Shown here one piece after another: positions 1-64,000 of a DNA stretch of 64,000 bases. A model generated the notes under the pieces. That model saw only the letters and a program-made list of their open reading frames with translations, was not told the origin of the DNA and ran no database searches. A program made the position numbers and the translations under genes. Each line of letters opens with the position of its first letter. Position 1 is the stretch's first letter. The stretch covers positions 372,001 to 436,000 of the forward strand of contig NZ_SMNA01000005.1 in NCBI RefSeq assembly GCF_004353825.1, written 5' to 3'. The stretch is from Occultella glacieicola. Lineage in GTDB: Bacteria > Actinomycetota > Actinomycetes > Actinomycetales > Beutenbergiaceae.

Positions 1-503
1 TGGACGTGCCGGTGATCGGCATCTGGAAGGACGGCGATGACGGCGTGTTCATCAGCCCGACGCTGCGGCACTGCCGGGCGGTCCTCGCCGCCGGTGCGGA
101 CATCCTCGCCCTCGACGGCACGGTGCGGCCCCGCCCGGACGGCCTGAGTTTCGCCGAGACGGTGCGGCGGGTCCGGGAGGAGTCCGACGCCCCGATCATG
201 GCCGACTGTGACACCCTCGCCGCTGCGGTGGCCGCGGCCGAGGGGGGCGCCGACATCATCGGGACCACCCTTGCGGGGTACACCGACGCCCGGCCGCGTA
301 CCGACGGACCGGACCTGAACCTGCTCGCGGAGGTGGTGCAGGCGCTGCCCGGGGTTGCCGTGGTGGCCGAGGGTCGGATCCACACCCCCGCGCAGGCCAG
401 GGCTGCGGCCGACGCGGGGGCGTTCGCGGTGGTGGTCGGCACCGCGATCACCCACCCTGCCACGATCACCGGCTGGTTCGACGGGGCGCTGCGCGCCCGA
501 TGA
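1..503 (+). CDS. nanE: N-acetylmannosamine-6-phosphate 2-epimerase (5'-truncated by window edge)
   Basis: Motifs PVIGIWK, MADC, GTTLAGYT, AEGRIHTP, VVVGTAITHP; frame is open to the window start. Confidence 0.9.
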   Translation, partial: DVPVIGIWKDGDDGVFISPTLRHCRAVLAAGADILALDGTVRPRPDGLSFAETVRRVREESDAPIMADCDTLAAAVAAAEGGADIIGTTLAGYTDARPRTDGPDLNLLAEVVQALPGVAVVAEGRIHTPAQARAAADAGAFAVVVGTAITHPATITGWFDGALRAR

Positions 504-686
504 CCAGCGCCGCACGACGACCCAGCGACGGCGGTGGAGGTCGTGGTCCCTCGGGGGGCACCCTGGGCGAACCCGGACTCACCTCAGGGTCGGATCGGGG
601 GAGATCCCCCATGACGCCAGGCGGCCCCGGCTGAGAGGGTGGTGGTGGCCCGCTGGAGGGGCGGGCCACCAACTTCGGAGGAACCA

Positions 687-1397
687 ATGCACCGCTCGCG
701 CGTCGCCATCGTCACCGCTGTCGCAGGCCTGTCCCTGGCGCTGGCCGGATGCACCTCGTCGGGCCCCCGGGTCACCGAGGAACGGGACGTCGACGCCGAT
801 ACCCGCGCTGTCGAGGTCGAGGGCAGCGGGGACCTCTACCTGGAGGTCGGCGACACCCCGGAACTCCTGGTCACGGCCCACGAGCGCACGCTGGAGGACA
901 TCCGCACCGAGAACCGCGACGGCGTGCTCGTCCTCAGTAACGAGGGCGGCTTCGCGTTCTTCGGCAACCGGGGCCAACTCGACTACGAGGTGACCCTGCC
1001 CGCGGTCGAGGCACTCAGCATCTCCGGCGCCGGCGCGATCGACGGCGAGATCGCCCCGGGTGAGTCCCTCACCCTGGACATCCGCGGCGCCGGCGACGTC
1101 CGGATCGAGGGCGTGGACGTGGTGGACCTGACCGTCACCGTCTCGGGCGCCGGCAGCGTGGAACTCCTCGGCACGGCCGTGAACCAGAGCGTCACGATCG
1201 CCGGCGCCGGCGACTACGTGGGCGGGGAACTCGAGTCCGAGCACGCCGTCGCGACGGTCTCCGGCGCCGGCAGCATGGACGTCTGGGTGACCGGCACTCT
1301 GGACGCGACGGTCTCCGGCGCCGGGGACATCACCCACACCGGCGGCGCCGAGGTGACCGAGGAGATCAACGGCGCCGGTTCGATCTCGGGCGACTGA
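687..1397 (+). CDS. Lipoprotein with GIN/DUF2807 (toastrack-like beta-solenoid) domain
   Basis: RBS GGAGG before ATG 687; lipobox LALAGC; repeated (S/A)GAG-x-(I/V) units. Confidence 0.8.
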   Translation: MHRSRVAIVTAVAGLSLALAGCTSSGPRVTEERDVDADTRAVEVEGSGDLYLEVGDTPELLVTAHERTLEDIRTENRDGVLVLSNEGGFAFFGNRGQLDYEVTLPAVEALSISGAGAIDGEIAPGESLTLDIRGAGDVRIEGVDVVDLTVTVSGAGSVELLGTAVNQSVTIAGAGDYVGGELESEHAVATVSGAGSMDVWVTGTLDATVSGAGDITHTGGAEVTEEINGAGSISGD

Positions 1398-1541
1398 CCC
1401 GAGCCTCCGGTCGTCATGCAGCACCCCCGGCCCTCAGGCAGGACCTCCCGCAGTCAGGCAGCGCCTCCCGCCCGAGGAAGGCTCGTGGATCCTCCTCCTG
1501 CGGGAGGGTGCTGCCTCGGTCCGGGGCCGGACCCGTTCTGC

Positions 1542-2300
1542 TCAGGCGACGCGGTCGCGGGCGCCGAGCACCTGGGCCACGAAGCCCTCGGCGATCTCCT
1601 GGGCCAGCGTCGGCAGGTCGTCGGCCGACGCGGCCAGCCCGGCCGCGAGCGCCTCGAGGTCGGTGTCCGGGTGCCGGGAGGCCCACTCATGCATGAGGTC
1701 CGGGCCCGCCTCGGGGTGGAACTGGACGCCGAGGGCGCTGCCGAGCCGGAACGCCTGGAACGGGTACGTCGCCGAGCTCGCGAGCCACACCGCCCCGTCC
1801 GGCAGCGAGGTGATCGCGTCGTCGTGCATGGACGGCGCCGGCACGGTGCGGCCGAGGGCCGTGACCACCCCGCCGAGGACCGGGTCCGCGGCGGCGTCCG
1901 GGCGCATCCGGACCTCGATGATCCCGCGCTCGGGCCCGCTGGGAGCGTTCACGCTGACCTGGCCGCCACCGGCGACCGCGAGCACCTGGGCGCCGAGGCA
2001 GATGCCGAGCACCGGCACCTCCCGCTCGATGGCGGCGAGCATGAGGTCGCCCTCCTGGGCCAGCCAGGGCGCCGACTCGGCGTCGTAGGCGTTGCTGCTG
2101 CCGCCGAGCACGATCAGCCCGTCGAGCTCGTCGGCGGGGGGCAGATCCTCACCACGGTCGGGACGCACGATCCGGACGGCGACGTCGGCGAGCCACGGCT
2201 CGAGCCGGTCGAGGGGCACGTTGTCCTGGTGCTGGATCACCGTCACCACGGGCGTGGCATCGGAATGCTGGGGGGAGTCGGGGGAGAACTGTTCAGTCAC
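1542..2300 (-). CDS. Class I glutamine amidotransferase-like protein
   Basis: GLIVLGG, LGICLGAQ nucleophile elbow, GVQFHPE. Confidence 0.85.
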   Translation of the reverse strand: MTEQFSPDSPQHSDATPVVTVIQHQDNVPLDRLEPWLADVAVRIVRPDRGEDLPPADELDGLIVLGGSSNAYDAESAPWLAQEGDLMLAAIEREVPVLGICLGAQVLAVAGGGQVSVNAPSGPERGIIEVRMRPDAAADPVLGGVVTALGRTVPAPSMHDDAITSLPDGAVWLASSATYPFQAFRLGSALGVQFHPEAGPDLMHEWASRHPDTDLEALAAGLAASADDLPTLAQEIAEGFVAQVLGARDRVA

Positions 2301-2411
2301 CCGAGGGAAGGTACCTCAGAACGCTGGGAGTCCGCAGGGAGCGCGCGGCGTGGTCAGGACTGCCCCGCCAACCTCGTTGCGCGCGGCCTGCTCAGCGGCG
2401 AAGATCGAACG

Positions 2412-4541
2412 GTGACCCGAATCGCGGCGCCGACGCGCCTCCTCCTCGGCCTCTGCCTCGCGCTGTTCGCCGGCGCGACCCTGGCCGGCCCCGCACTCGC
2501 CGACGCCCCGCTGCGTGTGGAAGGTCACGTGGACGACCGCACCACCGAGCAGGTGACCGCCGGGGACGAGGCCGAGATCGAGGCTGCCGCGGACCGGCTT
2601 GCCGAGGGCTCCGACTTCGACCTGTTCACCGTGTACGTCGACTCCTTCGACGGCATGGACGCCCAGGCCTGGGCGGACGAGACCGCGACGATCTCCGGGT
2701 TCGGCCAGAACGACATCCTGCTCGCGATCGCGGTGGTGGACCGCGAGTACGCCGTCTCCGTGGGCGCCGACCTTCCCCTCTCGGACTCACAGCTGGCCGC
2801 CGTGGAGGCCGACTTCCAGGACCACCTGCGCGACGACGACTGGAGCGGTGCCGCGGTCGCGGCCGCGGACGGCTACCTCGAGCAGGCCAACGGCGGCGGC
2901 GGCAGCGCGGTGGTGCCGGTGCTGATCGGGGCCGGCGTGATCGGTGGCGGCGCGTTCCTGCTGGTCCGTTCGAACAACAAGCGCAAGCGCCAGCAGGCCC
3001 AGCAGGGCGGGCTGAACGTTCCGGGTCGGCCGGGGCCCGGGACCGCACCGACGCCCCCGAACTCGATCGAGGCGGTCCTGGCCTCGCTGTCCACCGAGGA
3101 CCTCGGCAAGCGCGCCGGGTCGGCCCTCGTGGGTCTGGACGACGACGTGCGCAGTTCGGAACAGGAGCTCGGTTTCGCACAGGCGCAGTTCGGTCTGCAG
3201 TCCACCCAGGAGTTCAAGACCGTCCTCGAGGGCGTCCGGGCACAGCTGGCCCAGGCGTTCGCGCTGCAGCAGCGCCTCGACGACACGACCCCCGAGTCCG
3301 AGCCGGAGAAACGGCAGATCCTGACCCAGATCGTGCTGCTCTGCGACCAGGGCGACCGGGCCCTCGCCGACCAGGCCGAGTCGTTCGCCGAGCTGCGCAA
3401 GCTGCAGCAGAACGCCCCCCAGTTGTTGGACGAGATCAACACCCGCGCGGGCGAGATCGAGGCCCGGATCCCGGCGGCCGAGGCGACCCTGACCCAGCTG
3501 CGGGCCACGTATCCGGAGAGCGCACTGGTGTCGGTGTCCCGGGCCCCCGACCAGGCCGCGCAGCTGCTCGAGGCGGCGCGCGACGCCGTCGGGCAGGGGC
3601 GCGAACGGGTCACCGGCAACGACCGGGGCACCGCCGTGGCGTTCGCCCACACCGCCGAGGACGCCCTCGCCCAAGCCGTGACGCTGCTCGACTCGGTCAC
3701 GAACGCCCACGACAACCTCAGCCAGGCGGTGCAACGTCTGGACGCCTCGATCGCCTCGGTCAGCGCCGACCTGGCCGACGCCGAGCGCCTGACCCCGCAG
3801 GACCCGCAGGTCGCCCCGGCGGCCGAACGGGCCCGCGCCGCCGTCACGGCGGCGACCGCGGCCCGGCAGAAGAACGGCGACCCGCTCGCCGCGCTCACCG
3901 AGATCGTCGCCGCGGAACAGGCCCTCGATGCGGTCCTCGCCGGGCACCGGGAGGCGAACGAGGTTCGCCAGCGCGCGGTGAGCCAACTCCAGAACGGGCT
4001 GTCCCGCACCGATGCCCTGATCCGCTCGACGAACACCTACATCGAGACCCACCGGGGCGCCGTCGGGGCGAACGCCCGGACCCGGCTCGCCTCCGCGATC
4101 GAGTCCCTGCAACAGGCGCGGGCCATGTCCGAGTCCGACCCGGTGCAGGCACTGCGCCTGGCCACGGCCGCCTGGCACTCGGCCAAGGCCGCGCAGGACC
4201 TCGCCGCCTCGGACGTGGCCGCCTGGGAACGGAACCGGAGCCCGTACTCGGGAGGCGGCGGATACTCCTCCCAGCGCGGAATCGACCCGGGATCCCTGAT
4301 CCTCGGTGGGATTCTCGGAGACATGTTCGGAGGCAGCAACAACGGCTACCGCGGCGGCTACGGCGGCCGGGGCGGGTCCTCCTGGGGCAGCTCCTGGGGC
4401 GGCGGCTCGTCCTGGGGCGGCAGCAGCGGCCGATCGAGCAGCTCCCGCCGGTCGAGCAGTTCGCGCCGGTCCAGCAGCTCCCGGCGCTCCGGTGGCCGCT
4501 CCGGTGGCAGCCGAAGGTCCGGCGGGCGCGGTCGCTTCTGA
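2412..4541 (+). CDS. TPM-domain membrane protein with long coiled coil and Gly/Ser/Arg-rich tail
   Basis: Signal peptide from GTG 2412; LFTVYVDSFDG...WADETA...DILLAIAV TPM-like segment; one TM; helical region; ends GGRGRF; lies upstream of pspA. Confidence 0.8.
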   Translation: MTRIAAPTRLLLGLCLALFAGATLAGPALADAPLRVEGHVDDRTTEQVTAGDEAEIEAAADRLAEGSDFDLFTVYVDSFDGMDAQAWADETATISGFGQNDILLAIAVVDREYAVSVGADLPLSDSQLAAVEADFQDHLRDDDWSGAAVAAADGYLEQANGGGGSAVVPVLIGAGVIGGGAFLLVRSNNKRKRQQAQQGGLNVPGRPGPGTAPTPPNSIEAVLASLSTEDLGKRAGSALVGLDDDVRSSEQELGFAQAQFGLQSTQEFKTVLEGVRAQLAQAFALQQRLDDTTPESEPEKRQILTQIVLLCDQGDRALADQAESFAELRKLQQNAPQLLDEINTRAGEIEARIPAAEATLTQLRATYPESALVSVSRAPDQAAQLLEAARDAVGQGRERVTGNDRGTAVAFAHTAEDALAQAVTLLDSVTNAHDNLSQAVQRLDASIASVSADLADAERLTPQDPQVAPAAERARAAVTAATAARQKNGDPLAALTEIVAAEQALDAVLAGHREANEVRQRAVSQLQNGLSRTDALIRSTNTYIETHRGAVGANARTRLASAIESLQQARAMSESDPVQALRLATAAWHSAKAAQDLAASDVAAWERNRSPYSGGGGYSSQRGIDPGSLILGGILGDMFGGSNNGYRGGYGGRGGSSWGSSWGGGSSWGGSSGRSSSSRRSSSSRRSSSSRRSGGRSGGSRRSGGRGRF

Positions 4542-4627
4542 GGCACCACATCGAACCCGAACCCACCGGTTGAACAGTTTTGCCCGCAACACCAACCACG
4601 TCTTCGCAGACGATGAAAGGACACACA

Positions 4628-5479
4628 GTGGCTGAGAAGCAGAGCATCCTCGGACGCATCGCCCAGTTGACCCGCGCGAACATCAACGCGCTGATCGACC
4701 GCGCCGAGGACCCGGAGAAGATGCTGGACCAGTTGGTGCGGGACTACACCAACAACATCGCCGAGGCCGAGCAGGCCGTTGCCCAGACGATCGGCAACCT
4801 GCGCCTGGCCGAGCAGGACTACAACGAGGACGTCGCCGCCGTGCGCGACTGGGGCAACAAGGCCCTGGCCGCCTCCCAGAAGGCGGACCAGCTGCGTGGT
4901 TCCGGCGACAACGCCGCGGCCGACCGGTACGACAACCTCGCGAAGGTCGCCCTGCAGAAGCAGGTCGGGTTCGAGAGCGAGGTCAAGGAGGCCGAGCCGA
5001 TCCTGCGGTCCCAGAACGAGGTCGTCGACAAGCTCAAGCACGGCCTCGCGATCATGAAGGACAAGCTCGGCGAGCTCAAGGTCAAGCGGGACCAGCTGGC
5101 AGCGCGGGCGAAGTCGGCCGAGGCACAGGCCCGGGTGCAGGACGCCGTCGCCTCGATCAACGTGCTCGACCCGACCAGCGAGATCGCCCGGTACGAGGAC
5201 AACGTCCGCCGCCAGGAGGCCCTCGTGGCCGGCAAGGCGGAGATCGCGGCCTCCTCCCTCGACTCGCAGTTCGCCGAGCTGGAGATGAGCGGCGACGCCC
5301 TCGAGGTGGACGCCCGGTTCGCCGCACTCAAGGCCGGCTCGCTCGGGGCGGCCCCGGCCACCCCGCAGATCACCGACGAGCCCAGCGGCTACCAGCCCTC
5401 AGCCACGGTCGGCGAGCAGGACTACACCTCCTCGCCCGCCGCGGAGGGTCAGCCCACCACGGACGAGCAGCGGTACTGA
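4628..5479 (+). CDS. pspA: PspA/IM30 family protein
   Basis: ANINALIDRAEDPEKMLDQLVRDY signature; coiled coil; RBS AAAGGA before GTG. Confidence 0.9.
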   Translation: MAEKQSILGRIAQLTRANINALIDRAEDPEKMLDQLVRDYTNNIAEAEQAVAQTIGNLRLAEQDYNEDVAAVRDWGNKALAASQKADQLRGSGDNAAADRYDNLAKVALQKQVGFESEVKEAEPILRSQNEVVDKLKHGLAIMKDKLGELKVKRDQLAARAKSAEAQARVQDAVASINVLDPTSEIARYEDNVRRQEALVAGKAEIAASSLDSQFAELEMSGDALEVDARFAALKAGSLGAAPATPQITDEPSGYQPSATVGEQDYTSSPAAEGQPTTDEQRY

Positions 5480-5486
5480 GCCCGCT

Positions 5487-5524
5487 CACGAGGGGCGGCA
5501 CCCGGCCGGGTGCCGCCCCTCGTG
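5487..5524 (+). terminator. Perfect 38-bp palindrome after pspA (likely intrinsic terminator)
   Basis: CACGAGGGGCGGCACCCGG/CCGGGTGCCGCCCCTCGTG starting 7 nt after the stop codon. Confidence 0.7.
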
Positions 5525-5611
5525 GCGTCCGGCCAGGCACCGGCCCCGGGGGGGGCGACCCAAGCCGCGCAAGCCCGGCGGATCCGACCGCCGACCCCTA
5601 GTCTGTGAGTC

Positions 5612-6190
5612 ATGCTCGAGACCCCGACGCCCGCCCCGCGCCAGACCTACCTACTGGTCGACGGCGAGAACATCGATGCCACCCTCGGGCTGAGCGTCCT
5701 GAACCACCGGCCAACCCCCGACGAACGGCCCCGCTGGGACCGGATCACGGACTTCGCGACGCAGACCTGGGGTCAGCCCGTGACCGGCCTGTTCTTCCTG
5801 AACGCGACGTCCGGCGTGATGCCGATGAACTTCATCCAGGCGTTGCTCGCGATGGGCTACCACCCGATCCCGCTGGCCGGCCACGGCGGCGAGAAGGTCG
5901 TCGACATCGGCATCCAGCGCACCCTCGCCGCCCTCGAGGACCGACCCGGCGACGTGCTGCTCGCCAGCCACGACGGCGACTTCGTGCCCCAGGTGGAACG
6001 GCTCCTCGACGGCGAGCGCCGCGTGGGTGTGCTGTGCTTCCGCGAGTTCGTCAGCGCCAAACTGTCCGACCTGACCGACCGCGGGCTGACCCTGTACGAC
6101 CTCGAGGACGACCTGAACGCCTTCAACGCACCGCTGCCCCGGGTGCGGATCATCCCGCTGGAGGCGTTCGACCCGCTGCGCTACCTGTAG
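5612..6190 (+). CDS. NYN domain (PIN-like) putative ribonuclease
   Basis: LLVDGENID, KVVDIGI, LASHDGDF acidic PIN/NYN motifs. Confidence 0.85.
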   Translation: MLETPTPAPRQTYLLVDGENIDATLGLSVLNHRPTPDERPRWDRITDFATQTWGQPVTGLFFLNATSGVMPMNFIQALLAMGYHPIPLAGHGGEKVVDIGIQRTLAALEDRPGDVLLASHDGDFVPQVERLLDGERRVGVLCFREFVSAKLSDLTDRGLTLYDLEDDLNAFNAPLPRVRIIPLEAFDPLRYL

Positions 6191-6773
6191 GCCACCACGA
6201 CCCGACCTGCCAGTCGGTGAACGCGGCCGGGCCGGCGAGCCGGAGCATCCGGACCTGGTCGGCCGAGACCTGCTCGAGGAGTCCGACCGCCCACGGATGG
6301 TCCGGGAGGTACGCGACCCGTACGCGTGCCCCCATCGCGAACGGCCAGGCCCCGAGCCGGTGCGGCACCTCGAACAGGTCCGCCTCGTACGGGGCGAGGC
6401 CCGGCGGCCGCACGGTCACGGTGACGATGAGCAGGTCGGGGCCGTCGTCGTCGTCCTCCAGCCGGGCTCCCGTCACCTCCGCCGGAGCATGCCTGCCGTA
6501 CCGGAGCCAGATCGCCCGACCGGCCCGCCCGTGCGCCCGCATCCCGATGAGGCAGAGCACGACCGAAGCGCCCAGGCCGGCGGGCAGCCACAGACCCAGC
6601 CAGTCCCACGGCCACCATGACGGTGTCCGGTCACCCATGCCGGGCACCGCACCGAGCAGCGCCCCGACAGCGACGACCACGACGGGCATGACCAGCACGG
6701 CCGCGAGTGAGCCGACGAACAGCCATCCGCTGATGCGGCGCGCTCGTGGCAGGCCCCTGACCTCGGCATCCAT
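6150..6773 (-). CDS. Hypothetical membrane protein (2 TM plus beta-rich C-terminal domain)
   Basis: Two hydrophobic segments; GARVRVAYLPDHP resembles DUF3592-like ends. Confidence 0.55.
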   Translation of the reverse strand: MDAEVRGLPRARRISGWLFVGSLAAVLVMPVVVVAVGALLGAVPGMGDRTPSWWPWDWLGLWLPAGLGASVVLCLIGMRAHGRAGRAIWLRYGRHAPAEVTGARLEDDDDGPDLLIVTVTVRPPGLAPYEADLFEVPHRLGAWPFAMGARVRVAYLPDHPWAVGLLEQVSADQVRMLRLAGPAAFTDWQVGSWWPTGSAAGRTPPAG

Positions 6774-6898
6774 GTGCCGAGGGTGTCCCCCCGCCGAACG
6801 CGACCGATCCCAGGTTCTGGTCGGCACGCTCCCGGGCCGCCCGCACCTCCCGTGGCAGTGGACTACCCCGGCCCGGCCCGCCGGGGCACACTGGTGCG

Positions 6899-7564
6899 GT
6901 GAGCGACGGCGAGCAGCGACCGGACTGCTGTTTCGACGACTGGGCTCGCTCGGAGTCCCGCCGGGCCCGGCGGGTGGGGGCCGACGGCGTCACGACCGCG
7001 CTGCTCGATGCCCTCGCCCGGGTGGGGCTCACCGGGCGCTCCGTCCTCGACGTCGGTGCCGGCGCCGGCACCCTCGTGCTCGGCGCGCTCGAGCGCGGGG
7101 CTGCCCGGGGCACGGGCCTCGACCTCGGCGCCGGTGCCGTCGAGGCCGCGCGGACCCTCGCCGCGGATCGTGGGTTCGGCGCCCGGGCCCGGTTCGAGGT
7201 GGCCGACGGCGCCGTGGTCGCCCTGCCCGCCAGTGACCTGGTCACCCTGAACCGGGTGATCTGCTGCTACCCGGACCCGAACGCCCTGGTGACCAACACC
7301 CTCGCCGCGGCCGGCCGAGGCTACGCGTTCGTGCTGCCCCGGTCCACCGGTCTGCCCGGCCTGATCAACCGGGCCGTGCTGTCGCTCGGGAACGTCTGGT
7401 TCCGGGCCCGGCCCCGGGTCTACGGCGGCTACCGCGCGTTCGTGCATGACATCGGCCCGATCCACGACCGCGTCGTGGCGGCCGGGTTCGACCGCGTGCA
7501 CACCGCACACCCGGGCCTGATCTGGCACCTGGCCGTCTACACCCGCGCCGAGGCGACCACCTGA
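6899..7564 (+). CDS. Class I SAM-dependent methyltransferase
   Basis: VLDVGAGAG motif I; LNRVICCYPD motif. Confidence 0.85.
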   Translation: MSDGEQRPDCCFDDWARSESRRARRVGADGVTTALLDALARVGLTGRSVLDVGAGAGTLVLGALERGAARGTGLDLGAGAVEAARTLAADRGFGARARFEVADGAVVALPASDLVTLNRVICCYPDPNALVTNTLAAAGRGYAFVLPRSTGLPGLINRAVLSLGNVWFRARPRVYGGYRAFVHDIGPIHDRVVAAGFDRVHTAHPGLIWHLAVYTRAEATT

Positions 7565-7660
7565 CCGAGCCGGCCACCGCCGTCGGGCACTAGCGTCTGG
7601 CACTGCCGTCTGGCACCTCAGACCGCCGGCGGCGGACGGGCCGCCGGCCCCCCGGGGATC

Positions 7661-7689
7661 CCCCAGGCCCCTCCCAGGAAACTTCCAGG
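7661..7689 (+). promoter_or_regulatory. Three heptamer direct repeats at 11-bp period (putative OmpR/PhoP-family binding site)
   Basis: CCCCAGG 7661, TCCCAGG 7672, TTCCAGG 7683 just upstream of the response regulator gene. Confidence 0.55.
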
Positions 7690-7711
7690 ATCCGGGTTCA
7701 CACTGGAACCC

Positions 7712-8449
7712 ATGAGAACCAGCCAAGCGCCGACGCCGGCCACGACCGGCACCACCGAGGCGCGCCTCCTGGTGGTCGACGACGAGCCCAACATCCGCGA
7801 GCTGCTGTCCGCGTCGCTGCGGTTCGCCGGCTTCGAGGTCGAGGTCGCCGCGGACGGGCAGCAGGCCATGCGCCGCGCCCTGGAGATGCAGCCGGACCTG
7901 ATCGTCCTCGACGTCATGCTCCCGGACCTGGACGGGTTCACGGTGACCCGCCGCCTGCGCGAGCAGGGCGCCCACTTCCCGGTGTTGTTCCTGACCGCCC
8001 GGGACGACACCGCGGACAAGATCGCGGGCCTGACGGTCGGCGGCGACGACTACGTCACGAAGCCGTTCAGCCTCGACGAGGTGATCGCCCGGATCCGGGC
8101 CGTGCTGCGCCGCGCCCAGGCGACCGCGGCCCTCGAGGACTCGATGCTGCGGGTGGCCGACCTCGAGCTCGACGAGGACGCCCACGAGGTGCGCCGGGGC
8201 GGCCAGGAGATCGACCTGTCCCCCACCGAGTTCACGCTGTTGCGCTACCTGATGCTGAACGCCGGCCGGGTGCTGTCCAAGTCCCAGATCCTCGACCACG
8301 TGTGGGCCTACAACTGGGGCGGTGACGGCGCCATCGTCGAGTCCTACATCTCCTACCTGCGGCGCAAGATCGACGCCCCGTTCGGCCCCGACTCGCCGGC
8401 CCTGATCCACACCAAGCGGGGCGTGGGCTACGTCCTGCGCGAGCCCTGA
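7712..8449 (+). CDS. OmpR/PhoP-family response regulator
   Basis: VVDDE, LDVMLP, FLTARD, DDYVTKPF; winged helix IHTKRGVGY. Confidence 0.95.
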   Translation: MRTSQAPTPATTGTTEARLLVVDDEPNIRELLSASLRFAGFEVEVAADGQQAMRRALEMQPDLIVLDVMLPDLDGFTVTRRLREQGAHFPVLFLTARDDTADKIAGLTVGGDDYVTKPFSLDEVIARIRAVLRRAQATAALEDSMLRVADLELDEDAHEVRRGGQEIDLSPTEFTLLRYLMLNAGRVLSKSQILDHVWAYNWGGDGAIVESYISYLRRKIDAPFGPDSPALIHTKRGVGYVLREP

Positions 8450-8450
8450 G

Positions 8451-9953
8451 ATGGTCCGGCAGTCCCGGCTGCCGCTGCGGCTGCGCCTGTCGCTGATCAC
8501 GGCGGGGATCCTTCTGGTCGCGGTGTCGGTCGCCTCGTTCGCGGCCTACTCGCTCCTGCAGCGGTCCCTGATCACGCAGGTCGACGAGCAACTGCGGACC
8601 GCCGGCGCGAGCACCGCCAACCAGGTGCTGGACACGCTGCAGTTCCGCGGCTCGGACGAGATGCTGCCGAGCGACTACTACCTGCGGATCGTCCGCGACG
8701 ACGATCCGGCCCCGGTGAACTTCCCGGCCACCACCGAGGCCGCGGTCCCCGAGATCCCCGACCTCGACGACGTCACCGGGGACGGGTGGGTCTACTGGAC
8801 CGTGTCCTCGGTGGGCAACGGTCCCAGCTGGCGGGTCGCGGTGGCGCCGTTGGAGGACCGGGCGACCGGTGCCGAGGAGGGCGCCGTCGCAATCGCGCTG
8901 CCGCTGACCAACATGGACAAGACCCTGACCCTGATGCGCCTGGTGATGGTCGGCGTCGGCGCCGGCGTCGTGGTCATGGGCGCGATCGCCGGGTACATCG
9001 CGGTGCAGCGTTCCCTGCGCGGCCTGCGTGACATCGAGAACACCGCCGCCGCGGTCGCCGGCGGCGACCTGAGCCGCCGGGTCCCCGCCCAGCCGACCAC
9101 GACCGAGGTCGGCCGCCTCGGTGCCTCGTTCAACTCGATGGTCGCCAAGCTGGAGGCCTCGTTCGCCGCCCAGACCGCCTCGGAGCAGCGGATGCGGCGG
9201 TTCGTCTCCGACGCCTCCCACGAGCTGCGCACCCCGCTGGCCTCGATCCGGGGCTACGGGGAGCTGTACCGGATGGGTGCCGTGCCCCCGGATGAGGTCG
9301 GCGCCACGATGCGCCGGATCGAGAACGAGTCGATCCGGATGGGCAACCTGGTGGCGGACCTGCTCGCCCTGGCCAGGCTCGACGAGGGCCGCGCCCTCAA
9401 GCTGTCCCGGGTGAACCTGACCGCCGTCGCCTCCGACGCGCTCGCCGATCTGCGCGCGCTCGACCCCACCCGCGAGGGCGAGCTGCTGGCGGCCGGGCCG
9501 TTGTGGGTCGAGGCGGACTCCGACCGGGTGCGCCAGGTGGTCACCAACCTGATCGGCAACGTCGTGCAGCACACCCCTGAGGGCACCCCGGTGGAGATCG
9601 CCGTGCACGCCGAGGCGCCCGCGCAGGTCCCCGCACCCGGCGAGCCCGGGGTGGCCGTCATCGAGGTGCGCGACCACGGGCCCGGGATCCGCCCGGAGGA
9701 CGGCGAGCGCGTCTTCGAACGCTTCTACCGGCCGGACTCCTCCCGGGCCCGCAACGCCGGCGGCGGCTCGGGCCTCGGCCTGGCCATCGTCGCCACGATC
9801 GTGGCCGCGCACGGCGGCACCGTCCGGCACCGGCCGACGCCCGGTGGTGGCACCACCATCGTGGTCCGACTGCCGATCGCCTCAGGAGTCGCCCGCGGCG
9901 ACGTGGACGGCGGCCGGGTCGACGCGCGCCCACACGCGCCCACCAGGCCGTAG
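8451..9953 (+). CDS. HAMP-domain sensor histidine kinase
   Basis: Two TMs, HAMP, H-box DASHELRTPL, N box, DHGPGI, GSGLGL. Confidence 0.95.
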   Translation: MVRQSRLPLRLRLSLITAGILLVAVSVASFAAYSLLQRSLITQVDEQLRTAGASTANQVLDTLQFRGSDEMLPSDYYLRIVRDDDPAPVNFPATTEAAVPEIPDLDDVTGDGWVYWTVSSVGNGPSWRVAVAPLEDRATGAEEGAVAIALPLTNMDKTLTLMRLVMVGVGAGVVVMGAIAGYIAVQRSLRGLRDIENTAAAVAGGDLSRRVPAQPTTTEVGRLGASFNSMVAKLEASFAAQTASEQRMRRFVSDASHELRTPLASIRGYGELYRMGAVPPDEVGATMRRIENESIRMGNLVADLLALARLDEGRALKLSRVNLTAVASDALADLRALDPTREGELLAAGPLWVEADSDRVRQVVTNLIGNVVQHTPEGTPVEIAVHAEAPAQVPAPGEPGVAVIEVRDHGPGIRPEDGERVFERFYRPDSSRARNAGGGSGLGLAIVATIVAAHGGTVRHRPTPGGGTTIVVRLPIASGVARGDVDGGRVDARPHAPTRP

Positions 9954-11027
9954 CCAGTCGCCCTGTGCCTGGGCGGGCTCCAGGTCGGCGAGCAGCTCCG
10001 GCGTCCCGGCCAGGCGCACCCGGACCCCGCCGGTGGCCGGCTCGAGCCAGCGCACGGTCGCCTCGAACACGTTCGGCCCGTCCGGCCGATCCTCGAAGAG
10101 TTCGACGGCGGAGGGCCGGAACCGCACGACGCACGCCCCGCCGTCGGGCTGCTCGAGCGAGCCGTCGGGTCGGCCGCGGGTCGCGGCCTCGGGTGCGACC
10201 GCCTCGAGCGGCCCGACGGCGGTGCGCACCCCGGCGCGGTCGCGTCGCCCGGGCAGGAGGTTCGTGCCGACGAGCGCGGCGGTGAACGCCGTCCGCGGTG
10301 CACTGAACACCTCGGCGCACCGGCCGCGCTCGACGAGTTCACCCTCGCGCAGCACCGCGACGTGGTCCGCGAGCACAACGGCATCGAGCACGTCGTGGGA
10401 GACCACGACGGCGGTGGTGCCGGTGGCCCGCACCTGCTCGGCGAGGAGCTGCCGGATCTGCGGGGCCGAAGTCGCGTCCAGGGCGGCGAGCGGCTCGTCC
10501 AGCAGCAGCACGGCGGGTTCGGCGGCGAGCGCCCTGGCGATCGCGACCCGCTGCTGCTGCCCGCCGGAGAGCTCACCCGGGCGCCGGTCACCGGTGCCGT
10601 CCAGGCCGACCCGGGCCAGCCACTCGCGGGCCCGCTCGCGCGCGGGGGCGGCCCGCATGCCGGAGCTGCGCAGGCCGAACGCGACGTTCTCGGTGGCGCT
10701 CAGGTGCGGGAACAGCAGCGGGTCCTGGCCGAGCAGCCCCACGCCGCGGTGCTCGGGGGCGACCAGCAGGTCCGGCCCGTCCGGCCGGTCCGGCACTGAC
10801 CCGCGCGGACTGCGGCGGGTCAGGACCCGTTCCCCGACCCGCACCGTCCCGGTGGTCGGCCGGACCAGCCCGGCCACGACGTGCAGCAGGGTGGACTTGC
10901 CGGAGGCGTTCGGGCCCACCACGGCCAGCACCTCACCGGCCGGGACCTCGAGTGCGACGTCCAGGGTGAAGTGGCCACGCTCGACCCGCACGCTGGCCGA
11001 GACCCCGGCCGCCGGCCCGGTCACCAC
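9882..11027 (-). CDS. modC: Molybdate ABC transporter ATP-binding protein
   Basis: GPNASGKST, LSGGQ, LLLDEP, C-terminal TOBE-like region; operon with modAB. Confidence 0.85.
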   Translation of the reverse strand: MVTGPAAGVSASVRVERGHFTLDVALEVPAGEVLAVVGPNASGKSTLLHVVAGLVRPTTGTVRVGERVLTRRSPRGSVPDRPDGPDLLVAPEHRGVGLLGQDPLLFPHLSATENVAFGLRSSGMRAAPARERAREWLARVGLDGTGDRRPGELSGGQQQRVAIARALAAEPAVLLLDEPLAALDATSAPQIRQLLAEQVRATGTTAVVVSHDVLDAVVLADHVAVLREGELVERGRCAEVFSAPRTAFTAALVGTNLLPGRRDRAGVRTAVGPLEAVAPEAATRGRPDGSLEQPDGGACVVRFRPSAVELFEDRPDGPNVFEATVRWLEPATGGVRVRLAGTPELLADLEPAQAQGDWLRPGGRVWARVDPAAVHVAAGDS

Positions 11028-11905
11028 GCCTCCCGGCGGCGCCAGTCCCTCAGGACCAGCAGGATCACCAGGGAGACCACCACGAGGAGCACGGCGAGCG
11101 CGAGCGCCGAGTCCCGGGTCACGCCCGCTCCGTTGAACGCCGTGTAGATCGCCATCGGCATCGTCTGGGTGACGCCGGGCTGGTTGCCCGCGAACAGCGC
11201 GGTCGCCCCGAACTCACCGACCGCTCGGGCGAACGCGAGCACGGTGCCCGCGATCAGTCCCGGCATGACCAGCGGCAGGGTGATCCGGCGCAGCACGGTC
11301 CAGCGCCCGGCACCGAGCGTGGCGGCCACGTACTCGTACCGGGTGCCCGCGGTGCGCAGTGCACCCTCGAGCGAGATCACCAGGAACGGCATCGCGACGA
11401 ACGTCTGGGCCATCACCACGGCCAGGGTGGTGAACGGGACCGTGATCCCGACCACGGTCAGGACCTGCCCGAGGTAGCCGTTGACGCCGAACAGGTACAG
11501 CAGGGCCATGCCGCCGACGAGCGGCGGCAGCACCAGCGGGAGGGTGACGATGATCCGGAGAACCTCCGCCAGGCGGCTCGGCGCCCGGGACAGATACAGC
11601 GCGAGCGGCACTCCGAGGACGAGGCAGCACACCATGGCCGCGAGCCCCGTGCGCAGGGACAGGCTCAGCGCGGACAGGGCAGCGGGCGACGTGATCGCCG
11701 CCGGGAACGTGGCCCAGTCGACCCGCGGGAACAGGGCCACGAGCGGCAGCAGCACCGCGACGAGTCCGAGCACCGCGGGCACCGCGAGCAGCACCGGCAG
11801 CGGGCGCGGTGCGGCGCCGCGCTCCCCGCGCGAGCGCGCGGAGGCCGGAGCGGGCGTCGGGCCGGCCGGTCCCGGCGGTCCGGCGGCGCTCGGGTCGGTG
11901 GTCAT
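11021..11905 (-). CDS. modB: Molybdate ABC transporter permease
   Basis: LPLVLPPLVGG, FARAVGEFGAT; start overlaps modA stop (ATGA). Confidence 0.9.
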   Translation of the reverse strand: MTTDPSAAGPPGPAGPTPAPASARSRGERGAAPRPLPVLLAVPAVLGLVAVLLPLVALFPRVDWATFPAAITSPAALSALSLSLRTGLAAMVCCLVLGVPLALYLSRAPSRLAEVLRIIVTLPLVLPPLVGGMALLYLFGVNGYLGQVLTVVGITVPFTTLAVVMAQTFVAMPFLVISLEGALRTAGTRYEYVAATLGAGRWTVLRRITLPLVMPGLIAGTVLAFARAVGEFGATALFAGNQPGVTQTMPMAIYTAFNGAGVTRDSALALAVLLVVVSLVILLVLRDWRRREAW

Positions 11906-12747
11906 GGGGCGCCGAAGCCGTGCTCCGCCAGGACCGCCCGTCCGGCATCGGAGAGAACGAACTGCACGAACAGCGCGCCGGCGGGCTCGGCACCGTCGAG
12001 TTCGACGATCGGGTAGGTGTTCACGACGTCCTCGGCGCCGGTCGGCACGACGGCCTCGAGGTCGTCGGCCCGGGACGCCACGTCGGTGCCGTAGACGAGG
12101 CCGGCGCCGACGTCGCCGTTGACCACCCGTTCGGCCACCGCGGTCACGTTCTGCTCCTGGCTCACCGGGGTGCCGGTGAACCCCTGCGCCTCGAACAGCC
12201 GGGTGGTGGCGTCGCCGCACGGCACCTCGGGCGCGCAGATTACGAACGTGGTGTCGTCGAGGTCGGGCAGGTCCGCGATCCCGTCCGGGTTCCCGGCCGG
12301 CACCGCGATCACGAGCGTGTTCGTGGCGAACGACTCGGGGGCGCTCGCCTCCAGGCCGGCCGCGGTGATGGCGTCCATGGTCGAGGTGTTGGCGGTGGCG
12401 AGCACGTCGGCGTTCGCTCCCTCCTCGAGCTGGGTGACCAGGGTCGAGGACCCGTCGTAGACGGCCGGCCCGATCTCCACGTCCGGGTACAGCTCGCCGA
12501 ACGCCGCGAGCAGGTCGTCGAAGGGCTCCTGCAGCGAGGCGGCAGCGAACACGGTGAGGGAGCCGCCGAGTTCCTGGGCGTCACCGGTCCCGGAGCCGGC
12601 GTCGGTCGGGTCGCCACCACCGTCGCCGGAGGAGCACGCGACGAGCGCCAGGCCCATCGCGGCCGCGCCGAGCACGGCGATCAGCGTGCGCGAACGAGTG
12701 CCGCGGCGGGCGTGCTGCCGGGCGCAGGACGGGAGGGACCGGGTCAC
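11902..12747 (-). CDS. modA: Molybdate ABC transporter substrate-binding lipoprotein
   Basis: Lipobox LVAC; VFAAASL, GSSTL, EVPCG, GLVYGTD. Confidence 0.9.
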   Translation of the reverse strand: MTRSLPSCARQHARRGTRSRTLIAVLGAAAMGLALVACSSGDGGGDPTDAGSGTGDAQELGGSLTVFAAASLQEPFDDLLAAFGELYPDVEIGPAVYDGSSTLVTQLEEGANADVLATANTSTMDAITAAGLEASAPESFATNTLVIAVPAGNPDGIADLPDLDDTTFVICAPEVPCGDATTRLFEAQGFTGTPVSQEQNVTAVAERVVNGDVGAGLVYGTDVASRADDLEAVVPTGAEDVVNTYPIVELDGAEPAGALFVQFVLSDAGRAVLAEHGFGAP

Positions 12748-13148
12748 CGGGGCTGCCTCTCCGTCTCGACGATCACGGTGGTCGCCTTGACCACGGCCAC
12801 GGCCGTGGATCCGACCTCGAGGCCGAGCTCGCGCACGGCCTCGCTGGACATCAGTGACACCACCCGGAACGGGCCGCACTGCAGCTCGACCTGCGCCATC
12901 ACGGTGTCGGCGACGATGTTCGTGACCAGGCCGACGAACCGGTTCCGGGCACTGCTGGCGGTAGCGGTCGGGTCCTCGGGTGCGTGGGCCAGCTGTTGGG
13001 CCCAGCGGGCCAGCTCCACCCCGGGGATCACCTGCCGGCCGGCCTCGTCGCGGGTGGCGTTCAGGGACCCCGACTCCACCCGGCGGCGCACCGTGTCCGC
13101 ACTCACGCCGATGAGACGAGCGGCCTCGCTGATTCGATAGTGCGTCAC
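12744..13148 (-). CDS. MerR/excisionase-type HTH plus TOBE molybdate-binding regulator
   Basis: YRISEAARLIGVSADTVRR HTH; SARNRFVG and AVVKAT TOBE motifs; heads the mod operon. Confidence 0.9.
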   Translation of the reverse strand: MTHYRISEAARLIGVSADTVRRRVESGSLNATRDEAGRQVIPGVELARWAQQLAHAPEDPTATASSARNRFVGLVTNIVADTVMAQVELQCGPFRVVSLMSSEAVRELGLEVGSTAVAVVKATTVIVETERQPR

Positions 13149-13366
13149 ATTGCGGAGCATATCAACGCAACTGCGCGCGAAGCGGCGGATGTGAGATGCA
13201 TCTGCGACTTACTCCCGGTTCCCGATCGACCGAGCCCCCCGGCGCCGAGCGAGCGTGCCGTGCAACGCTCGGTCGGCCGCAACCCGCTCGGCCGACCGGC
13301 GAGGTAGTCGATCGGGTCGGCTCGGTGTGTGGTTGCCCGAGCCGCGCGGTCGTTACATTGAGAGAC

Positions 13367-14131
13367 ATGCGCATCACCTCGAGCAGCGTTGCTCTGATCT
13401 CCGGCGCCGCGTCCGGCCTGGGCGAGGCGACCGCCCGTCGGCTCCTCGCCGACGGAGCCGCCGTCGTCCTGGCCGACCTCCCCACCTCCCGCGGTGCCGA
13501 CCTCGCCGAGGAACTCGGCCCGCGCGCCGCGTTCGCCCCGACCGACGTGCGCGACGAGGACCAGGTGCGCGCCGCCGTCGCCACGGCCACCGGGCTGGGC
13601 GAGCTCCGGATCGCGGTGACCTGCGCGGGCGTGGCGACGCCCGGCCGGATCCTCGGCAAGCGTGGCCTGCTCCCCCTGGACACCTACCGCACCGTCGTCG
13701 AGATCAACCTCATCGGCACGTTCAACGTGCTGCGCCTCGCGGCCGAGGCGATGGCCGGCAACACCGAGGTCGACGGCGATCGCGGCGTGGTCGTGATGAC
13801 GGCCTCGGTCGCGGCGTACGACGGGCAGGTGGGCCAGGCCGCGTACGCGTCCTCCAAGGGCGGGGTGGTCGCCCTGACCCTCACCGCCGCACGCGACCTC
13901 GCCGCCCTGGGCATCCGGGTCGTGACCATCGCGCCGGGCGTCATGGAGACACCGATGATGGCCGGCCTGCCGGAGGAGACCCGGACGTCCCTGGAGGGGC
14001 TCGTGCCGCACCCGTCCCGGCTCGGACGTCCCGAGGAGTACGCCGCGCTCGCCGCGCACCTCGTGGACAACCCGCTACTGAACGGTGAGGTCATCCGCCT
14101 CGACGGCGCCCTCCGGATGCCCCCGCGCTGA
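13367..14131 (+). CDS. SDR oxidoreductase (3-hydroxyacyl-CoA dehydrogenase type 2-like)
   Basis: SGAASGLG, YASSK, IRLDGALRMPPR. Confidence 0.9.
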   Translation: MRITSSSVALISGAASGLGEATARRLLADGAAVVLADLPTSRGADLAEELGPRAAFAPTDVRDEDQVRAAVATATGLGELRIAVTCAGVATPGRILGKRGLLPLDTYRTVVEINLIGTFNVLRLAAEAMAGNTEVDGDRGVVVMTASVAAYDGQVGQAAYASSKGGVVALTLTAARDLAALGIRVVTIAPGVMETPMMAGLPEETRTSLEGLVPHPSRLGRPEEYAALAAHLVDNPLLNGEVIRLDGALRMPPR

Positions 14132-14250
14132 GAGCGGCGGCGGCGGGACCTGTAGCGGTGTGACTCCGACGCACCCGGTACGTCGGAATCGCACCACACG
14201 ACGAACCTCGCGGCGGTCGGAACCGCGCACGCACGGGCTACGGTGGGACC

Positions 14251-15501
14251 ATGCCGCTGCCGCCCCTCGTCGCCCCCGGCCCGCCGCTGACCCGCGCCGA
14301 TTCGGACCGGCTGGCCCGGCACCTGATGCTGCCCCAGGTCGGCGAGGACGGGCAGCGCCGGATCATGGCCGCGAGGGTGGCCGTGGTGGGCGCCGGCGGC
14401 CTCGGCTCACCCGTGCTGCAGTACCTCGCCGCGGCCGGCGTCGGCACGATCGCGATCATCGACGACGACGTGGTCGAGCGCTCCAACCTCCAGCGGCAGG
14501 TGCTCCACACCGTCGCCGACATCGGGCGCCGCAAGGTGGACTCCGCGGCCGAGAAGATCGCCGAGCTCGCCCCGCGGGCGACGCTGGTCAAACACGCCGT
14601 GCGCCTGGACGCCGGCAACGCCGAGCAGATCCTGGGCGGGTACGACGTGGTGCTCGACGGCACCGACAACTTCACCACCCGCTACCTCGTCAACGACACC
14701 TGCGCGCGCCTCGGGACCCCCCTGGTGTGGGCCTCGATCTTCCAGTTCGACGCGCAGGTCTCCGTGTTCTGGTCCCGCCCGCCCGCGCCGGCCGCGCCGG
14801 TGACGCTGCGCGACCTGTTCCCGCAGGCACCGCCGGAGGGTTCCGTGCCCTCCTGCGCGGAGGCCGGCGTGCTCGGTGTGCTGTGCGGGCAGGTCGGTTC
14901 GGTGATGGCCGCGGAAGCCCTCAAGCTCATCGCCGGGTTTGGCGAACCGCTGCTCGGTCGGGTCCTCGTGGTGGACGCACTGAATGCTCGCTGGACCGAG
15001 GTGCCGCTTCGCCCACGGGCGACGGCGCAGGCCGGGCCGGGCGCGCGTCCGGCTGCGTCGGTGCCGCCGGTGCCATCGGTGCCATCAGTGCCGCCAGTAC
15101 CCCTCACCCGGGTCCCGCCGCCCCCGGGCGGCTACCCGCCGCACCCCGGCCGCACCGGACCGGCCCGCCCGACCCCGCCGGCGCCGTCGGGCATCGGCCG
15201 GATCAGCGCCGACGAGCTGGACCGTCGACTCCAGGCGCGACGCCGGCGCGAGGACGACTTCGAGCTCGTCGACGTGCGCGACCCCGCCGAGTTCGCCCAG
15301 AACTCGATCCCGGGCGCCCAGCTGATCCCGCTGTCGTTCGCCCTCACCGAGGCCGGCCGTACCGGTCTGGACACCCACACCGAGGTGATCCTGTACTGCA
15401 AGACCGGGCCGCGCGCCGACCGCGCCGCGACCGCGTTCGAGCGTGCCGGATTCCGGACCGCCGTGCTGGCCGGGGGGATCGACGCATGGGAGAACCGGTG
15501 A
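14251..15501 (+). CDS. moeB: Molybdopterin-synthase adenylyltransferase (ThiF plus rhodanese, MoeZ-like)
   Basis: GAGGLGSP, SNLQRQ, DGTDNF, SCAEAGVLG; rhodanese DVR...YCKTGPR. Confidence 0.9.
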   Translation: MPLPPLVAPGPPLTRADSDRLARHLMLPQVGEDGQRRIMAARVAVVGAGGLGSPVLQYLAAAGVGTIAIIDDDVVERSNLQRQVLHTVADIGRRKVDSAAEKIAELAPRATLVKHAVRLDAGNAEQILGGYDVVLDGTDNFTTRYLVNDTCARLGTPLVWASIFQFDAQVSVFWSRPPAPAAPVTLRDLFPQAPPEGSVPSCAEAGVLGVLCGQVGSVMAAEALKLIAGFGEPLLGRVLVVDALNARWTEVPLRPRATAQAGPGARPAASVPPVPSVPSVPPVPLTRVPPPPGGYPPHPGRTGPARPTPPAPSGIGRISADELDRRLQARRRREDDFELVDVRDPAEFAQNSIPGAQLIPLSFALTEAGRTGLDTHTEVILYCKTGPRADRAATAFERAGFRTAVLAGGIDAWENR

Positions 15502-16733
15502 AGCGCTCGGTCGCCGAGCACCAGCGCACCGTGCTGGCCGCCCTCGAGCCGCTGCCCGCCCGCGACGTGCCGATCGGCGGGGCGGGCGGCGCGGTGCTCG
15601 CGGCGGACGTGCGCTCACGCACGCCGATCCCGCTCTTCGACAACTCCGCCATGGACGGCTACGCGGTGCGCCGGGCGGACCTGATCGGCGCAGGGCCGGA
15701 CCATCCGGTGGCCCTGCCGGTGATCGCGGACCTGCCCGCCGGGACCGGTGAACGCCCCGAGATCGGGCCGGGCACCGCGGCCCGGATCATGACCGGCGCG
15801 CCGATGCCTCCGGGAGCGGACGCCGTGGTGCCCGTCGAGGAAACCGACGCCGGCACCACCACGGTGACGATCACCGCCGAGCCCGCCGAGGCGGCCCACA
15901 TCCGCCGGGCCGGGGACGACCTCGCCACCGGCGAACTGGTGCTGCGCGCCGGCACCCGGCTGACCGCCCGGCACCTCGCCGCGGCGGCCGGCGCCGGGCA
16001 CGGCTCGCTGCCGGTCCATCCCAGACCCCGGGTCGCCGTGATCTCGACCGGCACCGAGCTCGTCGACCCCGGCACGGAGCCGGCCTGGGGCCAGATCCCG
16101 GACTCGAACTCCTACCTGCTCGCCCAGTCCGTGACCGAGGCCGGCGGCGCCCCGGTGCGGATCGGCGCGGTGCCCGACGACGAGGCCGCGTTCGCGCGAC
16201 TGCTCGCCGAGGTGTCCCCCGACGTGGACGCGATCGTGCTGTCCGGCGGGGTGAGCGTGGGCGCGTTCGATGTGGTCAAGGCCGTGCTCGCGCCGCTGCC
16301 GTCGATGTGGTTCGGGCCGCTCGCGATGCAGCCGGGCAAGCCGCAGGGCTTCGGCCGCCTCGCCGACGGCACGGTCGTGTTCGCGCTGCCCGGCAACCCG
16401 GTGAGCGTGTACGTGTCCTTCGAGGTGTTCGTCCGCCCGGGACTGCGCCGGCTGGCCGGGGACACCGCGCCGCTGCCGCGCCCGGTCGACGCCGTGGCCG
16501 AGGTGGGCTGGCGCTCGCCGCCCGGGCGGGAGCAGTACATGCCGGTCGTGATAGCTCAGGACGGGGCCGACGGCGGCGCCGGACTCCTGCGGGTGCGCCC
16601 CTCCGCGCGGCGCGGGTCGGGCTCACACCTGGTCGGTGGGTTGGCCGGGGCGGACGGCCTCGCCCGGGTGGCCGCCGACGTCGACGAGGTCAGTGCCGGT
16701 GACCGCGTCGCGGTGCTGTGGGGGGCCTCATGA
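15498..16733 (+). CDS. moeA: Molybdopterin molybdotransferase
   Basis: [37 protein letters not shown]. Confidence 0.95.
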
Positions 16734-17206
16734 CCGGATTCACCCACCTCGACGGCGCCGGGCAGGCCCGCATGGTCGACGTCACCGAGAAGACGCCGAC
16801 CGTCCGCTCGGCGACCGCCGAGGCGCTGGTCGAGTGCGCCCCGCGCGCGGTGGCGGCCCTGCGGGAGGACTCGGTGCCGAAGGGCGACGTGCTCGCCGTG
16901 GCCCGCGTGGCCGGGATCGCCGCCGCGAAGCGCACCCCCGAACTGCTGCCGCTCGCGCACGTGATCGGGGTGCACGGGGTGGTGGTCGAGGCCGAGATCG
17001 GCGACGACGGCGTTCACCTGCGCGCGACCGTGCGCACCGCCGACCGGACCGGGGTGGAGATGGAGGCCCTGACCGCGGTGAGCGTCGCGGCCCTGAACGT
17101 GGTGGACATGGTCAAGGGACTGGACAAGGCGGTGTCCATCACCGGGATCCGGCTGCTCAGCAAGACCGGCGGGAAGTCCGGGGACTGGCACCGGGACCAG
17201 AGCTGA
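16730..17206 (+). CDS. moaC: Cyclic pyranopterin monophosphate synthase
   Basis: THLD...[27 protein letters not shown]. Confidence 0.95.
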
Positions 17207-17242
17207 CCCACGATGACCGTCGGCCCGCCGTACCCGATCGAC

Positions 17243-17321
17243 CCGGCACTGTTCGTTCCGGCACTGTTCGTTCCGGCACTGTTCGTTCCGGCACTGTTCG
17301 TTCCGGCACTGTTCGTTCCGG
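17243..17321. repeat. Perfect 15-bp tandem repeat x5 (CCGGCACTGTTCGTT)
   Basis: Five exact units between moaC and mobA, plus 4 nt of a sixth. Confidence 0.95.
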
Positions 17322-17358
17322 TGCGCCGGGCTCGGCCGGAGCCGGGACGGCAGCAGCC

Positions 17359-18351
17359 GTGACCGGCGCCGCCCGCGACGTCATCGTGCTCGCCGGCGGC
17401 CGCGCGGAGCGGCTCGGCGGGGCCAGCAAGCCGCAGGTGCGGGTCGGTGGTCAGACACTGCTCGAGCGGGTGCTTGCGGCAGCCTCCGACGACGCCGGGC
17501 ACCCCGTCCGCGCGGTGGTCGTCGGCCCGGCCGAGCTCGCCTCGACGGATGTGCGGGCCGGTCTGGCGCTCCGGGTGGTGCGTGAGGACCCGCCGTTCGG
17601 TGGCCCGGTGGCCGGGCTCGCCGCCGGCCTGGCCGAGCTCGAGACGTGGGCCGGTGCGGCCCGCCCCCCCGACCTGCCCGTGCTGGTACTGGCCTGCGAC
17701 CTCCCGTACGTCAGCACCGCCGTCGGGCCCCTGCTGGAGCGTTTCGCCACGCTCGGCGAGGACGAGGACGGTGCGTGCGCCGAGCAGGACGGCCGCCTGC
17801 AGTGGCTCGTCGGTGCCTACCGGCGCGAGGCGCTGCGACGTGCCCTCGGCGCGCTCGGCAGGCACGGCAGCGTCCAGGGCGCCTCCGTGCGGGCCCTGGT
17901 GGCACCGCTGCGGCTGGTCGGGGTGGGCGGTGTCGACGCCCGGGACGTCGACACCTGGGCGGAGGTCGCGGGCGCCCGGGAGCGGCTGGGCGAGCCTCGG
18001 GCCGGGGACGGTCCTGGGGTCGGCGCCGATGTGGCAGAGTCTGTTCAACGGCGAGGAGGACCGATGAGTCGTGAACTACCCCCGATCCAGGACTGGGTCG
18101 AGACGCTGGCGGCCGAGCTCGGGGTCGATCCCGCGCTGGTGGACCTGCGCGCGCTGCTCGACATGACCCGGGACGTCGCGCACCACGTGGACCGCCCGGC
18201 GGCCCCGGTGAGTGCGTTCATCGTGGGACTCGCCGCCGGTTCCGGGGCCTCGGTGGACCAGGTCCAACAGCTGTGCGCGCGCACCTCCGACCTCGCCCGC
18301 GCCCGCAGTGGCGATGATCACGCCGGCGCCGGACCGGCGGCCGACCGATGA
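17359..18351 (+). CDS. mobA: MobA-like NTP transferase fused to a DUF6457-like C-terminal domain
   Basis: VIVLAGGRAERLGG, GGPVAG, LACDLP, DVDT; C-terminal LLDMTRDVAHHVDRPAAPVSAF. Confidence 0.75.
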   Translation: MTGAARDVIVLAGGRAERLGGASKPQVRVGGQTLLERVLAAASDDAGHPVRAVVVGPAELASTDVRAGLALRVVREDPPFGGPVAGLAAGLAELETWAGAARPPDLPVLVLACDLPYVSTAVGPLLERFATLGEDEDGACAEQDGRLQWLVGAYRREALRRALGALGRHGSVQGASVRALVAPLRLVGVGGVDARDVDTWAEVAGARERLGEPRAGDGPGVGADVAESVQRRGGPMSRELPPIQDWVETLAAELGVDPALVDLRALLDMTRDVAHHVDRPAAPVSAFIVGLAAGSGASVDQVQQLCARTSDLARARSGDDHAGAGPAADR

Positions 18352-18584
18352 CCGAGGTCCGCTACTTCGCCGCGGCCGCCGAAGCCGCTGGTCGCAGCGG
18401 CGAGTCGCTCGCCGCAGGCACCGTCGGGGAACTGCGCGAACTGATGGTGAGCCGGCACGGCGAGGCCCTGGAACGGGTGCTCTCCCGTTGTTCCCTCCTG
18501 GTCGACGGGGTAGCCTCCCCCGATGATGTCTCGCTGGATGACGACACCGTGGTGGACGTACTCCCCCCGTTCGCGGGAGGCTGA
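18348..18584 (+). CDS. moaD: MoaD/ThiS sulfur carrier protein
   Basis: VRYFAAA start; VLPPFAGG C-terminal di-glycine. Confidence 0.9.
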   Translation: MTEVRYFAAAAEAAGRSGESLAAGTVGELRELMVSRHGEALERVLSRCSLLVDGVASPDDVSLDDDTVVDVLPPFAGG

Positions 18585-18605
18585 GAACCTCGGCGGCAGC
18601 GGCCG

Positions 18606-19826
18606 TTGAGGCCGGCCCCCACCGCAGCGACCACGGCTGCCCCCAGGGCAGCCACCGAAGCGACCAGGACGACCGGGTCACGTGACCGGGCGCCCGGGGC
18701 GGCGCCGCGCCTGCGCGCCCTCGACGCCCTGCGACTACTCGCCGCGCTGACCGTGGTGCTGATGCACTTCACCACCCGCGACCACGGGCGGTGGGGTGTC
18801 GACGTGCTTCCACACGAGCTGTTCCCGGGCCTGAGCGAGGTGCTCCGGTACGGCTATGTCGGGATGCACCTGTTCTTCGTGCTGAGCGGGTTCGTGATCC
18901 TGATGTCCGCCTGGGGGCGATCGACCGGTTCGTTCGTGGCCTCCCGGATCAGCCGCCTGTACCCCGCGTTCTGGGTCGCCGTGCTGCTCACCGCGACGCT
19001 GCGCTGGCTCTGGCCGACGTTCGAGGCGCGCTCGGTGCCGGAGGTGCTCGCGAACCTGACCATGTTCCATGAGCCGTTCGACGTGGTGCACGTGGACGGC
19101 GTGTACTGGACGCTCTGGGTGGAGATGCAGTTCTACCTGCTCATGGCCGTCCTGGTGGCGCTCGGGCTGACCCGGCGCCGGGTCCTGGTCACGGCGACGG
19201 CCCTGCCGCTGGTGGGCACGGCGCTCACCCTGACGATGCCAGGCGCGACCGAGACCGTGACGGCGCTCAGCTGGGTGTCGATGTTCGGTGCCGGCATGGT
19301 CATGTACCTGATCTACCGGGACGGGCACAGCGTGAAGCTGTGGGCGCTGGTCGCCCTGAACACCGCACAGGGAGTGCTGGTCGCGGCCCTGACCCAGACC
19401 GACTCGATCGAGGCGATCTCCTCCGGAGCCGAGGTCTCCCCGCTGGTCCTCGCGCTGGCGGTCCTGGGCGTGGTTGCCGCGGTGGCGGTGATCGCGTTCG
19501 TGCCGGCGATCCGGGATCTGGACTGGCGCTGGCTGACCGCCGTCGGCACCCTCACGTTCCCGCTGTACCTCACCCACGAGTACGTGGGCTGGGCGCTGAT
19601 CGAGGCGCTGCATCCCGTGCTCGGGAAGTGGGGCACCCTGGCCGTCGCGGTCGGCGTGTGCCTGGGCCTGGCCTGGCTGATCCACCGGTTCGTGGAGAAG
19701 CGGTGGCACCGGAGGATGCGCCGGTGGCTCGAGGCGCGCCTCAGCCCGCCGCGCGCCACGCCGGACCTGCCGGCCTCGGATCCACCGGTCGCCCGGACGT
19801 CAGGGTCGGTCGGTCAGTCCCAGTGA
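18606..19826 (+). CDS. Acyltransferase family 3 membrane protein
   Basis: LDALR, FFVLSGF, RLYP, YWTLWVEMQFY, LYLTH; many TMs; start uncertain. Confidence 0.85.
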   Translation: MRPAPTAATTAAPRAATEATRTTGSRDRAPGAAPRLRALDALRLLAALTVVLMHFTTRDHGRWGVDVLPHELFPGLSEVLRYGYVGMHLFFVLSGFVILMSAWGRSTGSFVASRISRLYPAFWVAVLLTATLRWLWPTFEARSVPEVLANLTMFHEPFDVVHVDGVYWTLWVEMQFYLLMAVLVALGLTRRRVLVTATALPLVGTALTLTMPGATETVTALSWVSMFGAGMVMYLIYRDGHSVKLWALVALNTAQGVLVAALTQTDSIEAISSGAEVSPLVLALAVLGVVAAVAVIAFVPAIRDLDWRWLTAVGTLTFPLYLTHEYVGWALIEALHPVLGKWGTLAVAVGVCLGLAWLIHRFVEKRWHRRMRRWLEARLSPPRATPDLPASDPPVARTSGSVGQSQ

Positions 19827-20558
19827 CGCCGTCAGCGCCTCGACGGCGTGGGCGTACAGGGCGTCGGCCGGTTCGAAGCCGCCGTGGAAGTGGCCGCCGA
19901 TCTCGAGGGTGACGAGTCCGATCACTTGGGCCAGCGCCGTGACGCCCGCCGCCAGCCGGGCGGGCGGGACCCGCGGGCCGAGCAGCGATCCGGCGGCGCG
20001 GAGCTGGGCGTCCAGGCCCGGGTCGGTGACCTCGGCCGCCTCGAGCGGTCGGTCCTCAGCCGCCTCGAGCGGTCGGAAGAACGCGAGCATCACCCGCTCG
20101 GCCGGAACCGTCGTCTCCTGCGGCGCGCGGTAGCCCGGCACCGGGGTGCCGTAGATCAGGGAGAACCGGTGCGGCTGGACCAGGGCCCAGCTCCGCAGGG
20201 TGCTGGCGGCCGTGGCCCACCGCCGGGCGGGGTCCGCGGCCGCGGGACGGGCCCCGCCGCCCGCGGCCGGGGTGTCCGCGCGCACGCCGGCAGCACCGCC
20301 GGCACCGGCAGTGCGGTCTGCGGACTCGAGCGCGTGGGCGAGGTCGGCGTAGGCGTCGACGATCAGGGCGGTGAGCAGGTCGTCCCGGCTCGCGAAGTAG
20401 CGGTACAGCGCCGAGGACACCATGCCGAGCTCGCGGGAGATCGCCCGCAGCGACAGCTCCCCCGCGCCCGCGTCGCCGAGCTGGCGCAGGGCCTCGTTCT
20501 TGATCTGCTCGGTGAGCTCCGCGCGGGCGATGGCGCGGGCCGTACCTGGGGCCGCCAT
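19800..20558 (-). CDS. TetR/AcrR family regulator
   Basis: LSLRAISRELGMVSSALYRYF HTH; LIYGTPVPGY. Confidence 0.9.
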   Translation of the reverse strand: MAAPGTARAIARAELTEQIKNEALRQLGDAGAGELSLRAISRELGMVSSALYRYFASRDDLLTALIVDAYADLAHALESADRTAGAGGAAGVRADTPAAGGGARPAAADPARRWATAASTLRSWALVQPHRFSLIYGTPVPGYRAPQETTVPAERVMLAFFRPLEAAEDRPLEAAEVTDPGLDAQLRAAGSLLGPRVPPARLAAGVTALAQVIGLVTLEIGGHFHGGFEPADALYAHAVEALTASLGLTDRP

Positions 20559-20578
20559 GGCAGGAGTCTGCCACAAGC

Positions 20579-20685
20579 GAGATCGCTGCTCTGAATTGTG
20601 AGCACCGCTCTTGTCATCCGGTGGAGCAGCGGGCATGATGGCGACAACCGAGAGCATCGCTCTCGTCCTGACGAGCGGAGCTCTC
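20579..20685. promoter_or_regulatory. Four GAGC-N3-GCTC palindromes (putative TetR operators)
   Basis: Sites at 20579, 20598, 20650 (GAGAGCATCGCTCTC) and 20671 in the divergent intergenic region. Confidence 0.6.
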
Positions 20686-20686
20686 C

Positions 20687-21412
20687 ATGACCACCTCGCA
20701 CACGGAGCCCACCGCGGCGGCGACGCCGATCACCGAGGCGACCACCGCCGTCGGACCCGTGGATCCGGTCGGCGGCCCGAGCCGCACGCCGATGTCCGCC
20801 CGGGCCGCCCTGGCCGCGGCCGGCGTGCTCTTCGCGGCCTACCCGGCCCTGCGCCCGTGGACCGATGAGACGACCCTGGCCGGCGCGGCCGCGTTCGCCT
20901 CTCCGGCATGGGTGGCCGCCCACACGATGGGCATGTTCGCCTTCATGCTGCTCACGGTCGCGCTGGCGCTCAGGTCGGTCGCGGTCGGCACGGGCTGGGC
21001 GAACGCCGTCGTAGCCGCCGTCGGCACGGCACTGATCCTGCCGTACTACGGCGCCGAGACGTTCGGCCTCCCGGTCATCGGCGCCCGCGCACTGGCCGAC
21101 GGCGACGCCAGCCTTCTCGAACTGGCCGGCGCCTTCCGCTACGCACCCGTCCCGATGGTCCTCTTCGGGCTCGGGCTGCTCGCCCTTGCGGCGGCCGGCG
21201 TCCTGCTCGTCCGCGAGGGGTGGCGGTCCCGGGGCCTCGCCCGTGTGAGCGAACTCCTCACCGGACTGATGCTGGCCCTGTACCTGGCGCAGTACTTCGG
21301 TACGCCGGCGATGCGGATCGGGCATGGCGTCCTGCTCGCACTGGGGTGCCTCCTGATGGCCGCCGCGTGGGGCGGGCGCCGTGGTGAGTCACGCGACTCA
21401 CCACCGTGCTAG
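20687..21412 (+). CDS. Hypothetical multi-pass membrane protein
   Basis: About 6 hydrophobic segments; divergent from the TetR gene. Confidence 0.7.
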   Translation: MTTSHTEPTAAATPITEATTAVGPVDPVGGPSRTPMSARAALAAAGVLFAAYPALRPWTDETTLAGAAAFASPAWVAAHTMGMFAFMLLTVALALRSVAVGTGWANAVVAAVGTALILPYYGAETFGLPVIGARALADGDASLLELAGAFRYAPVPMVLFGLGLLALAAAGVLLVREGWRSRGLARVSELLTGLMLALYLAQYFGTPAMRIGHGVLLALGCLLMAAAWGGRRGESRDSPPC

Positions 21413-21421
21413 GTTGGGCAG

Positions 21422-22045
21422 ATGCCACGCGAACTCTCGGCGTACCACCGGCAGGTCGCCGCAGCCAACCGCGAGGCCATCCTGGCCGCGGCCACCGATC
21501 TGTTCCTGGAACGCGGTTACGACCGGACCTCGCTGGCCCGGGTAGCCGAGCGCGCCGGGGTGTCCAAGGCGACCCTGTTCAAGCAGTTCCCGACGAAGGC
21601 GGAGCTGTTCGAGGCGACGGTGCTCGCGGCCGGTGCCGGTCCCGACGAGGTGCTCGCGGACCCGCCGGTGGGCGACTTCCGCGCCGGTCTGGTCGTCCTG
21701 GGCCTCGCCTATGTGGAGTTGCTGTCCCGCCCGCGGGTCGCGGACCTGATCCGGACCCTGATCGCGGAGTCCCCGCGGTTCCCGGAACTGCGGGAGCGGA
21801 CCTTCGACTTCGGCGCGCTGCCCGTGCTCGCGGCGCTGAAGCGCTACTTCCGAGCGGCCAACGATGCGGCAACCGCCGACGTCGACGATCCGGAGGTGGC
21901 GGCACCGCAGTTCCTCGGCATGATCGCCACGGTCGTCTTCTGGCCCCGCCTGGTCCACGGCGGCTGGTCGCTCAACGAGCAGGAGACCCGCGAGGTGGTC
22001 GACCAGGCCGCGCGGACGATCCTGGCGCGCTACGGCCGCCGCTGA
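21422..22045 (+). CDS. TetR/AcrR family regulator
   Basis: AILAAATDLFLERGYDRTSLARVAERAGVSKATLFKQF. Confidence 0.9.
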   Translation: MPRELSAYHRQVAAANREAILAAATDLFLERGYDRTSLARVAERAGVSKATLFKQFPTKAELFEATVLAAGAGPDEVLADPPVGDFRAGLVVLGLAYVELLSRPRVADLIRTLIAESPRFPELRERTFDFGALPVLAALKRYFRAANDAATADVDDPEVAAPQFLGMIATVVFWPRLVHGGWSLNEQETREVVDQAARTILARYGRR

Positions 22046-22069
22046 CCACCGCCGGCCAGCGAACGGACC

Positions 22070-22852
22070 CTAGCCGACCAGGGACGCGATCGGTCCCCGC
22101 ACCGCCTCGAGCACCTCCGACGAGGCCGCGCCGATCAGCCACGGCGTGAGCGGTCCGCATGGGGCGTAGGCGGAGCCGTCGAGCCGGCCGGTGAAGCCGC
22201 CGGCCTCGGCCAGGAGCAGCGCGCCCGGTACGTGGTCCCAGGGCCAGTCGTTGCGGAAGGCGACGTACTCCACCTCACCGAGGGCCACCTTGGCGTAGTC
22301 CACCCCGGCGCACATCCAGGAGTCGGAGATCTGCAGCGGCGCCGGGGCGTTGCTGCGCAGGGGCTGGCTGGAGGTCGCGCCGCGCAGGGGCAGGCCCGCC
22401 ACGACGGCGGGCCGCTCGATCCGGACCCCGTTGCGGTACGCCCCGGCCCCGGCCTCGGCGACGAACGCCTCCGCCCGCTCGGGCACCCAGATCCAGGAGC
22501 GGACCGCCGCACCGCCGCGCACCTCGGCCACCATGACCGCATGGTCCGGGGACCCGTTCACGAAGTTCTTGGTGCCGTCGATCGGGTCGATCGTGAAGGA
22601 GTGCTCCGCCGCGGCGAACGCCTCGAGCAGGCTCGCATCCGCGGAGGCGGCCTCCTCGCCGAGCACGAGCGCGTCCGGGTAGGCGGCCTGCAGCACCGCG
22701 GCGATGGCGATCTCGCTCTCCCGGTCCGCCACGGTCACCAGGTCACCCGGGGCCTTCTCGAACACCTGCCCGCCGGAGAGGGCACGGAACCGTGGCGTGA
22801 TGACGGTGGCGGCCGTCTCCTTCAGCAGGTCGAGGACGGCGTCGGTATCCAT
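22070..22852 (-). CDS. Inositol monophosphatase family protein
   Basis: DLVTVAD, LGEE, IDPIDGTKNF, WDH. Confidence 0.9.
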   Translation of the reverse strand: MDTDAVLDLLKETAATVITPRFRALSGGQVFEKAPGDLVTVADRESEIAIAAVLQAAYPDALVLGEEAASADASLLEAFAAAEHSFTIDPIDGTKNFVNGSPDHAVMVAEVRGGAAVRSWIWVPERAEAFVAEAGAGAYRNGVRIERPAVVAGLPLRGATSSQPLRSNAPAPLQISDSWMCAGVDYAKVALGEVEYVAFRNDWPWDHVPGALLLAEAGGFTGRLDGSAYAPCGPLTPWLIGAASSEVLEAVRGPIASLVG

Positions 22853-22960
22853 GCCGTCCAACCTGCCAGAGACGGACGACCGGGCGCGACCGCGTCTCAC
22901 GGCCGGTGCCGCGCCGTCACCGGCCGTTCACCGGCATGAGCCGCTCACCGGCAGCGGCCG

Positions 22961-23977
22961 TCAGCCGCCGATGGCACTCATCGGGCGGTCCGGCTGCAGG
23001 AAGCCGGGGTCGTCGATGCCGTGCCCGGGCAGCTTGCCCGCGATGCAGGTGTGCATCAGGGTCGCGATGTCGTCGTCGGTGCCGCCGCCGCGCAGCACCC
23101 CGAGCAGGTCGGACTCCTCGCGCGCGAACAGGCAGTTGCGCAGCTGCCCGTCGGCGGTCAGCCGGACCCGGTCGCACGCTCCGCAGAATGGCAGCGTCAC
23201 GGAACGGATCACGCCCACGGTGGTCGGTCCGCCGTCGATCAGGAACCGCTCCGCGGGCGAGGTGCCCCGGTCCCCGAACTCGGTGAGCTCGAACTCCTGC
23301 TCGAGAACGGCGAGGATCTCCTCGCCGGTGACCATCGCCGCCCGGGTCCAGGTGTGCCCGGCATCCAGCGGCATCTGCTCGATGAACCGCATCTCGGCGC
23401 CTTTGTCGCGGGCGAAGGCGACCAGGTCCACGAGCTCGTCGTCATTCACCCCGCGCATGGCGACGGCGTTGATCTTCACGGGCGCCAGGCCGGCGGCGAA
23501 CGCGGCGTCGATGCCGTCCAGGACCTCGGGCAGCTTGTCCCGCCGGGTCAGGGCGTGGAAGCGGTCGCGGCGCAGCGTGTCCAGGCTGATGTTCACCCGG
23601 GTCAGGCCGGCCTCGACCAGCGGCCCGGCGAGCGTCGGCAGCCGGATCCCGTTCGTGGTCATCGACAGCTCCAGCTGCCCGTCGTCACCGATGATCGCGG
23701 ACATCCGGGCCACCACGTCCACGGCGTCCGGGCGCAGCAGCGGCTCGCCGCCGGTGAGCCGGACCTCCACGATGCCGAGCGCGGCCGCGACCTCGGTCAC
23801 CCGGACCAGCTCGTCGGTGGTGAGGATGTTGTCCTTGTGCAGCCACGGCACGCCCTCGGCCGGCATGCAGTAGGTGCACCGCAGGTTGCACTTGTCCGTC
23901 AGGGAGATCCGCAGGTCGCGGTGCACCCGCCCGTATCGGTCGATGATCGGGCGGGCCAGCTCCGGGGAGACGCTCAT
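22961..23977 (-). CDS. moaA: GTP 3',8-cyclase (radical SAM)
   Basis: CNLRCTYC; FCGACDRVR...C; ends MSAIGG. Confidence 0.95.
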   Translation of the reverse strand: MSVSPELARPIIDRYGRVHRDLRISLTDKCNLRCTYCMPAEGVPWLHKDNILTTDELVRVTEVAAALGIVEVRLTGGEPLLRPDAVDVVARMSAIIGDDGQLELSMTTNGIRLPTLAGPLVEAGLTRVNISLDTLRRDRFHALTRRDKLPEVLDGIDAAFAAGLAPVKINAVAMRGVNDDELVDLVAFARDKGAEMRFIEQMPLDAGHTWTRAAMVTGEEILAVLEQEFELTEFGDRGTSPAERFLIDGGPTTVGVIRSVTLPFCGACDRVRLTADGQLRNCLFAREESDLLGVLRGGGTDDDIATLMHTCIAGKLPGHGIDDPGFLQPDRPMSAIGG

Positions 23978-24399
23978 GCCGACCCCACCCAGGTGTGGCT
24001 GCCGTCGGCCAGGAACTGCTTCTTCCACATCGGCAGTTCGGCCTTGACCACCTCGACGAGGTCGCGGCAGGCATCGAACGCCGCCGCCCGGTGCGCACTG
24101 CCGGCGCACGCGACGATGGCGAGGTCCCCGACGGCGAGGTCGCCGGTGCGGTGGCTCACCGCGAGGGCCACGTCCGGGTGCCGGCCGGCGACCCGGTCGG
24201 CGAGTTCGGCGAGCACCCGCGGGGCGTCGGGGTGGGCGCTGTACTCGAGCCGGGTCACCGTACCGTTCGCGTCCGGGCTGTGGTCGCGGACGGTCCCGAT
24301 GAAACTGGCGACGGCGCCGGTGCCGGAGTCGGAGACGGCCCCCATGTGGGTCGCGACGTCGAGTGGCTCGGGGGAGATCGCGGTCAGGCGCACGCTCAT
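23974..24399 (-). CDS. moaE: Molybdopterin synthase large subunit
   Basis: GAVASFIGTVRDH, HRTG, SAHR, PMWKKQ. Confidence 0.9.
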   Translation of the reverse strand: MSVRLTAISPEPLDVATHMGAVSDSGTGAVASFIGTVRDHSPDANGTVTRLEYSAHPDAPRVLAELADRVAGRHPDVALAVSHRTGDLAVGDLAIVACAGSAHRAAAFDACRDLVEVVKAELPMWKKQFLADGSHTWVGSA

Positions 24400-24881
24400 C
24401 CGTGGTCACCGCCGTCCAGCTGGTCCAGGATGTGCGGGACGAGCGGCAGCAGCACGGCCACCGCGGACGCGGCCCCGCCCGGGCTCCCGGGCGCGTTCAC
24501 CACGAACGCCCCACCCAGGGTGCCGGCCACACCCCGACTCAGGATCGCCGTCGGCACGACGGCCGCGTCGCGGCGGCGCAGTTCCTCGGCGATCCCGGGA
24601 AGTTCCACCTCGAGCACCCGAACGGTCCCCTCCGGGGTGCGGTCCCGTGGCGAGATGCCGGTACCGCCGCTGGTCAGGACGAGCCGGGCACCGCCGTCGA
24701 CGGCGTCCCGCAGCGCGGTCTCGACGGCGTCGGCGCCGTCGGGGACCACCCGGACCGGTTCGACGTCGTATCCCGCCTCGGCGAGCAGGGCGGCGGCACG
24801 GGCGCCGGAGACGTCCTCGCGCTCCCCGGCCGCGCACCGGTCCGAGACCGTGATCACGACCGCCCGAATACCGTTACCCAT
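24396..24881 (-). CDS. MogA/MoaB molybdopterin adenylyltransferase
   Basis: VITVSDR, SGGTG...DRTPE, SRGVAG, NAPGSPGG. Confidence 0.9.
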   Translation of the reverse strand: MGNGIRAVVITVSDRCAAGEREDVSGARAAALLAEAGYDVEPVRVVPDGADAVETALRDAVDGGARLVLTSGGTGISPRDRTPEGTVRVLEVELPGIAEELRRRDAAVVPTAILSRGVAGTLGGAFVVNAPGSPGGAASAVAVLLPLVPHILDQLDGGDHG

Positions 24882-24996
24882 CCGGCCAGCCTACGTCCTA
24901 TCGGCCGGTGACCTGCCCGTGTCGCTCGCGCAGCCGGGCCACCGCAGCCGGGCTACGATCGCTTCGTCAGTCCAGTCGTCGAGGGAACGTGAATAG

Positions 24997-26019
24997 ATGG
25001 GCGTCATCGACGCACCACAGTGGGTCCTGTCCGCATGGCGCAGGAGTCTGGAGGCGGTGGGTGCCACCGCCGACCGCGAGGCCATCGAGGCCCGCGGTGA
25101 GGCCTTGATCGAGCGGTGGTCCCGGCCGGACCGGATCCACCACAACGTCAAGCGGCTGATCGGCGTACTCGCCCGGGTCGACGAGCTCGCGCCGGAGACC
25201 CACCATCCGGACATCGTCCGGATCGCCGCCTGGTACCACGGCGCCGTGTTCAACGCGGCCGCCCGCCAGGCGTATGCGCACAAGGGTGGCGTGGACGAGG
25301 CGGCCTCCGCCGCGCTCGCGCGCACCGAGCTGGCCGACCTCGGGGTCCCGGAGAAGGTGGTCAACCGGATCGCCGAGCTGATCTCGGTGCTGGCGCGCCA
25401 CGACGCCCCGGCCACGGACATCGACGCTCAGGCGCTGTGTGACGCCGACCTCGGCGGGCTCGCCTCCGAACCGCAGAAGTACGAGGCGTACCGACGCGAG
25501 GTGCGCCAGGAGTACCAGCACATCCCGCAACGGGACTACGTGGAGGCCCGTCTCGCGATCGTGACGAAGCTCCTGGGCCGCACCCACCTGTTCCGGTCGC
25601 CGCTCGGACGGGACTGGGAGGACGCCGCCCGGGAGAACCTGAACGCCGAACTCGCCCGGCTGACCAACGAGCTCACCGGCCTGCCACCGCGCGACCCGGA
25701 CGAGCCCGACCCGAGCCGGGTCGACGTGGCGCAGGCCGAGGCCGATCCGGACGCCGACGACTCCGGTTTCGGCCTGGCCGACGAGGCGGAGGAACCGCGC
25801 CGGCCGGCCGAGCCCGGCCGGCCGACCCGCACCGCGGTGCCGGACCTGGCCGTGGACCGGGACCGGCCCGTCGAGCCGCCGGGTACGGATGGCGCCTGGC
25901 CGAGCCTGCCGACGATGCGCTCCGCCGACGTCGCTGACGACGAGGACGAGACGCAGCACGAGACGTCGCTGAGCCGGCCGCCGCGGATGCCGGCCCGCCA
26001 GCGCCCGCCCTCGGAGTGA
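24997..26019 (+). CDS. HD-superfamily-like protein with degenerate motif and acidic/Pro-rich tail
   Basis: AAWYHGAVF, LCDADL, EVRQEY, ARENL; similar to the HD domain at 28203-29081. Confidence 0.75.
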   Translation: MGVIDAPQWVLSAWRRSLEAVGATADREAIEARGEALIERWSRPDRIHHNVKRLIGVLARVDELAPETHHPDIVRIAAWYHGAVFNAAARQAYAHKGGVDEAASAALARTELADLGVPEKVVNRIAELISVLARHDAPATDIDAQALCDADLGGLASEPQKYEAYRREVRQEYQHIPQRDYVEARLAIVTKLLGRTHLFRSPLGRDWEDAARENLNAELARLTNELTGLPPRDPDEPDPSRVDVAQAEADPDADDSGFGLADEAEEPRRPAEPGRPTRTAVPDLAVDRDRPVEPPGTDGAWPSLPTMRSADVADDEDETQHETSLSRPPRMPARQRPPSE

Positions 26020-26153
26020 GTCGGCGTCCACACCCGGAGGCCCCTGCCGCTGCGCGCACAGGTCCGCCACGCGACCGACGGGCGATGGCCGCCGGCTCCT
26101 ACGGTCGATCCAGGGCCGCACACCGCGTGCGGTCGTCAGATCGAGGAGACACC

Positions 26154-26444
26154 ATGACCCGATTCGAGGTCGACGCCGCCGAGGTGGCCAGGGCCGGTGC
26201 GGCCGCGCGCAACTCGGCGACCATCATCAATACCGAGGTGACGAACATGATGCGCCACCTCACCGCGCTGCAGTCGTCCTGGCGCGGTGGGGCGTCGTCG
26301 GCGTTCGGCGCGCTCATCGTCCAGTGGCGGGCCACCCAGCAGCAGGTCGAGGCGAACTTGGAGCAGATCTCGTTCGCGTTGGACGCGAGTGCGCGCCAGT
26401 ACGAGGACACCGAGTTCAACGCGACGCGGATGTTCGCCCGGTAG
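26154..26444 (+). CDS. WXG100 family (ESAT-6-like) protein
   Basis: 96 aa; central W-R-G; C-terminal YEDTE (YxxxE); RBS GAGGAG. Confidence 0.9.
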   Translation: MTRFEVDAAEVARAGAAARNSATIINTEVTNMMRHLTALQSSWRGGASSAFGALIVQWRATQQQVEANLEQISFALDASARQYEDTEFNATRMFAR

Positions 26445-26497
26445 GTGAGCCCGACCCGTCCTCCGCTGCGGGCTGAGCTCCGCCGACCGAGCGTGCG

Positions 26498-26553
26498 CGC
26501 ACGTCACGAGGACGGCCGTCCCTGCCGGGGGTGTGCCGCCCTCGTGACGTGCG
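26498..26553. terminator. Stem-loop between the convergent WXG100 and VOC genes
   Basis: CGCACGTCACGAGG...CCTCGTGACGTGCG inverted repeat. Confidence 0.6.
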
Positions 26554-26559
26554 GGCCGT

Positions 26560-26955
26560 TCAGTCGTGCTGCGCGGCCCAGTGCGGGCTCTGGATGAGTC
26601 CGACGAGGTTGCCGAACGGGTCGCTGACGGCGGCCGACCACCAGCCCTCGCCGCGTCGGGTCACCGGCTCGAACGACGCTGCGCCGAGGGTGATCAGGCG
26701 GTCGAAGGAGGCCTGGATGTCGTCGACGTGCATGCTCACCACCGCGCCGCCGGGAGCGGGGAGCACCGGGCGGAAGCGGGCGTCCATCAGCGCGAACTCG
26801 TCGTCGTCGTCGCCGAACCGCCATTCGGCGTACTGGGCGGGGCCCTGCTCGGGGCGGACGAAGTACGGGGGCGCGTCGAACACGGTGGTGTACCAGTCGA
26901 CGGCTGCCGCCATGTCGTCGGCGACGAGGTTGACGTTCGCGAGTCCACGGAACAT
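26560..26955 (-). CDS. VOC/glyoxalase family protein
   Basis: AAVDWY, HVDDI, DPFGNLVGL; RBS AAGGAG. Confidence 0.85.
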   Translation of the reverse strand: MFRGLANVNLVADDMAAAVDWYTTVFDAPPYFVRPEQGPAQYAEWRFGDDDDEFALMDARFRPVLPAPGGAVVSMHVDDIQASFDRLITLGAASFEPVTRRGEGWWSAAVSDPFGNLVGLIQSPHWAAQHD

Positions 26956-27000
26956 GGGATTCTCCTTCGGTTCGGATCGTGATGGTTCTATCCTGGATCA

Positions 27001-27027
27001 TGAAGTGATCACCCTCTGATCACTTCA
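27001..27027. promoter_or_regulatory. Perfect 11-5-11 inverted repeat (putative operator of the WYL regulator)
   Basis: TGAAGTGATCA-CCCTC-TGATCACTTCA between divergent genes. Confidence 0.7.
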
Positions 27028-27041
27028 GATGGGAGTCTGAG

Positions 27042-28058
27042 ATCCGCGCCGATCGCCTGATCCAGGCACTCCTGCTGCTGCAGGGGCGCCCACAGATCAC
27101 CGCCGCCCAGCTCGCCGAGGAACTCGAGGTGTCGGTGCCGACCGCGCGCCGCGACCTCGAGGCACTGGCGATGGCCGGCGTGCCCATCTACCCCACCCGT
27201 GGCCGGGGCGGCGGCTGGCGCTTGATCGGCGGCGCTCGCACCGACCTGACCGGGCTCACCGAGGGCGAGGTGATCTCGCTACTGGTCGGCATCACGCAGA
27301 GTGCGGGCGCGAGCCAGGAGCGCATCGCCGCGGTGCGCAAGCTCGTCAGGGCGATGCCCGAGCCGTTCCGGGAGGGGGCGCAGCGCGTCGCGGCAGCCAC
27401 GGTCCGCGACGCGCCATGGGGTGTCGTCGACGACGATGCCGCACCCGCCGCGGTCGCGGCTCTGCAGCGCGCGATCGCCGGCCGACGCCAGGTCCGGTTC
27501 CACTACGACGGCTCGCGCGGGCACGTCGAGGTCGAGACCGTGCCGCTCATCGTCGGCAGCCGCGGCGCGCGGTGGTACCTGCTCGCTGCGCCCGCGCTCG
27601 CCGGCGTCGAGCATGCGGATGACAGCCGTTTGCGGACGTATCGCGCCGACCGGATCGGCGATCTGCAGGTGCTGGCGCTGCACGGGCAGGCGCCCGAGGG
27701 TTTCGACGCCCCGGACGCCTGGGCGCGAATGGTCGAGCGCGTCGAGGGGATGCGCGGGTCGGTCCGCGCCGTGGTGCGCGTCGAGCCCTGGGCTCTGAAG
27801 GCGCTCACCGGCCGCTTCGGCGCACAGGCGCGCCAACTCGACGATGCGCCGGATGCCGGGGGCGATCTCCGTCCGCTCGTGGAGGTGCGGGCCCACCGGG
27901 TGGACGCCCTGGCAGAACAACTCGCGGGCTGGACCGGAGCCGCCGAGGTCACCGGACCACCGGAGGTGCGGGCGGCGCTGAGGGAACTGGGAGAGCGGAT
28001 CGCCCGGCAGTACCGGGCCGATTCCCCCGGAGTCGCGGCATCCGTCCTGATCCGATGA
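27042..28058 (+). CDS. HTH-WYL (YafY-like) transcriptional regulator; apparent ATC start
   Basis: (I)RADRLIQALLLLQ...TAAQLAEELEVSVPTARRDLEAL HTH; RWYLL; RTYRADRI. Confidence 0.8.
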   Translation: MRADRLIQALLLLQGRPQITAAQLAEELEVSVPTARRDLEALAMAGVPIYPTRGRGGGWRLIGGARTDLTGLTEGEVISLLVGITQSAGASQERIAAVRKLVRAMPEPFREGAQRVAAATVRDAPWGVVDDDAAPAAVAALQRAIAGRRQVRFHYDGSRGHVEVETVPLIVGSRGARWYLLAAPALAGVEHADDSRLRTYRADRIGDLQVLALHGQAPEGFDAPDAWARMVERVEGMRGSVRAVVRVEPWALKALTGRFGAQARQLDDAPDAGGDLRPLVEVRAHRVDALAEQLAGWTGAAEVTGPPEVRAALRELGERIARQYRADSPGVAASVLIR

Positions 28059-28202
28059 ACCCTCCGGGCCCGTGCGCGCGATGCGGTCCGCGCGCGGCGT
28101 CGGGAGGACACCGTCCGACGGCGGTGCTCCGGTCGGGCGTGTCGCTCGCCGACCGTCGGCGGTGCGCACCCCTCGATCGTGATGGCCACCTACGCTGGGG
28201 CG

Positions 28203-29081
28203 GTGGCCCTCCTGATCGATCCGCCGATGTGGCCGGCACACGGCACGCTGTTCTCGCACCTGGTCTCGGACGCCTCCCTCGCGGAACTGCATGAGTTCGC
28301 CGGCCGGGCCGGGCTGCCCGGCCGAGCCTTCGATCGCGACCACTACGACGTGCCCGCCCGGCGGCACGCGGACCTGGTGACGCTCGGCGCGCGGCCGGTC
28401 TCGGGTGGCGAACTCATCCGGGCCCTGCGCGGGAGCGGGCTGCGGGTGCCGGCCCGGGACCGGCGCGAGCACCTCGAGGTCGCCCTGACCCAGCGGTGGC
28501 AGCGGCTGCTGCCAGGCGCGGAGTCCCTGTGCGTGGAACTCCTCGAACGGTGGGGCGAGCCGCACCGGCACTACCACGACGGCACACATCTGCTGGCGGT
28601 GCTGGAGGCGGTCGAGACGCTGAGCGAGCCGGACCCGGCGCCGAGCACGGTGCTGCTCGCGGCCTGGTTCCACGACGCCGTCTACGCCGGAGTCGCGGGG
28701 CGCGATGAGCGGGATTCCGCGGATCTGGCCCGGGGGCGGCTCACCGGGGCCGGGGTGGACCCGGACGTCGTCACCGAGGTCGTGCGGCTGGTCCTGCTCA
28801 CCGCGTCCCACTCGCCCGCGGCCGGAGACCGATCCGGCGAACTGCTCTGCGACGCGGACCTGGCCGTGCTCGGCCGGGAGCCGGCCGGCTATGCCCGCTA
28901 CCTCGCCGCGGTCAGGGCCGACTACGCCCACGTCGGCGATGCCGACTTCGCCCGGGGCCGGGCCGCCGTCGTCCGGGGCCTGCTCTCGCTCGACCCGCTG
29001 TTCCGCACCGAGCGCGGTCGGGCTCGGTGGGCCGAGCGCGCCCGGGCGAACCTGCTCGGGGAACTTCGGGCCCCCTCCTGA
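28203..29081 (+). CDS. DUF4031 plus HD-like domain protein
   Basis: IDPPMWPAHG...SHLVSD...FDRDHYDV; HRHYH, AAWFHDAVY, LCDADL. Confidence 0.85.
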   Translation: MALLIDPPMWPAHGTLFSHLVSDASLAELHEFAGRAGLPGRAFDRDHYDVPARRHADLVTLGARPVSGGELIRALRGSGLRVPARDRREHLEVALTQRWQRLLPGAESLCVELLERWGEPHRHYHDGTHLLAVLEAVETLSEPDPAPSTVLLAAWFHDAVYAGVAGRDERDSADLARGRLTGAGVDPDVVTEVVRLVLLTASHSPAAGDRSGELLCDADLAVLGREPAGYARYLAAVRADYAHVGDADFARGRAAVVRGLLSLDPLFRTERGRARWAERARANLLGELRAPS

Positions 29082-29106
29082 GGTCGAGCCACCCACCTCT
29101 TCGCGC

Positions 29107-29141
29107 GACAGTGCTGAATTGGCTGCCACCACAGCACTCCC
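29107..29141. repeat. Dispersed REP-like element, copy 1
   Basis: GACAGTGCTGAATTGGCTGCCACCACAGCACTCCC, similar to copies at 39047, 47607 and 47708. Confidence 0.6.
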
Positions 29142-29324
29142 ACCATCCGCGCCGAGCCCGCGGACCGGAGAGTGCCCCCTGCGCACTCTGCGGTCCCTAC
29201 GCGCACCGTCGTGACCCGGCCAGTGCGGGCGGCCGGACGAGAACGTCCCTGACCTGCACTCACTGCGACCAGAACCTAGTGCGACCGGTGACCGACGGCG
29301 ATGGGCACAACTTCCCCGGGCATG

Positions 29325-29362
29325 GCGAAGGCCCCCGGTCCGATCGGACCGGGGGCCTTCGC
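29325..29362 (-). terminator. Perfect palindrome downstream of groEL
   Basis: GCGAAGGCCCCCGGTCCGA/TCGGACCGGGGGCCTTCGC. Confidence 0.75.
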
Positions 29363-29402
29363 TGCGTTCGACCGGCTGGGCCGGACTGCGATCCCTAGGG
29401 GA

Positions 29403-31115
<1,713 letters not shown>

Positions 31116-31159
31116 TCATGTCCCGCACCGGCGCAGCGCCTCATCCCACTGACCAGCTG

Positions 31160-31221
31160 TTGTCACTCTCAGGCCGAGAGTGCTAACGCCATTATTGGCA
31201 CTCTCACCCGGAGAGTGCAAG
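31160..31221 (-). promoter_or_regulatory. Two tandem CIRCE (HrcA) operators overlapping the groEL promoter
   Basis: Minus strand TTAGCACTC-N9-GAGTGACAA (31160-31186) and CTTGCACTC-N9-GAGTGCCAA (31195-31221). Confidence 0.9.
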
Positions 31222-31280
31222 AAGCGCCCGACGGCGGAGCCCGGGTTTCGCGGTCAGGTGAACGCCGGGCGCGTGGTCGC

Positions 31281-32774
31281 TCAGGGCGCCGGGTCAGGCG
31301 CCAGCGACGGCGCCGGCAGGTCGAACCGCTGGGCCAGGGCCCGACGGGCCGCATGGTGGCCGCCCATCCCGTGCACGCCCGGGCCCGGCGGCACCGACGC
31401 CGAGCACAGGTACACCCCGGGGATCCCCGCGGCGAACGGGTCCGTGGTCGGTCGCGGCCGCGCCACCATCCCCCAGGTGGACACGGCGCCGGCGGCGATA
31501 TCGCCACCGAGGTAGTTGCGGTTGTGCTCGGCCATCTGCGCGGCGGGCACACACCGCGAGGAGACGACGACGTCGGTGAAGCCGGGAGCGAAGCGTTCGA
31601 TCTGCGCGGTGACGATCCCGGTGACGTCCACGGTGCTGCCGGTGGGCACGTGGGTGTAGGCCCAGCCGGGCCGCAGTCCGGCGACGTCGCGGCCGGGGTC
31701 GGCGACGGTCGGGTCCGAGAACAGCACCAGCGGGGTGGCCGCGTGCACGCCGTCGGCCACCAGGTCCTCGGCGTGGGCCATCTCCTCACGGGTGCCGCCC
31801 ACGTGCACGGTGCTCGCCTGCCCCACCCGGGGATCGGCCCACGGCACCGGACCGGACAGCACGTAGTCCACCTTGGCGGCGGCATCCCCGTAACGGAACC
31901 GACCCAGCGCCGCGCGCACCCCCGGCGCCATCCGCTCGCCCCAGATCTCCAGGAGCGTGGCCGGGGTGGTGTCGAACAGGTAGGCGCGGGCCCGGGGCAG
32001 TTCACGCCAGGCCCGGATCGGGTGCCCGGTGCGGATCCGCCCACCGTGGGCCTCCAGGTCCGCCCGGAGCGCGGCGACGATGGCACCAGAGCCCCCCACC
32101 GGGATCGGCCAGCCGGACGCGTGCGCGAGCGTGGCCAGCATGATCGCGGTCCCGGCGCCGGCCAGCGACGGCAGGGTGGTGATCGAGTGCGCCGCCACGC
32201 CGGTGAACAGCGCCGGAGCCACCTCCCCTTGGAACCGGGCCGACCAGGCCCGGGTACCCTGCTCGAACAGACGGGATGCAGCGGCGACCGCGGCACCGAG
32301 CCCGGTGGGCGTCAGCAGGCCGGCCGGAAGGCTGCGGCGGTCCCCGAGCGCCAGCTCGGTGAGCATCGGCGCATTCTCGACGAGCGGACCGAACAGACCG
32401 AACCAGGCGGCGCCGTCGGGCCCCAGTTCTGCGGCCGTGCGCCCGAGCGAGCGGTAGGCGATCCCGGCCGGGCCGTCGGCCATCGGCTGGGCGTAGGCGA
32501 CATCCGGGACCCGCAGGTCCACGCCACGGGCGGCGAGGTCGAACTCGGCGAAGAAGGGGCTGGCCAGGGCGAGCGGGTGCACCGCCGAGCAGATGTCGTG
32601 CTCCACGCCGGGCGCGAGCCCGAGCTCGAGGGTGCGGGCACCACCGCCGACGGTCTCCTCCGCCTCGAACACGGTGACCTCCAGGCCCGCGCGAGCCAGG
32701 GTGACGGCGGCCGCCAGCCCGTTCGGTCCGGAACCGACCACCACGGCGTCCGTCACAGCCCTCATGCCTGCCAT
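31281..32774 (-). CDS. Phytoene desaturase-like FAD-dependent oxidoreductase
   Basis: GSGPNGLAAA, HDICSAVHP, CSASVPPGPGVHGMGG. Confidence 0.9.
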   Translation of the reverse strand: MAGMRAVTDAVVVGSGPNGLAAAVTLARAGLEVTVFEAEETVGGGARTLELGLAPGVEHDICSAVHPLALASPFFAEFDLAARGVDLRVPDVAYAQPMADGPAGIAYRSLGRTAAELGPDGAAWFGLFGPLVENAPMLTELALGDRRSLPAGLLTPTGLGAAVAAASRLFEQGTRAWSARFQGEVAPALFTGVAAHSITTLPSLAGAGTAIMLATLAHASGWPIPVGGSGAIVAALRADLEAHGGRIRTGHPIRAWRELPRARAYLFDTTPATLLEIWGERMAPGVRAALGRFRYGDAAAKVDYVLSGPVPWADPRVGQASTVHVGGTREEMAHAEDLVADGVHAATPLVLFSDPTVADPGRDVAGLRPGWAYTHVPTGSTVDVTGIVTAQIERFAPGFTDVVVSSRCVPAAQMAEHNRNYLGGDIAAGAVSTWGMVARPRPTTDPFAAGIPGVYLCSASVPPGPGVHGMGGHHAARRALAQRFDLPAPSLAPDPAP

Positions 32775-32826
32775 TGTTCCCCACAACCCGACGAGCACCG
32801 CCCTGGGCGCCTTAGGATCGAGGGCG

Positions 32827-34158
32827 ATGAGGTCCCCCCGTCGCACGTTCTGGACGCTCGCCGCCGTGGTCGCCGTGGTGGCGCTCGTCGGCGCCGCCGC
32901 GGTGGTCCGCGACCGCGGCCGGGTGGACCAGGTGGACCTGTACACCCTCGGGATCGGGGTGCGCCCGGACGGGACGGTGACGACGATCCCCACGGACTCC
33001 GACGGCGCCTACCTGCCCGGCTCCCGGGTGCTCGACCCCGGCCCGGACGCCACCCAGGCGGACCGCGACGCCGCGCGGGCCCTGGCCGAACAGACATGGA
33101 CCTGGCTCGACGCCGGGACGGTGCCGGGCGCCGGCGGGCCGCACGAGGACCTCGTCACCGACGCCCTGCTGGACCTGCACACGCTCACCCTCGACGGTGG
33201 CGCCGCGGTCGCCGGGTACTCAAGCAAGTGGCGCTACGTCTGGCCGCGGGACGCCTCGTTCGTCGCCGCCGCACTCACAGCAACCGGGCACCACGAGGAC
33301 GCGGTCGAGGTGTTCGAGTTCCTCGACGGTGTCCAGCACCCGGACGGGAGCTTCGAGGCCCGCTACCTGCCGGACGGGTCCGGCCCACCCGATGACCGGG
33401 GTCTGCAGACCGACGGGACCGGCTGGGTGCTCTGGGCGCTCGCCCACGTCGCCGACACCCTCGGCCCAGGCCCCGAGCGCGCCGACCTGCTGAGGGCGTT
33501 CACCCCGATGATCGAGAGGTCCACCGGGTACCTCCAGGCCCAGGTGGCGAACCCGCGGTCCCTACCTGCGCCGTCGGCCGACTACTGGGAACACCGCGAG
33601 CAGGCGCTGACCCTCGGCACCGCCGGCCCCGTGCTCGCCGGCCTCGAGGCGGCTGAACACCTGCTGGACCTGCTCGGGCGCGACGACGACGCGGCCCTCG
33701 CCGGAGCCGACGCCGACCGTCTGCACGGGGCGGTCCTGGCCAACTTCGGCCAGACCGGCTACGGGCGCTATGCCGGGCGGTCCGCTCGGGACGCGGCCAC
33801 GGCGTTCGTGCTGCCGCCGTTCCAACCGGAGGGGCTGGCCGGTGCGGCCGCCGCCTGGGAGGCCTCGATCGCCGAGATGATCCGGCCGGCGGGTGGCCTC
33901 GCCCCGGGGGGCTCGTGGCCCGAGACGTCGATCTCGTGGACGCCGCAGACCAGCCTGTACGCATGGTCCGCCGCGGCGAACGGTCAACCCGAGCGCGCCG
34001 TCGAGTGGCTGGACTGGATCGCCGAGCACCGGACCCCGCTGGGGGCGATCCCGGAGAAGGTCGGGCCGGACGGCTCGCCCGCCGGCGTCGCACCGCTGAT
34101 GTGGTCGGCCGCCGTGGTGATCCTCACGGCCGCCGAGCTCGAGGAGTCCGCTCCCTGA
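32827..34158 (+). CDS. Glycoside hydrolase family 15-like protein with N-terminal anchor
   Basis: YVWPRDASF, QTDG, DYWE, IPEK, PLMWS. Confidence 0.8.
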   Translation: MRSPRRTFWTLAAVVAVVALVGAAAVVRDRGRVDQVDLYTLGIGVRPDGTVTTIPTDSDGAYLPGSRVLDPGPDATQADRDAARALAEQTWTWLDAGTVPGAGGPHEDLVTDALLDLHTLTLDGGAAVAGYSSKWRYVWPRDASFVAAALTATGHHEDAVEVFEFLDGVQHPDGSFEARYLPDGSGPPDDRGLQTDGTGWVLWALAHVADTLGPGPERADLLRAFTPMIERSTGYLQAQVANPRSLPAPSADYWEHREQALTLGTAGPVLAGLEAAEHLLDLLGRDDDAALAGADADRLHGAVLANFGQTGYGRYAGRSARDAATAFVLPPFQPEGLAGAAAAWEASIAEMIRPAGGLAPGGSWPETSISWTPQTSLYAWSAAANGQPERAVEWLDWIAEHRTPLGAIPEKVGPDGSPAGVAPLMWSAAVVILTAAELEESAP

Positions 34159-34225
34159 GCCGACGGCGGAACTCGCCTCGCCCGGCCGGGCACGCTCGGC
34201 CCGGGCGAACTCAGGCCGGTCCGGC

Positions 34226-34825
34226 TCAGCCCCGGAAGTCCTCGCGGAGCACCACGACGATGCCGTCCGAGGCCGCCGAGGAGTCCTCGATCAGGTCGGT
34301 GACGCCAAGCAGCTCACCGACGGCCGCGGCCTCCTCGGCCATGTCCGCGGTGGTGTAGAACACGGCGGAGGATGTGGGCAGCTCGCGGGAGTAGTTCTCC
34401 GGGGTGACGTTCGTCCAGCCCTCGTCCGTGAGCGCCTCGGCGGCGGCACCGGCCAGACCCGACACACCGGCCCCGTTGAGGACGTACACGGACAGGTCCT
34501 GATCGAGGTCGGCCGGCTCCTCGGTGGTCGGTTCCTCGGTGGTCGGCTCCTCGGTCGGGGCCTCCGTGGTGGCGTCCGTCGGGGTCGGCTCCCCCGGTTC
34601 GGTCGTCGAACTCGCCGCACCGGTCGGGTCGTCGGTGCCACCGAACCCGCCGGAGAGCAGCCGCACCGCACCGAACGCGAGCAGCGGGGCCAGGATGATC
34701 ACCACGAGGAACGGGAGCAACTGCCGCCAGCGCGACTGCGGCGCGCGGTGCACGCCCTGCGGGGTCCGATCCGCGCCGAGGGCGTCGAACTCGTCCTCGG
34801 GGTGCGGATAGTCCCTGTTACTCAC
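34226..34825 (-). CDS. LytR C-terminal domain membrane protein
   Basis: DEFD...GVHRAP, TM, TTEEP linker, VLNGAGVSGLAG. Confidence 0.85.
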   Translation of the reverse strand: MSNRDYPHPEDEFDALGADRTPQGVHRAPQSRWRQLLPFLVVIILAPLLAFGAVRLLSGGFGGTDDPTGAASSTTEPGEPTPTDATTEAPTEEPTTEEPTTEEPADLDQDLSVYVLNGAGVSGLAGAAAEALTDEGWTNVTPENYSRELPTSSAVFYTTADMAEEAAAVGELLGVTDLIEDSSAASDGIVVVLREDFRG

Positions 34826-34852
34826 ACCCGAAGGTTAACGGTTCGGGCCGGT

Positions 34853-35146
34853 TCAGAGCTCATTGCCCAGGCGGCGTGCCGAGCGCTCGCGCTGGCGGGT
34901 GCTGCGCATCCGACGCAGCCGCTTGACCAGCATCGGTTCGGCCGCGAGCGCCGCGGGGTCGTCGATCAGCGCGTTCAGGACCTGGTAGTACCGGGTGGCG
35001 GACATGTCGAAGAGTTCCCGGATGGCGGTCTCCTTGGCCCCGGCGTACTTCCACCACTGCCGCTCGAAGGCGAGGATCTCGGCGTCGCGTTCACTCAGTG
35101 CTGCTTCGTCCGAACGCTGCGTGGACAACACCCTCGCTGCCGACAT
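34853..35146 (-). CDS. DUF3263 domain protein
   Basis: ILAFERQWWKYAGAKETAIRELFDMSATRYYQVLNALID. Confidence 0.9.
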   Translation of the reverse strand: MSAARVLSTQRSDEAALSERDAEILAFERQWWKYAGAKETAIRELFDMSATRYYQVLNALIDDPAALAAEPMLVKRLRRMRSTRQRERSARRLGNEL

Positions 35147-35310
35147 CGTGCCTCCTCGTTCCCCTGCGTGATCCTGTTCCTGCTGGGCCGGCGGTGCGGC
35201 GCCTCTCGGTGCCGTGGTGCTGCGGCGACCCGTGGTGGTTCATCGTAGGGGCAAACGACACGCGTGTCATTTCTCCCGCGCCGGACCTGGTGTGGTATCG
35301 GTCGTGGCCG

Positions 35311-35799
35311 TCAGGGCGCGACCTGGGACCGCCCGAGCCTGGACTCGGCGGTGCGCACGAGGGACGGTGCGAGCGTGCGGTGGATCGGCGCGAGCACACC
35401 CCAGACGACCCTGCCAGCGACGTGCCGGTAGCTCAGGCACGTGGTCAGAGCCACCCGCCCGTCGCCGGTGGTCACGATCAGGTTGCCGGACACCAGCCCC
35501 GAATCCGCCTCGAGCCGGATCCAGTCGCGTTCGACAGCGGCGATTCGCCAGCCGGCGAGCGTGTCGCGCGACCGCGATGGCGACAACCGCAACCGCAGGA
35601 GTCCGTGCCAGATCGCGCGCTCGGCGAGGTCTGGCTCGTCTCCGAACATCGCCCTGGCCCAGTCCTGCGCCGACGCCACCACCGCCGTCCGCATCGACAC
35701 CCGGTCGACGTAGTCGAGGCTCGCCAGCGAGCTGAGCGTTCGAACCTGGGCGAGGCAGTCCTCGCCCACGATGAGGACGACGCCGTTTCGATGGGCCAT
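35311..35799 (-). CDS. Hypothetical protein (DUF2867-like)
   Basis: SAQDWARAMF, AGWRIAA, WGVLAPIHR; divergent from a TetR gene. Confidence 0.55.
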   Translation of the reverse strand: MAHRNGVVLIVGEDCLAQVRTLSSLASLDYVDRVSMRTAVVASAQDWARAMFGDEPDLAERAIWHGLLRLRLSPSRSRDTLAGWRIAAVERDWIRLEADSGLVSGNLIVTTGDGRVALTTCLSYRHVAGRVVWGVLAPIHRTLAPSLVRTAESRLGRSQVAP

Positions 35800-35818
35800 G
35801 GCACGGTCTCCGATCTTG

Positions 35819-35872
35819 TTATACGGATGCGTATAACGCATCACCCTAGCAGAGGTTGTACGGTTGCGTATA
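35819..35872. promoter_or_regulatory. Two TATACG-N4-CGTATA palindromes (putative TetR operators)
   Basis: TTATACGGATGCGTATAA (35819-35836) and TGTACGGTTGCGTATA (35857-35872). Confidence 0.6.
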
Positions 35873-35891
35873 CGTGGGGTGAGGAGGACGG

Positions 35892-36473
35892 GTGGGATCG
35901 CAGCGCACGCCCCGGGAGGGCTGGGTAGAGGAAGGGCTCCGGGTACTTGCCGAGTCGGGGGTCGACGCGGTCCGGGTCGAGGCCATCGCCAAGAACCTCG
36001 GCGTCACCAAGGGCGGCTTCTACGGATACTTCGCCGACCGCGCGGCACTGCTGCAGACGATGCTCGACACCTGGGAGCGCGAGAGCGTAGATGAGGTGCT
36101 CGAGCAGGTACAAAGGCTGGGCGGGGACGTCCGGTCACAGGCGATCAGCGCCGGCGAGTTGACCTTCTCCAACGACCGGCTGCTGCCGATCGACCTCGCC
36201 ATCAGGTCGTGGGCACGCCGCGACGACACGGTCGCCGCGCGCTTGGCTCGGCTCGATGGGCGGCGCATGGACGTGCTGCGTGCCACGATGAGCACCTTCT
36301 GCGACGACCCGCTCGAGGTGGAGGCCCGCAGTCTGATGGCATTCTGCGTCGCGATCGGCGAGCACTACCTGGCGACCGAGCACGGCGGACTGCCCCGGGC
36401 GCACGTCATCGCCCGAGCGGCCGAACTACTCCTGAGCCGGGAGCCGATGGGCGGCCCGGATCTGCCACAGTAG
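35892..36473 (+). CDS. TetR/AcrR family regulator
   Basis: [21 protein letters not shown]. Confidence 0.9.
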
Positions 36474-36477
36474 TTCC

Positions 36478-37194
36478 GTGGAGAACACGCCGACGCCGAC
36501 CGGTCGGGAGGGCACCGCCGCTCGCCCGCTCGCCGACCTGATCGACCCCGGCTGGGCCGCCGCTCTCGCGGACGTGGAGCCACAGGTGCACGCGATGGGC
36601 GAGTTCCTGCGGGCGGAGATGGCCGCGGGGAACGGCTATCTGCCGGCCGGGGAGCACGTGCTCCGGGCGTTCACGAACCCGCTGGCCGACGTCCGGGTGC
36701 TCATCGTCGGGCAGGACCCCTACCCCACCCCTGGGCACGCCATGGGGCTCTCGTTCTCGGTGGCCCCGGACGTGCGGCCGGTGCCGCGTTCCCTGCAGAA
36801 CATCTACCGCGAGCTCGGCACCGACCTCGGACTGCCGACGCCCGCCAACGGCGACCTGTCCCCGTGGGCGGACGCCGGGGTCCTGTTGCTGAACCGGAGC
36901 CTCACCGTGCGCCCGGGGTCGCCGGCGTCCCACCGCGGCAAGGGCTGGGAAGCGGTCACCGATGCCGCCATCCGTGCGCTCGTGGCCCGCGACGCCCCGT
37001 TGGTGGCGATCCTGTGGGGCAACGACGCCCGCTCGCTGACCCCATTGCTCGGGCGGACCCCGATCGTCGCGAGCGCCCACCCGAGCCCGCTGTCCGCCTC
37101 CCGCGGGTTCTTCGGGTCCCGGCCGTTCAGCCGCGCCAACGCCCTGCTCGTGGAGCAGGGCGGCGCCCCGGTCGACTGGTCCCTGCCGGCATGA
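36478..37194 (+). CDS. ung: Uracil-DNA glycosylase
   Basis: GQDPY, LLLN, HPSPLS. Confidence 0.95.
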
Positions 37195-37345
37195 GGCGGC
37201 ACCGCCCGCCGTCATGCAGAACCTGAGTCCCGAAGCAGTCCCGGAGACCGTCCTGCTTCAAGCCGGAGGGACTGCCTCGCGACCCCACGCGTACCGCAGC
37301 CGTGCAAACGCGTAGCCAGGACGCCCGCGCTCGAGGTAGGAAGGG

Positions 37346-38263
37346 GTGGTGAACCCCGTGCTGCACCCGGTGTCGGATCCCGCCCGCTGGTCCCGTTACG
37401 TCGCCGTCGGCGACTCGATGACCGAGGGGCTGTGGGACCCGGACCCACAGGACCCGGAGCGGGTGCGTGGGTGGGCCGACCAGCTCGCCGGATCCCTGTC
37501 CGCGCGCCGCGTCGATGCCGGTCTGACCGCGCTGGAGTACGCGAACCTGGCCATCCGTGGACGGCTGCTCGAACGGATCGTCGATGAGCAGCTCCCGGTG
37601 GCGCTCGAGGCCGAGCCCGACCTGATCTCCCTTGTCGGCGGCGGCAACGACTTGCTCCGCCCCGGCTCCGACCCGGACCGGATGGCGGGCGTCCTGGAGG
37701 ACGCGGTGCACCGGGTCCGGCGCGCCGGCGTCGACGTGCTGCTCGCGACCGGCACCGACACCCGCCAGGCCGGGGTGCTGCGCGCCATCCGAGGCCGGGT
37801 GGCCGTGTACAACGCGCACATCTGGTCGATCGCCCGCCGGCACGACGCCTATGTCGTCGACGTGTGGGGCCTGCGGGCCATCCAGGACTGGCGGATGTGG
37901 GCGCAGGACCGCATCCACCTCACCACCGAGGGTCATCAGCGGGTCGCGCAGGCGGCGCTGGTCGCGCTCGGTCTCACGCCCGACGACGAGGCCTGGGCCG
38001 ATCCGTTGGCGCGCCTCGCGCCGGTCCCGTCCGGGCAGCGGTTCCGCTCCGACGCGGAGTGGTTCGTCCGCGACGTCTACCCGTGGGCGACCCGTCGACT
38101 GTGGGGCCGTTCCTCGGGGGACACCCGGGTGCCGAAGCGACCCCAGGTCGAGCCGCTGGCGCCCTCCGCGACCGCAGCAACGCCGTCGGACGCCACCGGA
38201 CCGACCGCCGGTGCCGCCGGCACCGGCGGTCCGGGCAGTGCCGAGAGGGTGACCCCGCAGTGA
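37346..38263 (+). CDS. SGNH/GDSL hydrolase
   Basis: GDSMTEG, NLAIRG, GGND, DRIH. Confidence 0.9.
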   Translation: MVNPVLHPVSDPARWSRYVAVGDSMTEGLWDPDPQDPERVRGWADQLAGSLSARRVDAGLTALEYANLAIRGRLLERIVDEQLPVALEAEPDLISLVGGGNDLLRPGSDPDRMAGVLEDAVHRVRRAGVDVLLATGTDTRQAGVLRAIRGRVAVYNAHIWSIARRHDAYVVDVWGLRAIQDWRMWAQDRIHLTTEGHQRVAQAALVALGLTPDDEAWADPLARLAPVPSGQRFRSDAEWFVRDVYPWATRRLWGRSSGDTRVPKRPQVEPLAPSATAATPSDATGPTAGAAGTGGPGSAERVTPQ

Positions 38264-38487
38264 GCGGCAACCGCCCGGACGGGTTCGACTACCGCGAGGC
38301 CGGTGGCGAGGTCCGGATCACCCACCACGGCCGCCACGCCACCACGCTGCGCGGGGGCCGGGCCGCGGAGTTCCTGCGGGAGGTCGAGTCCGGCGACCCG
38401 CAGGAGCTGATGGCCCGGGTGACCGGCAACTACAAGCACGGCAACGAGCGCACCGCGCGCAACCACCCGCGCAACCGGGGTCGCTGA
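38260..38487 (+). CDS. Small hypothetical protein (75 aa)
   Basis: GTGA overlap with the upstream stop; GC3-rich codons; QELMARVTGNYKHGNER. Confidence 0.65.
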   Translation: MSGNRPDGFDYREAGGEVRITHHGRHATTLRGGRAAEFLREVESGDPQELMARVTGNYKHGNERTARNHPRNRGR

Positions 38488-38557
38488 GGAACCTCCGTCC
38501 GCCGCGGACCCGTGACGTCGCGGCCAGCGGTGCCGCCGCGGCGGAACCTCGCCGACG

Positions 38558-38977
38558 TCAGCTCGGACCGAGGTCGGCGGAGTACCAGCGCTGCGGCTCC
38601 ATCCGGACGAGCATCTGAACGCCGAAGCCGGCCGCCATCTCGAGGTACGCCCTCGCGCCGTCACCCAGATACCGGCGCGCGATCGCGAGGTGTTCGTCCT
38701 CGGTCGCCTCCCGGGCCTCGGTGACCGGACCCTCCACGCTGACGTACCGCACCCGCGGTGTGGACTGTTCGGCGAGCAACGAGAACCGGCCGGCCGCCTG
38801 GATCAGACGCGCCTTCACCGAGTCCGCAGGCGTCACCACCCACACCGACCCGCCGGGCTGATAGCCGTACCAGAGCGGCACCACGAGCGGCCCGCGGTCC
38901 GGGCCGGCGTCGACGGCGAGCGCGCCGATGTGGGGCTGGGCCAGGAACTCCTGCCATTCGGTCTGCGGCATCGTCAT
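38558..38977 (-). CDS. Pyridoxamine 5'-phosphate oxidase-like protein
   Basis: PLVVPLWY, SVKARLI, YVSVEG. Confidence 0.8.
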   Translation of the reverse strand: MTMPQTEWQEFLAQPHIGALAVDAGPDRGPLVVPLWYGYQPGGSVWVVTPADSVKARLIQAAGRFSLLAEQSTPRVRYVSVEGPVTEAREATEDEHLAIARRYLGDGARAYLEMAAGFGVQMLVRMEPQRWYSADLGPS

Positions 38978-39046
38978 GTCACGTTCTCCCTCGGTCAGCG
39001 CTTACGACGACGCTACCCACCGCCTGTGACACAACACCCCGCAGGG

Positions 39047-39084
39047 GCCGAGGGTGCTGTTGTGGCTGCCGGATCCGCACTCTC
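39047..39084. repeat. Dispersed REP-like element, copy 2
   Basis: Reverse complement GAGAGTGCGGATCCGGCAGCCACAACAGCACCCTCGGC. Confidence 0.7.
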
Positions 39085-39178
39085 ACGATTTCCGCGTTCC
39101 GCCGAAATCCGGCGGACGCCGTCGAACCGGTGGAGACTGGGAGGCGATCATGGCAGACCCGTTCGCAGGGAGGCGATC

Positions 39179-41095
39179 ATGACGGACCAACCGGTTGTCA
39201 CCGAGCGTGAGGCCAGGGCTGTGGCGGAGCAGGCCCGGCAGAGCGACTGGACCATGGACTCGTTCGCCAAGGACCTCTACCTCGGCGAGTTCCGCCCGGA
39301 CCTGGTCTGGCCGCGGCCACCGGACGATCCCGAGCGCGAGGCCCGCGGGCAGCAGTTCCTGACCGACCTGGAGGCACACCTGCGGCGGCACATCGACGGT
39401 GCCCGGATCGAGGCCGAGGACCGGATCTCCGATCTGGATCTGTCCGGCCTGATCGAACTCGGGGTGTTCGGCATCAAGATCCCCACGCGCTACGGCGGAC
39501 TCGGGCTCAGCCAGGTGCATTACAACCGGGCACTCATGCTGCTCGGGACCGTGCACCCGAGCCTGGGGGCGATGGTCTCGGCGCACCAGTCGATCGGGGT
39601 GCCCGAACCGGTGAAGCAGTTCGGCAACGAGGCGCAGAAGGAGCAGTACCTGCGCCGGTGCGCCGAGGGAGCGATCTCGGCGTTCCTCCTCACCGAACCG
39701 GACGTCGGGTCGGACCCGGCGCGGTTGCAGACCTCGGCCACCCGCACGCCCGAGGGCGACTACCTCCTCGACGGCGTGAAGCTCTGGACCACGAACGGGG
39801 TCCTCGCCGAACTGCTGGTGGTGATGGCACGGGTCGCCCCGCACTCCGGCGGCAAGGGTGGGATCACCGCCTTCGTCGTGGAGGCGCACGCCCCGGGGAT
39901 CACGGTCGAGCGGCGGAACGCGTTCCTGGGCCTGAAGGGTCTGGAGAACGGGGTGACCCGGTTCCACCAGGTGCGGGTGCCCGCCGAGAACGTCATCGGT
40001 GCCGAGGGCCGCGGCCTGAAGATCGCACTCACCACCCTGAACACCGGACGGCTGTCCATCCCGGCACTGTGCGTGGCGGCCAGCAAGTGGTCGCTCAAGA
40101 TCGCCCGGGAGTGGGCCGCCGAGCGGGTGCAATGGGGGCGGCCGGTCGGCCGGCATCCCGCGGTCGCGCACCAGCTCGCGTTCATGGCCACGACCACCTA
40201 CGCGCAGGAGGCCATGGTGGAGATCGCCGGGCAGCTGTCCGACTCGGGCGGCGCCGACATCCGGATCGAGGCCGCACTGGCGAAGCTCTGGTGCTCGGAG
40301 ATGGCCTGGCAGGTGGCCGACCGGCTGGTCCAGATCCGGGGCGGGCGCGGCTACGAGACGGCCGCGTCCCTCGCCGCCCGCGGGGAGCGGGCCGTGCCGG
40401 CCGAGCAGGTGCTCCGCGATCTGCGGATCAACCGGATCTTCGAAGGTGCCAGCGAGATCATGCACCTGCTGATCGCCCGAGAGGCGGTGGACGCGCACCT
40501 GTCGGTGGCCGGCAAGCTGATCGACCCGGACGCCGACCTGTCCGCGAAGGCCGACGCAGCCAAGGCGGCCGCGGCGTTCTACGCGGGGTGGCTGCCGCGC
40601 CTGGTGGTCGGGCCCGGGGACTCCCCCACCGGCTTTGCCGATCTCGGCCCGCTGGCCGGGCACCTGCGATACGTGGAGCGCACCTCCCGCCGGCTGGCCC
40701 GGTCCACGTTCTACGGCATGGCCCGCTGGCAGGGCGGGCTCGAGCACAAGCAGGGCTTCCTCGGCCGGATCGTGGACATAGGCGCGGAGCTGTTCGCGAT
40801 GACCGCGGTGTGCGCGCACGCCTCCGCCCACGGCGGCCGGGGCGGTCCGGGCTCCCCGCAGGCACTCGCGAACGCGTTCTGCCGGCAGTCGAGACTGCGG
40901 GTCAACTCGCTGCTGCGGGCGCTGTGGGTGAACACCGACAGCACCGACGAGGCGCTCGCGGCCGATGTGCTCGAGGGACGCTACTCCTGGGCCGAGGCCG
41001 GAATCATCGATGCCTCCGAGGGCACCGGCCCGTGGATCGCCGACGCCGCCCCCGGCCCGTCGACCACCGACTCGGTAGCCCGCAGATACCGCTGA
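39179..41095 (+). CDS. Acyl-CoA dehydrogenase (long type)
   Basis: FLLTEPDVGSD, GVKLWTTNG, QIRGGRGY, RIFEG. Confidence 0.95.
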   Translation: MTDQPVVTEREARAVAEQARQSDWTMDSFAKDLYLGEFRPDLVWPRPPDDPEREARGQQFLTDLEAHLRRHIDGARIEAEDRISDLDLSGLIELGVFGIKIPTRYGGLGLSQVHYNRALMLLGTVHPSLGAMVSAHQSIGVPEPVKQFGNEAQKEQYLRRCAEGAISAFLLTEPDVGSDPARLQTSATRTPEGDYLLDGVKLWTTNGVLAELLVVMARVAPHSGGKGGITAFVVEAHAPGITVERRNAFLGLKGLENGVTRFHQVRVPAENVIGAEGRGLKIALTTLNTGRLSIPALCVAASKWSLKIAREWAAERVQWGRPVGRHPAVAHQLAFMATTTYAQEAMVEIAGQLSDSGGADIRIEAALAKLWCSEMAWQVADRLVQIRGGRGYETAASLAARGERAVPAEQVLRDLRINRIFEGASEIMHLLIAREAVDAHLSVAGKLIDPDADLSAKADAAKAAAAFYAGWLPRLVVGPGDSPTGFADLGPLAGHLRYVERTSRRLARSTFYGMARWQGGLEHKQGFLGRIVDIGAELFAMTAVCAHASAHGGRGGPGSPQALANAFCRQSRLRVNSLLRALWVNTDSTDEALAADVLEGRYSWAEAGIIDASEGTGPWIADAAPGPSTTDSVARRYR

Positions 41096-41125
41096 ACGGG
41101 CCACCGCCCAAGCCGGGGCCCGCGG

Positions 41126-43279
41126 TCAGGCCGGCGGCACCGGCACCGGCAGGTGCTTGGCCCACCACGCGAGGATGTGCTCGAACCGGGCGATCCGGTG
41201 TTTCGGCAGCCCCGACCGGCTCAGTTCGTGTCCCTCCCCCGGGAACAGCAGGAACTCGGTCCGCACGCCGCGCCGCTTGAGGCCGACGTACCAGCGCTGC
41301 CCCTGCTCGACCGGGCAGCGCCAGTCCTGCTCGGAGTGGATCACCAGGGTCGGGGTGCGCACCTTGTCCAGGTGCGCCATCGGGCTCTGGGCGGCGACCG
41401 CCGTCGGGTCCTCACCGAGGTAGCGCAGCCCGAAGAACCAGCCGATGTCGCTGGAGCCCTCGAAGCTCACCGGGTCGAGGAACCCGCGTTCCACGATCGC
41501 CGCCGTGAAGCGGTCCGTGCGGGTGGTCAGCCACGCCGTCAGGTAGCCGCCGTAGGAGCCACCGAGCACGCCCACCCGGTCGGCGTCGAGGGTGGGGTCG
41601 GCGGTCAGGGCGGCGTCCAGGAACGCGAGCACGTCCGCGCTGTCCCGGTCGCCGAACCCACCGGTGATGGCCCGGCCGTGCTCCTGGCCGTACCCGGAGG
41701 AGCCGCGCGGGTTGCAGAACACGACGGCGTACCCCGCCGAGGCGTACACCTGCACCTCGTCGAAGAACGTCGGGGTGTACTGCGCATGCGGGCCGCCGTG
41801 GATGAGCAGCAGCACCGGGTGCGGACCGGGGCCGGCCGGCTTGGCGACCCAGCCGTGCACGGGGTAGCCGTCGTCGCTCGTCGCCTCGAGTTCGGTGGGC
41901 TCGAGCACGCCCGCCTCGGCGCGCAGCCGGGAGGACAGGTCACTCACCCGGCGCCGCCCGTCACCGGCGACCAGCCACAGGTCGCCGACGCTGTCGACGG
42001 CGGTCGCGGCCAGCAGCACGCGGGCGCCACCGTCGCTGGTGTCGGCCCCGAGGACCTCGGTGGCGCCGTCGTGCACGGGGGTCAGGGCGCCGTCGGTCCA
42101 CCGCACGAGCTCGGTGGTGCCGCGCCGTTCCCGGGTCATCAGCACACCGCCGTCGACGGCGAGGAACACCGTGCCGCCGAGGCTTTCGGTGACCGGGTCG
42201 GTGAGGATCTCGAGGTCGGTGATCGCGGCACCGTCCCAGCGGCCGCGGTACAGGGCCGCGGAGCGACCGATGAAGTCCATGTCGTCCGGGCCGAGGTCCG
42301 CCTTGAGCAGCCAAACGGCTCCAGCATCGGCATCGGGATCGGCATCGGCATCGGCATCGGCATCGGCATCGGCATCGGCATCGGCATCGGCATCGGCATC
42401 GGCGAACAGCACCGCACCGACGTTGCCAGGGCCGACGTCGAGGACCAGCCCCGCCGAAGAGCCTGATGCGTCGTGGTGGACCAGCTCGCCGGTGAGCGCG
42501 TCCGGGACCGCGCGGAGCACGAGCAGCCCGGTGCCGTCCGGGGTCCAGACCGGGTTGCGATGGTCCTGGGCGGCCGAGGTGACCTGCACCGGGTCGACGC
42601 CCGCCGAGGCGAGCCGGCCGGGTACCGCGGACTCGTCGGTCCCGGCACCCCGGTCGTCGGGACCCTTCGCGCCGCCGCCGCCGGCGCCGTTCCCACCCGA
42701 CCCCTTCGAGTCGGCTCCGCCGCCCGCGGGCGGAAGATCCGCCGTCGGATCCGCCGCCGGCGGCACGTCGATCACGAACACGTGCTGGGGCCGGTCCGCG
42801 TAGAAGCCGATGCCGTCGTTCCGATAGGTGAACGTGGTGATGTGCCGGGGCGGTTCCGAACCCGGGCCGACCTTCTCGTCGGTGCCGTACCGGCCCGGTT
42901 CGGGCAGCCGGGCGGTGTAGGCGATGCGGCCGGAGTCCGGTGCGAACACGGGTCGTCCGCTGATCCCGGTCGGATGGTCGGTGAGCAGTCGGGGCTCACC
43001 ACCCTCGGTGGGCATGACCGCGAGCTGGGGCTTACCGCCCTCCGGGGCCCGCACGAACGCGAGCCATCGCCCGTCCGGGGAGATGACCGGCTCGGAGTCC
43101 TTGGCCCCGTGGGTGAACGGACGCAGCGCGCCGGAGGGCAGATCCTGGCGCCACAGCGCGGTCCGGTAGGAGTCGTCCTCGACGTCGGTCCGGGTCAGTG
43201 CGACCACCGCCCAGGTGCCGTCGGGGTGCAGAGCCGGGGTGCCGGGTCGGGTGTACAGGCTGAGTTGTTCTGGTCGCAT
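41126..43279 (-). CDS. S9 family peptidase (beta-propeller plus alpha/beta hydrolase)
   Basis: IHGGP, GGSYGG, DWRCP, GEGHE. Confidence 0.95.
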   Translation of the reverse strand: MRPEQLSLYTRPGTPALHPDGTWAVVALTRTDVEDDSYRTALWRQDLPSGALRPFTHGAKDSEPVISPDGRWLAFVRAPEGGKPQLAVMPTEGGEPRLLTDHPTGISGRPVFAPDSGRIAYTARLPEPGRYGTDEKVGPGSEPPRHITTFTYRNDGIGFYADRPQHVFVIDVPPAADPTADLPPAGGGADSKGSGGNGAGGGGAKGPDDRGAGTDESAVPGRLASAGVDPVQVTSAAQDHRNPVWTPDGTGLLVLRAVPDALTGELVHHDASGSSAGLVLDVGPGNVGAVLFADADADADADADADADADADADPDADAGAVWLLKADLGPDDMDFIGRSAALYRGRWDGAAITDLEILTDPVTESLGGTVFLAVDGGVLMTRERRGTTELVRWTDGALTPVHDGATEVLGADTSDGGARVLLAATAVDSVGDLWLVAGDGRRRVSDLSSRLRAEAGVLEPTELEATSDDGYPVHGWVAKPAGPGPHPVLLLIHGGPHAQYTPTFFDEVQVYASAGYAVVFCNPRGSSGYGQEHGRAITGGFGDRDSADVLAFLDAALTADPTLDADRVGVLGGSYGGYLTAWLTTRTDRFTAAIVERGFLDPVSFEGSSDIGWFFGLRYLGEDPTAVAAQSPMAHLDKVRTPTLVIHSEQDWRCPVEQGQRWYVGLKRRGVRTEFLLFPGEGHELSRSGLPKHRIARFEHILAWWAKHLPVPVPPA
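42323..42400. repeat. GGCATC hexamer microsatellite (13 units, two imperfect) encoding (Asp-Ala)n
   Basis: Direct reading; in frame in the S9 peptidase. Confidence 0.95.
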
Positions 43280-43359
43280 CCCGCGAGCCTATTCCCGCCC
43301 GGGCGGCGAGTTCGACAGCGACAATGGTGGCACCACCATCACCGACGGGGAGGTCGAGT

Positions 43360-44391
43360 GTGAGTGCGGAACCACCGGAGCCGGCCCGGGGTGTGGATGT
43401 CGGCGAACGGGACGACGACCTGGTCCCCGACGAGGTCGTCGATTTCGACGACGGGGTGGAGTACACGCCGTTGCCGCCCCCGCCGGGGTCCCGTGAACCC
43501 GGGCGGAAGTGGGTCACCCCGCTGCCCACCGGCGTACGGGCCACCTCGAACTTCGGCCCGCGCAAGGGTGTACTGCACGCCGGCGACGACTACGCGCCGC
43601 CCAAGCCTGCCCAGCAGGGCGTCCCGGTGTTCGCGATCGCCGACGGGGTGGTGGTCGCGGCGAAGGTCAAGGCGCTGAAGGGTCACTCCGGCAATGGCGT
43701 CCTGGTCGACCACGGTGGCGGCGTGCGCTCCTATTACGGCCATCTGGCCTCCTTCAAGGTCGGTGCCAAGCAGACCGTGCGCGCAGGCCAGCAGGTCGGC
43801 GTCATGGGGCACACCGGGAACGTCAGTCCGCCCGGCGCCGCGGGCACCCACCTGCACCTGGGGGTCCTGGTCAGCGGCCGGTTCACCGACCCCTCGACGT
43901 TCCTCTCGGCTCGCGGGGTGACCATCGGAAGCACCGCGGCGCACCATGCCGGTTCGACCACGACCACCACGAAGGCGCAGTCGGTCGCGAAGGGCCACGA
44001 TCCCGCGGTGGAGCGGATCATGCGGAACGCCCTGATCCCGCTCGGCTACTACCGCGGCCGGCCCGACGGCGTGGCCGGCACCCTGTACCGGGCCGCCGTC
44101 GCGGCCTATCAGCGGGCGCAACTGTGGCCGCGAGGGGGCCTTGCCGGGACGAGTTCCTGGGACGGCGCCACGCAGGGCCACTACGACTGGACCAAGCGCC
44201 TGCAGGCCGCGCTGAACGGCTGGGCGGGCGCGGACCTCACGGTCGACGGAGACTACGGCCGGGTCACCGCCGCGCGGGTCCTCGAGGTCATGACCCGCAA
44301 CCACGGCGGTGCCTACCCCGCCGCGGCCGCCCTCGACGGCGAACCGGGGCCGTTGTTCTGCCGGATGCTGGGGATCGCCGCGCACCCCTGA
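43360..44391 (+). CDS. M23 peptidase with putative peptidoglycan-binding domains (endolysin-like)
   Basis: HAGDD and HLH zinc motifs, YYGHL; DGVAG, VDGDYG and DGEPGP repeats; RBS GGGAGG. Confidence 0.8.
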   Translation: MSAEPPEPARGVDVGERDDDLVPDEVVDFDDGVEYTPLPPPPGSREPGRKWVTPLPTGVRATSNFGPRKGVLHAGDDYAPPKPAQQGVPVFAIADGVVVAAKVKALKGHSGNGVLVDHGGGVRSYYGHLASFKVGAKQTVRAGQQVGVMGHTGNVSPPGAAGTHLHLGVLVSGRFTDPSTFLSARGVTIGSTAAHHAGSTTTTTKAQSVAKGHDPAVERIMRNALIPLGYYRGRPDGVAGTLYRAAVAAYQRAQLWPRGGLAGTSSWDGATQGHYDWTKRLQAALNGWAGADLTVDGDYGRVTAARVLEVMTRNHGGAYPAAAALDGEPGPLFCRMLGIAAHP

Positions 44392-44450
44392 TCCCGGCCG
44401 CGGTTTCCGGTCCCGGCCGGACACCAAGCGGTCAGGTGGCGGGCCGGGGC

Positions 44451-45170
44451 CTACTCGCAGCCGACGCCGTCGTCATCCCGGTCGAGGTGGCCGCCGTAGC
44501 CCGGCTCGCCCCGGTAGACCGGCGCCGCCCCGGCAGCGCGGGCCGCGGAGCAGTTGGCGTAATAGGTGGAGGAAGATCCGCTCGAGGAGGATCCGCTCGA
44601 GGAGCTGGACGCCGGAACCGCGGTCTCCCGGGCGCTCACCGCCGCCTCACGGCCGGCGAGTGCCGACTCCCGTGCAGTCAGGTCGACGTCCCGGGTGTCT
44701 GCGGCCGCGACCCGGGCCGTGAGATCCGCCTCCTGGGCGGTGACCGTGGTCTCCCTCTCGAGCACCGCGGCCTCCCTGCCGTCGAGGGCCTCGACCTGGG
44801 CGATCAGCGCGTCGTTCTCGGCCTGCACCTGCTCGAGTTCGGTGGCGAGGTCGTCCCGTTCGGTGGTCGCACTCTCCGCCTCGGTCCGGATCTCGTCCCG
44901 CTGCGCGAGCAGCGCTTGGTACTCGGCCGTGGCGGTCGGTGGCCTCTGGCCGACGACTCCGATGAGCAGGCCGAGCAGGAGCGCGACCACGCCCACGACG
45001 ACCGGCACCAGGATGACCCGGTTCCTCGGCTGCTCCGGCGGCGCCTGGGCGGTCCGGGCGCCCTGGTCCCACGGCGGGGCGAACTGCGCCCGCTGGTCTG
45101 CCGGAGCGCGTCGTCGACGTCGCGGGTCCTGTCGGGAGCGGGTCGGGTCAGCGGGCGGCACACTGGTCAT
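44451..45170 (-). CDS. Membrane-anchored coiled-coil protein with Excalibur Ca-binding domain
   Basis: YYANCSAARAAGAAPVYRGEPGYGGHLDRDDDGVGCE. Confidence 0.85.
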   Translation of the reverse strand: MTSVPPADPTRSRQDPRRRRRAPADQRAQFAPPWDQGARTAQAPPEQPRNRVILVPVVVGVVALLLGLLIGVVGQRPPTATAEYQALLAQRDEIRTEAESATTERDDLATELEQVQAENDALIAQVEALDGREAAVLERETTVTAQEADLTARVAAADTRDVDLTARESALAGREAAVSARETAVPASSSSSGSSSSGSSSTYYANCSAARAAGAAPVYRGEPGYGGHLDRDDDGVGCE

Positions 45171-45247
45171 GCCCGAGGTATACACCGGCGGACCTCCTCG
45201 CCGGGGGCGATTGGGAGGCCCATCACATCGGAGCCGGTGGCATTCAG

Positions 45248-45323
45248 TGGAGCCACCTGTCGGATTCGAACCGACGACCGTCCGCTTACAAGGCGGGTGC
45301 TCTACCAGCTGAGCTAAGGTGGC
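45248..45323 (-). tRNA. tRNA-Thr (anticodon TGT)
   Basis: GCCACCTTAGCTCAGCTGGTAGAGCA...CTTGTAA...GGTTCGAATCC...GGTGGCTCCA; 76 nt with encoded CCA. Confidence 0.97.
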
Positions 45324-45392
45324 GCGCCCTCGCGGGCTCCAGCCGAGTCTGCCAGAGTCCGCGCGGGCCTGACCAAACGAGTTGCGGCTCCC

Positions 45393-46184
45393 TCACGACC
45401 CGTCCGAGGCGGACTCGATCGCCCCGCGGAGCACCCCGGGCTCGGTCCAGTCCACGTCCAGCGGTTCGCCGTCGAGCAGCACCTGCGGGGTGGACCGGTT
45501 GTCGGTGTCGCGCTGCATCTGGTTCGTGGCGGCCTCGACCCATTCCGGGTACTGACCGTCGGTGAACGTGTCGATGGCGTCCTGCGGCACACCGGCACCG
45601 GCCGCGATCTCGGCGAGCTGGCTGTCCGAGAGCGACACGAGCTCCTGCTCCTGGAACGCGAACACGGCGCCGGTGAACGCCGCGAACTGCTCCGGAGCGT
45701 AGTTCGCGACCGCCGCGGCGGCCACCGCCGAGCGTTGCGAGGCGCCCCCGTTGCCGGGGTCCACGACGGCCACCGGGTGGTAGACCACGGTGAGGTCCCC
45801 GGCCTCGCGCATCTCGGTGAGGTCGGCGGCGTTGACCGCCTCGAAATCGACGCAGTGGGGGCACATGAAGTCGAGGTAGACATCCAGGACGGGGGCGCCG
45901 GAATTCTCGGTGCCCGCGACGCCGTCGGCCCCCACGCTGATCCCGCCGTGCAGGTCGGAGTTGGCCGGCCGCACCTCGACGTCCTCGAGGTAGGACTTGT
46001 TCGCGGCCTGCGCGATGAAGAACCCGGCCACCACGATCAGGGCGATCAGGGCGACGGCACCGGAGACCAGCAGGATGCGCGTGCGCCGTTCACCACGTGC
46101 GGTCTCGGCGCGGATCCGCTCCGCCTCCGCCCGGCCCCGGTCCCGGGCGGAGGCCGCTGTGCTCTTGGAGCCCTTGGCTGCCAT
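45393..46184 (-). CDS. Membrane-anchored DsbA family oxidoreductase (CPHC)
   Basis: N-terminal TM; YLDFMCPHC; STP cis-Pro loop. Confidence 0.9.
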   Translation of the reverse strand: MAAKGSKSTAASARDRGRAEAERIRAETARGERRTRILLVSGAVALIALIVVAGFFIAQAANKSYLEDVEVRPANSDLHGGISVGADGVAGTENSGAPVLDVYLDFMCPHCVDFEAVNAADLTEMREAGDLTVVYHPVAVVDPGNGGASQRSAVAAAAVANYAPEQFAAFTGAVFAFQEQELVSLSDSQLAEIAAGAGVPQDAIDTFTDGQYPEWVEAATNQMQRDTDNRSTPQVLLDGEPLDVDWTEPGVLRGAIESASDGS

Positions 46185-46192
46185 GGTGCTGG

Positions 46193-46981
46193 TCAGGCGG
46201 CGTCGGTGACGGCGGTCATGAACTCGCCCGGATTGGTCCAGTTGCCGCTCCAGTCCTGACCGTCGATGTGGATCGTCGGGGTGCCGCCCACGCCGTCACG
46301 CTGGGACTGCTCCGTGGCCACCCTGACCCACTCGGTGTAGGTGCCGGCGGCGAGGGAGTCGGCGACCTCCTGGGACACGCCCGCCTCGACGGCGATCGCG
46401 GCGATCTCATCGTCGGTCAGCCCCGGCCCACCCTCGGCGGGCTGGTTCGCGAACAGCGCCTCGGCGAACGGTAGCGCCATGGCCGGCTCGTCGGAGGCCA
46501 CGGTCGCGAACGCGTTGGCGGCGCGCGTGGAGTACATCGTCTCCGCGGAGAGGTGGTCCAGGTTCGCCAGCGGGTGGTAGGTGACGGTGGCGGTGCCGTC
46601 GCCGACCAGCGTCGCCACGTCCGCGCCGTTCACCTCCTCGAACTGGCCGCAGTAGGGGCAGAGGAAGTCGAGGTAGACGTCGACCTCCACGGCCCCCTCG
46701 TTCGGGCTGCCGGCCCCCTCGGCGCCGATCGGGATGCCGCCGTGCAGGTTCGAGCCCGCCGGCACCTCACCCTCGAAGTCGGAGAGCAGGGTCCGGCCGG
46801 CGGCCTGGAAGATGAAGAAGCCGGCGGTCGCGATCAGCGCGACCACGAGCACGACCGCGCCGATGAGGATGCCGCGGTTGCGCTTCTCGCGCTTGGCCGC
46901 CTGCTCGCGCAGGCGGGCCGCCTCGAGTCGGGCCGCCTCGCGGCGCTCCTCGCGGGTCGACTTGGGGGTGTTCGATGCCAT
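46193..46981 (-). CDS. Membrane-anchored DsbA family oxidoreductase (CPYC)
   Basis: N-terminal TM; YLDFLCPYC; GTP cis-Pro loop. Confidence 0.9.
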   Translation of the reverse strand: MASNTPKSTREERREAARLEAARLREQAAKREKRNRGILIGAVVLVVALIATAGFFIFQAAGRTLLSDFEGEVPAGSNLHGGIPIGAEGAGSPNEGAVEVDVYLDFLCPYCGQFEEVNGADVATLVGDGTATVTYHPLANLDHLSAETMYSTRAANAFATVASDEPAMALPFAEALFANQPAEGGPGLTDDEIAAIAVEAGVSQEVADSLAAGTYTEWVRVATEQSQRDGVGGTPTIHIDGQDWSGNWTNPGEFMTAVTDAA

Positions 46982-47075
46982 GAGAGATTCGTCCTTGTCC
47001 TGGGTGCGCGGCATCCGTGGCCGCTGCGGGTGCGGGTGCGGGTGAGCGTGCTGGCTGGCTGCGGGCTACGCGCGC

Positions 47076-47573
47076 CTAGGCCGGCACCGGCGGACCACGG
47101 CGCAGCACCTGCCGCGAGGGACGGTCGGCGACCACGGCACGCGCGAGCCAGTCGACGAACACCCGCCCGACGGCGGGGGTAGCCTCGGGCAGGTCGGGTC
47201 GCCGTGGGCGCAGCAGGTCGTTGAGCCCGTCGCGGACGGCGGCGACGGCCCGGCCGAGCCAGTGCCCGACGGCGACCGCGGCCAGGTTCGCGAGCACGGC
47301 GGTGGCCGCGAGCGCGGCGAACAGCCCGAGCAGGGTGGCGGTATGCGGACCGAACCCGAGGGACCCGGTGGGGCAGTCCGCGACCTCGCGCATCTGCGCC
47401 AGGTTCTGGGCGACGAACCCGATCAGGCCGGTGCCGCGCACACACTCGGTCGAGAGCAGCAGCGCGGTGAAGGCGGCGGTCAGCACCGGCCAGGCGACCA
47501 GCGTGATCGCGAGCAGGGCAGGAGACGTCGGTCGCACGAGTGCGCGCACACGCCTGCTCCGGTCACCGATCAC
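47076..47573 (-). CDS. Two-TM hypothetical protein ending in RGPP (candidate arrest leader)
   Basis: TATCCT-N6-GTG leaderless-type start; TM-loop(C-x22-C)-TM; ends LRRGPPVPA. Confidence 0.65.
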   Translation of the reverse strand: MIGDRSRRVRALVRPTSPALLAITLVAWPVLTAAFTALLLSTECVRGTGLIGFVAQNLAQMREVADCPTGSLGFGPHTATLLGLFAALAATAVLANLAAVAVGHWLGRAVAAVRDGLNDLLRPRRPDLPEATPAVGRVFVDWLARAVVADRPSRQVLRRGPPVPA

Positions 47574-47606
47574 CCACCAAGGATACGGTCTTGCCCGGCC
47601 CGGGCC

Positions 47607-47746
47607 GAGAGTGCGGAAGTGGCGACCACCACAGCACCCTCGGCGTCGGGCCGCCATTGAAGCCGAGACCGGGTCCGGTCTACCCTCACACCCGCGCCGC
47701 CGCTGAGCGCCGAGCGTGCCGTGGTGGTCGCCACTTCAGCACCCTC
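47607..47746. repeat. Inverted pair of REP-like elements, copies 3 and 4
   Basis: 47607-47645 matches the reverse complement of 47708-47746 at 35 of 39 positions. Confidence 0.8.
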
Positions 47747-47763
47747 ACGGCCGGCGGGACGGG

Positions 47764-50010
47764 TCAGAAGCCGGGGATCGGAGGCTGGCCGAAGGGCGCC
47801 CAGTCCGCGACCAGCCCGCCGACGAGCAGCAGGAGCGCGGCCGTCGCGGCGACGCCGAGCGCGATCGCCACCCAGGCCCAGGCGCCGCGCACCCCGGGGG
47901 CGAGGACGGCGAACACCGAGCGGGCGCCCTCGCGTGCATGCCCGCTGGACGGTGTCCACCACAACAGCAGCGTCGCCACCACCACGACGGCGGGCACCAC
48001 GAGATCCAGCGGCACCGTCGGTGAGGCGAGGCCCCACACGATGCCCCCGCCGAGCACGGCGACGATCAGCCCGGGCAGTGTCAGGAGCGCCGACAGGATC
48101 AGGTGCCACGGGGAGGCGAGGCTGGCCGAGAGCAGGTCCCATCGGCCGGGCCCGCGTCGGATCCGTCGACCACGCACGGCCCGGGCCGCGGAGCCCACGG
48201 TGCCCAGCAGCAGGAACCCGGCGAGGAACACGAGTAGTGTCCAGGCCGGCCAGAGCGCCCCGAGCGCGACCACGGCGAGCCACCAGGCGCCGGTGATGCC
48301 GGGCCGGGGCCGCGCGGGGATCGCCCATGCGGGCCACTGGCCGCGGGCCTCGCCCGGGCCCATGCCGGGCGGCGGTCCGTCCGTGGTCGGCACCCAGGCC
48401 GGGTCCGACGGCGCCGGCGGGCCGGGCAGGCCCGTCGCCGGCGGCTGGTACTGCAGTGGTGCGGGCTGCTGCGCTGCCGTACCCAGCGGCGCACCGTGCG
48501 GCTGCTGGTGTGGTTCCGGCTGGAACTGGCGCACCGGGGCCGCCTGCGTGGGTGGGTACTGCTCACGCAACGCGAGCGGCATCACCGCGGTGGCCGGGCG
48601 GTCGCCGGGCTGCGGATCGCGTGGCCCCGGCGCCCGCCGCGGATCGGTACCGGGCTCGGCCCCGGAGCCCGCCGACGGCGGGTACGTCGCGGGCTCACCG
48701 GCCGACGGCGCGTAGGTCGCGGGCTGACCGGCGGACGGCGCGTGCGCCGGAGGCTGCCCGCCCGACGGCGCATACGTCGCGGGCTCCCCGCCCGACGGCG
48801 CATACGTCGCGGGCTCCCCGCCCGACGGCGCAAACGTCGCGGGCTCCCCGCCTGACGGCGCGTACGTCGGCGGCCGACCGGACGACGGGTCGGCCGCTCC
48901 GGCCCGGGCGGCCGGCGGCGGGTAGGACGGCGCGTGACCCGGGGCGGCTGCCGCCGCGATCCCTGCGGCGCCGACAGCGCCGCCCGCCCCGGCGGCCAGC
49001 GTCCGGGCGGCGGAGCCGCCGCCGTCGTACTCTCCGGCACCGTCGTCATACCCGGCGGCACCGTCGTACCCGGCAGCACCCTTGTCGCGCCGGCCGTCGT
49101 ACCCACCGCCGGCACCGCCGCCGTCGTACCCGCCAGCACTCCCGCCGTCGTCCTCCTCCGCGTCGACCTCCCACTCCCCCGGCGCCAGCACCGAGGTGAC
49201 CTCCCGGCCCTCGGCATGGTCGGTCAACGCGCGCAGCACCGTGTCGGTGCCCATCCGCCGGTCCGGGTCGGGATGCAGGGCCCGTCGCAGCACCTGGGCG
49301 ACCCGGGGGTGCAGGCCGGAGACGTCCGCACGACCCGCCTCGACCCGCAGCAGCACCCCGGGGCCACGGCCGAACGGGGGCCGCCCGGTGGCCGCCCAGA
49401 CCAGCACGGCGGACCAGCCCCACCAGTCCCCGCCGGCGCCCGGGTCGCCGCCTCGCATCACCTCGGGGTCCACATAGCCGGGGGTGCCGGTGACCATGCC
49501 GGTCTGGGTGAGCCGGGTGTCGTCGGCGAGCTGGGAGATCCCGAAGTCGATGACCACGGGGCCGTCGTCGGTGAGCATCACGTTGGCCGGCTTGAGGTCA
49601 CGGTGCACGACGCCGGCGGCGTGGATCGAGTCCAGCGCCTGGGCGAGCCCGTGCGCGAGCTCGGCGAGCTCCTCGGCGGCCATGGGCCCGTGCTCGACGA
49701 TCGAGTCCTCGAGCGACTGGCCGTCGATCAGCTCGGTGACGATGAACGCCTCGTCGGAGTCCGCCTCCGCGTCCAGCACCCGGGCCACGTGCTCGCCGCG
49801 AACCCGGTGCAGCGTCGCGACCTCCCGGCGCAGCCGCTCCCGGGCCGCCTCGTCCGCGCTGAACGCCGGGTGCAGCAGCTTCACGGCGACGAGCCGGTCC
49901 TCGGCGTCGAGGGCCTTGTACACCGTGCCCATGCCCCCGGAACCCAGGCGCGCGAGCAGCCGGTATCCACCCACCTCTCGCAGCGGGGTCGAGGCCGGGC
50001 GCTCGTCCAT
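47764..50010 (-). CDS. Hanks-type Ser/Thr protein kinase with C-terminal TMs
   Basis: LGSGGMGTVY, VAVK, HRDLKPAN, DFG, GTPGY. Confidence 0.95.
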   Translation of the reverse strand: MDERPASTPLREVGGYRLLARLGSGGMGTVYKALDAEDRLVAVKLLHPAFSADEAARERLRREVATLHRVRGEHVARVLDAEADSDEAFIVTELIDGQSLEDSIVEHGPMAAEELAELAHGLAQALDSIHAAGVVHRDLKPANVMLTDDGPVVIDFGISQLADDTRLTQTGMVTGTPGYVDPEVMRGGDPGAGGDWWGWSAVLVWAATGRPPFGRGPGVLLRVEAGRADVSGLHPRVAQVLRRALHPDPDRRMGTDTVLRALTDHAEGREVTSVLAPGEWEVDAEEDDGGSAGGYDGGGAGGGYDGRRDKGAAGYDGAAGYDDGAGEYDGGGSAARTLAAGAGGAVGAAGIAAAAAPGHAPSYPPPAARAGAADPSSGRPPTYAPSGGEPATFAPSGGEPATYAPSGGEPATYAPSGGQPPAHAPSAGQPATYAPSAGEPATYPPSAGSGAEPGTDPRRAPGPRDPQPGDRPATAVMPLALREQYPPTQAAPVRQFQPEPHQQPHGAPLGTAAQQPAPLQYQPPATGLPGPPAPSDPAWVPTTDGPPPGMGPGEARGQWPAWAIPARPRPGITGAWWLAVVALGALWPAWTLLVFLAGFLLLGTVGSAARAVRGRRIRRGPGRWDLLSASLASPWHLILSALLTLPGLIVAVLGGGIVWGLASPTVPLDLVVPAVVVVATLLLWWTPSSGHAREGARSVFAVLAPGVRGAWAWVAIALGVAATAALLLLVGGLVADWAPFGQPPIPGF
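48671..48880. repeat. 30-bp degenerate tandem repeat x7 (about PATYAPSGGE) in the kinase linker
   Basis: Units start every 30 nt from 48671 to 48851. Confidence 0.85.
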
Positions 50011-50152
50011 ATCGGCAACCTACGCCACCATCCTCGGACCGCCCGGGCGGGCCCGCCGACCTGCACCGAACCCGCCCACGGCGCCGGTCGCGCCGAGCAG
50101 GTAGCCCTCCACCTCGATACCCTGGCCGCACACCACAAAAGAACTGAGGGAT

Positions 50153-51580
50153 ATGTCCGGCACTCACGATTTCGTTGTCGTCGCCAATCGCCTGCCCGTG
50201 GACATCCGCATCGATGTCGACGGCGAACGTACCTGGACCCGCTCCCCCGGCGGCCTGGTGACGGCACTGGACCCGATCATGCGGGCCAAGGGTGGGGCGT
50301 GGGTCGGCTGGTCCGGTTCCCCGGACGCCGCCCTCGACCCGTTCGACGCGGACGGCATGTGGCTGGCCCCGGTGCCGCTGTCCTCCAAGGAGGTGGCCGC
50401 CTATTACGAGGGCTTCTCCAACGCCACCCTGTGGCCGCTCTACCACGACGTGATCGTCGACCCGGAGTACCACCGGGAATGGTGGAACTCCTACCTCGAG
50501 GTGAACCGCCGGTTCGCCGAGGCCGCCGCGGTGGCCGCCGCCGAGCACGCCACCGTCTGGGTGCACGACTACCAGTTGCAGCTCGTCCCGCAGATGCTGC
50601 GCAGGCTCCGCCCGGACGTGCGGATCGGGTTCTTCAACCACATCCCGTTCCCACCCGTGGAACTGTTCGGGCAGCTGCCCTGGCGCGCGCAGGTCATCGA
50701 GGGCCTCCTCGGGGCGGACCTGGTCGGCTTCCAGCGCACCGGGGACGCCGCGAACTTCCTGCGCGCCGTGCGCCGGTTCACCTCCTACGGCACCCGTGGC
50801 CAGGTGATCACGATCGGCAAGCACTGGACCCGCCCGGAGCGGCACGTGCGGGCCGCGACGTTCCCGATCTCCATCGACTCCGGGCAGCTGGACGAGCTCG
50901 CCCGCACCGAGGCCGTGCAGCAGCGGGCCGCCGAGATCCGCACCGAGCTCGGTGACCCGGACGTGCTGCTCCTCGGCGTCGACCGGCTCGACTACACGAA
51001 GGGGATCCGGCACCGGATCAAGGCGTTCGGCGAGCTCGTCGCCGAGAAGAAGCTGACCGTCCCGGCCACCGCGCTGGTGCAGGTGGCCAGCCCGAGCCGG
51101 GAGCAGGTGGAGCAGTACAAGAACCTCCGCCAGGAGGTCGAGGTGATGGTCGGGAACCTCAACGGCGAGCACGGTTCGCTCGGCCGCGCGGCCATCTACT
51201 ACATGCACCACTCCTACCCCCAGGAGGAGATGGCCGCGCTGTACCGGGCCGCCGACGTGATGTTGGTGACCGCCCTGCGGGACGGCATGAACCTGGTCGC
51301 CAAGGAGTACGTGGCCGCCCGCAGCGACCTCGGCGGGGTGCTCGTGCTCAGCGAGTTCGCGGGCGCCGCGGACGAGATGAGCCAGGCCCTGCTGGTCAAC
51401 CCGCACAACATCGAGGGCATGAAGAGCGCCATCATGAGGGCCGCCACCATGGACCCGCGCGAGGGGCGCCGTCGGATGCGGGCCCTGCGCAAGCGGGTCC
51501 TCGAGCACGACGTGACGCACTGGGCGGGCTCGTTCCTGTCCGTGCTGGAGGCGGTGCCACAGCGCGACACACACGTCTGA
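50153..51580 (+). CDS. otsA: Trehalose-6-phosphate synthase
   Basis: [37 protein letters not shown]. Confidence 0.97.
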
Positions 51581-51619
51581 GCCCGCCCCGACGACCACGA
51601 CGAGCCCTGAGGAGAACCC

Positions 51620-52447
51620 ATGGACGAGTCCCTGACGGCGGCGCTCGCGGACTTCGCCGCGTCCTCCCCGATCCTGATCGCCCTCGACTTCGACGGCTGC
51701 CTCGCACCGTTCGAGCGGGACCCGGCGAACTCCCGCCCGCTGCCGGAGTCCGCCACGGCCCTCGCCCGACTCGGGACCGACCCCGGCGTGCAGCTCGCCC
51801 TGGTCTCCGGCCGTCCGGCGGCGGACCTGCTCGCCCTCGCCTCGCCGCCCGCCGGCACCTGGCTGGTGGGCAGCCACGGCGGGCAGACCGGCGAGGTCCG
51901 CGCCGACGGCACCTTGCACCTCGACGCGTTCGAACTGACGACGGCGCAGGCCGAGTTGCTCGGTGCCGTCACCGAGGCGATGGCCGAGGTGGCCGACGCG
52001 CACCCGGGTGCCTGGGTCGAGCGCAAGCCCGCGGCCGCGGCCCTGCACACCCGCGGCCTCGATCCCGCCGCGGCTGAGGCGGCCCTCGCCGCGGCGATGG
52101 TCGGTCCCGGCACCTGGCCGGGCGTACACCCGATCCTCGGGAACCAGGTCGCCGAGCTCGCCGTCCTCGAGGTGACGAAGGGGCAGGCGCTCGAGCGTCT
52201 GCGCGCCCGCCCGGCGCGGGAGGCGACGACGCCCACGGAGGCGAGTTCCGCCGTCGGGCGCCGGGTGCTGTACGCGGGCGACGACGTGACCGACGAGACG
52301 GCCCTGGCCACCCTGCGAGACGGCGATCTCGGCGTGAAGGTCGGCGCCGCCCCGAGCGTGGCCGCGCACCGGGTTCCGGACGAACGGGGGGTGGCCCGGA
52401 TGCTCACTGATCTCGCGGACCGGAGGGTGACGCGGAACACCCCGTGA
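51620..52447 (+). CDS. otsB: Trehalose-6-phosphate phosphatase
   Basis: DFDGCL, SGR, GSHG, GDDVTDE. Confidence 0.9.
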   Translation: MDESLTAALADFAASSPILIALDFDGCLAPFERDPANSRPLPESATALARLGTDPGVQLALVSGRPAADLLALASPPAGTWLVGSHGGQTGEVRADGTLHLDAFELTTAQAELLGAVTEAMAEVADAHPGAWVERKPAAAALHTRGLDPAAAEAALAAAMVGPGTWPGVHPILGNQVAELAVLEVTKGQALERLRARPAREATTPTEASSAVGRRVLYAGDDVTDETALATLRDGDLGVKVGAAPSVAAHRVPDERGVARMLTDLADRRVTRNTP

Positions 52448-52509
52448 CGTGTGGCACAATCATGGTGGCTCGCAGCCATGCGGGCCGTGTCAGCGGAGAC
52501 ACTCTGACA

Positions 52510-52552
52510 CCTTTCACAACGGATCGTCCGGCACGTACCTGCCGGTGAAGGG
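52510..52552 (+). ncRNA. msiK RNA motif (cis-regulatory 5' UTR structure)
   Basis: CCTTTCAC...GGATCGT-CCGGCA-CGTACC-TGCCGG-TGAAGGG hairpin overlapping the RBS of msiK; recognised from memory of the actinobacterial motif. Confidence 0.7.
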
Positions 52553-52563
52553 AAAGACCAGTC

Positions 52564-53688
52564 ATGGCATCGGTCACTTACGACCAAGCGACCCGGGTGT
52601 ACCCGGGCCAGGAGCGTCCCGCGGTGGACGCGCTCAACCTCGAGGTCGCCGACGGCGAGTTCCTCGTTCTCGTCGGCCCGTCCGGCTGCGGTAAGTCCAC
52701 CTCGCTGCGGATGCTCGCCGGCCTGGAGGACGTGAACTCCGGCCGGATCCTCATCGGCGACCGGGACGTCACCGACGTCCAGCCGAAGGACCGCGACATC
52801 GCGATGGTGTTCCAGAACTACGCGCTGTACCCGCACATGTCGGTGGCGGACAACATGGGCTTCGCCCTGAAGATCGCCGGCACCCCGAAGGCGCAGATCC
52901 GCGAGCGCGTCGAAGAGGCCGCCAAGATCCTCGACCTGACCGAGTACCTCGACCGGAAGCCGAAGGCGCTCTCCGGTGGTCAGCGTCAGCGTGTCGCCAT
53001 GGGCCGCGCCATCGTGCGTCAGCCCCAGGTGTTCCTCATGGACGAGCCGCTGTCCAACCTGGACGCCAAGCTCCGCGTCCAGACGCGTACGCAGATCGCG
53101 TCGCTGCAGCGTCGTCTCGGGGTCACCACCGTGTACGTGACCCACGACCAGACCGAGGCCCTGACCATGGGTGACCGCATCGCGGTCCTCAAGGACGGTC
53201 TCCTCCAGCAGGTCGGCACCCCGCGGGAGATGTACGACACCCCCGCGAACGTGTTCGTCGCCGGCTTCATCGGCTCCCCGGCCATGAACCTCGGTAGCTT
53301 CGCCGTCGCCGACGGCAAGGCCAACCTGGGCGACACGCACATCCCGCTGACGCGCACCACGATCGACGCGCTGACCGAGGAGGACAAGGGCGAGATCACC
53401 CTCGGCTTCCGTCCCGAGTCCCTGGACGTCGCGACCGAGGGCGAGGAGGGCGCGTTCGCCATCAACGTCAACCTCGTCGAGGAGCTCGGTTCGGACGCGT
53501 TCGTGTACGGCCAGCTGGCCGCCCGCGAGGTCGCCGAGCACGTCACCTCCGGCGCCGGTGAGGCCCAGCTGATCGCGCGCGTCGACCCGCGCCGCCCCCC
53601 GATGAAGGGCGACAAGATCTGGGTCAAGGTCCGCGCGGGCGAGGCGCACGTCTTCTCCTCCGCCACGGGTCTGCGCCTGCCGGCCTGA
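52564..53688 (+). CDS. msiK: Sugar ABC transporter ATPase (MsiK-type)
   Basis: GPSGCGKST, FQNYALYPH, LSGGQRQR, DEPLSNLDAKLR. Confidence 0.9.
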   Translation: MASVTYDQATRVYPGQERPAVDALNLEVADGEFLVLVGPSGCGKSTSLRMLAGLEDVNSGRILIGDRDVTDVQPKDRDIAMVFQNYALYPHMSVADNMGFALKIAGTPKAQIRERVEEAAKILDLTEYLDRKPKALSGGQRQRVAMGRAIVRQPQVFLMDEPLSNLDAKLRVQTRTQIASLQRRLGVTTVYVTHDQTEALTMGDRIAVLKDGLLQQVGTPREMYDTPANVFVAGFIGSPAMNLGSFAVADGKANLGDTHIPLTRTTIDALTEEDKGEITLGFRPESLDVATEGEEGAFAINVNLVEELGSDAFVYGQLAAREVAEHVTSGAGEAQLIARVDPRRPPMKGDKIWVKVRAGEAHVFSSATGLRLPA

Positions 53689-53702
53689 TTCCACGCAGCA
53701 CA

Positions 53703-53738
53703 CGAGGGGGCGGGTTCCTGACGGGGCCCGCCCCCTCG
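53703..53738 (+). terminator. Hairpin after msiK
   Basis: CGAGGGGGCGGG...CCCGCCCCCTCG. Confidence 0.65.
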
Positions 53739-53818
53739 CGCGTGCCCCGGCGGGTCCGCCCGGGCCCATGCTCGAGGGGGCCGACGCGCCCGGGGGCCGA
53801 ACCTGAGAGACTTCTCCC

Positions 53819-55069
53819 ATGCCACAGTCCCTGCAGATCACCGCCGCGGCTCCCGACCCGGCGCTGCTGGACCTGCCCTGGCACGTGCCGCTCGAGGACT
53901 GGCCCGCCTCCCATCTGGCCGCGCTGCCCCGCGGGATCTCCCGGCACGTGGTCCGGTTCGTGAAGCTCTCCGGGCGGGTCATCGCGGTCAAGGAGATCGG
54001 TGAGTCCGTCGCCTACCGCGAGTACGCGCTGCTGCGGGACCTGAACCGGCTGGACGTGCCGTCCGTGGAACCGGTCGGGGTGATCACCGGGCGGACCGCT
54101 CCTGACGGGGAGCCGCTGAACTCCGTGCTGATCACGAAGCACCTGAAGTTCTCGCTGCCCTACCGGGCCCTGTTCAGCCGGAACCTGGGACCGGACATGG
54201 CCACCCGGCTCATCGACGCCCTCGCCGTGCTGCTGGTGCGCCTGCACCTGACCGGCTTCTACTGGGGCGACGTGTCGCTGTCGAACACCCTGTTCCGGCG
54301 GGACGCCGGCGAGTTCGCGGCCTACCTCGTGGACGCCGAGACCGGGGACCTGCACGAGACGTTGACCAAGGGCCAGCGCGAGTACGACCTGGAGATCGCC
54401 CGGGTCAACATCATCGGCGAGCTCATGGACCTGGCCGCCGGTGAACTCCTCGTCGACGAGGAGATGGACACCGTCGCGGTCGGCGAGATGATCGTGCAGC
54501 GCTACCAGGAGCTCTGGGACGAGCTGACCGGGACCGAGGAGTTCGGCGCGACCGAACGCTGGCGGGTGATGGACCGGATCCGCCGTCTGAACGAGCTCGG
54601 CTACGACGTCGGCGAGCTTCAGATGACGACGGACCTGGACGGCACCACCGTGCAGATCCAGCCGAAGGTCGTCGACGCCGGGCACCACCACCGCCGGCTG
54701 ATGCGGCTGACCGGGCTGGACGCCGGCGAGAACCAGGCCCGGCGGCTGCTCAACGACATGGACACCTACCAGGCGGCCACCGACCAGCAGGGCGAGGACG
54801 AGGAGTTCGTGGCCCACGAGTGGCTCTCGGATGTCTTCGAGCCGACCGTACGCGCCATCCCGCGGGAACTGCGCGGCAAGCTCGAGCCGGCCGAGATGTT
54901 CCACGAGGTGCTCGAGCACCGTTGGTTCATGGCGCAGAACGCCGGTCACGACATCCCGACCGCGCAGGCCGTGACCTCCTACGTGGAGAACGTGCTGCGG
55001 CACCGGCCGGACGAGGAGGCCGTGCTCGGCCTCGACACGGCGACCCTGGCGGCCATCGAGCCCGACTGA
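53819..55069 (+). CDS. DUF4032 kinase-like protein
   Basis: GISRHVVRF, WGDVSLSNTLF, LVDAETG, EVLEHRW. Confidence 0.85.
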   Translation: MPQSLQITAAAPDPALLDLPWHVPLEDWPASHLAALPRGISRHVVRFVKLSGRVIAVKEIGESVAYREYALLRDLNRLDVPSVEPVGVITGRTAPDGEPLNSVLITKHLKFSLPYRALFSRNLGPDMATRLIDALAVLLVRLHLTGFYWGDVSLSNTLFRRDAGEFAAYLVDAETGDLHETLTKGQREYDLEIARVNIIGELMDLAAGELLVDEEMDTVAVGEMIVQRYQELWDELTGTEEFGATERWRVMDRIRRLNELGYDVGELQMTTDLDGTTVQIQPKVVDAGHHHRRLMRLTGLDAGENQARRLLNDMDTYQAATDQQGEDEEFVAHEWLSDVFEPTVRAIPRELRGKLEPAEMFHEVLEHRWFMAQNAGHDIPTAQAVTSYVENVLRHRPDEEAVLGLDTATLAAIEPD

Positions 55070-55154
55070 GCCGGACGGCGGCCCCCGAGCCCGGCCTTGG
55101 ACGAACGGAACCGACCCGCCCGGCCGGACCTGCGCCGTCGGGCGTGTCCGGCGG

Positions 55155-56522
55155 CTACGGGCGCGCCGGGTCGGGCTCGGCGAGCGCGGCGTGGACCGAC
55201 GTGCCGGCCAGCAGGTCGGCGACGTCCACCCGCGCACCGGTGCGGCGCGAGGAGTTCGCCGCGATGCCCACGAGCACCGAGCGCAGGCCGTCGGCGAGCC
55301 CGGCCGGACGCCCGAGCGGGTCGAGGGCCGGCCCACGGAACACGTCGGTCAGGAGCTGGACGTCGCCACCGCCGTGCCCGCCCTCGCCCGCGGGGATCGG
55401 CACCTCCTCGGCGATTTCCCAGTGGCGCTGCACGAGCAGTCGCTGCCCACGCGCCCGCACCCCGTCGGCGCCGGCCACGTTGGCCGGGGAGTTCGCGTCG
55501 AGGATCGGGTGGCCGTGGGCGTCCGGGACCACCGCGGACCGCTCGACCACCTCCAGCTCGGCCCGGCCCTCGGTGCCGTTCGCGGTGACCCGGTACCCCT
55601 CCCACGGCGAGTGCGCGTTCAGGGAGTAGGTGAGGACCGAACCGCGCCCGTAGCCGACCATCACGGACATGTTGTCCTCGATGGAGATGCCCGCCGAGAA
55701 CACGTCCACGTCCCGCAGGTACCCGTCATGGTGCTCGGTCTCGTAGTACAGGCGGCGCAGTTCCGGGTCGGTGCGCAGATCGAGGGCGAACGGGTCCCGG
55801 GTGGGCGGGTCCACCGTGCCGCGGGCGGGCCGGGCCGGCAGACCGCGGGCGATGGCGTTCTCGCGGCCGTAGAAGCGCAGGTCACCGGCCGCGAACACCC
55901 AGGCGGGGGTGTCGGTGAGCCACCAGTTGACGAGGTCGAAGTGGTGGGACGCCTTGTGCACGAGGAGCCCGCCGGAGTTGGCCCGGTCCCGGTGCCAGCG
56001 GCGGAAGTAGTCCGCGCCGTGGGCGGTGTCCAGGGCCCACTCGAAGTGCATCGAGGTGACGGTCCCGATCCGCCCGGAGTCGATGACGTCCTTCAGGGCG
56101 CCGTTGCGCGGCGCGTAGCGGTAGTTGAAGGTCAGCACCAGGGACCGCCCGGTGGCGGCGACGGCGTCGGCGATCCGCTCGCACCCGGCCAGGTCGATGG
56201 TCAGCGGCTTCTCGACCACGACGTCCGCCCCGGCCCGGAGGGCCCCCGCGGCCAGATCCGCGTGGGTGTGGTCGGGGCTGGTCAGGATGACCCGGTCGAC
56301 GCGCTCGGCCGTGACCATCGTCTCGAGGTCGGCGGGCAGGTACCGGACCGGCATCGGCACCCCCGGCCGAGCCCGGGCGACCAGGTCGTCGTAGACGTCC
56401 AGCCGGCCCGGGTTCGGCTCGCACCACGCCACCAGGTCCCCGGTGTCGGAGAACGGGCCCAGCAGTGCGTCGATGTACATCCGTGCCCGTGAGCCGGTGC
56501 CGATGATCGCGTACCTCGTCAT
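55155..56522 (-). CDS. Gfo/Idh/MocA family oxidoreductase
   Basis: GTGSRA, EKP, FNYRY, HGADYFRRWHR, HHFD. Confidence 0.9.
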   Translation of the reverse strand: MTRYAIIGTGSRARMYIDALLGPFSDTGDLVAWCEPNPGRLDVYDDLVARARPGVPMPVRYLPADLETMVTAERVDRVILTSPDHTHADLAAGALRAGADVVVEKPLTIDLAGCERIADAVAATGRSLVLTFNYRYAPRNGALKDVIDSGRIGTVTSMHFEWALDTAHGADYFRRWHRDRANSGGLLVHKASHHFDLVNWWLTDTPAWVFAAGDLRFYGRENAIARGLPARPARGTVDPPTRDPFALDLRTDPELRRLYYETEHHDGYLRDVDVFSAGISIEDNMSVMVGYGRGSVLTYSLNAHSPWEGYRVTANGTEGRAELEVVERSAVVPDAHGHPILDANSPANVAGADGVRARGQRLLVQRHWEIAEEVPIPAGEGGHGGGDVQLLTDVFRGPALDPLGRPAGLADGLRSVLVGIAANSSRRTGARVDVADLLAGTSVHAALAEPDPARP

Positions 56523-56558
56523 CTGCCGGTGCTCCTCTCGTCGGTGCTGAGCTCTGGC

Positions 56559-57503
56559 CTACTTGATCCCGGTCGTCGCGATGCCCTTGACCAGGTACTT
56601 CTGGCCGAACAGGAACACCACGAAGACCGGGATCAGGGAGACGATGGACATCGCGAACAGCGCGCCCCAGTTCGAGGACCCGGTGGAGTCCACGAACGTG
56701 CGCAGGGCCACCGGTACCGTGTACATGTCCGGGCTGGTCAGGAAGATGAGCTGGCCGAAGAAGTCGTTCCAGGTCCAGATGAACGTGAAGATCGCCGTGG
56801 TGGCCAGGGCCGGCAGGGACAGCGGCATCATGATCCGGGCATAGATGCGGATGTGCCCGCACCCGTCCAGGCGGGCGGCCTCGTCCAGCTCCTTCGGGAT
56901 GCCCCGGAAGAACTGGACCATCAGGAAGATGAAGAACGCGTCCGTGGCGAGGAACTTCGGGACGATCAGCGGAAGGAACGTGTTGATCCAGTCCAGTTCG
57001 GAGAACAGCACGTACTGCGGCACGATCACGACGTGGATCGGCAGCATGATCGACATCAGCATGATGGCGAACCACAGCCGCCGGCCGGTGAAGTTCAGCC
57101 GGGCGAACGCGTAGGCCGCCATCGAGCAGGAGACCAGGTTCCCGAGCACCGCCCCGGCCACCACCACGGCGGAGTTGGCCAGGTAGTGCGTGAACGGGTG
57201 CGCCAGCGCGTTCCAGCCGATCGTGTAGTTGGTCAGGTCCCACGCGGCGGGCAGCAGGGAGGGGTCCCGGAAGATGAGGTCGTTCGGTTTGAGCGAGCTG
57301 GACACCATCCACAACAGCGGGTACAGCATCACCAGACCGAAGGCGATCAGCAGCAGGTGCCGGACGACCGAGCGCACCCGGGACCGCCACGTCAGTGGCC
57401 GGCGGGCCGGTGGCGCCTGCGCCGCCAGCTCGGACAGGCTGCCCCGACGCTCGCTCGGGGCCGGAACCGGGGGCCGGGGCCCGCCGGAACGGGTGTCAGT
57501 CAC
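56559..57503 (-). CDS. Carbohydrate ABC transporter permease
   Basis: EAARLDG loop, WNDF, TMs. Confidence 0.9.
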   Translation of the reverse strand: MTDTRSGGPRPPVPAPSERRGSLSELAAQAPPARRPLTWRSRVRSVVRHLLLIAFGLVMLYPLLWMVSSSLKPNDLIFRDPSLLPAAWDLTNYTIGWNALAHPFTHYLANSAVVVAGAVLGNLVSCSMAAYAFARLNFTGRRLWFAIMLMSIMLPIHVVIVPQYVLFSELDWINTFLPLIVPKFLATDAFFIFLMVQFFRGIPKELDEAARLDGCGHIRIYARIMMPLSLPALATTAIFTFIWTWNDFFGQLIFLTSPDMYTVPVALRTFVDSTGSSNWGALFAMSIVSLIPVFVVFLFGQKYLVKGIATTGIK

Positions 57504-58467
57504 CGTAGAACACCCAGTATTTGGAGGCGAGGAAGTTCACGGCGGTCATCCCGGCGATGATCACGAGCAGTAGCCACGCCATCGCCGAGGCGTAGCCCAT
57601 GTCGAACGCGCCGAACCCCCGCTGGTAGAGGTAGAGCGTGTAGAACATCGTCGAGTCCGCGGGCCCACCGGTGCCACCGGACACGACGAAGGCCTGCGTG
57701 AAGGACTGGAACGCGCCGATCAGCTGCAGCACTAGGTTGAAGAAGATGATCGGGGTGAGCAGCGGCAGCGTGATGGAGCGGAACCGCCGGGCCCGGGACG
57801 CGCCGTCGATCGCGGCGGCCTCGTAGTAGGTCTCCGGGATCTGCCGCAGCCCGGCCAGGAAGATCACCATCGGCGCCCCGAACGTCCAGACGTTCAGGAC
57901 CATCAGGGTGCCGAGCGCGTAGTCCGGGTGCGACACCCACCCCTGCCCCTCGACGCCGAAGATCCCGAGGAAGGCGTTCACGAGCCCGTTGGTGCCGAAC
58001 ACCTGGCGCCACAGGATCGCGATCGCCACCGACCCGCCGAGCAGCGACGGCAGATAGAACACGGACCGGTAGATCGCCAGTGCGCGTAGGCCCCGGTCCA
58101 GCACGATCGCCAGCAGCAGAGCCGCCGCGAGCTGCAACGGCACCGAGATCAACACGTAGCTGAACGTGACCCCGAGCGAGTTCAGCAGCCGTTCGTCGGT
58201 GAGCATCCGGGCGTAGTTCTCCCACCCGGTCCAGTTCGGGTCCTGGAGCAGGTTGTAGTCCGTGAAGGACAGGTACAGCGAGGCCACCAGCGGCCCGGCG
58301 GTGATCACGAACAGTCCGATGAACCATGGGGCCAGGAAGAACGCCGCGGCCCGGTTGTCGCCCTTCTGCGCGGCGCTGCGGCTCTGCCTGCCATGCCTCG
58401 CCTGCCGGCCCCGGCGTCCCCGGTCCGGCTCGCGGCGCAGGCCGCTCAGTTCCTGGAGTGCGGACAT
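57496..58467 (-). CDS. Carbohydrate ABC transporter permease
   Basis: EAAAIDGA loop, MGYASA. Confidence 0.9.
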   Translation of the reverse strand: MSALQELSGLRREPDRGRRGRQARHGRQSRSAAQKGDNRAAAFFLAPWFIGLFVITAGPLVASLYLSFTDYNLLQDPNWTGWENYARMLTDERLLNSLGVTFSYVLISVPLQLAAALLLAIVLDRGLRALAIYRSVFYLPSLLGGSVAIAILWRQVFGTNGLVNAFLGIFGVEGQGWVSHPDYALGTLMVLNVWTFGAPMVIFLAGLRQIPETYYEAAAIDGASRARRFRSITLPLLTPIIFFNLVLQLIGAFQSFTQAFVVSGGTGGPADSTMFYTLYLYQRGFGAFDMGYASAMAWLLLVIIAGMTAVNFLASKYWVFYGD

Positions 58468-58504
58468 CGTCGTGGACCTCCCTCGGCGTCGATGGATCTC
58501 ACGA

Positions 58505-59857
58505 TCAGGAGATCGCCGCGGTCACCTCGGTCACGAACGCCGCGCCCGCATCCTCGGGGGTGGTCTGCCCGAACAGCACCTCCTGGTTGAGCCGGGTCAG
58601 GATCCCGGCGCTCTCGGTGGACCCGGTTGGCCCGATGACGAAGTCGCCGTCGATGAACTCGCTGACCTGGCTGAGGAAGTCGAACTCGACCTGCGTGGTC
58701 GGCTCGAGCCCCTGCTCGGACAGGTGCGCCCGGATGGTCTCGTTCGAGGGGACCCCACGGTCGGTGCCGATCAGGTCAGCGGCCTCGGTGCTGTTGACCA
58801 GGAAGTCGACCAGGCGGGCCGCCGCCTCCGGGTGCGCCGTCTGCGCGTTGATCGTGTACAACTGCGAGGCCTGCTGCCACATGGCGGAGCCGTTCTCACC
58901 GGTGTCACCAGGCACCCGCATCAGGATCAGCTCCTGGCCGGAGGCGTCCCGGAACGCACCGAGGTTGTTCGACCAGCCGAAGGACATCGCGGCCAGCCCC
59001 TGTCCGAGGAGCGACTGCTCGGGTGAGGTCTGGGTGGTCAGCTCGGAGGTGATCGTGGCCGGCGGGGTGGCGCCCGACTCCATGAGACCGGAGCCGTAGG
59101 TGAACCAGTCGGCGACCAGGTCCGGCGTCGCGTTCAGGCTGCCGTCCTCGAGGTAGAGCCCGTGCCCGGACCGGTGGTTCAGGTACAGGTCGAGCACCTC
59201 GGCGGATGTCGGGTCGGCTGCGCCGTAGGTGCCGTCCGGGGTGTTCGCGCTGATCTCGGCTGCGAGGTCCGCGAAGTCCTCCCAGGTCCAGGAGTCCTGG
59301 TCGGGCAGGTCCACGCCGGCCGCCTCGAAGATGGCCGGGTTGATCACCACCCCGTAGGTGTTCGCGCCGGTCGGTACCCCGTACTGGGTGTCGGAGAAGA
59401 ACCCGTTCGACAACGCGCCGGCGTCCAGGGTGGAGGTGTCCAGGAACTCCGAGACCTCGCCGAGGTCGAGCAGCGCGCCGCGGTCGCCGTACTCACGCGG
59501 GTAGGCGCCGCCCATCGTGATCACGTCCGGGGCGTCACCGGCGGCGACGGTGGTGGCGAGCCGGTCGAAGTAGGCGTTGAAGTCCACGTACTCGGTCTCG
59601 ACGGTGATGCCCGGGTTGGCCGCCTCGAACACGTCCACCGCCTCGTTCGTGATCGCGGCGCGGTCCTCGTTGCCCCACCATGCGAACCGGATCGTGACGT
59701 CACCGCCGTCGGCGGACGTCCCGCCGTCATCCCCCGGCTCCGCGGCGGGATCCTCCCCCTGCCCACACGCCGCCAGAGCGAGCACGAGTCCCGCGCCGAC
59801 GACGGCCGCGGCGCGTCGCCCGCGGCCGGTTCTCGCTGAGTGTCCGATGTTGCGCAT
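58505..59857 (-). CDS. Sugar ABC transporter substrate-binding lipoprotein
   Basis: Lipobox LAAC; FAWWGN, APDV, WTWED. Confidence 0.9.
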   Translation of the reverse strand: MRNIGHSARTGRGRRAAAVVGAGLVLALAACGQGEDPAAEPGDDGGTSADGGDVTIRFAWWGNEDRAAITNEAVDVFEAANPGITVETEYVDFNAYFDRLATTVAAGDAPDVITMGGAYPREYGDRGALLDLGEVSEFLDTSTLDAGALSNGFFSDTQYGVPTGANTYGVVINPAIFEAAGVDLPDQDSWTWEDFADLAAEISANTPDGTYGAADPTSAEVLDLYLNHRSGHGLYLEDGSLNATPDLVADWFTYGSGLMESGATPPATITSELTTQTSPEQSLLGQGLAAMSFGWSNNLGAFRDASGQELILMRVPGDTGENGSAMWQQASQLYTINAQTAHPEAAARLVDFLVNSTEAADLIGTDRGVPSNETIRAHLSEQGLEPTTQVEFDFLSQVSEFIDGDFVIGPTGSTESAGILTRLNQEVLFGQTTPEDAGAAFVTEVTAAIS

Positions 59858-59929
59858 GGTCCATCCCTCCCGGCGCGTCCTCGCGCCGATCCGCTTCCGC
59901 TGTGAAGTGAGCCTGGATGTCGATCCCTG

Positions 59930-59945
59930 TTTACACCGGTGTAAA
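59930..59945. promoter_or_regulatory. LacI-family operator
   Basis: Perfect palindrome TTTACACCGGTGTAAA with central CG, upstream of the ABC operon. Confidence 0.75.
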
Positions 59946-59982
59946 TGCACCATGTGACGGCCAGTGCTGTCAAGACCCCCGG

Positions 59983-61062
59983 TCAGCCGGTTGCCGTGGA
60001 CTCGCGGATCTTCACCCGGAAACCGGCCACGATCTCGTGGGCCGGTTCGTCGCCGGTCCCGTCGTGCACGCCGGCGCCGCCGGCGAGCCGGTCGGCGAGG
60101 AGCCCGACGGCGGTGCGTGCGATCCCGTCCCGGTCCGGGTCGATCGTGGTCAGGCTCGGGCGCGAGAACCTGGCCTCCTCGATGTTGTCGAAGCCGGCCA
60201 CGGCGACGTCATCGGGCACGGACAGACCTCGTTCGTAGAGTTCCCGCATGGCCCCGATCGCCATCACGTCGTTCAGCGCGAAGACGGCCTCGGGGACCGC
60301 CCCGCTCGCGAGGATCTGCGACATCGCGGCGGCCCCGGTCTGTCGGCTCCAGCGCTCGCCACCGGCGAGCAGGCGCGGATCGACCTCGGCCCCGGCGGCG
60401 GCCATCGCGGCGCGGAACCCGCGGGCGCGCAGGTTGCCGGCCCCGGTCTCGGCATCATGGCCGCCGATCAGCGCGATCCGGCGACGCCCGGTGCCGAGCA
60501 GGTGCTCGGTGATCGCCCGGGCGCCGTCCTCGTTCGCCATCGCGACATGGTCGAGCCCTCGGCGCAGGGCCCGCTCGCCGAGCAGCACCAGGGGGAAGTC
60601 GACGTCGAGCGCTCCGGCGTCCACCGAGCGCAACGCCGTCGGCGAATAGAGCAGCCCGTCCGTCATCCGTCGGCGCGGACTTGAGAGCACCTCGAGTTCC
60701 CCCGCACGGGTGCCGCCGGTCTGTTCGATCAGCACGGTCAGGCCGATCCGGTCGGCGGCGGCGATGACGGCATCGGCGAGCTCGGCGAAGTAGGCGAGGC
60801 GCAGCTCGGGCACCGCGAGCGCGATCAGCCCGGTCCGGCCCAGGCTGAGGTTCCGGGCCGTGAAGTTCATCTGGTAACCGAGCTCGTCGATCACCCGGAG
60901 CACGCGGTCCCGCATCTCGGGACGCACATGCGGGTAGGCGTTGACCACGTTCGAGACGGTCTTGAGGGAGACCCCGGCCCGCTGCGCCACGTCGCGCATC
61001 GTCACGGCACGCACCGCCGCGCTCACCTCCGCCCGTCCGGGGGTCCGACCGAACCCCGCCAC
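59983..61062 (-). CDS. LacI family regulator
   Basis: TMRDVAQRAGVSLKTVSNV, GFDN, PSLTT. Confidence 0.95.
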   Translation of the reverse strand: MAGFGRTPGRAEVSAAVRAVTMRDVAQRAGVSLKTVSNVVNAYPHVRPEMRDRVLRVIDELGYQMNFTARNLSLGRTGLIALAVPELRLAYFAELADAVIAAADRIGLTVLIEQTGGTRAGELEVLSSPRRRMTDGLLYSPTALRSVDAGALDVDFPLVLLGERALRRGLDHVAMANEDGARAITEHLLGTGRRRIALIGGHDAETGAGNLRARGFRAAMAAAGAEVDPRLLAGGERWSRQTGAAAMSQILASGAVPEAVFALNDVMAIGAMRELYERGLSVPDDVAVAGFDNIEEARFSRPSLTTIDPDRDGIARTAVGLLADRLAGGAGVHDGTGDEPAHEIVAGFRVKIRESTATG

Positions 61063-61095
61063 GGGGGAACTATGCCACCCGACGGCGCGCAGCGG

Positions 61096-62310
61096 TCAGC
61101 GCGTGCTGAGGTACTGGCGGACCCGCGGCAGCGTGGCCACGGCACCGTTCAGCAGCGCCGTACCGAGCAGCACGATGCCCACGACCCCGAGAGCCCGCTC
61201 CCCGGCTGAGGCGCTCCCACCGGCGCGGCGGGACCGGCCGGCCCGGCGCAACAGTGCCAGCCCGATACCCAGCTCGACCCCCGCGGCAGCGGCCGGCACC
61301 CAGGACCGGCCCACCTCCTCGGCGCTCTCGTAGAGCGCGTATGCTCCGGCCCGGGCCTCGTCGGCAGCGACCTGCGCGGCGCGCCGCATCGCCTCGGTGA
61401 CCGTGATCGGGTCGATCGTGACCACACCCTCCAGGCTGGCGGCGTCCACCTCGTGGTCGAGGAACCCCGTGATCGACGCGGGCAGGCCCAGTGCCGCCAC
61501 CAGGGCGGCAGGTCCGCCGTCGGAGGAGCGCTCGAGCGCCGCGCGTAGGGCCGCCGGGTCCGCTTCCGGGCGCACCACGGCCAGATCCCGGACCAGCGCG
61601 CCGGCGCCGAGCTCGGTGTCGATGAAGGTCGCCACCAGCTCGGCCACCCGGGCCTGCGTGGGCACAGCCGCGAGCGCAGCGTCCCAGGTGAACAGTTGGG
61701 TCCGCTCCGGTGTCTCGATGAGGGCGACCGACGGGAACACGGCGCCGCGTTCGAGCAGCACGGCGGGCAGATGCTCCTCGGCCCAGGTGAGTTCGGTGAG
61801 CACCGCACCGCTCTCGATCAGGACCAGACGGTCGTCGCCGTGCGGGGCCGCGTGCAGGCGCACCCCGGCGGCGGTCGCGAGGGACTCGAGCTGCGGCACG
61901 GTCGCCGGGGTGAGGACCACGGCCCGGTCCGGCACCCGCGCGGAGGCGACGTCGATCTCCGGATCGAACGGGTCGTCGTCGGGCTCCTCCACCCCGTCGC
62001 CCGGCTCGGGCGTGGCGTCGAAGCCGATCTCGTCGAAGCCGACGTAGGCCTGGCACTCGCGGGCGAGCGCCTCCGTGAGTTCGGCGACCTTCGGGCCGGG
62101 GACGATGTGCTTCCCGTCCTCGGCCACGACGGCGACCCGGTCCTCGTCGTCGGTCGCGATCGTCACGGCCACGGCGTACGGGGCCTCGGGGTCGGACTCG
62201 ATCAGCGCGACCACCTGGGCGCCGTCGAGAAAGCCGTGGGCCCGGGCGGCGTGAGGGGTTCGTGCGCTGACGATCCCGGAGCGGCGGCGCCACGTCGGTG
62301 TACTCGTCAT
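61096..62310 (-). CDS. Hypothetical protein with two C-terminal TMs
   Basis: Long GC3-rich ORF; TAGGGT-N7-ATG start. Confidence 0.7.
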   Translation of the reverse strand: MTSTPTWRRRSGIVSARTPHAARAHGFLDGAQVVALIESDPEAPYAVAVTIATDDEDRVAVVAEDGKHIVPGPKVAELTEALARECQAYVGFDEIGFDATPEPGDGVEEPDDDPFDPEIDVASARVPDRAVVLTPATVPQLESLATAAGVRLHAAPHGDDRLVLIESGAVLTELTWAEEHLPAVLLERGAVFPSVALIETPERTQLFTWDAALAAVPTQARVAELVATFIDTELGAGALVRDLAVVRPEADPAALRAALERSSDGGPAALVAALGLPASITGFLDHEVDAASLEGVVTIDPITVTEAMRRAAQVAADEARAGAYALYESAEEVGRSWVPAAAAGVELGIGLALLRRAGRSRRAGGSASAGERALGVVGIVLLGTALLNGAVATLPRVRQYLSTR

Positions 62311-62369
62311 GGTCACGACCCTACCGACCGCGCGGTGTGCCGACACCCGCAACGCCGGGCCCGGCCAGG

Positions 62370-63368
62370 TCAGGCCGACGCGGCGTCACGGCGCTTGCGA
62401 GCGACCTCGTACAGAGCGATCCCGATCGCCGTCCCGGCGTTCAGGGACTCGGTGGACGCCGCGATCGGGATCGAGACGATCAGGTCGCAGGTCTCCCTGA
62501 CCAGGCGGCCCAGGCCCTTCCCCTCGGAGCCGAGCACCAGCACCAGCGGGTCGCCCGCGAGGTCCAGGTCACCGATCTCGGTGGGTCCGTCGCCGTCGAG
62601 GCCGACGACGAAACAGCCGGCCTCCTTGTACATCTCCAGAGCCCTGACCAGATTCGTCGCGCGGGCGACCGGTATCCGGGCAGCGGCCCCTGCCGAGACC
62701 TTCCAGGCCGACGCCGTGACCCCGGCCGCACGCCGCTGCGGGACCACGAGCCCGTCCACACCGAACGCACCGGCGCTGCGCAGGGCGGCCCCGAGGTTGC
62801 GCGGGTCGGTGATGCCGTCCAGCGCGACGATCAGCGGGGTCCGCCCGTTGCCCGTGGCGAGGTCGAGGAGCGCCTCCGGTTCGGCGTAGGAGTACGCCGG
62901 GACCTGGATGGCCACCCCCTGGTGCACGCCGCCGTCGGTGAGCCGGTCCAGCTCGGCCTTGGAGACCTCCAGCAGCGGCAGCGAGCGGGCGGTCACCTCG
63001 CGCAGGATGTCCCGGATCCGGTCATCGGAGTCGATCCGGCTGGACAGGTACACCGTGGAGACCGGGATGTCCGCCCGCAGCGCCTCCACCACCGAGTTCC
63101 GGCCGCCGACGATCTCGTGGCTCTTCGCACCGGACCGACCTTGCGAGCGGTTCTGGGACCTGCCCTGCCCGCCGCGGCCGCCCTTGCCGGCGTCGCGCTC
63201 GGAGGAAGCCTTCCGCTTGGCGGCCGGGTGGTAGGGCCGGTCCTCCGCCTTCGGGGTGGGCCCCCGGCCCTCGAGGGCCTGCCTGCCGTGGCCGCCGGTT
63301 CCGACCCGGGCACCCTTCTTGGAGCCCGGCTTGCGCACGGCCCCCTGACGTCGAGAGTTACCGGCCAC
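62370..63368 (-). CDS. rlmB: 23S rRNA (guanosine-2251-2'-O)-methyltransferase
   Basis: HQGV, DPRNLGA, GSEGKG, ESLNA; follows cysS. Confidence 0.92.
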   Translation of the reverse strand: MAGNSRRQGAVRKPGSKKGARVGTGGHGRQALEGRGPTPKAEDRPYHPAAKRKASSERDAGKGGRGGQGRSQNRSQGRSGAKSHEIVGGRNSVVEALRADIPVSTVYLSSRIDSDDRIRDILREVTARSLPLLEVSKAELDRLTDGGVHQGVAIQVPAYSYAEPEALLDLATGNGRTPLIVALDGITDPRNLGAALRSAGAFGVDGLVVPQRRAAGVTASAWKVSAGAAARIPVARATNLVRALEMYKEAGCFVVGLDGDGPTEIGDLDLAGDPLVLVLGSEGKGLGRLVRETCDLIVSIPIAASTESLNAGTAIGIALYEVARKRRDAASA

Positions 63369-64000
63369 CTGTGCCACCCTTCACGCTCCACCGGGCTCCG
63401 CCCGGGGAGTCCTCGACAACGATTCCCGCTGCCGTCAGTCGATCCCGCAGCGCGTCCGCACGCGCCCAGTCCTTCTCGGCCCGCGCCTGGACGCGCTCGG
63501 CGAGTACCGCCTGCACGAGGACGCCGAGCGCTTGCTCCGCTCCGCCGTCGGCCGCTTGTGCTCCCGCCCACGGCTGCGCCAACGGGTCCAGTCCGAACAC
63601 GTCCAGCATCGCCCGCACCCGGCCCTGTGCGGCGCGCACCTGCGCCTCGTCCCCGGCGGCCAGGGCGTTGTTGCCGCCGGTCACCTGCTCGTGCACGACG
63701 GCGAGCGCGGCCGAGACGTTCAGGTCGTCGTTCATCGCGGCCGCGAACGCGTCCGGCACCTCGACGCCGGCCACCTCCGCGGGCGTGAGCGCACCGACGA
63801 GCTCCACGGCCCGCTGCACGAACCCGGAGATCCGCTCCCAGGCGGCACCGGACTCGTCGAGGCTGGAGTCGGAGAACTCGAGCGTGGACCGGTAGTGCAC
63901 CGCGGCGAGCGCGTAGCGCAGCACGACCGGTTCACCCCGCTCCAGGACCGCATCGACGGTGAGGGAGTTCCCGAGCGACTTGCTCATCTTCTCCCCACCC
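63358..64000 (-). CDS. cysS: Cysteine--tRNA ligase (3' part; 5' end outside window)
   Basis: KMSKS, HYRS, MNDDLN, ADALRDRL. Confidence 0.95.
   Translation of the reverse strand, partial: GGEKMSKSLGNSLTVDAVLERGEPVVLRYALAAVHYRSTLEFSDSSLDESGAAWERISGFVQRAVELVGALTPAEVAGVEVPDAFAAAMNDDLNVSAALAVVHEQVTGGNNALAAGDEAQVRAAQGRVRAMLDVFGLDPLAQPWAGAQAADGGAEQALGVLVQAVLAERVQARAEKDWARADALRDRLTAAGIVVEDSPGGARWSVKGGTGGR

Follow-up and report, generated by a model that had tools for sequence, protein, structure and literature searches.

The genes considered here lie on the reverse strand of a 64,000-nucleotide stretch of the Occultella glacieicola genome (the window; contig NZ_SMNA01000005.1, positions 372,001 to 436,000), and their coordinates are collected in Table 1. 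A gene for a small membrane protein precedes two genes whose products have Pfam Thioredoxin_4/DSBA matches and share 44% identity. Comparison of DsbA1 with solved structures returned 4K6X at E=1e-16 together with the MdbA entries 6BO0, 4Z7X and 5C00, and both enzymes are of the membrane-anchored MdbA, or actinobacterial DsbA, type. The original prediction described a frame encoding TM - two-Cys loop - TM - RGPP end, about 95 nt upstream of two DsbA-like genes; the frame proves real, and the gap measures 94 nt. The tandem dsbA arrangement, then presented as a feature, proved incidental, as two copies occur in only 5 of 38 direct-dsbA loci within the stretch examined. The downstream tRNA-Thr(UGU) probably does not belong to the system, and the upstream kinase gene is predicted to fall outside the leader's transcript.

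Table 1. Features of the leader-dsbA locus, in window coordinates
Feature	Position	Strand	Basis
Ser/Thr protein kinase gene, C-terminal membrane helices	47764..50010	-	Pfam Pkinase E=1.6e-40
Predicted -10 hexamer TATCCT, 6 nt 5' of GTG	47580..47585	-	conserved spacing
RGPP arrest-type leader gene (very likely), 165 aa, 2 TM	47076..47573	-	GTG start
TM1 / signal anchor, residues 18-41	47451..47522	-	hydropathy, AF2 helix
Predicted exported loop, Cys44-x22-Cys67	47373..47444	-	invariant Cys, charge profile
TM2 then basic amphipathic helix, residues 76-121	47211..47348	-	AF2, hydropathy
RGPP codons (R159-G-P-P), predicted stall site	47088..47099	-	invariant residues
C-rich spacer, 94 nt, C 0.46, G 0.28	46982..47075	-	leader stop to dsbA1
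GCGGCC box, can pair with RGPP codons	47024-47019	-	within spacer
SD AAGGA of dsbA1	46996-46992	-	within spacer
dsbA1, membrane-anchored MdbA-type thiol-disulfide oxidoreductase, CPYC, 262 aa	46193..46981	-	Pfam
dsbA2, dsbA1 paralog, CPHC, 263 aa, starts 8 nt after dsbA1	45393..46184	-	Pfam
tRNA-Thr(UGU), downstream	45248..45323	-	ARAGORN

The leader protein ends in VLRRGPPVPA, with RGPP three residues before the stop codon. Hydropathy finds two hydrophobic helices, and the AlphaFold2 model (mean pLDDT 77) places helices at residues 18-41 and 76-121. The two cysteine codons (Cys44 at 47444-47442, Cys67 at 47375-47373, reverse strand) define a C-x22-C loop, for which the positive-inside rule and a ribosome-bound C-terminus predict export. 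The protein has no CxxC, no His near the first Cys and none in TM2. Searches with it gave no family match in Pfam or NCBIfam, and Foldseek gave no match of the model to solved folds at E<=0.001; the ESM Atlas returned actinobacterial clusters without names at 0.95, and its leads below 0.9 were DUF6412 and DUF6153.

The leader frame is a real gene, beyond chance. Its coding score is positive (+38 to +45 with a custom hexamer caller). In the 4699 called proteins of O. glacieicola 39 RGPP motifs would be expected but only 4 are found, a roughly 10-fold depletion, with three of the four occurrences C-terminal. A scan of 45100-48000 for sigma-70 promoters and intrinsic terminators found no match, but its criteria are too strict for actinobacterial promoters, and a TANNNT-spacing test was therefore used instead. 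In 43 of 46 orthologous loci, and likewise in 14 of 15 from a second set, a TANNNT box precedes an in-frame start by 6-7 nt, against a background of 0.06% for internal ATG/GTG/TTG codons and 10.6% for called gene starts. Because the box is conserved, GTG 47573 is preferred as the start to ATG 47657 and GTG 47549, and the leader mRNA apparently is leaderless. The longer form from ATG 47657 (193 aa) has a lower coding score and starts upstream of the -10 box; the hexamer caller itself chose GTG 47549.

A single-sequence homolog search found the protein itself and one named relative, from Occultella kanbiaonis (81%), and an alignment-based word search gained little (7 matches). When 401 genomes were searched across the class, most matches fell on the half running from the last TM to RGPP in other leader families; those linked to YcnI, CopC, PCuAC, SCO1, ECF sigma and PepSY were excluded from the family count. 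For the leader there are 176 clusters at 50% identity, and some members of its family have four TM segments. Conservation of the motif, the Cys pair and their spacing was the check attached to the original prediction, and it came out favourably among 150 homologs: RGPP or RAPP is C-terminal in 145, the Cys pair is present in 147, and the distance from the second Cys to the motif Arg is 95.0±3.1 residues, against 41.6±11.2 from the start to the first Cys (n=139). The five proteins without the terminal motif resemble truncated or frameshifted records. Across 145 aligned proteins both Cys are invariant, as are R159, P161 and P162; beyond RGPP, invariance is limited to the two Cys, and with a mean column identity of 22% conservation is poor everywhere else. 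Even when stripped of the RGPP columns, a profile finds (E<1e-3) 141 of the 150, and 136 of these carry the motif.

In every member the spacing between membrane helices and motif is also fixed (TM2 at -82 to -58 relative to the Arg), which would suit a leader that monitors its own membrane insertion or export through Sec/YidC pulling, like MifM, VemP and ApdA, with a merely structural disulfide and dsbA acting in a secretion-stress response. A His in the last TM, 64-73 residues before the Arg in dsbA-, YcnI/CopC- and sigma-linked leaders alike, points the same way, as does the initial description of RAPP-type peptides as localisation monitors (PMC12992588). Such a monitor is nonetheless unlikely here: it is the two Cys, and not TM residues, that are invariant beyond RGPP, TM2 would already be about 58 residues from the peptidyl-transferase centre at the stall, and sec or yidC is the next gene in 0 of 64 loci, against 61 in which the leader heads a dsbA operon.

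Gene order in these 64 loci, probed with copC, mauE, vkor and dsbA only, is dsbA first in 41, mauE>dsbA in 16, copC>mauE>dsbA in 3 and vkor>dsbA in 1, and the leader thus stays with the pathway when its genes are rearranged; among loci outside the training set of the first profile, 45 of 48 lead into dsbA, and one family copy (L139) has no dsbA downstream. The original prediction would have suffered had dsbA possessed its own promoter; the interval from leader to dsbA is free of promoter-like boxes in 43 of 45 loci. A Ser/Thr kinase gene stands upstream of the leader in most family loci and directly before dsbA in eight relatives without the leader. A promoter-like box sits immediately 5' of dsbA in all eight of these (8/8), and the leader itself turned up in no more than 66 of the order's 401 genomes. 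Both observations would fit a small membrane protein, for instance a DsbA substrate or helper, whose RGPP slows only its own synthesis and leaves dsbA unregulated; regulation of the downstream gene was likewise not demonstrated for any of the S. lividans leaders (PMC12992588). This reading is very unlikely, as it sits poorly with the invariance in the family of a motif so depleted in the proteome, with the leader's place as first gene of the operon, and with the low conservation outside Cys and RGPP. Taken together, the conserved motif, Cys pair, spacing and dsbA operon link make it very likely that the protein is, as originally proposed, an RGPP arrest-type leader.

Sister leaders of other families precede YcnI (DUF1775), CopC, PCuAC and SCO1 genes, and a copC-linked RGPP leader of the same genome (L154) likewise has two Cys in its loop; the Cys pair is therefore not specific to dsbA. 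The pair might thus bind copper, as in CruR and CutF, with dsbA serving as a copper-stress gene, an idea to which the three copC>mauE>dsbA loci and the frequency of His near the first Cys (75 of 150 proteins) and in TM2 (94 of 150) lend some weight. We regard it as quite unlikely for the O. glacieicola leader, which lacks both His and has its Cys 22 residues apart with no CxxC; with the same four probes, 58 of the 61 dsbA-linked loci gave no downstream copC match, and in one locus vkor directly follows the leader. The genome also contains rho and two VKOR genes.

How a stall might be communicated to dsbA was addressed at the RNA level. The complementarity originally noted by eye between 47090-47109 and 47003-47024 is present; it contributes a helix to the MFE structure of 47130-46960 and stops 6 nt short of AAGGA, but this structure is no better than that of shuffled sequences (z=0.46; 137 of 200 shuffles fold equally well). 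A disulfide sensor could in principle use this helix as SecM and CutF do, the stalled ribosome opening it beside the dsbA RBS. Among 12 close relatives the GCGGCC box, which is non-coding and lies shortly before the SD, hardly varies, and pairing in the helix reaches 82.7%, against 24-60% for slid controls; cognate combinations of RGPP codons and distal spacer have a residual of -0.74 kcal/mol (p=0.048 by permutation), and CutF offers a precedent. Yet the helix is absent from the RNAalifold consensus, and its covariation (0.006, with a single compensatory cell) is below the shuffled mean of 0.016. The SD lies outside it, and the family RBS is already more open than that of controls (6.3 vs 9.2 kcal/mol). 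Stalling changes RBS opening by a family median of 0.02 kcal/mol (n=45) against 0.0 in 200 controls (p=0.73), and by 0.00 and 0.23 over two wider folding ranges (n=44; p=0.90 and 0.56); the three values for the O. glacieicola locus are +0.9, -2.5 and 0.0. The folding predictions thus give no support to a stall-opened helix over the dsbA RBS, the SecM-like output first suggested is not borne out, and RBS unmasking is an improbable route.

The spacer offers another candidate. C exceeds G in 45 of 45 family spacers and in 14 of 15 from a second set; among 708 control gaps, all taken from one genome, the share is 67.5%, and related loci do not count as independent. The size of the bias is modest, the family median being reached by 12.9% of control gaps and the O. 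glacieicola value by 16%, and C-richness is in part the 3' arm of a hairpin spanning the stop codon. Unpaired C number 15-17 per spacer, against 9.7 in controls; within the leader ORF, at -135 to -75 nt, C>G is mild and single loci fall inside the control range. Rho loading needs about 70-80 nt, and many family spacers measure only 34-62 nt. The skew weakly favours Rho control of the CruR kind.

RNA stabilisation by stalled ribosomes is known from Bacillus, and a disulfide sensor acting on mRNA stability, in which a stalled ribosome or the stop-codon hairpin blocks 5'-3' decay or endonucleolytic cleavage, would be compatible with short spacers. The codons ahead of the stop appear co-adapted with the opening 20 nt of the spacer, with a cognate duplex residual of -1.42 kcal/mol (0/5000 permutations; controls -0.36 to +0.25). 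The O. glacieicola locus itself ranks poorly in this duplex test (0.98), and the stop-spanning hairpin is about as frequent in family loci as in controls (0.78 vs 0.75), so that protection from decay seems very unlikely to be the output.

The reading we prefer, at a probability of about 0.4, is that leader and dsbA constitute an oxidative-folding feedback sensor working by programmed ribosome arrest; oxidative folding is our best guess for the signal, and the leader probably tunes disulfide-forming enzymes to need. Conservation points to a promoter just 5' of the leader that would yield a leaderless leader-dsbA1-dsbA2 mRNA. By analogy with known leaders, ribosomes would very likely stall at RGPP. 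The computed geometry then leaves about 58-60 residues between the end of TM2 and the peptidyl-transferase centre, enough for both helices to lie in the membrane already, with the Cys44/Cys67 loop outside, within reach of MdbA/DsbA, while the basic amphipathic helix would sit at the tunnel exit. There is somewhat better than an even chance that disulfide formation in the loop alters the pull on the nascent chain and frees the stall, a sign that we assume; precedents go both ways, as ligand frees the stall in CruR and induces it in CutF. The stalled ribosome would bar Rho from the stretch around stop codon and spacer, where the RNA is C-rich and has little structure, allowing dsbA transcription, and upon release Rho would terminate as in CruR, an output favoured over RBS unmasking. 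Poor disulfide formation would then result in more DsbA.

A more specific version, which we hold only tentatively, makes the nascent leader a dedicated reporter substrate of MdbA/DsbA: Cys44-Cys67 closure would pull through TM2 and the amphipathic helix, freeing the RGPP-stalled ribosome so that Rho stops transcription before dsbA. Its scaffold would be modular, with the sensor loop swapped and the first two helices droppable; the swapped loops would be a Cys loop for oxidative folding and a His/Met loop for copper. If true, use of the nascent leader as a DsbA substrate would create a trans-membrane redox-to-transcription feedback loop.

In actinobacteria MdbA-type oxidases have a central and often essential role, and their regulation is called an open question in the available part of PMC9974433, which describes no leader control of mdbA; PMC6657201 holds nothing on gene context. 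Fujiwara et al. (EMBO J 2025; PMC12992588) leave open both the effect of RGPP leaders on the following gene and the trigger of their release. For such tests the present family is a minimal system of 165 aa and two helices, with an invariant Cys pair at fixed spacing, a predictable leaderless start and natural controls in the relatives that have a promoter-like box before dsbA and no leader. The pointer to Rho over an RBS switch could also account for the silent downstream reporters published for B. subtilis.

The original prediction knew of no such arrangement described for DsbA, but one is in print: Fujiwara et al. located RGPP leaders before DsbA genes, demonstrated arrest for SLIV_27375 and six further RAPP/RGPP leaders of S. 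lividans (for SLIV_27375, reporter values of 2.8 units for wild type vs 22.1 for the Arg mutant), and put forward oxidative-folding sensing in the review response (PMC12992588). With the concept already in print, surprise is limited; the general leader-dsbA design is published for Streptomyces, and what is added here is a 2-TM subfamily heading actinobacterial dsbA operons. The same study found the RAPP/RGPP motif alone insufficient for arrest, and its downstream-gene reporters in B. subtilis failed. In that species transcription runs ahead of the ribosomes and C/U-rich RNA is terminated by Rho (PMC13323073); given both properties, the failed reporters would fit a Rho model.

The O. glacieicola leader has the traits of the Fujiwara uORFs (fewer than 300 aa, C-terminal RGPP, TM segments and a co-directional downstream gene whose function is consistent across loci). 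It resembles SLIV_27375, whose Cys88/Cys109 pair lies upstream of a thioredoxin-domain gene (PMC12992588), in being a membrane leader with a loop Cys pair before the last TM, an RGPP-type end and a thioredoxin-fold/DsbA gene next. It differs in having 2 TM, C-x22-C and 92-95 residues from the second Cys to the Arg, against 4 TM, C-x20-C and 110-117. Streptomyces proteins with SLIV_27375-like features (4 TM, Cys87/108 or 88/109, C-x20-C), recognised by these features and not by the SLIV_27375 sequence, precede one dsbA in 5 of 5 genomes. With a Streptomyces profile of low diversity, hhalign gives no significant alignment of the Cys loops alone (0.2-3%), and longer alignments with the Cys in register reach 70% for the leader's whole family and 91% for its 4-TM members, which align better with YcnI/CopC-type leaders (98%). 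Sequence comparison suggests that the O. glacieicola leader is a separate 2-TM subfamily of the superfamily containing SLIV_27375.

CruR (Bp2923, DUF2946/PF11162) of Bordetella pertussis is a uORF with a Cys sensor of copper, in which ligand frees the stall and Rho termination follows from a rut site inside the ORF (PMC9426467). Shared with the leader are a Cys sensor (putative in the leader) whose distance to a RAPP-type motif is conserved, the motif three residues before the stop, a C>G region and, as a proposed output here, Rho termination on release. Peculiar to CruR are a CxxC 45 residues from RAPP, a signal peptide, copper sensing and a downstream TonB-dependent transporter, and DUF2946 matches neither the O. 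glacieicola leader nor 145 family members. In CutF of Rhodobacter capsulatus, as far as the available part of its description extends (10.1101/2025.02.05.636593), stalling is triggered by copper and an RBS-covering stem-loop melts; the two would share an exported nascent chain, an extracytoplasmic signal and a C-terminal proline-rich stall (predicted for the leader), whereas such a stem-loop switch is not detected at leader-dsbA loci. Like the RAGP/RAPP monitoring substrates SecM, ApdA and ApdP, the leader combines an arrest core with a localisation signal N-terminal to it. Those peptides control sec/yidC genes and are freed by translocon pulling, whereas the leader family stands before disulfide-pathway genes and carries an invariant Cys pair.

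The window's 165-residue ORF is a genuine and well conserved RGPP leader that belongs to dsbA operons of actinobacteria; its kind was published in 2025. The ORF, separated from dsbA1 by 94 nt, was rated as coding by a crude in-house hexamer gene caller, and among named relatives the closest, at 81%, is a hypothetical protein from Occultella kanbiaonis. Among the proteins of the 4699 genes called in this genome, RGPP is found 4 times where 39 would be expected, and RAPP 5 times where 57 would be; AGPP (60 versus 73 expected) and AAPP (116 versus 106) are close to expectation. The products of dsbA1 and dsbA2 are MdbA-type, membrane-anchored enzymes with 44% mutual identity, and the genome also encodes rho and two VKOR genes. 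The Ser/Thr kinase upstream, which has C-terminal membrane helices and holds short tandem repeats rich in Pro, Ala and Thr, keeps its place next to the dsbA locus across many of the order's families.

Features of the window (window positions) and groups of fetched loci (L-numbers)
Feature	Position or loci	Strand	Remarks
Ser/Thr kinase	50010-47764	minus	
Leader ORF, 165 aa	47573-47076	minus	ends VLRRGPPVPA-stop; Cys44 and Cys67
dsbA1	46981-46193	minus	
dsbA2	46184-45393	minus	
tRNA-Thr	45323-45248	minus	
Peptidase-like ORF (named by eye)	41126-43279	minus	long low-complexity (Asp-Ala)n run
tRNA-Ala(CGC), 100 nt (ARAGORN)	11790-11889	plus	unusually long, possibly spurious
MauE/DoxX gene after leader or copC	L066, L067, L070, L072, L073, L082, L136, L140-L151; also L024, L026-L028, L030		Pfam MauE for four
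No leader, kinase directly before dsbA	L007, L009, L011, L018, L020, L022, L023, L025		TANNNT box and SD-led 5' UTR
Sister 4-TM leaders	L084, L090, L092, L094, L096, L098, L100, L102, L107, L085-L089, L093, L095, L097, L103, L108, L110		

From 41 genomes (the window's and 40 relatives), 30 dsbA loci were fetched, and in 16 of these an RGPP or RAPP ORF with two Cys lies upstream of dsbA; a further regular-expression match, at L018, was spurious. A profile built from the 16 leaders matched 176 clusters at 50% identity. Among the best-matching 150, the motif stands within 15 residues of the C-terminus in 145 (RGPP in 130, RAPP in 15), the remaining 5 looking truncated or frameshifted as records, and 147 carry the Cys pair, spaced C-x22-C in 101 and C-x21-C in 23. 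These proteins were initially picked with the full profile, RGPP columns included; circularity alone does not account for the motif count, because 141 of the 150 still score E<1e-3 once those columns are removed, the motif being present in 136 of them. An alignment was made of 145 sequences: the window protein, 6 locus proteins, and 138 of the 150, fragments and oddities having been dropped. Its only invariant positions are C44, C67, R159, P161 and P162. The distance from the second Cys to the Arg is 95.0±3.1, against 41.6±11.2 from the start to the first Cys (n=139), and motif, Cys pair and spacing are kept among homologs. By hydropathy, TM1 spans roughly -148 to -128 and TM2 -82 to -58, counted from the Arg; a basic helix and then a linker rich in Pro come after TM2, and an AlphaFold2 model of the window leader agrees with this layout. 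Within the order, a larger profile matched 66 genomes out of 401 (E<=1e-5), a few via the C-terminal half only; matches outside the order in the class survey (401 genomes) were essentially limited to the stretch from the last TM to RGPP and came from other leader families.

Sixty-four family loci were inspected, 16 originally found via dsbA and 48 not, and 45 of the latter lead into dsbA. The genes that follow the leader are dsbA (41 loci), mauE then dsbA (16), copC, mauE and dsbA (3) or vkor then dsbA (1); two of the other three loci lie at contig ends, and one is a second copy before an unrelated ORF. Two dsbA genes in tandem are a minority arrangement. The second copy (L139, in genome G123) keeps an intact Cys pair and RGPP, dsbA is not downstream, and the ORF that follows resembles a phosphotransferase by eye. 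In many lineages a MauE/DoxX-family membrane gene with a CGCF motif lies immediately 5' of dsbA, a position occupied at L074 by VKOR. VKOR was not found in three of five genomes with this gene before dsbA, MauE matches were weak or absent in five genomes with the leader directly before dsbA. On these small samples, the MauE/DoxX protein may offer another way of re-oxidising MdbA.

In 43 of 46 family loci, and in 14 of 15 additional ones, an in-frame start is preceded at 6-7 nt by a TANNNT hexamer; the same spacing is found at 0.06% of 89,522 internal start-type codons and at 10.6% of called starts. This conserved placement points to a leaderless mRNA whose promoter belongs to the leader itself, and it supports the predicted start at 47573. 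Between the region of the Arg codon and the next start, TANNNT occurs in only 2 of 45 loci, and in relatives without the leader it is present in the kinase-dsbA gap in 8 of 8 examined, in some overlapping the kinase stop codon. From the placement of the hexamer with and without the leader, the leader appears to lie between a promoter and dsbA and to be dispensable in some lineages; the eight loci are natural leader-less controls.

How the leader might act on dsbA was approached through the RNA. The helix originally proposed between the RGPP codons and the region before the dsbA RBS does appear in the MFE fold, although shuffled sequences fold as well as this region does (z=0.46). In 12 close relatives the helix is 82.7% paired by direct count, with a nearly invariant non-coding GCGGCC box; the RNA consensus of these relatives differs from it, and the covariation check went against it, with one compensatory cell and covariation under the shuffled level. 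Nor did simulation bear out a stalled ribosome that unmasks the RBS, the median change in opening cost being 0.02 kcal/mol over 45 loci (L074, with no start assigned, left out; three starts set by hand) versus 0.0 for the controls, 200 gene pairs taken out of 708 (p=0.73). The outcome was unchanged with wider windows (n=44, L056 dropped; 110 controls), and the window locus itself gave +0.9, -2.5 and 0.0 across three window sizes. One test leaned toward the helix: RGPP codons show slightly stronger pairing with the distal spacer of their own locus than with those of other loci (-0.74 kcal/mol, p=0.048). For a Rho-type output, C exceeds G in 45 of 45 family spacers versus 67.5% of controls (median C-G 0.22 versus 0.06), with the controls all from one genome, related loci not independent, and a modest skew per locus, the window's value being attained by 16% of controls. 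The same bias is found in 14 of 15 new family loci and 22 of 23 sister-family leaders. The codons ahead of the stop and the start of the spacer are co-adapted for pairing with each other (-1.42 kcal/mol, 0 of 5000 permutations); the window locus ranks poorly in this pairing, and stop-spanning hairpins are equally common in controls. A Rho-type output would be the single most likely route of dsbA control.

On the established gene, motif, Cys pair, spacing, operon position and promoter-like signature a mechanism can be proposed. Ribosome arrest at RGPP is, by analogy, very probable, and we put the probability that dsbA is under cis control of the leader at roughly 0.75. At the stall both helices would already have left the ribosome, with the Cys loop expected on the exterior, so that DsbA could act on the nascent chain; disulfide formation is, by a little, the favoured signal. 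That the family stays with dsbA, mauE-dsbA and vkor-dsbA operons speaks for the disulfide pathway over copper or simple membrane insertion. The Cys pair as a disulfide cue calls for caution, because a second RGPP leader in the window's genome (L154:467-1099; G000:C11:337866-338498), upstream of a copC-like gene, also has two Cys in its His-rich loop; it has 4 TM, and TANNNT 6 nt before its start. The sign of regulation is unreadable from the motif, since two copper-responsive arrest leaders respond oppositely: in CruR the ligand frees the stall and Rho then terminates (PMC9426467), while in CutF it causes the stall and the RBS is unmasked (10.1101/2025.02.05.636593). The whole redox-to-Rho loop is less likely than not.

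The original prediction knew of no such arrangement for DsbA. PMC12992588 finds RAPP/RGPP uORFs over-represented upstream of genes for DsbA and thioredoxin-domain proteins, demonstrates arrest for the S. lividans leader SLIV_27375 (4 TM, Cys88/Cys109), and suggests in a review response that such peptides may sense "oxidative folding capacity"; no downstream expression was detected in its B. subtilis reporters. The window family may already be within the gene list of that paper. In the open-licence literature we found no demonstrated dsbA regulation by such a leader and no leaderless start or Rho output for one. What is new is the family definition, the 2-TM form, the predicted leaderless promoter, the tracking of the disulfide pathway, and results that speak against an RBS switch and, to a small degree, in favour of Rho.

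Sister 4-TM RGPP leaders precede YcnI (DUF1775), CopC, PCuAC, SCO1, PepSY-TM, ECF sigma and DsbA genes and share C>G spacers; 8 of 12 in a mixed YcnI/CopC-type set look leaderless, and L093 has no Cys pair, with dsbA downstream. In these and in all leader groups compared, the last TM carries a His at a distance of 64-73 residues from the Arg, on its N-terminal side. DUF2946 was ruled out as the identity of the window family. In five of five genomes with Streptomyces-named homologs, proteins with the features of SLIV_27375 precede one dsbA, and each of the 120 homologs listed carries C-x20-C and RGPP; the other 16 Thioredoxin_4 loci of those genomes have no leader of this type, one short match being spurious. 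In profile comparisons the window family firmly matches its own 4-TM members, at 99% (these having been recruited with the family's profile), and the 4-TM members match the YcnI/CopC-type leaders at 98% and the Streptomyces family at 91%, with both Cys in register; the Cys loops of the window and Streptomyces families alone give no significant alignment (1-3%). SLIV_27375 and the window family thus belong to one superfamily with a similar proposed action, in which the window family is a separate, shortened subfamily.
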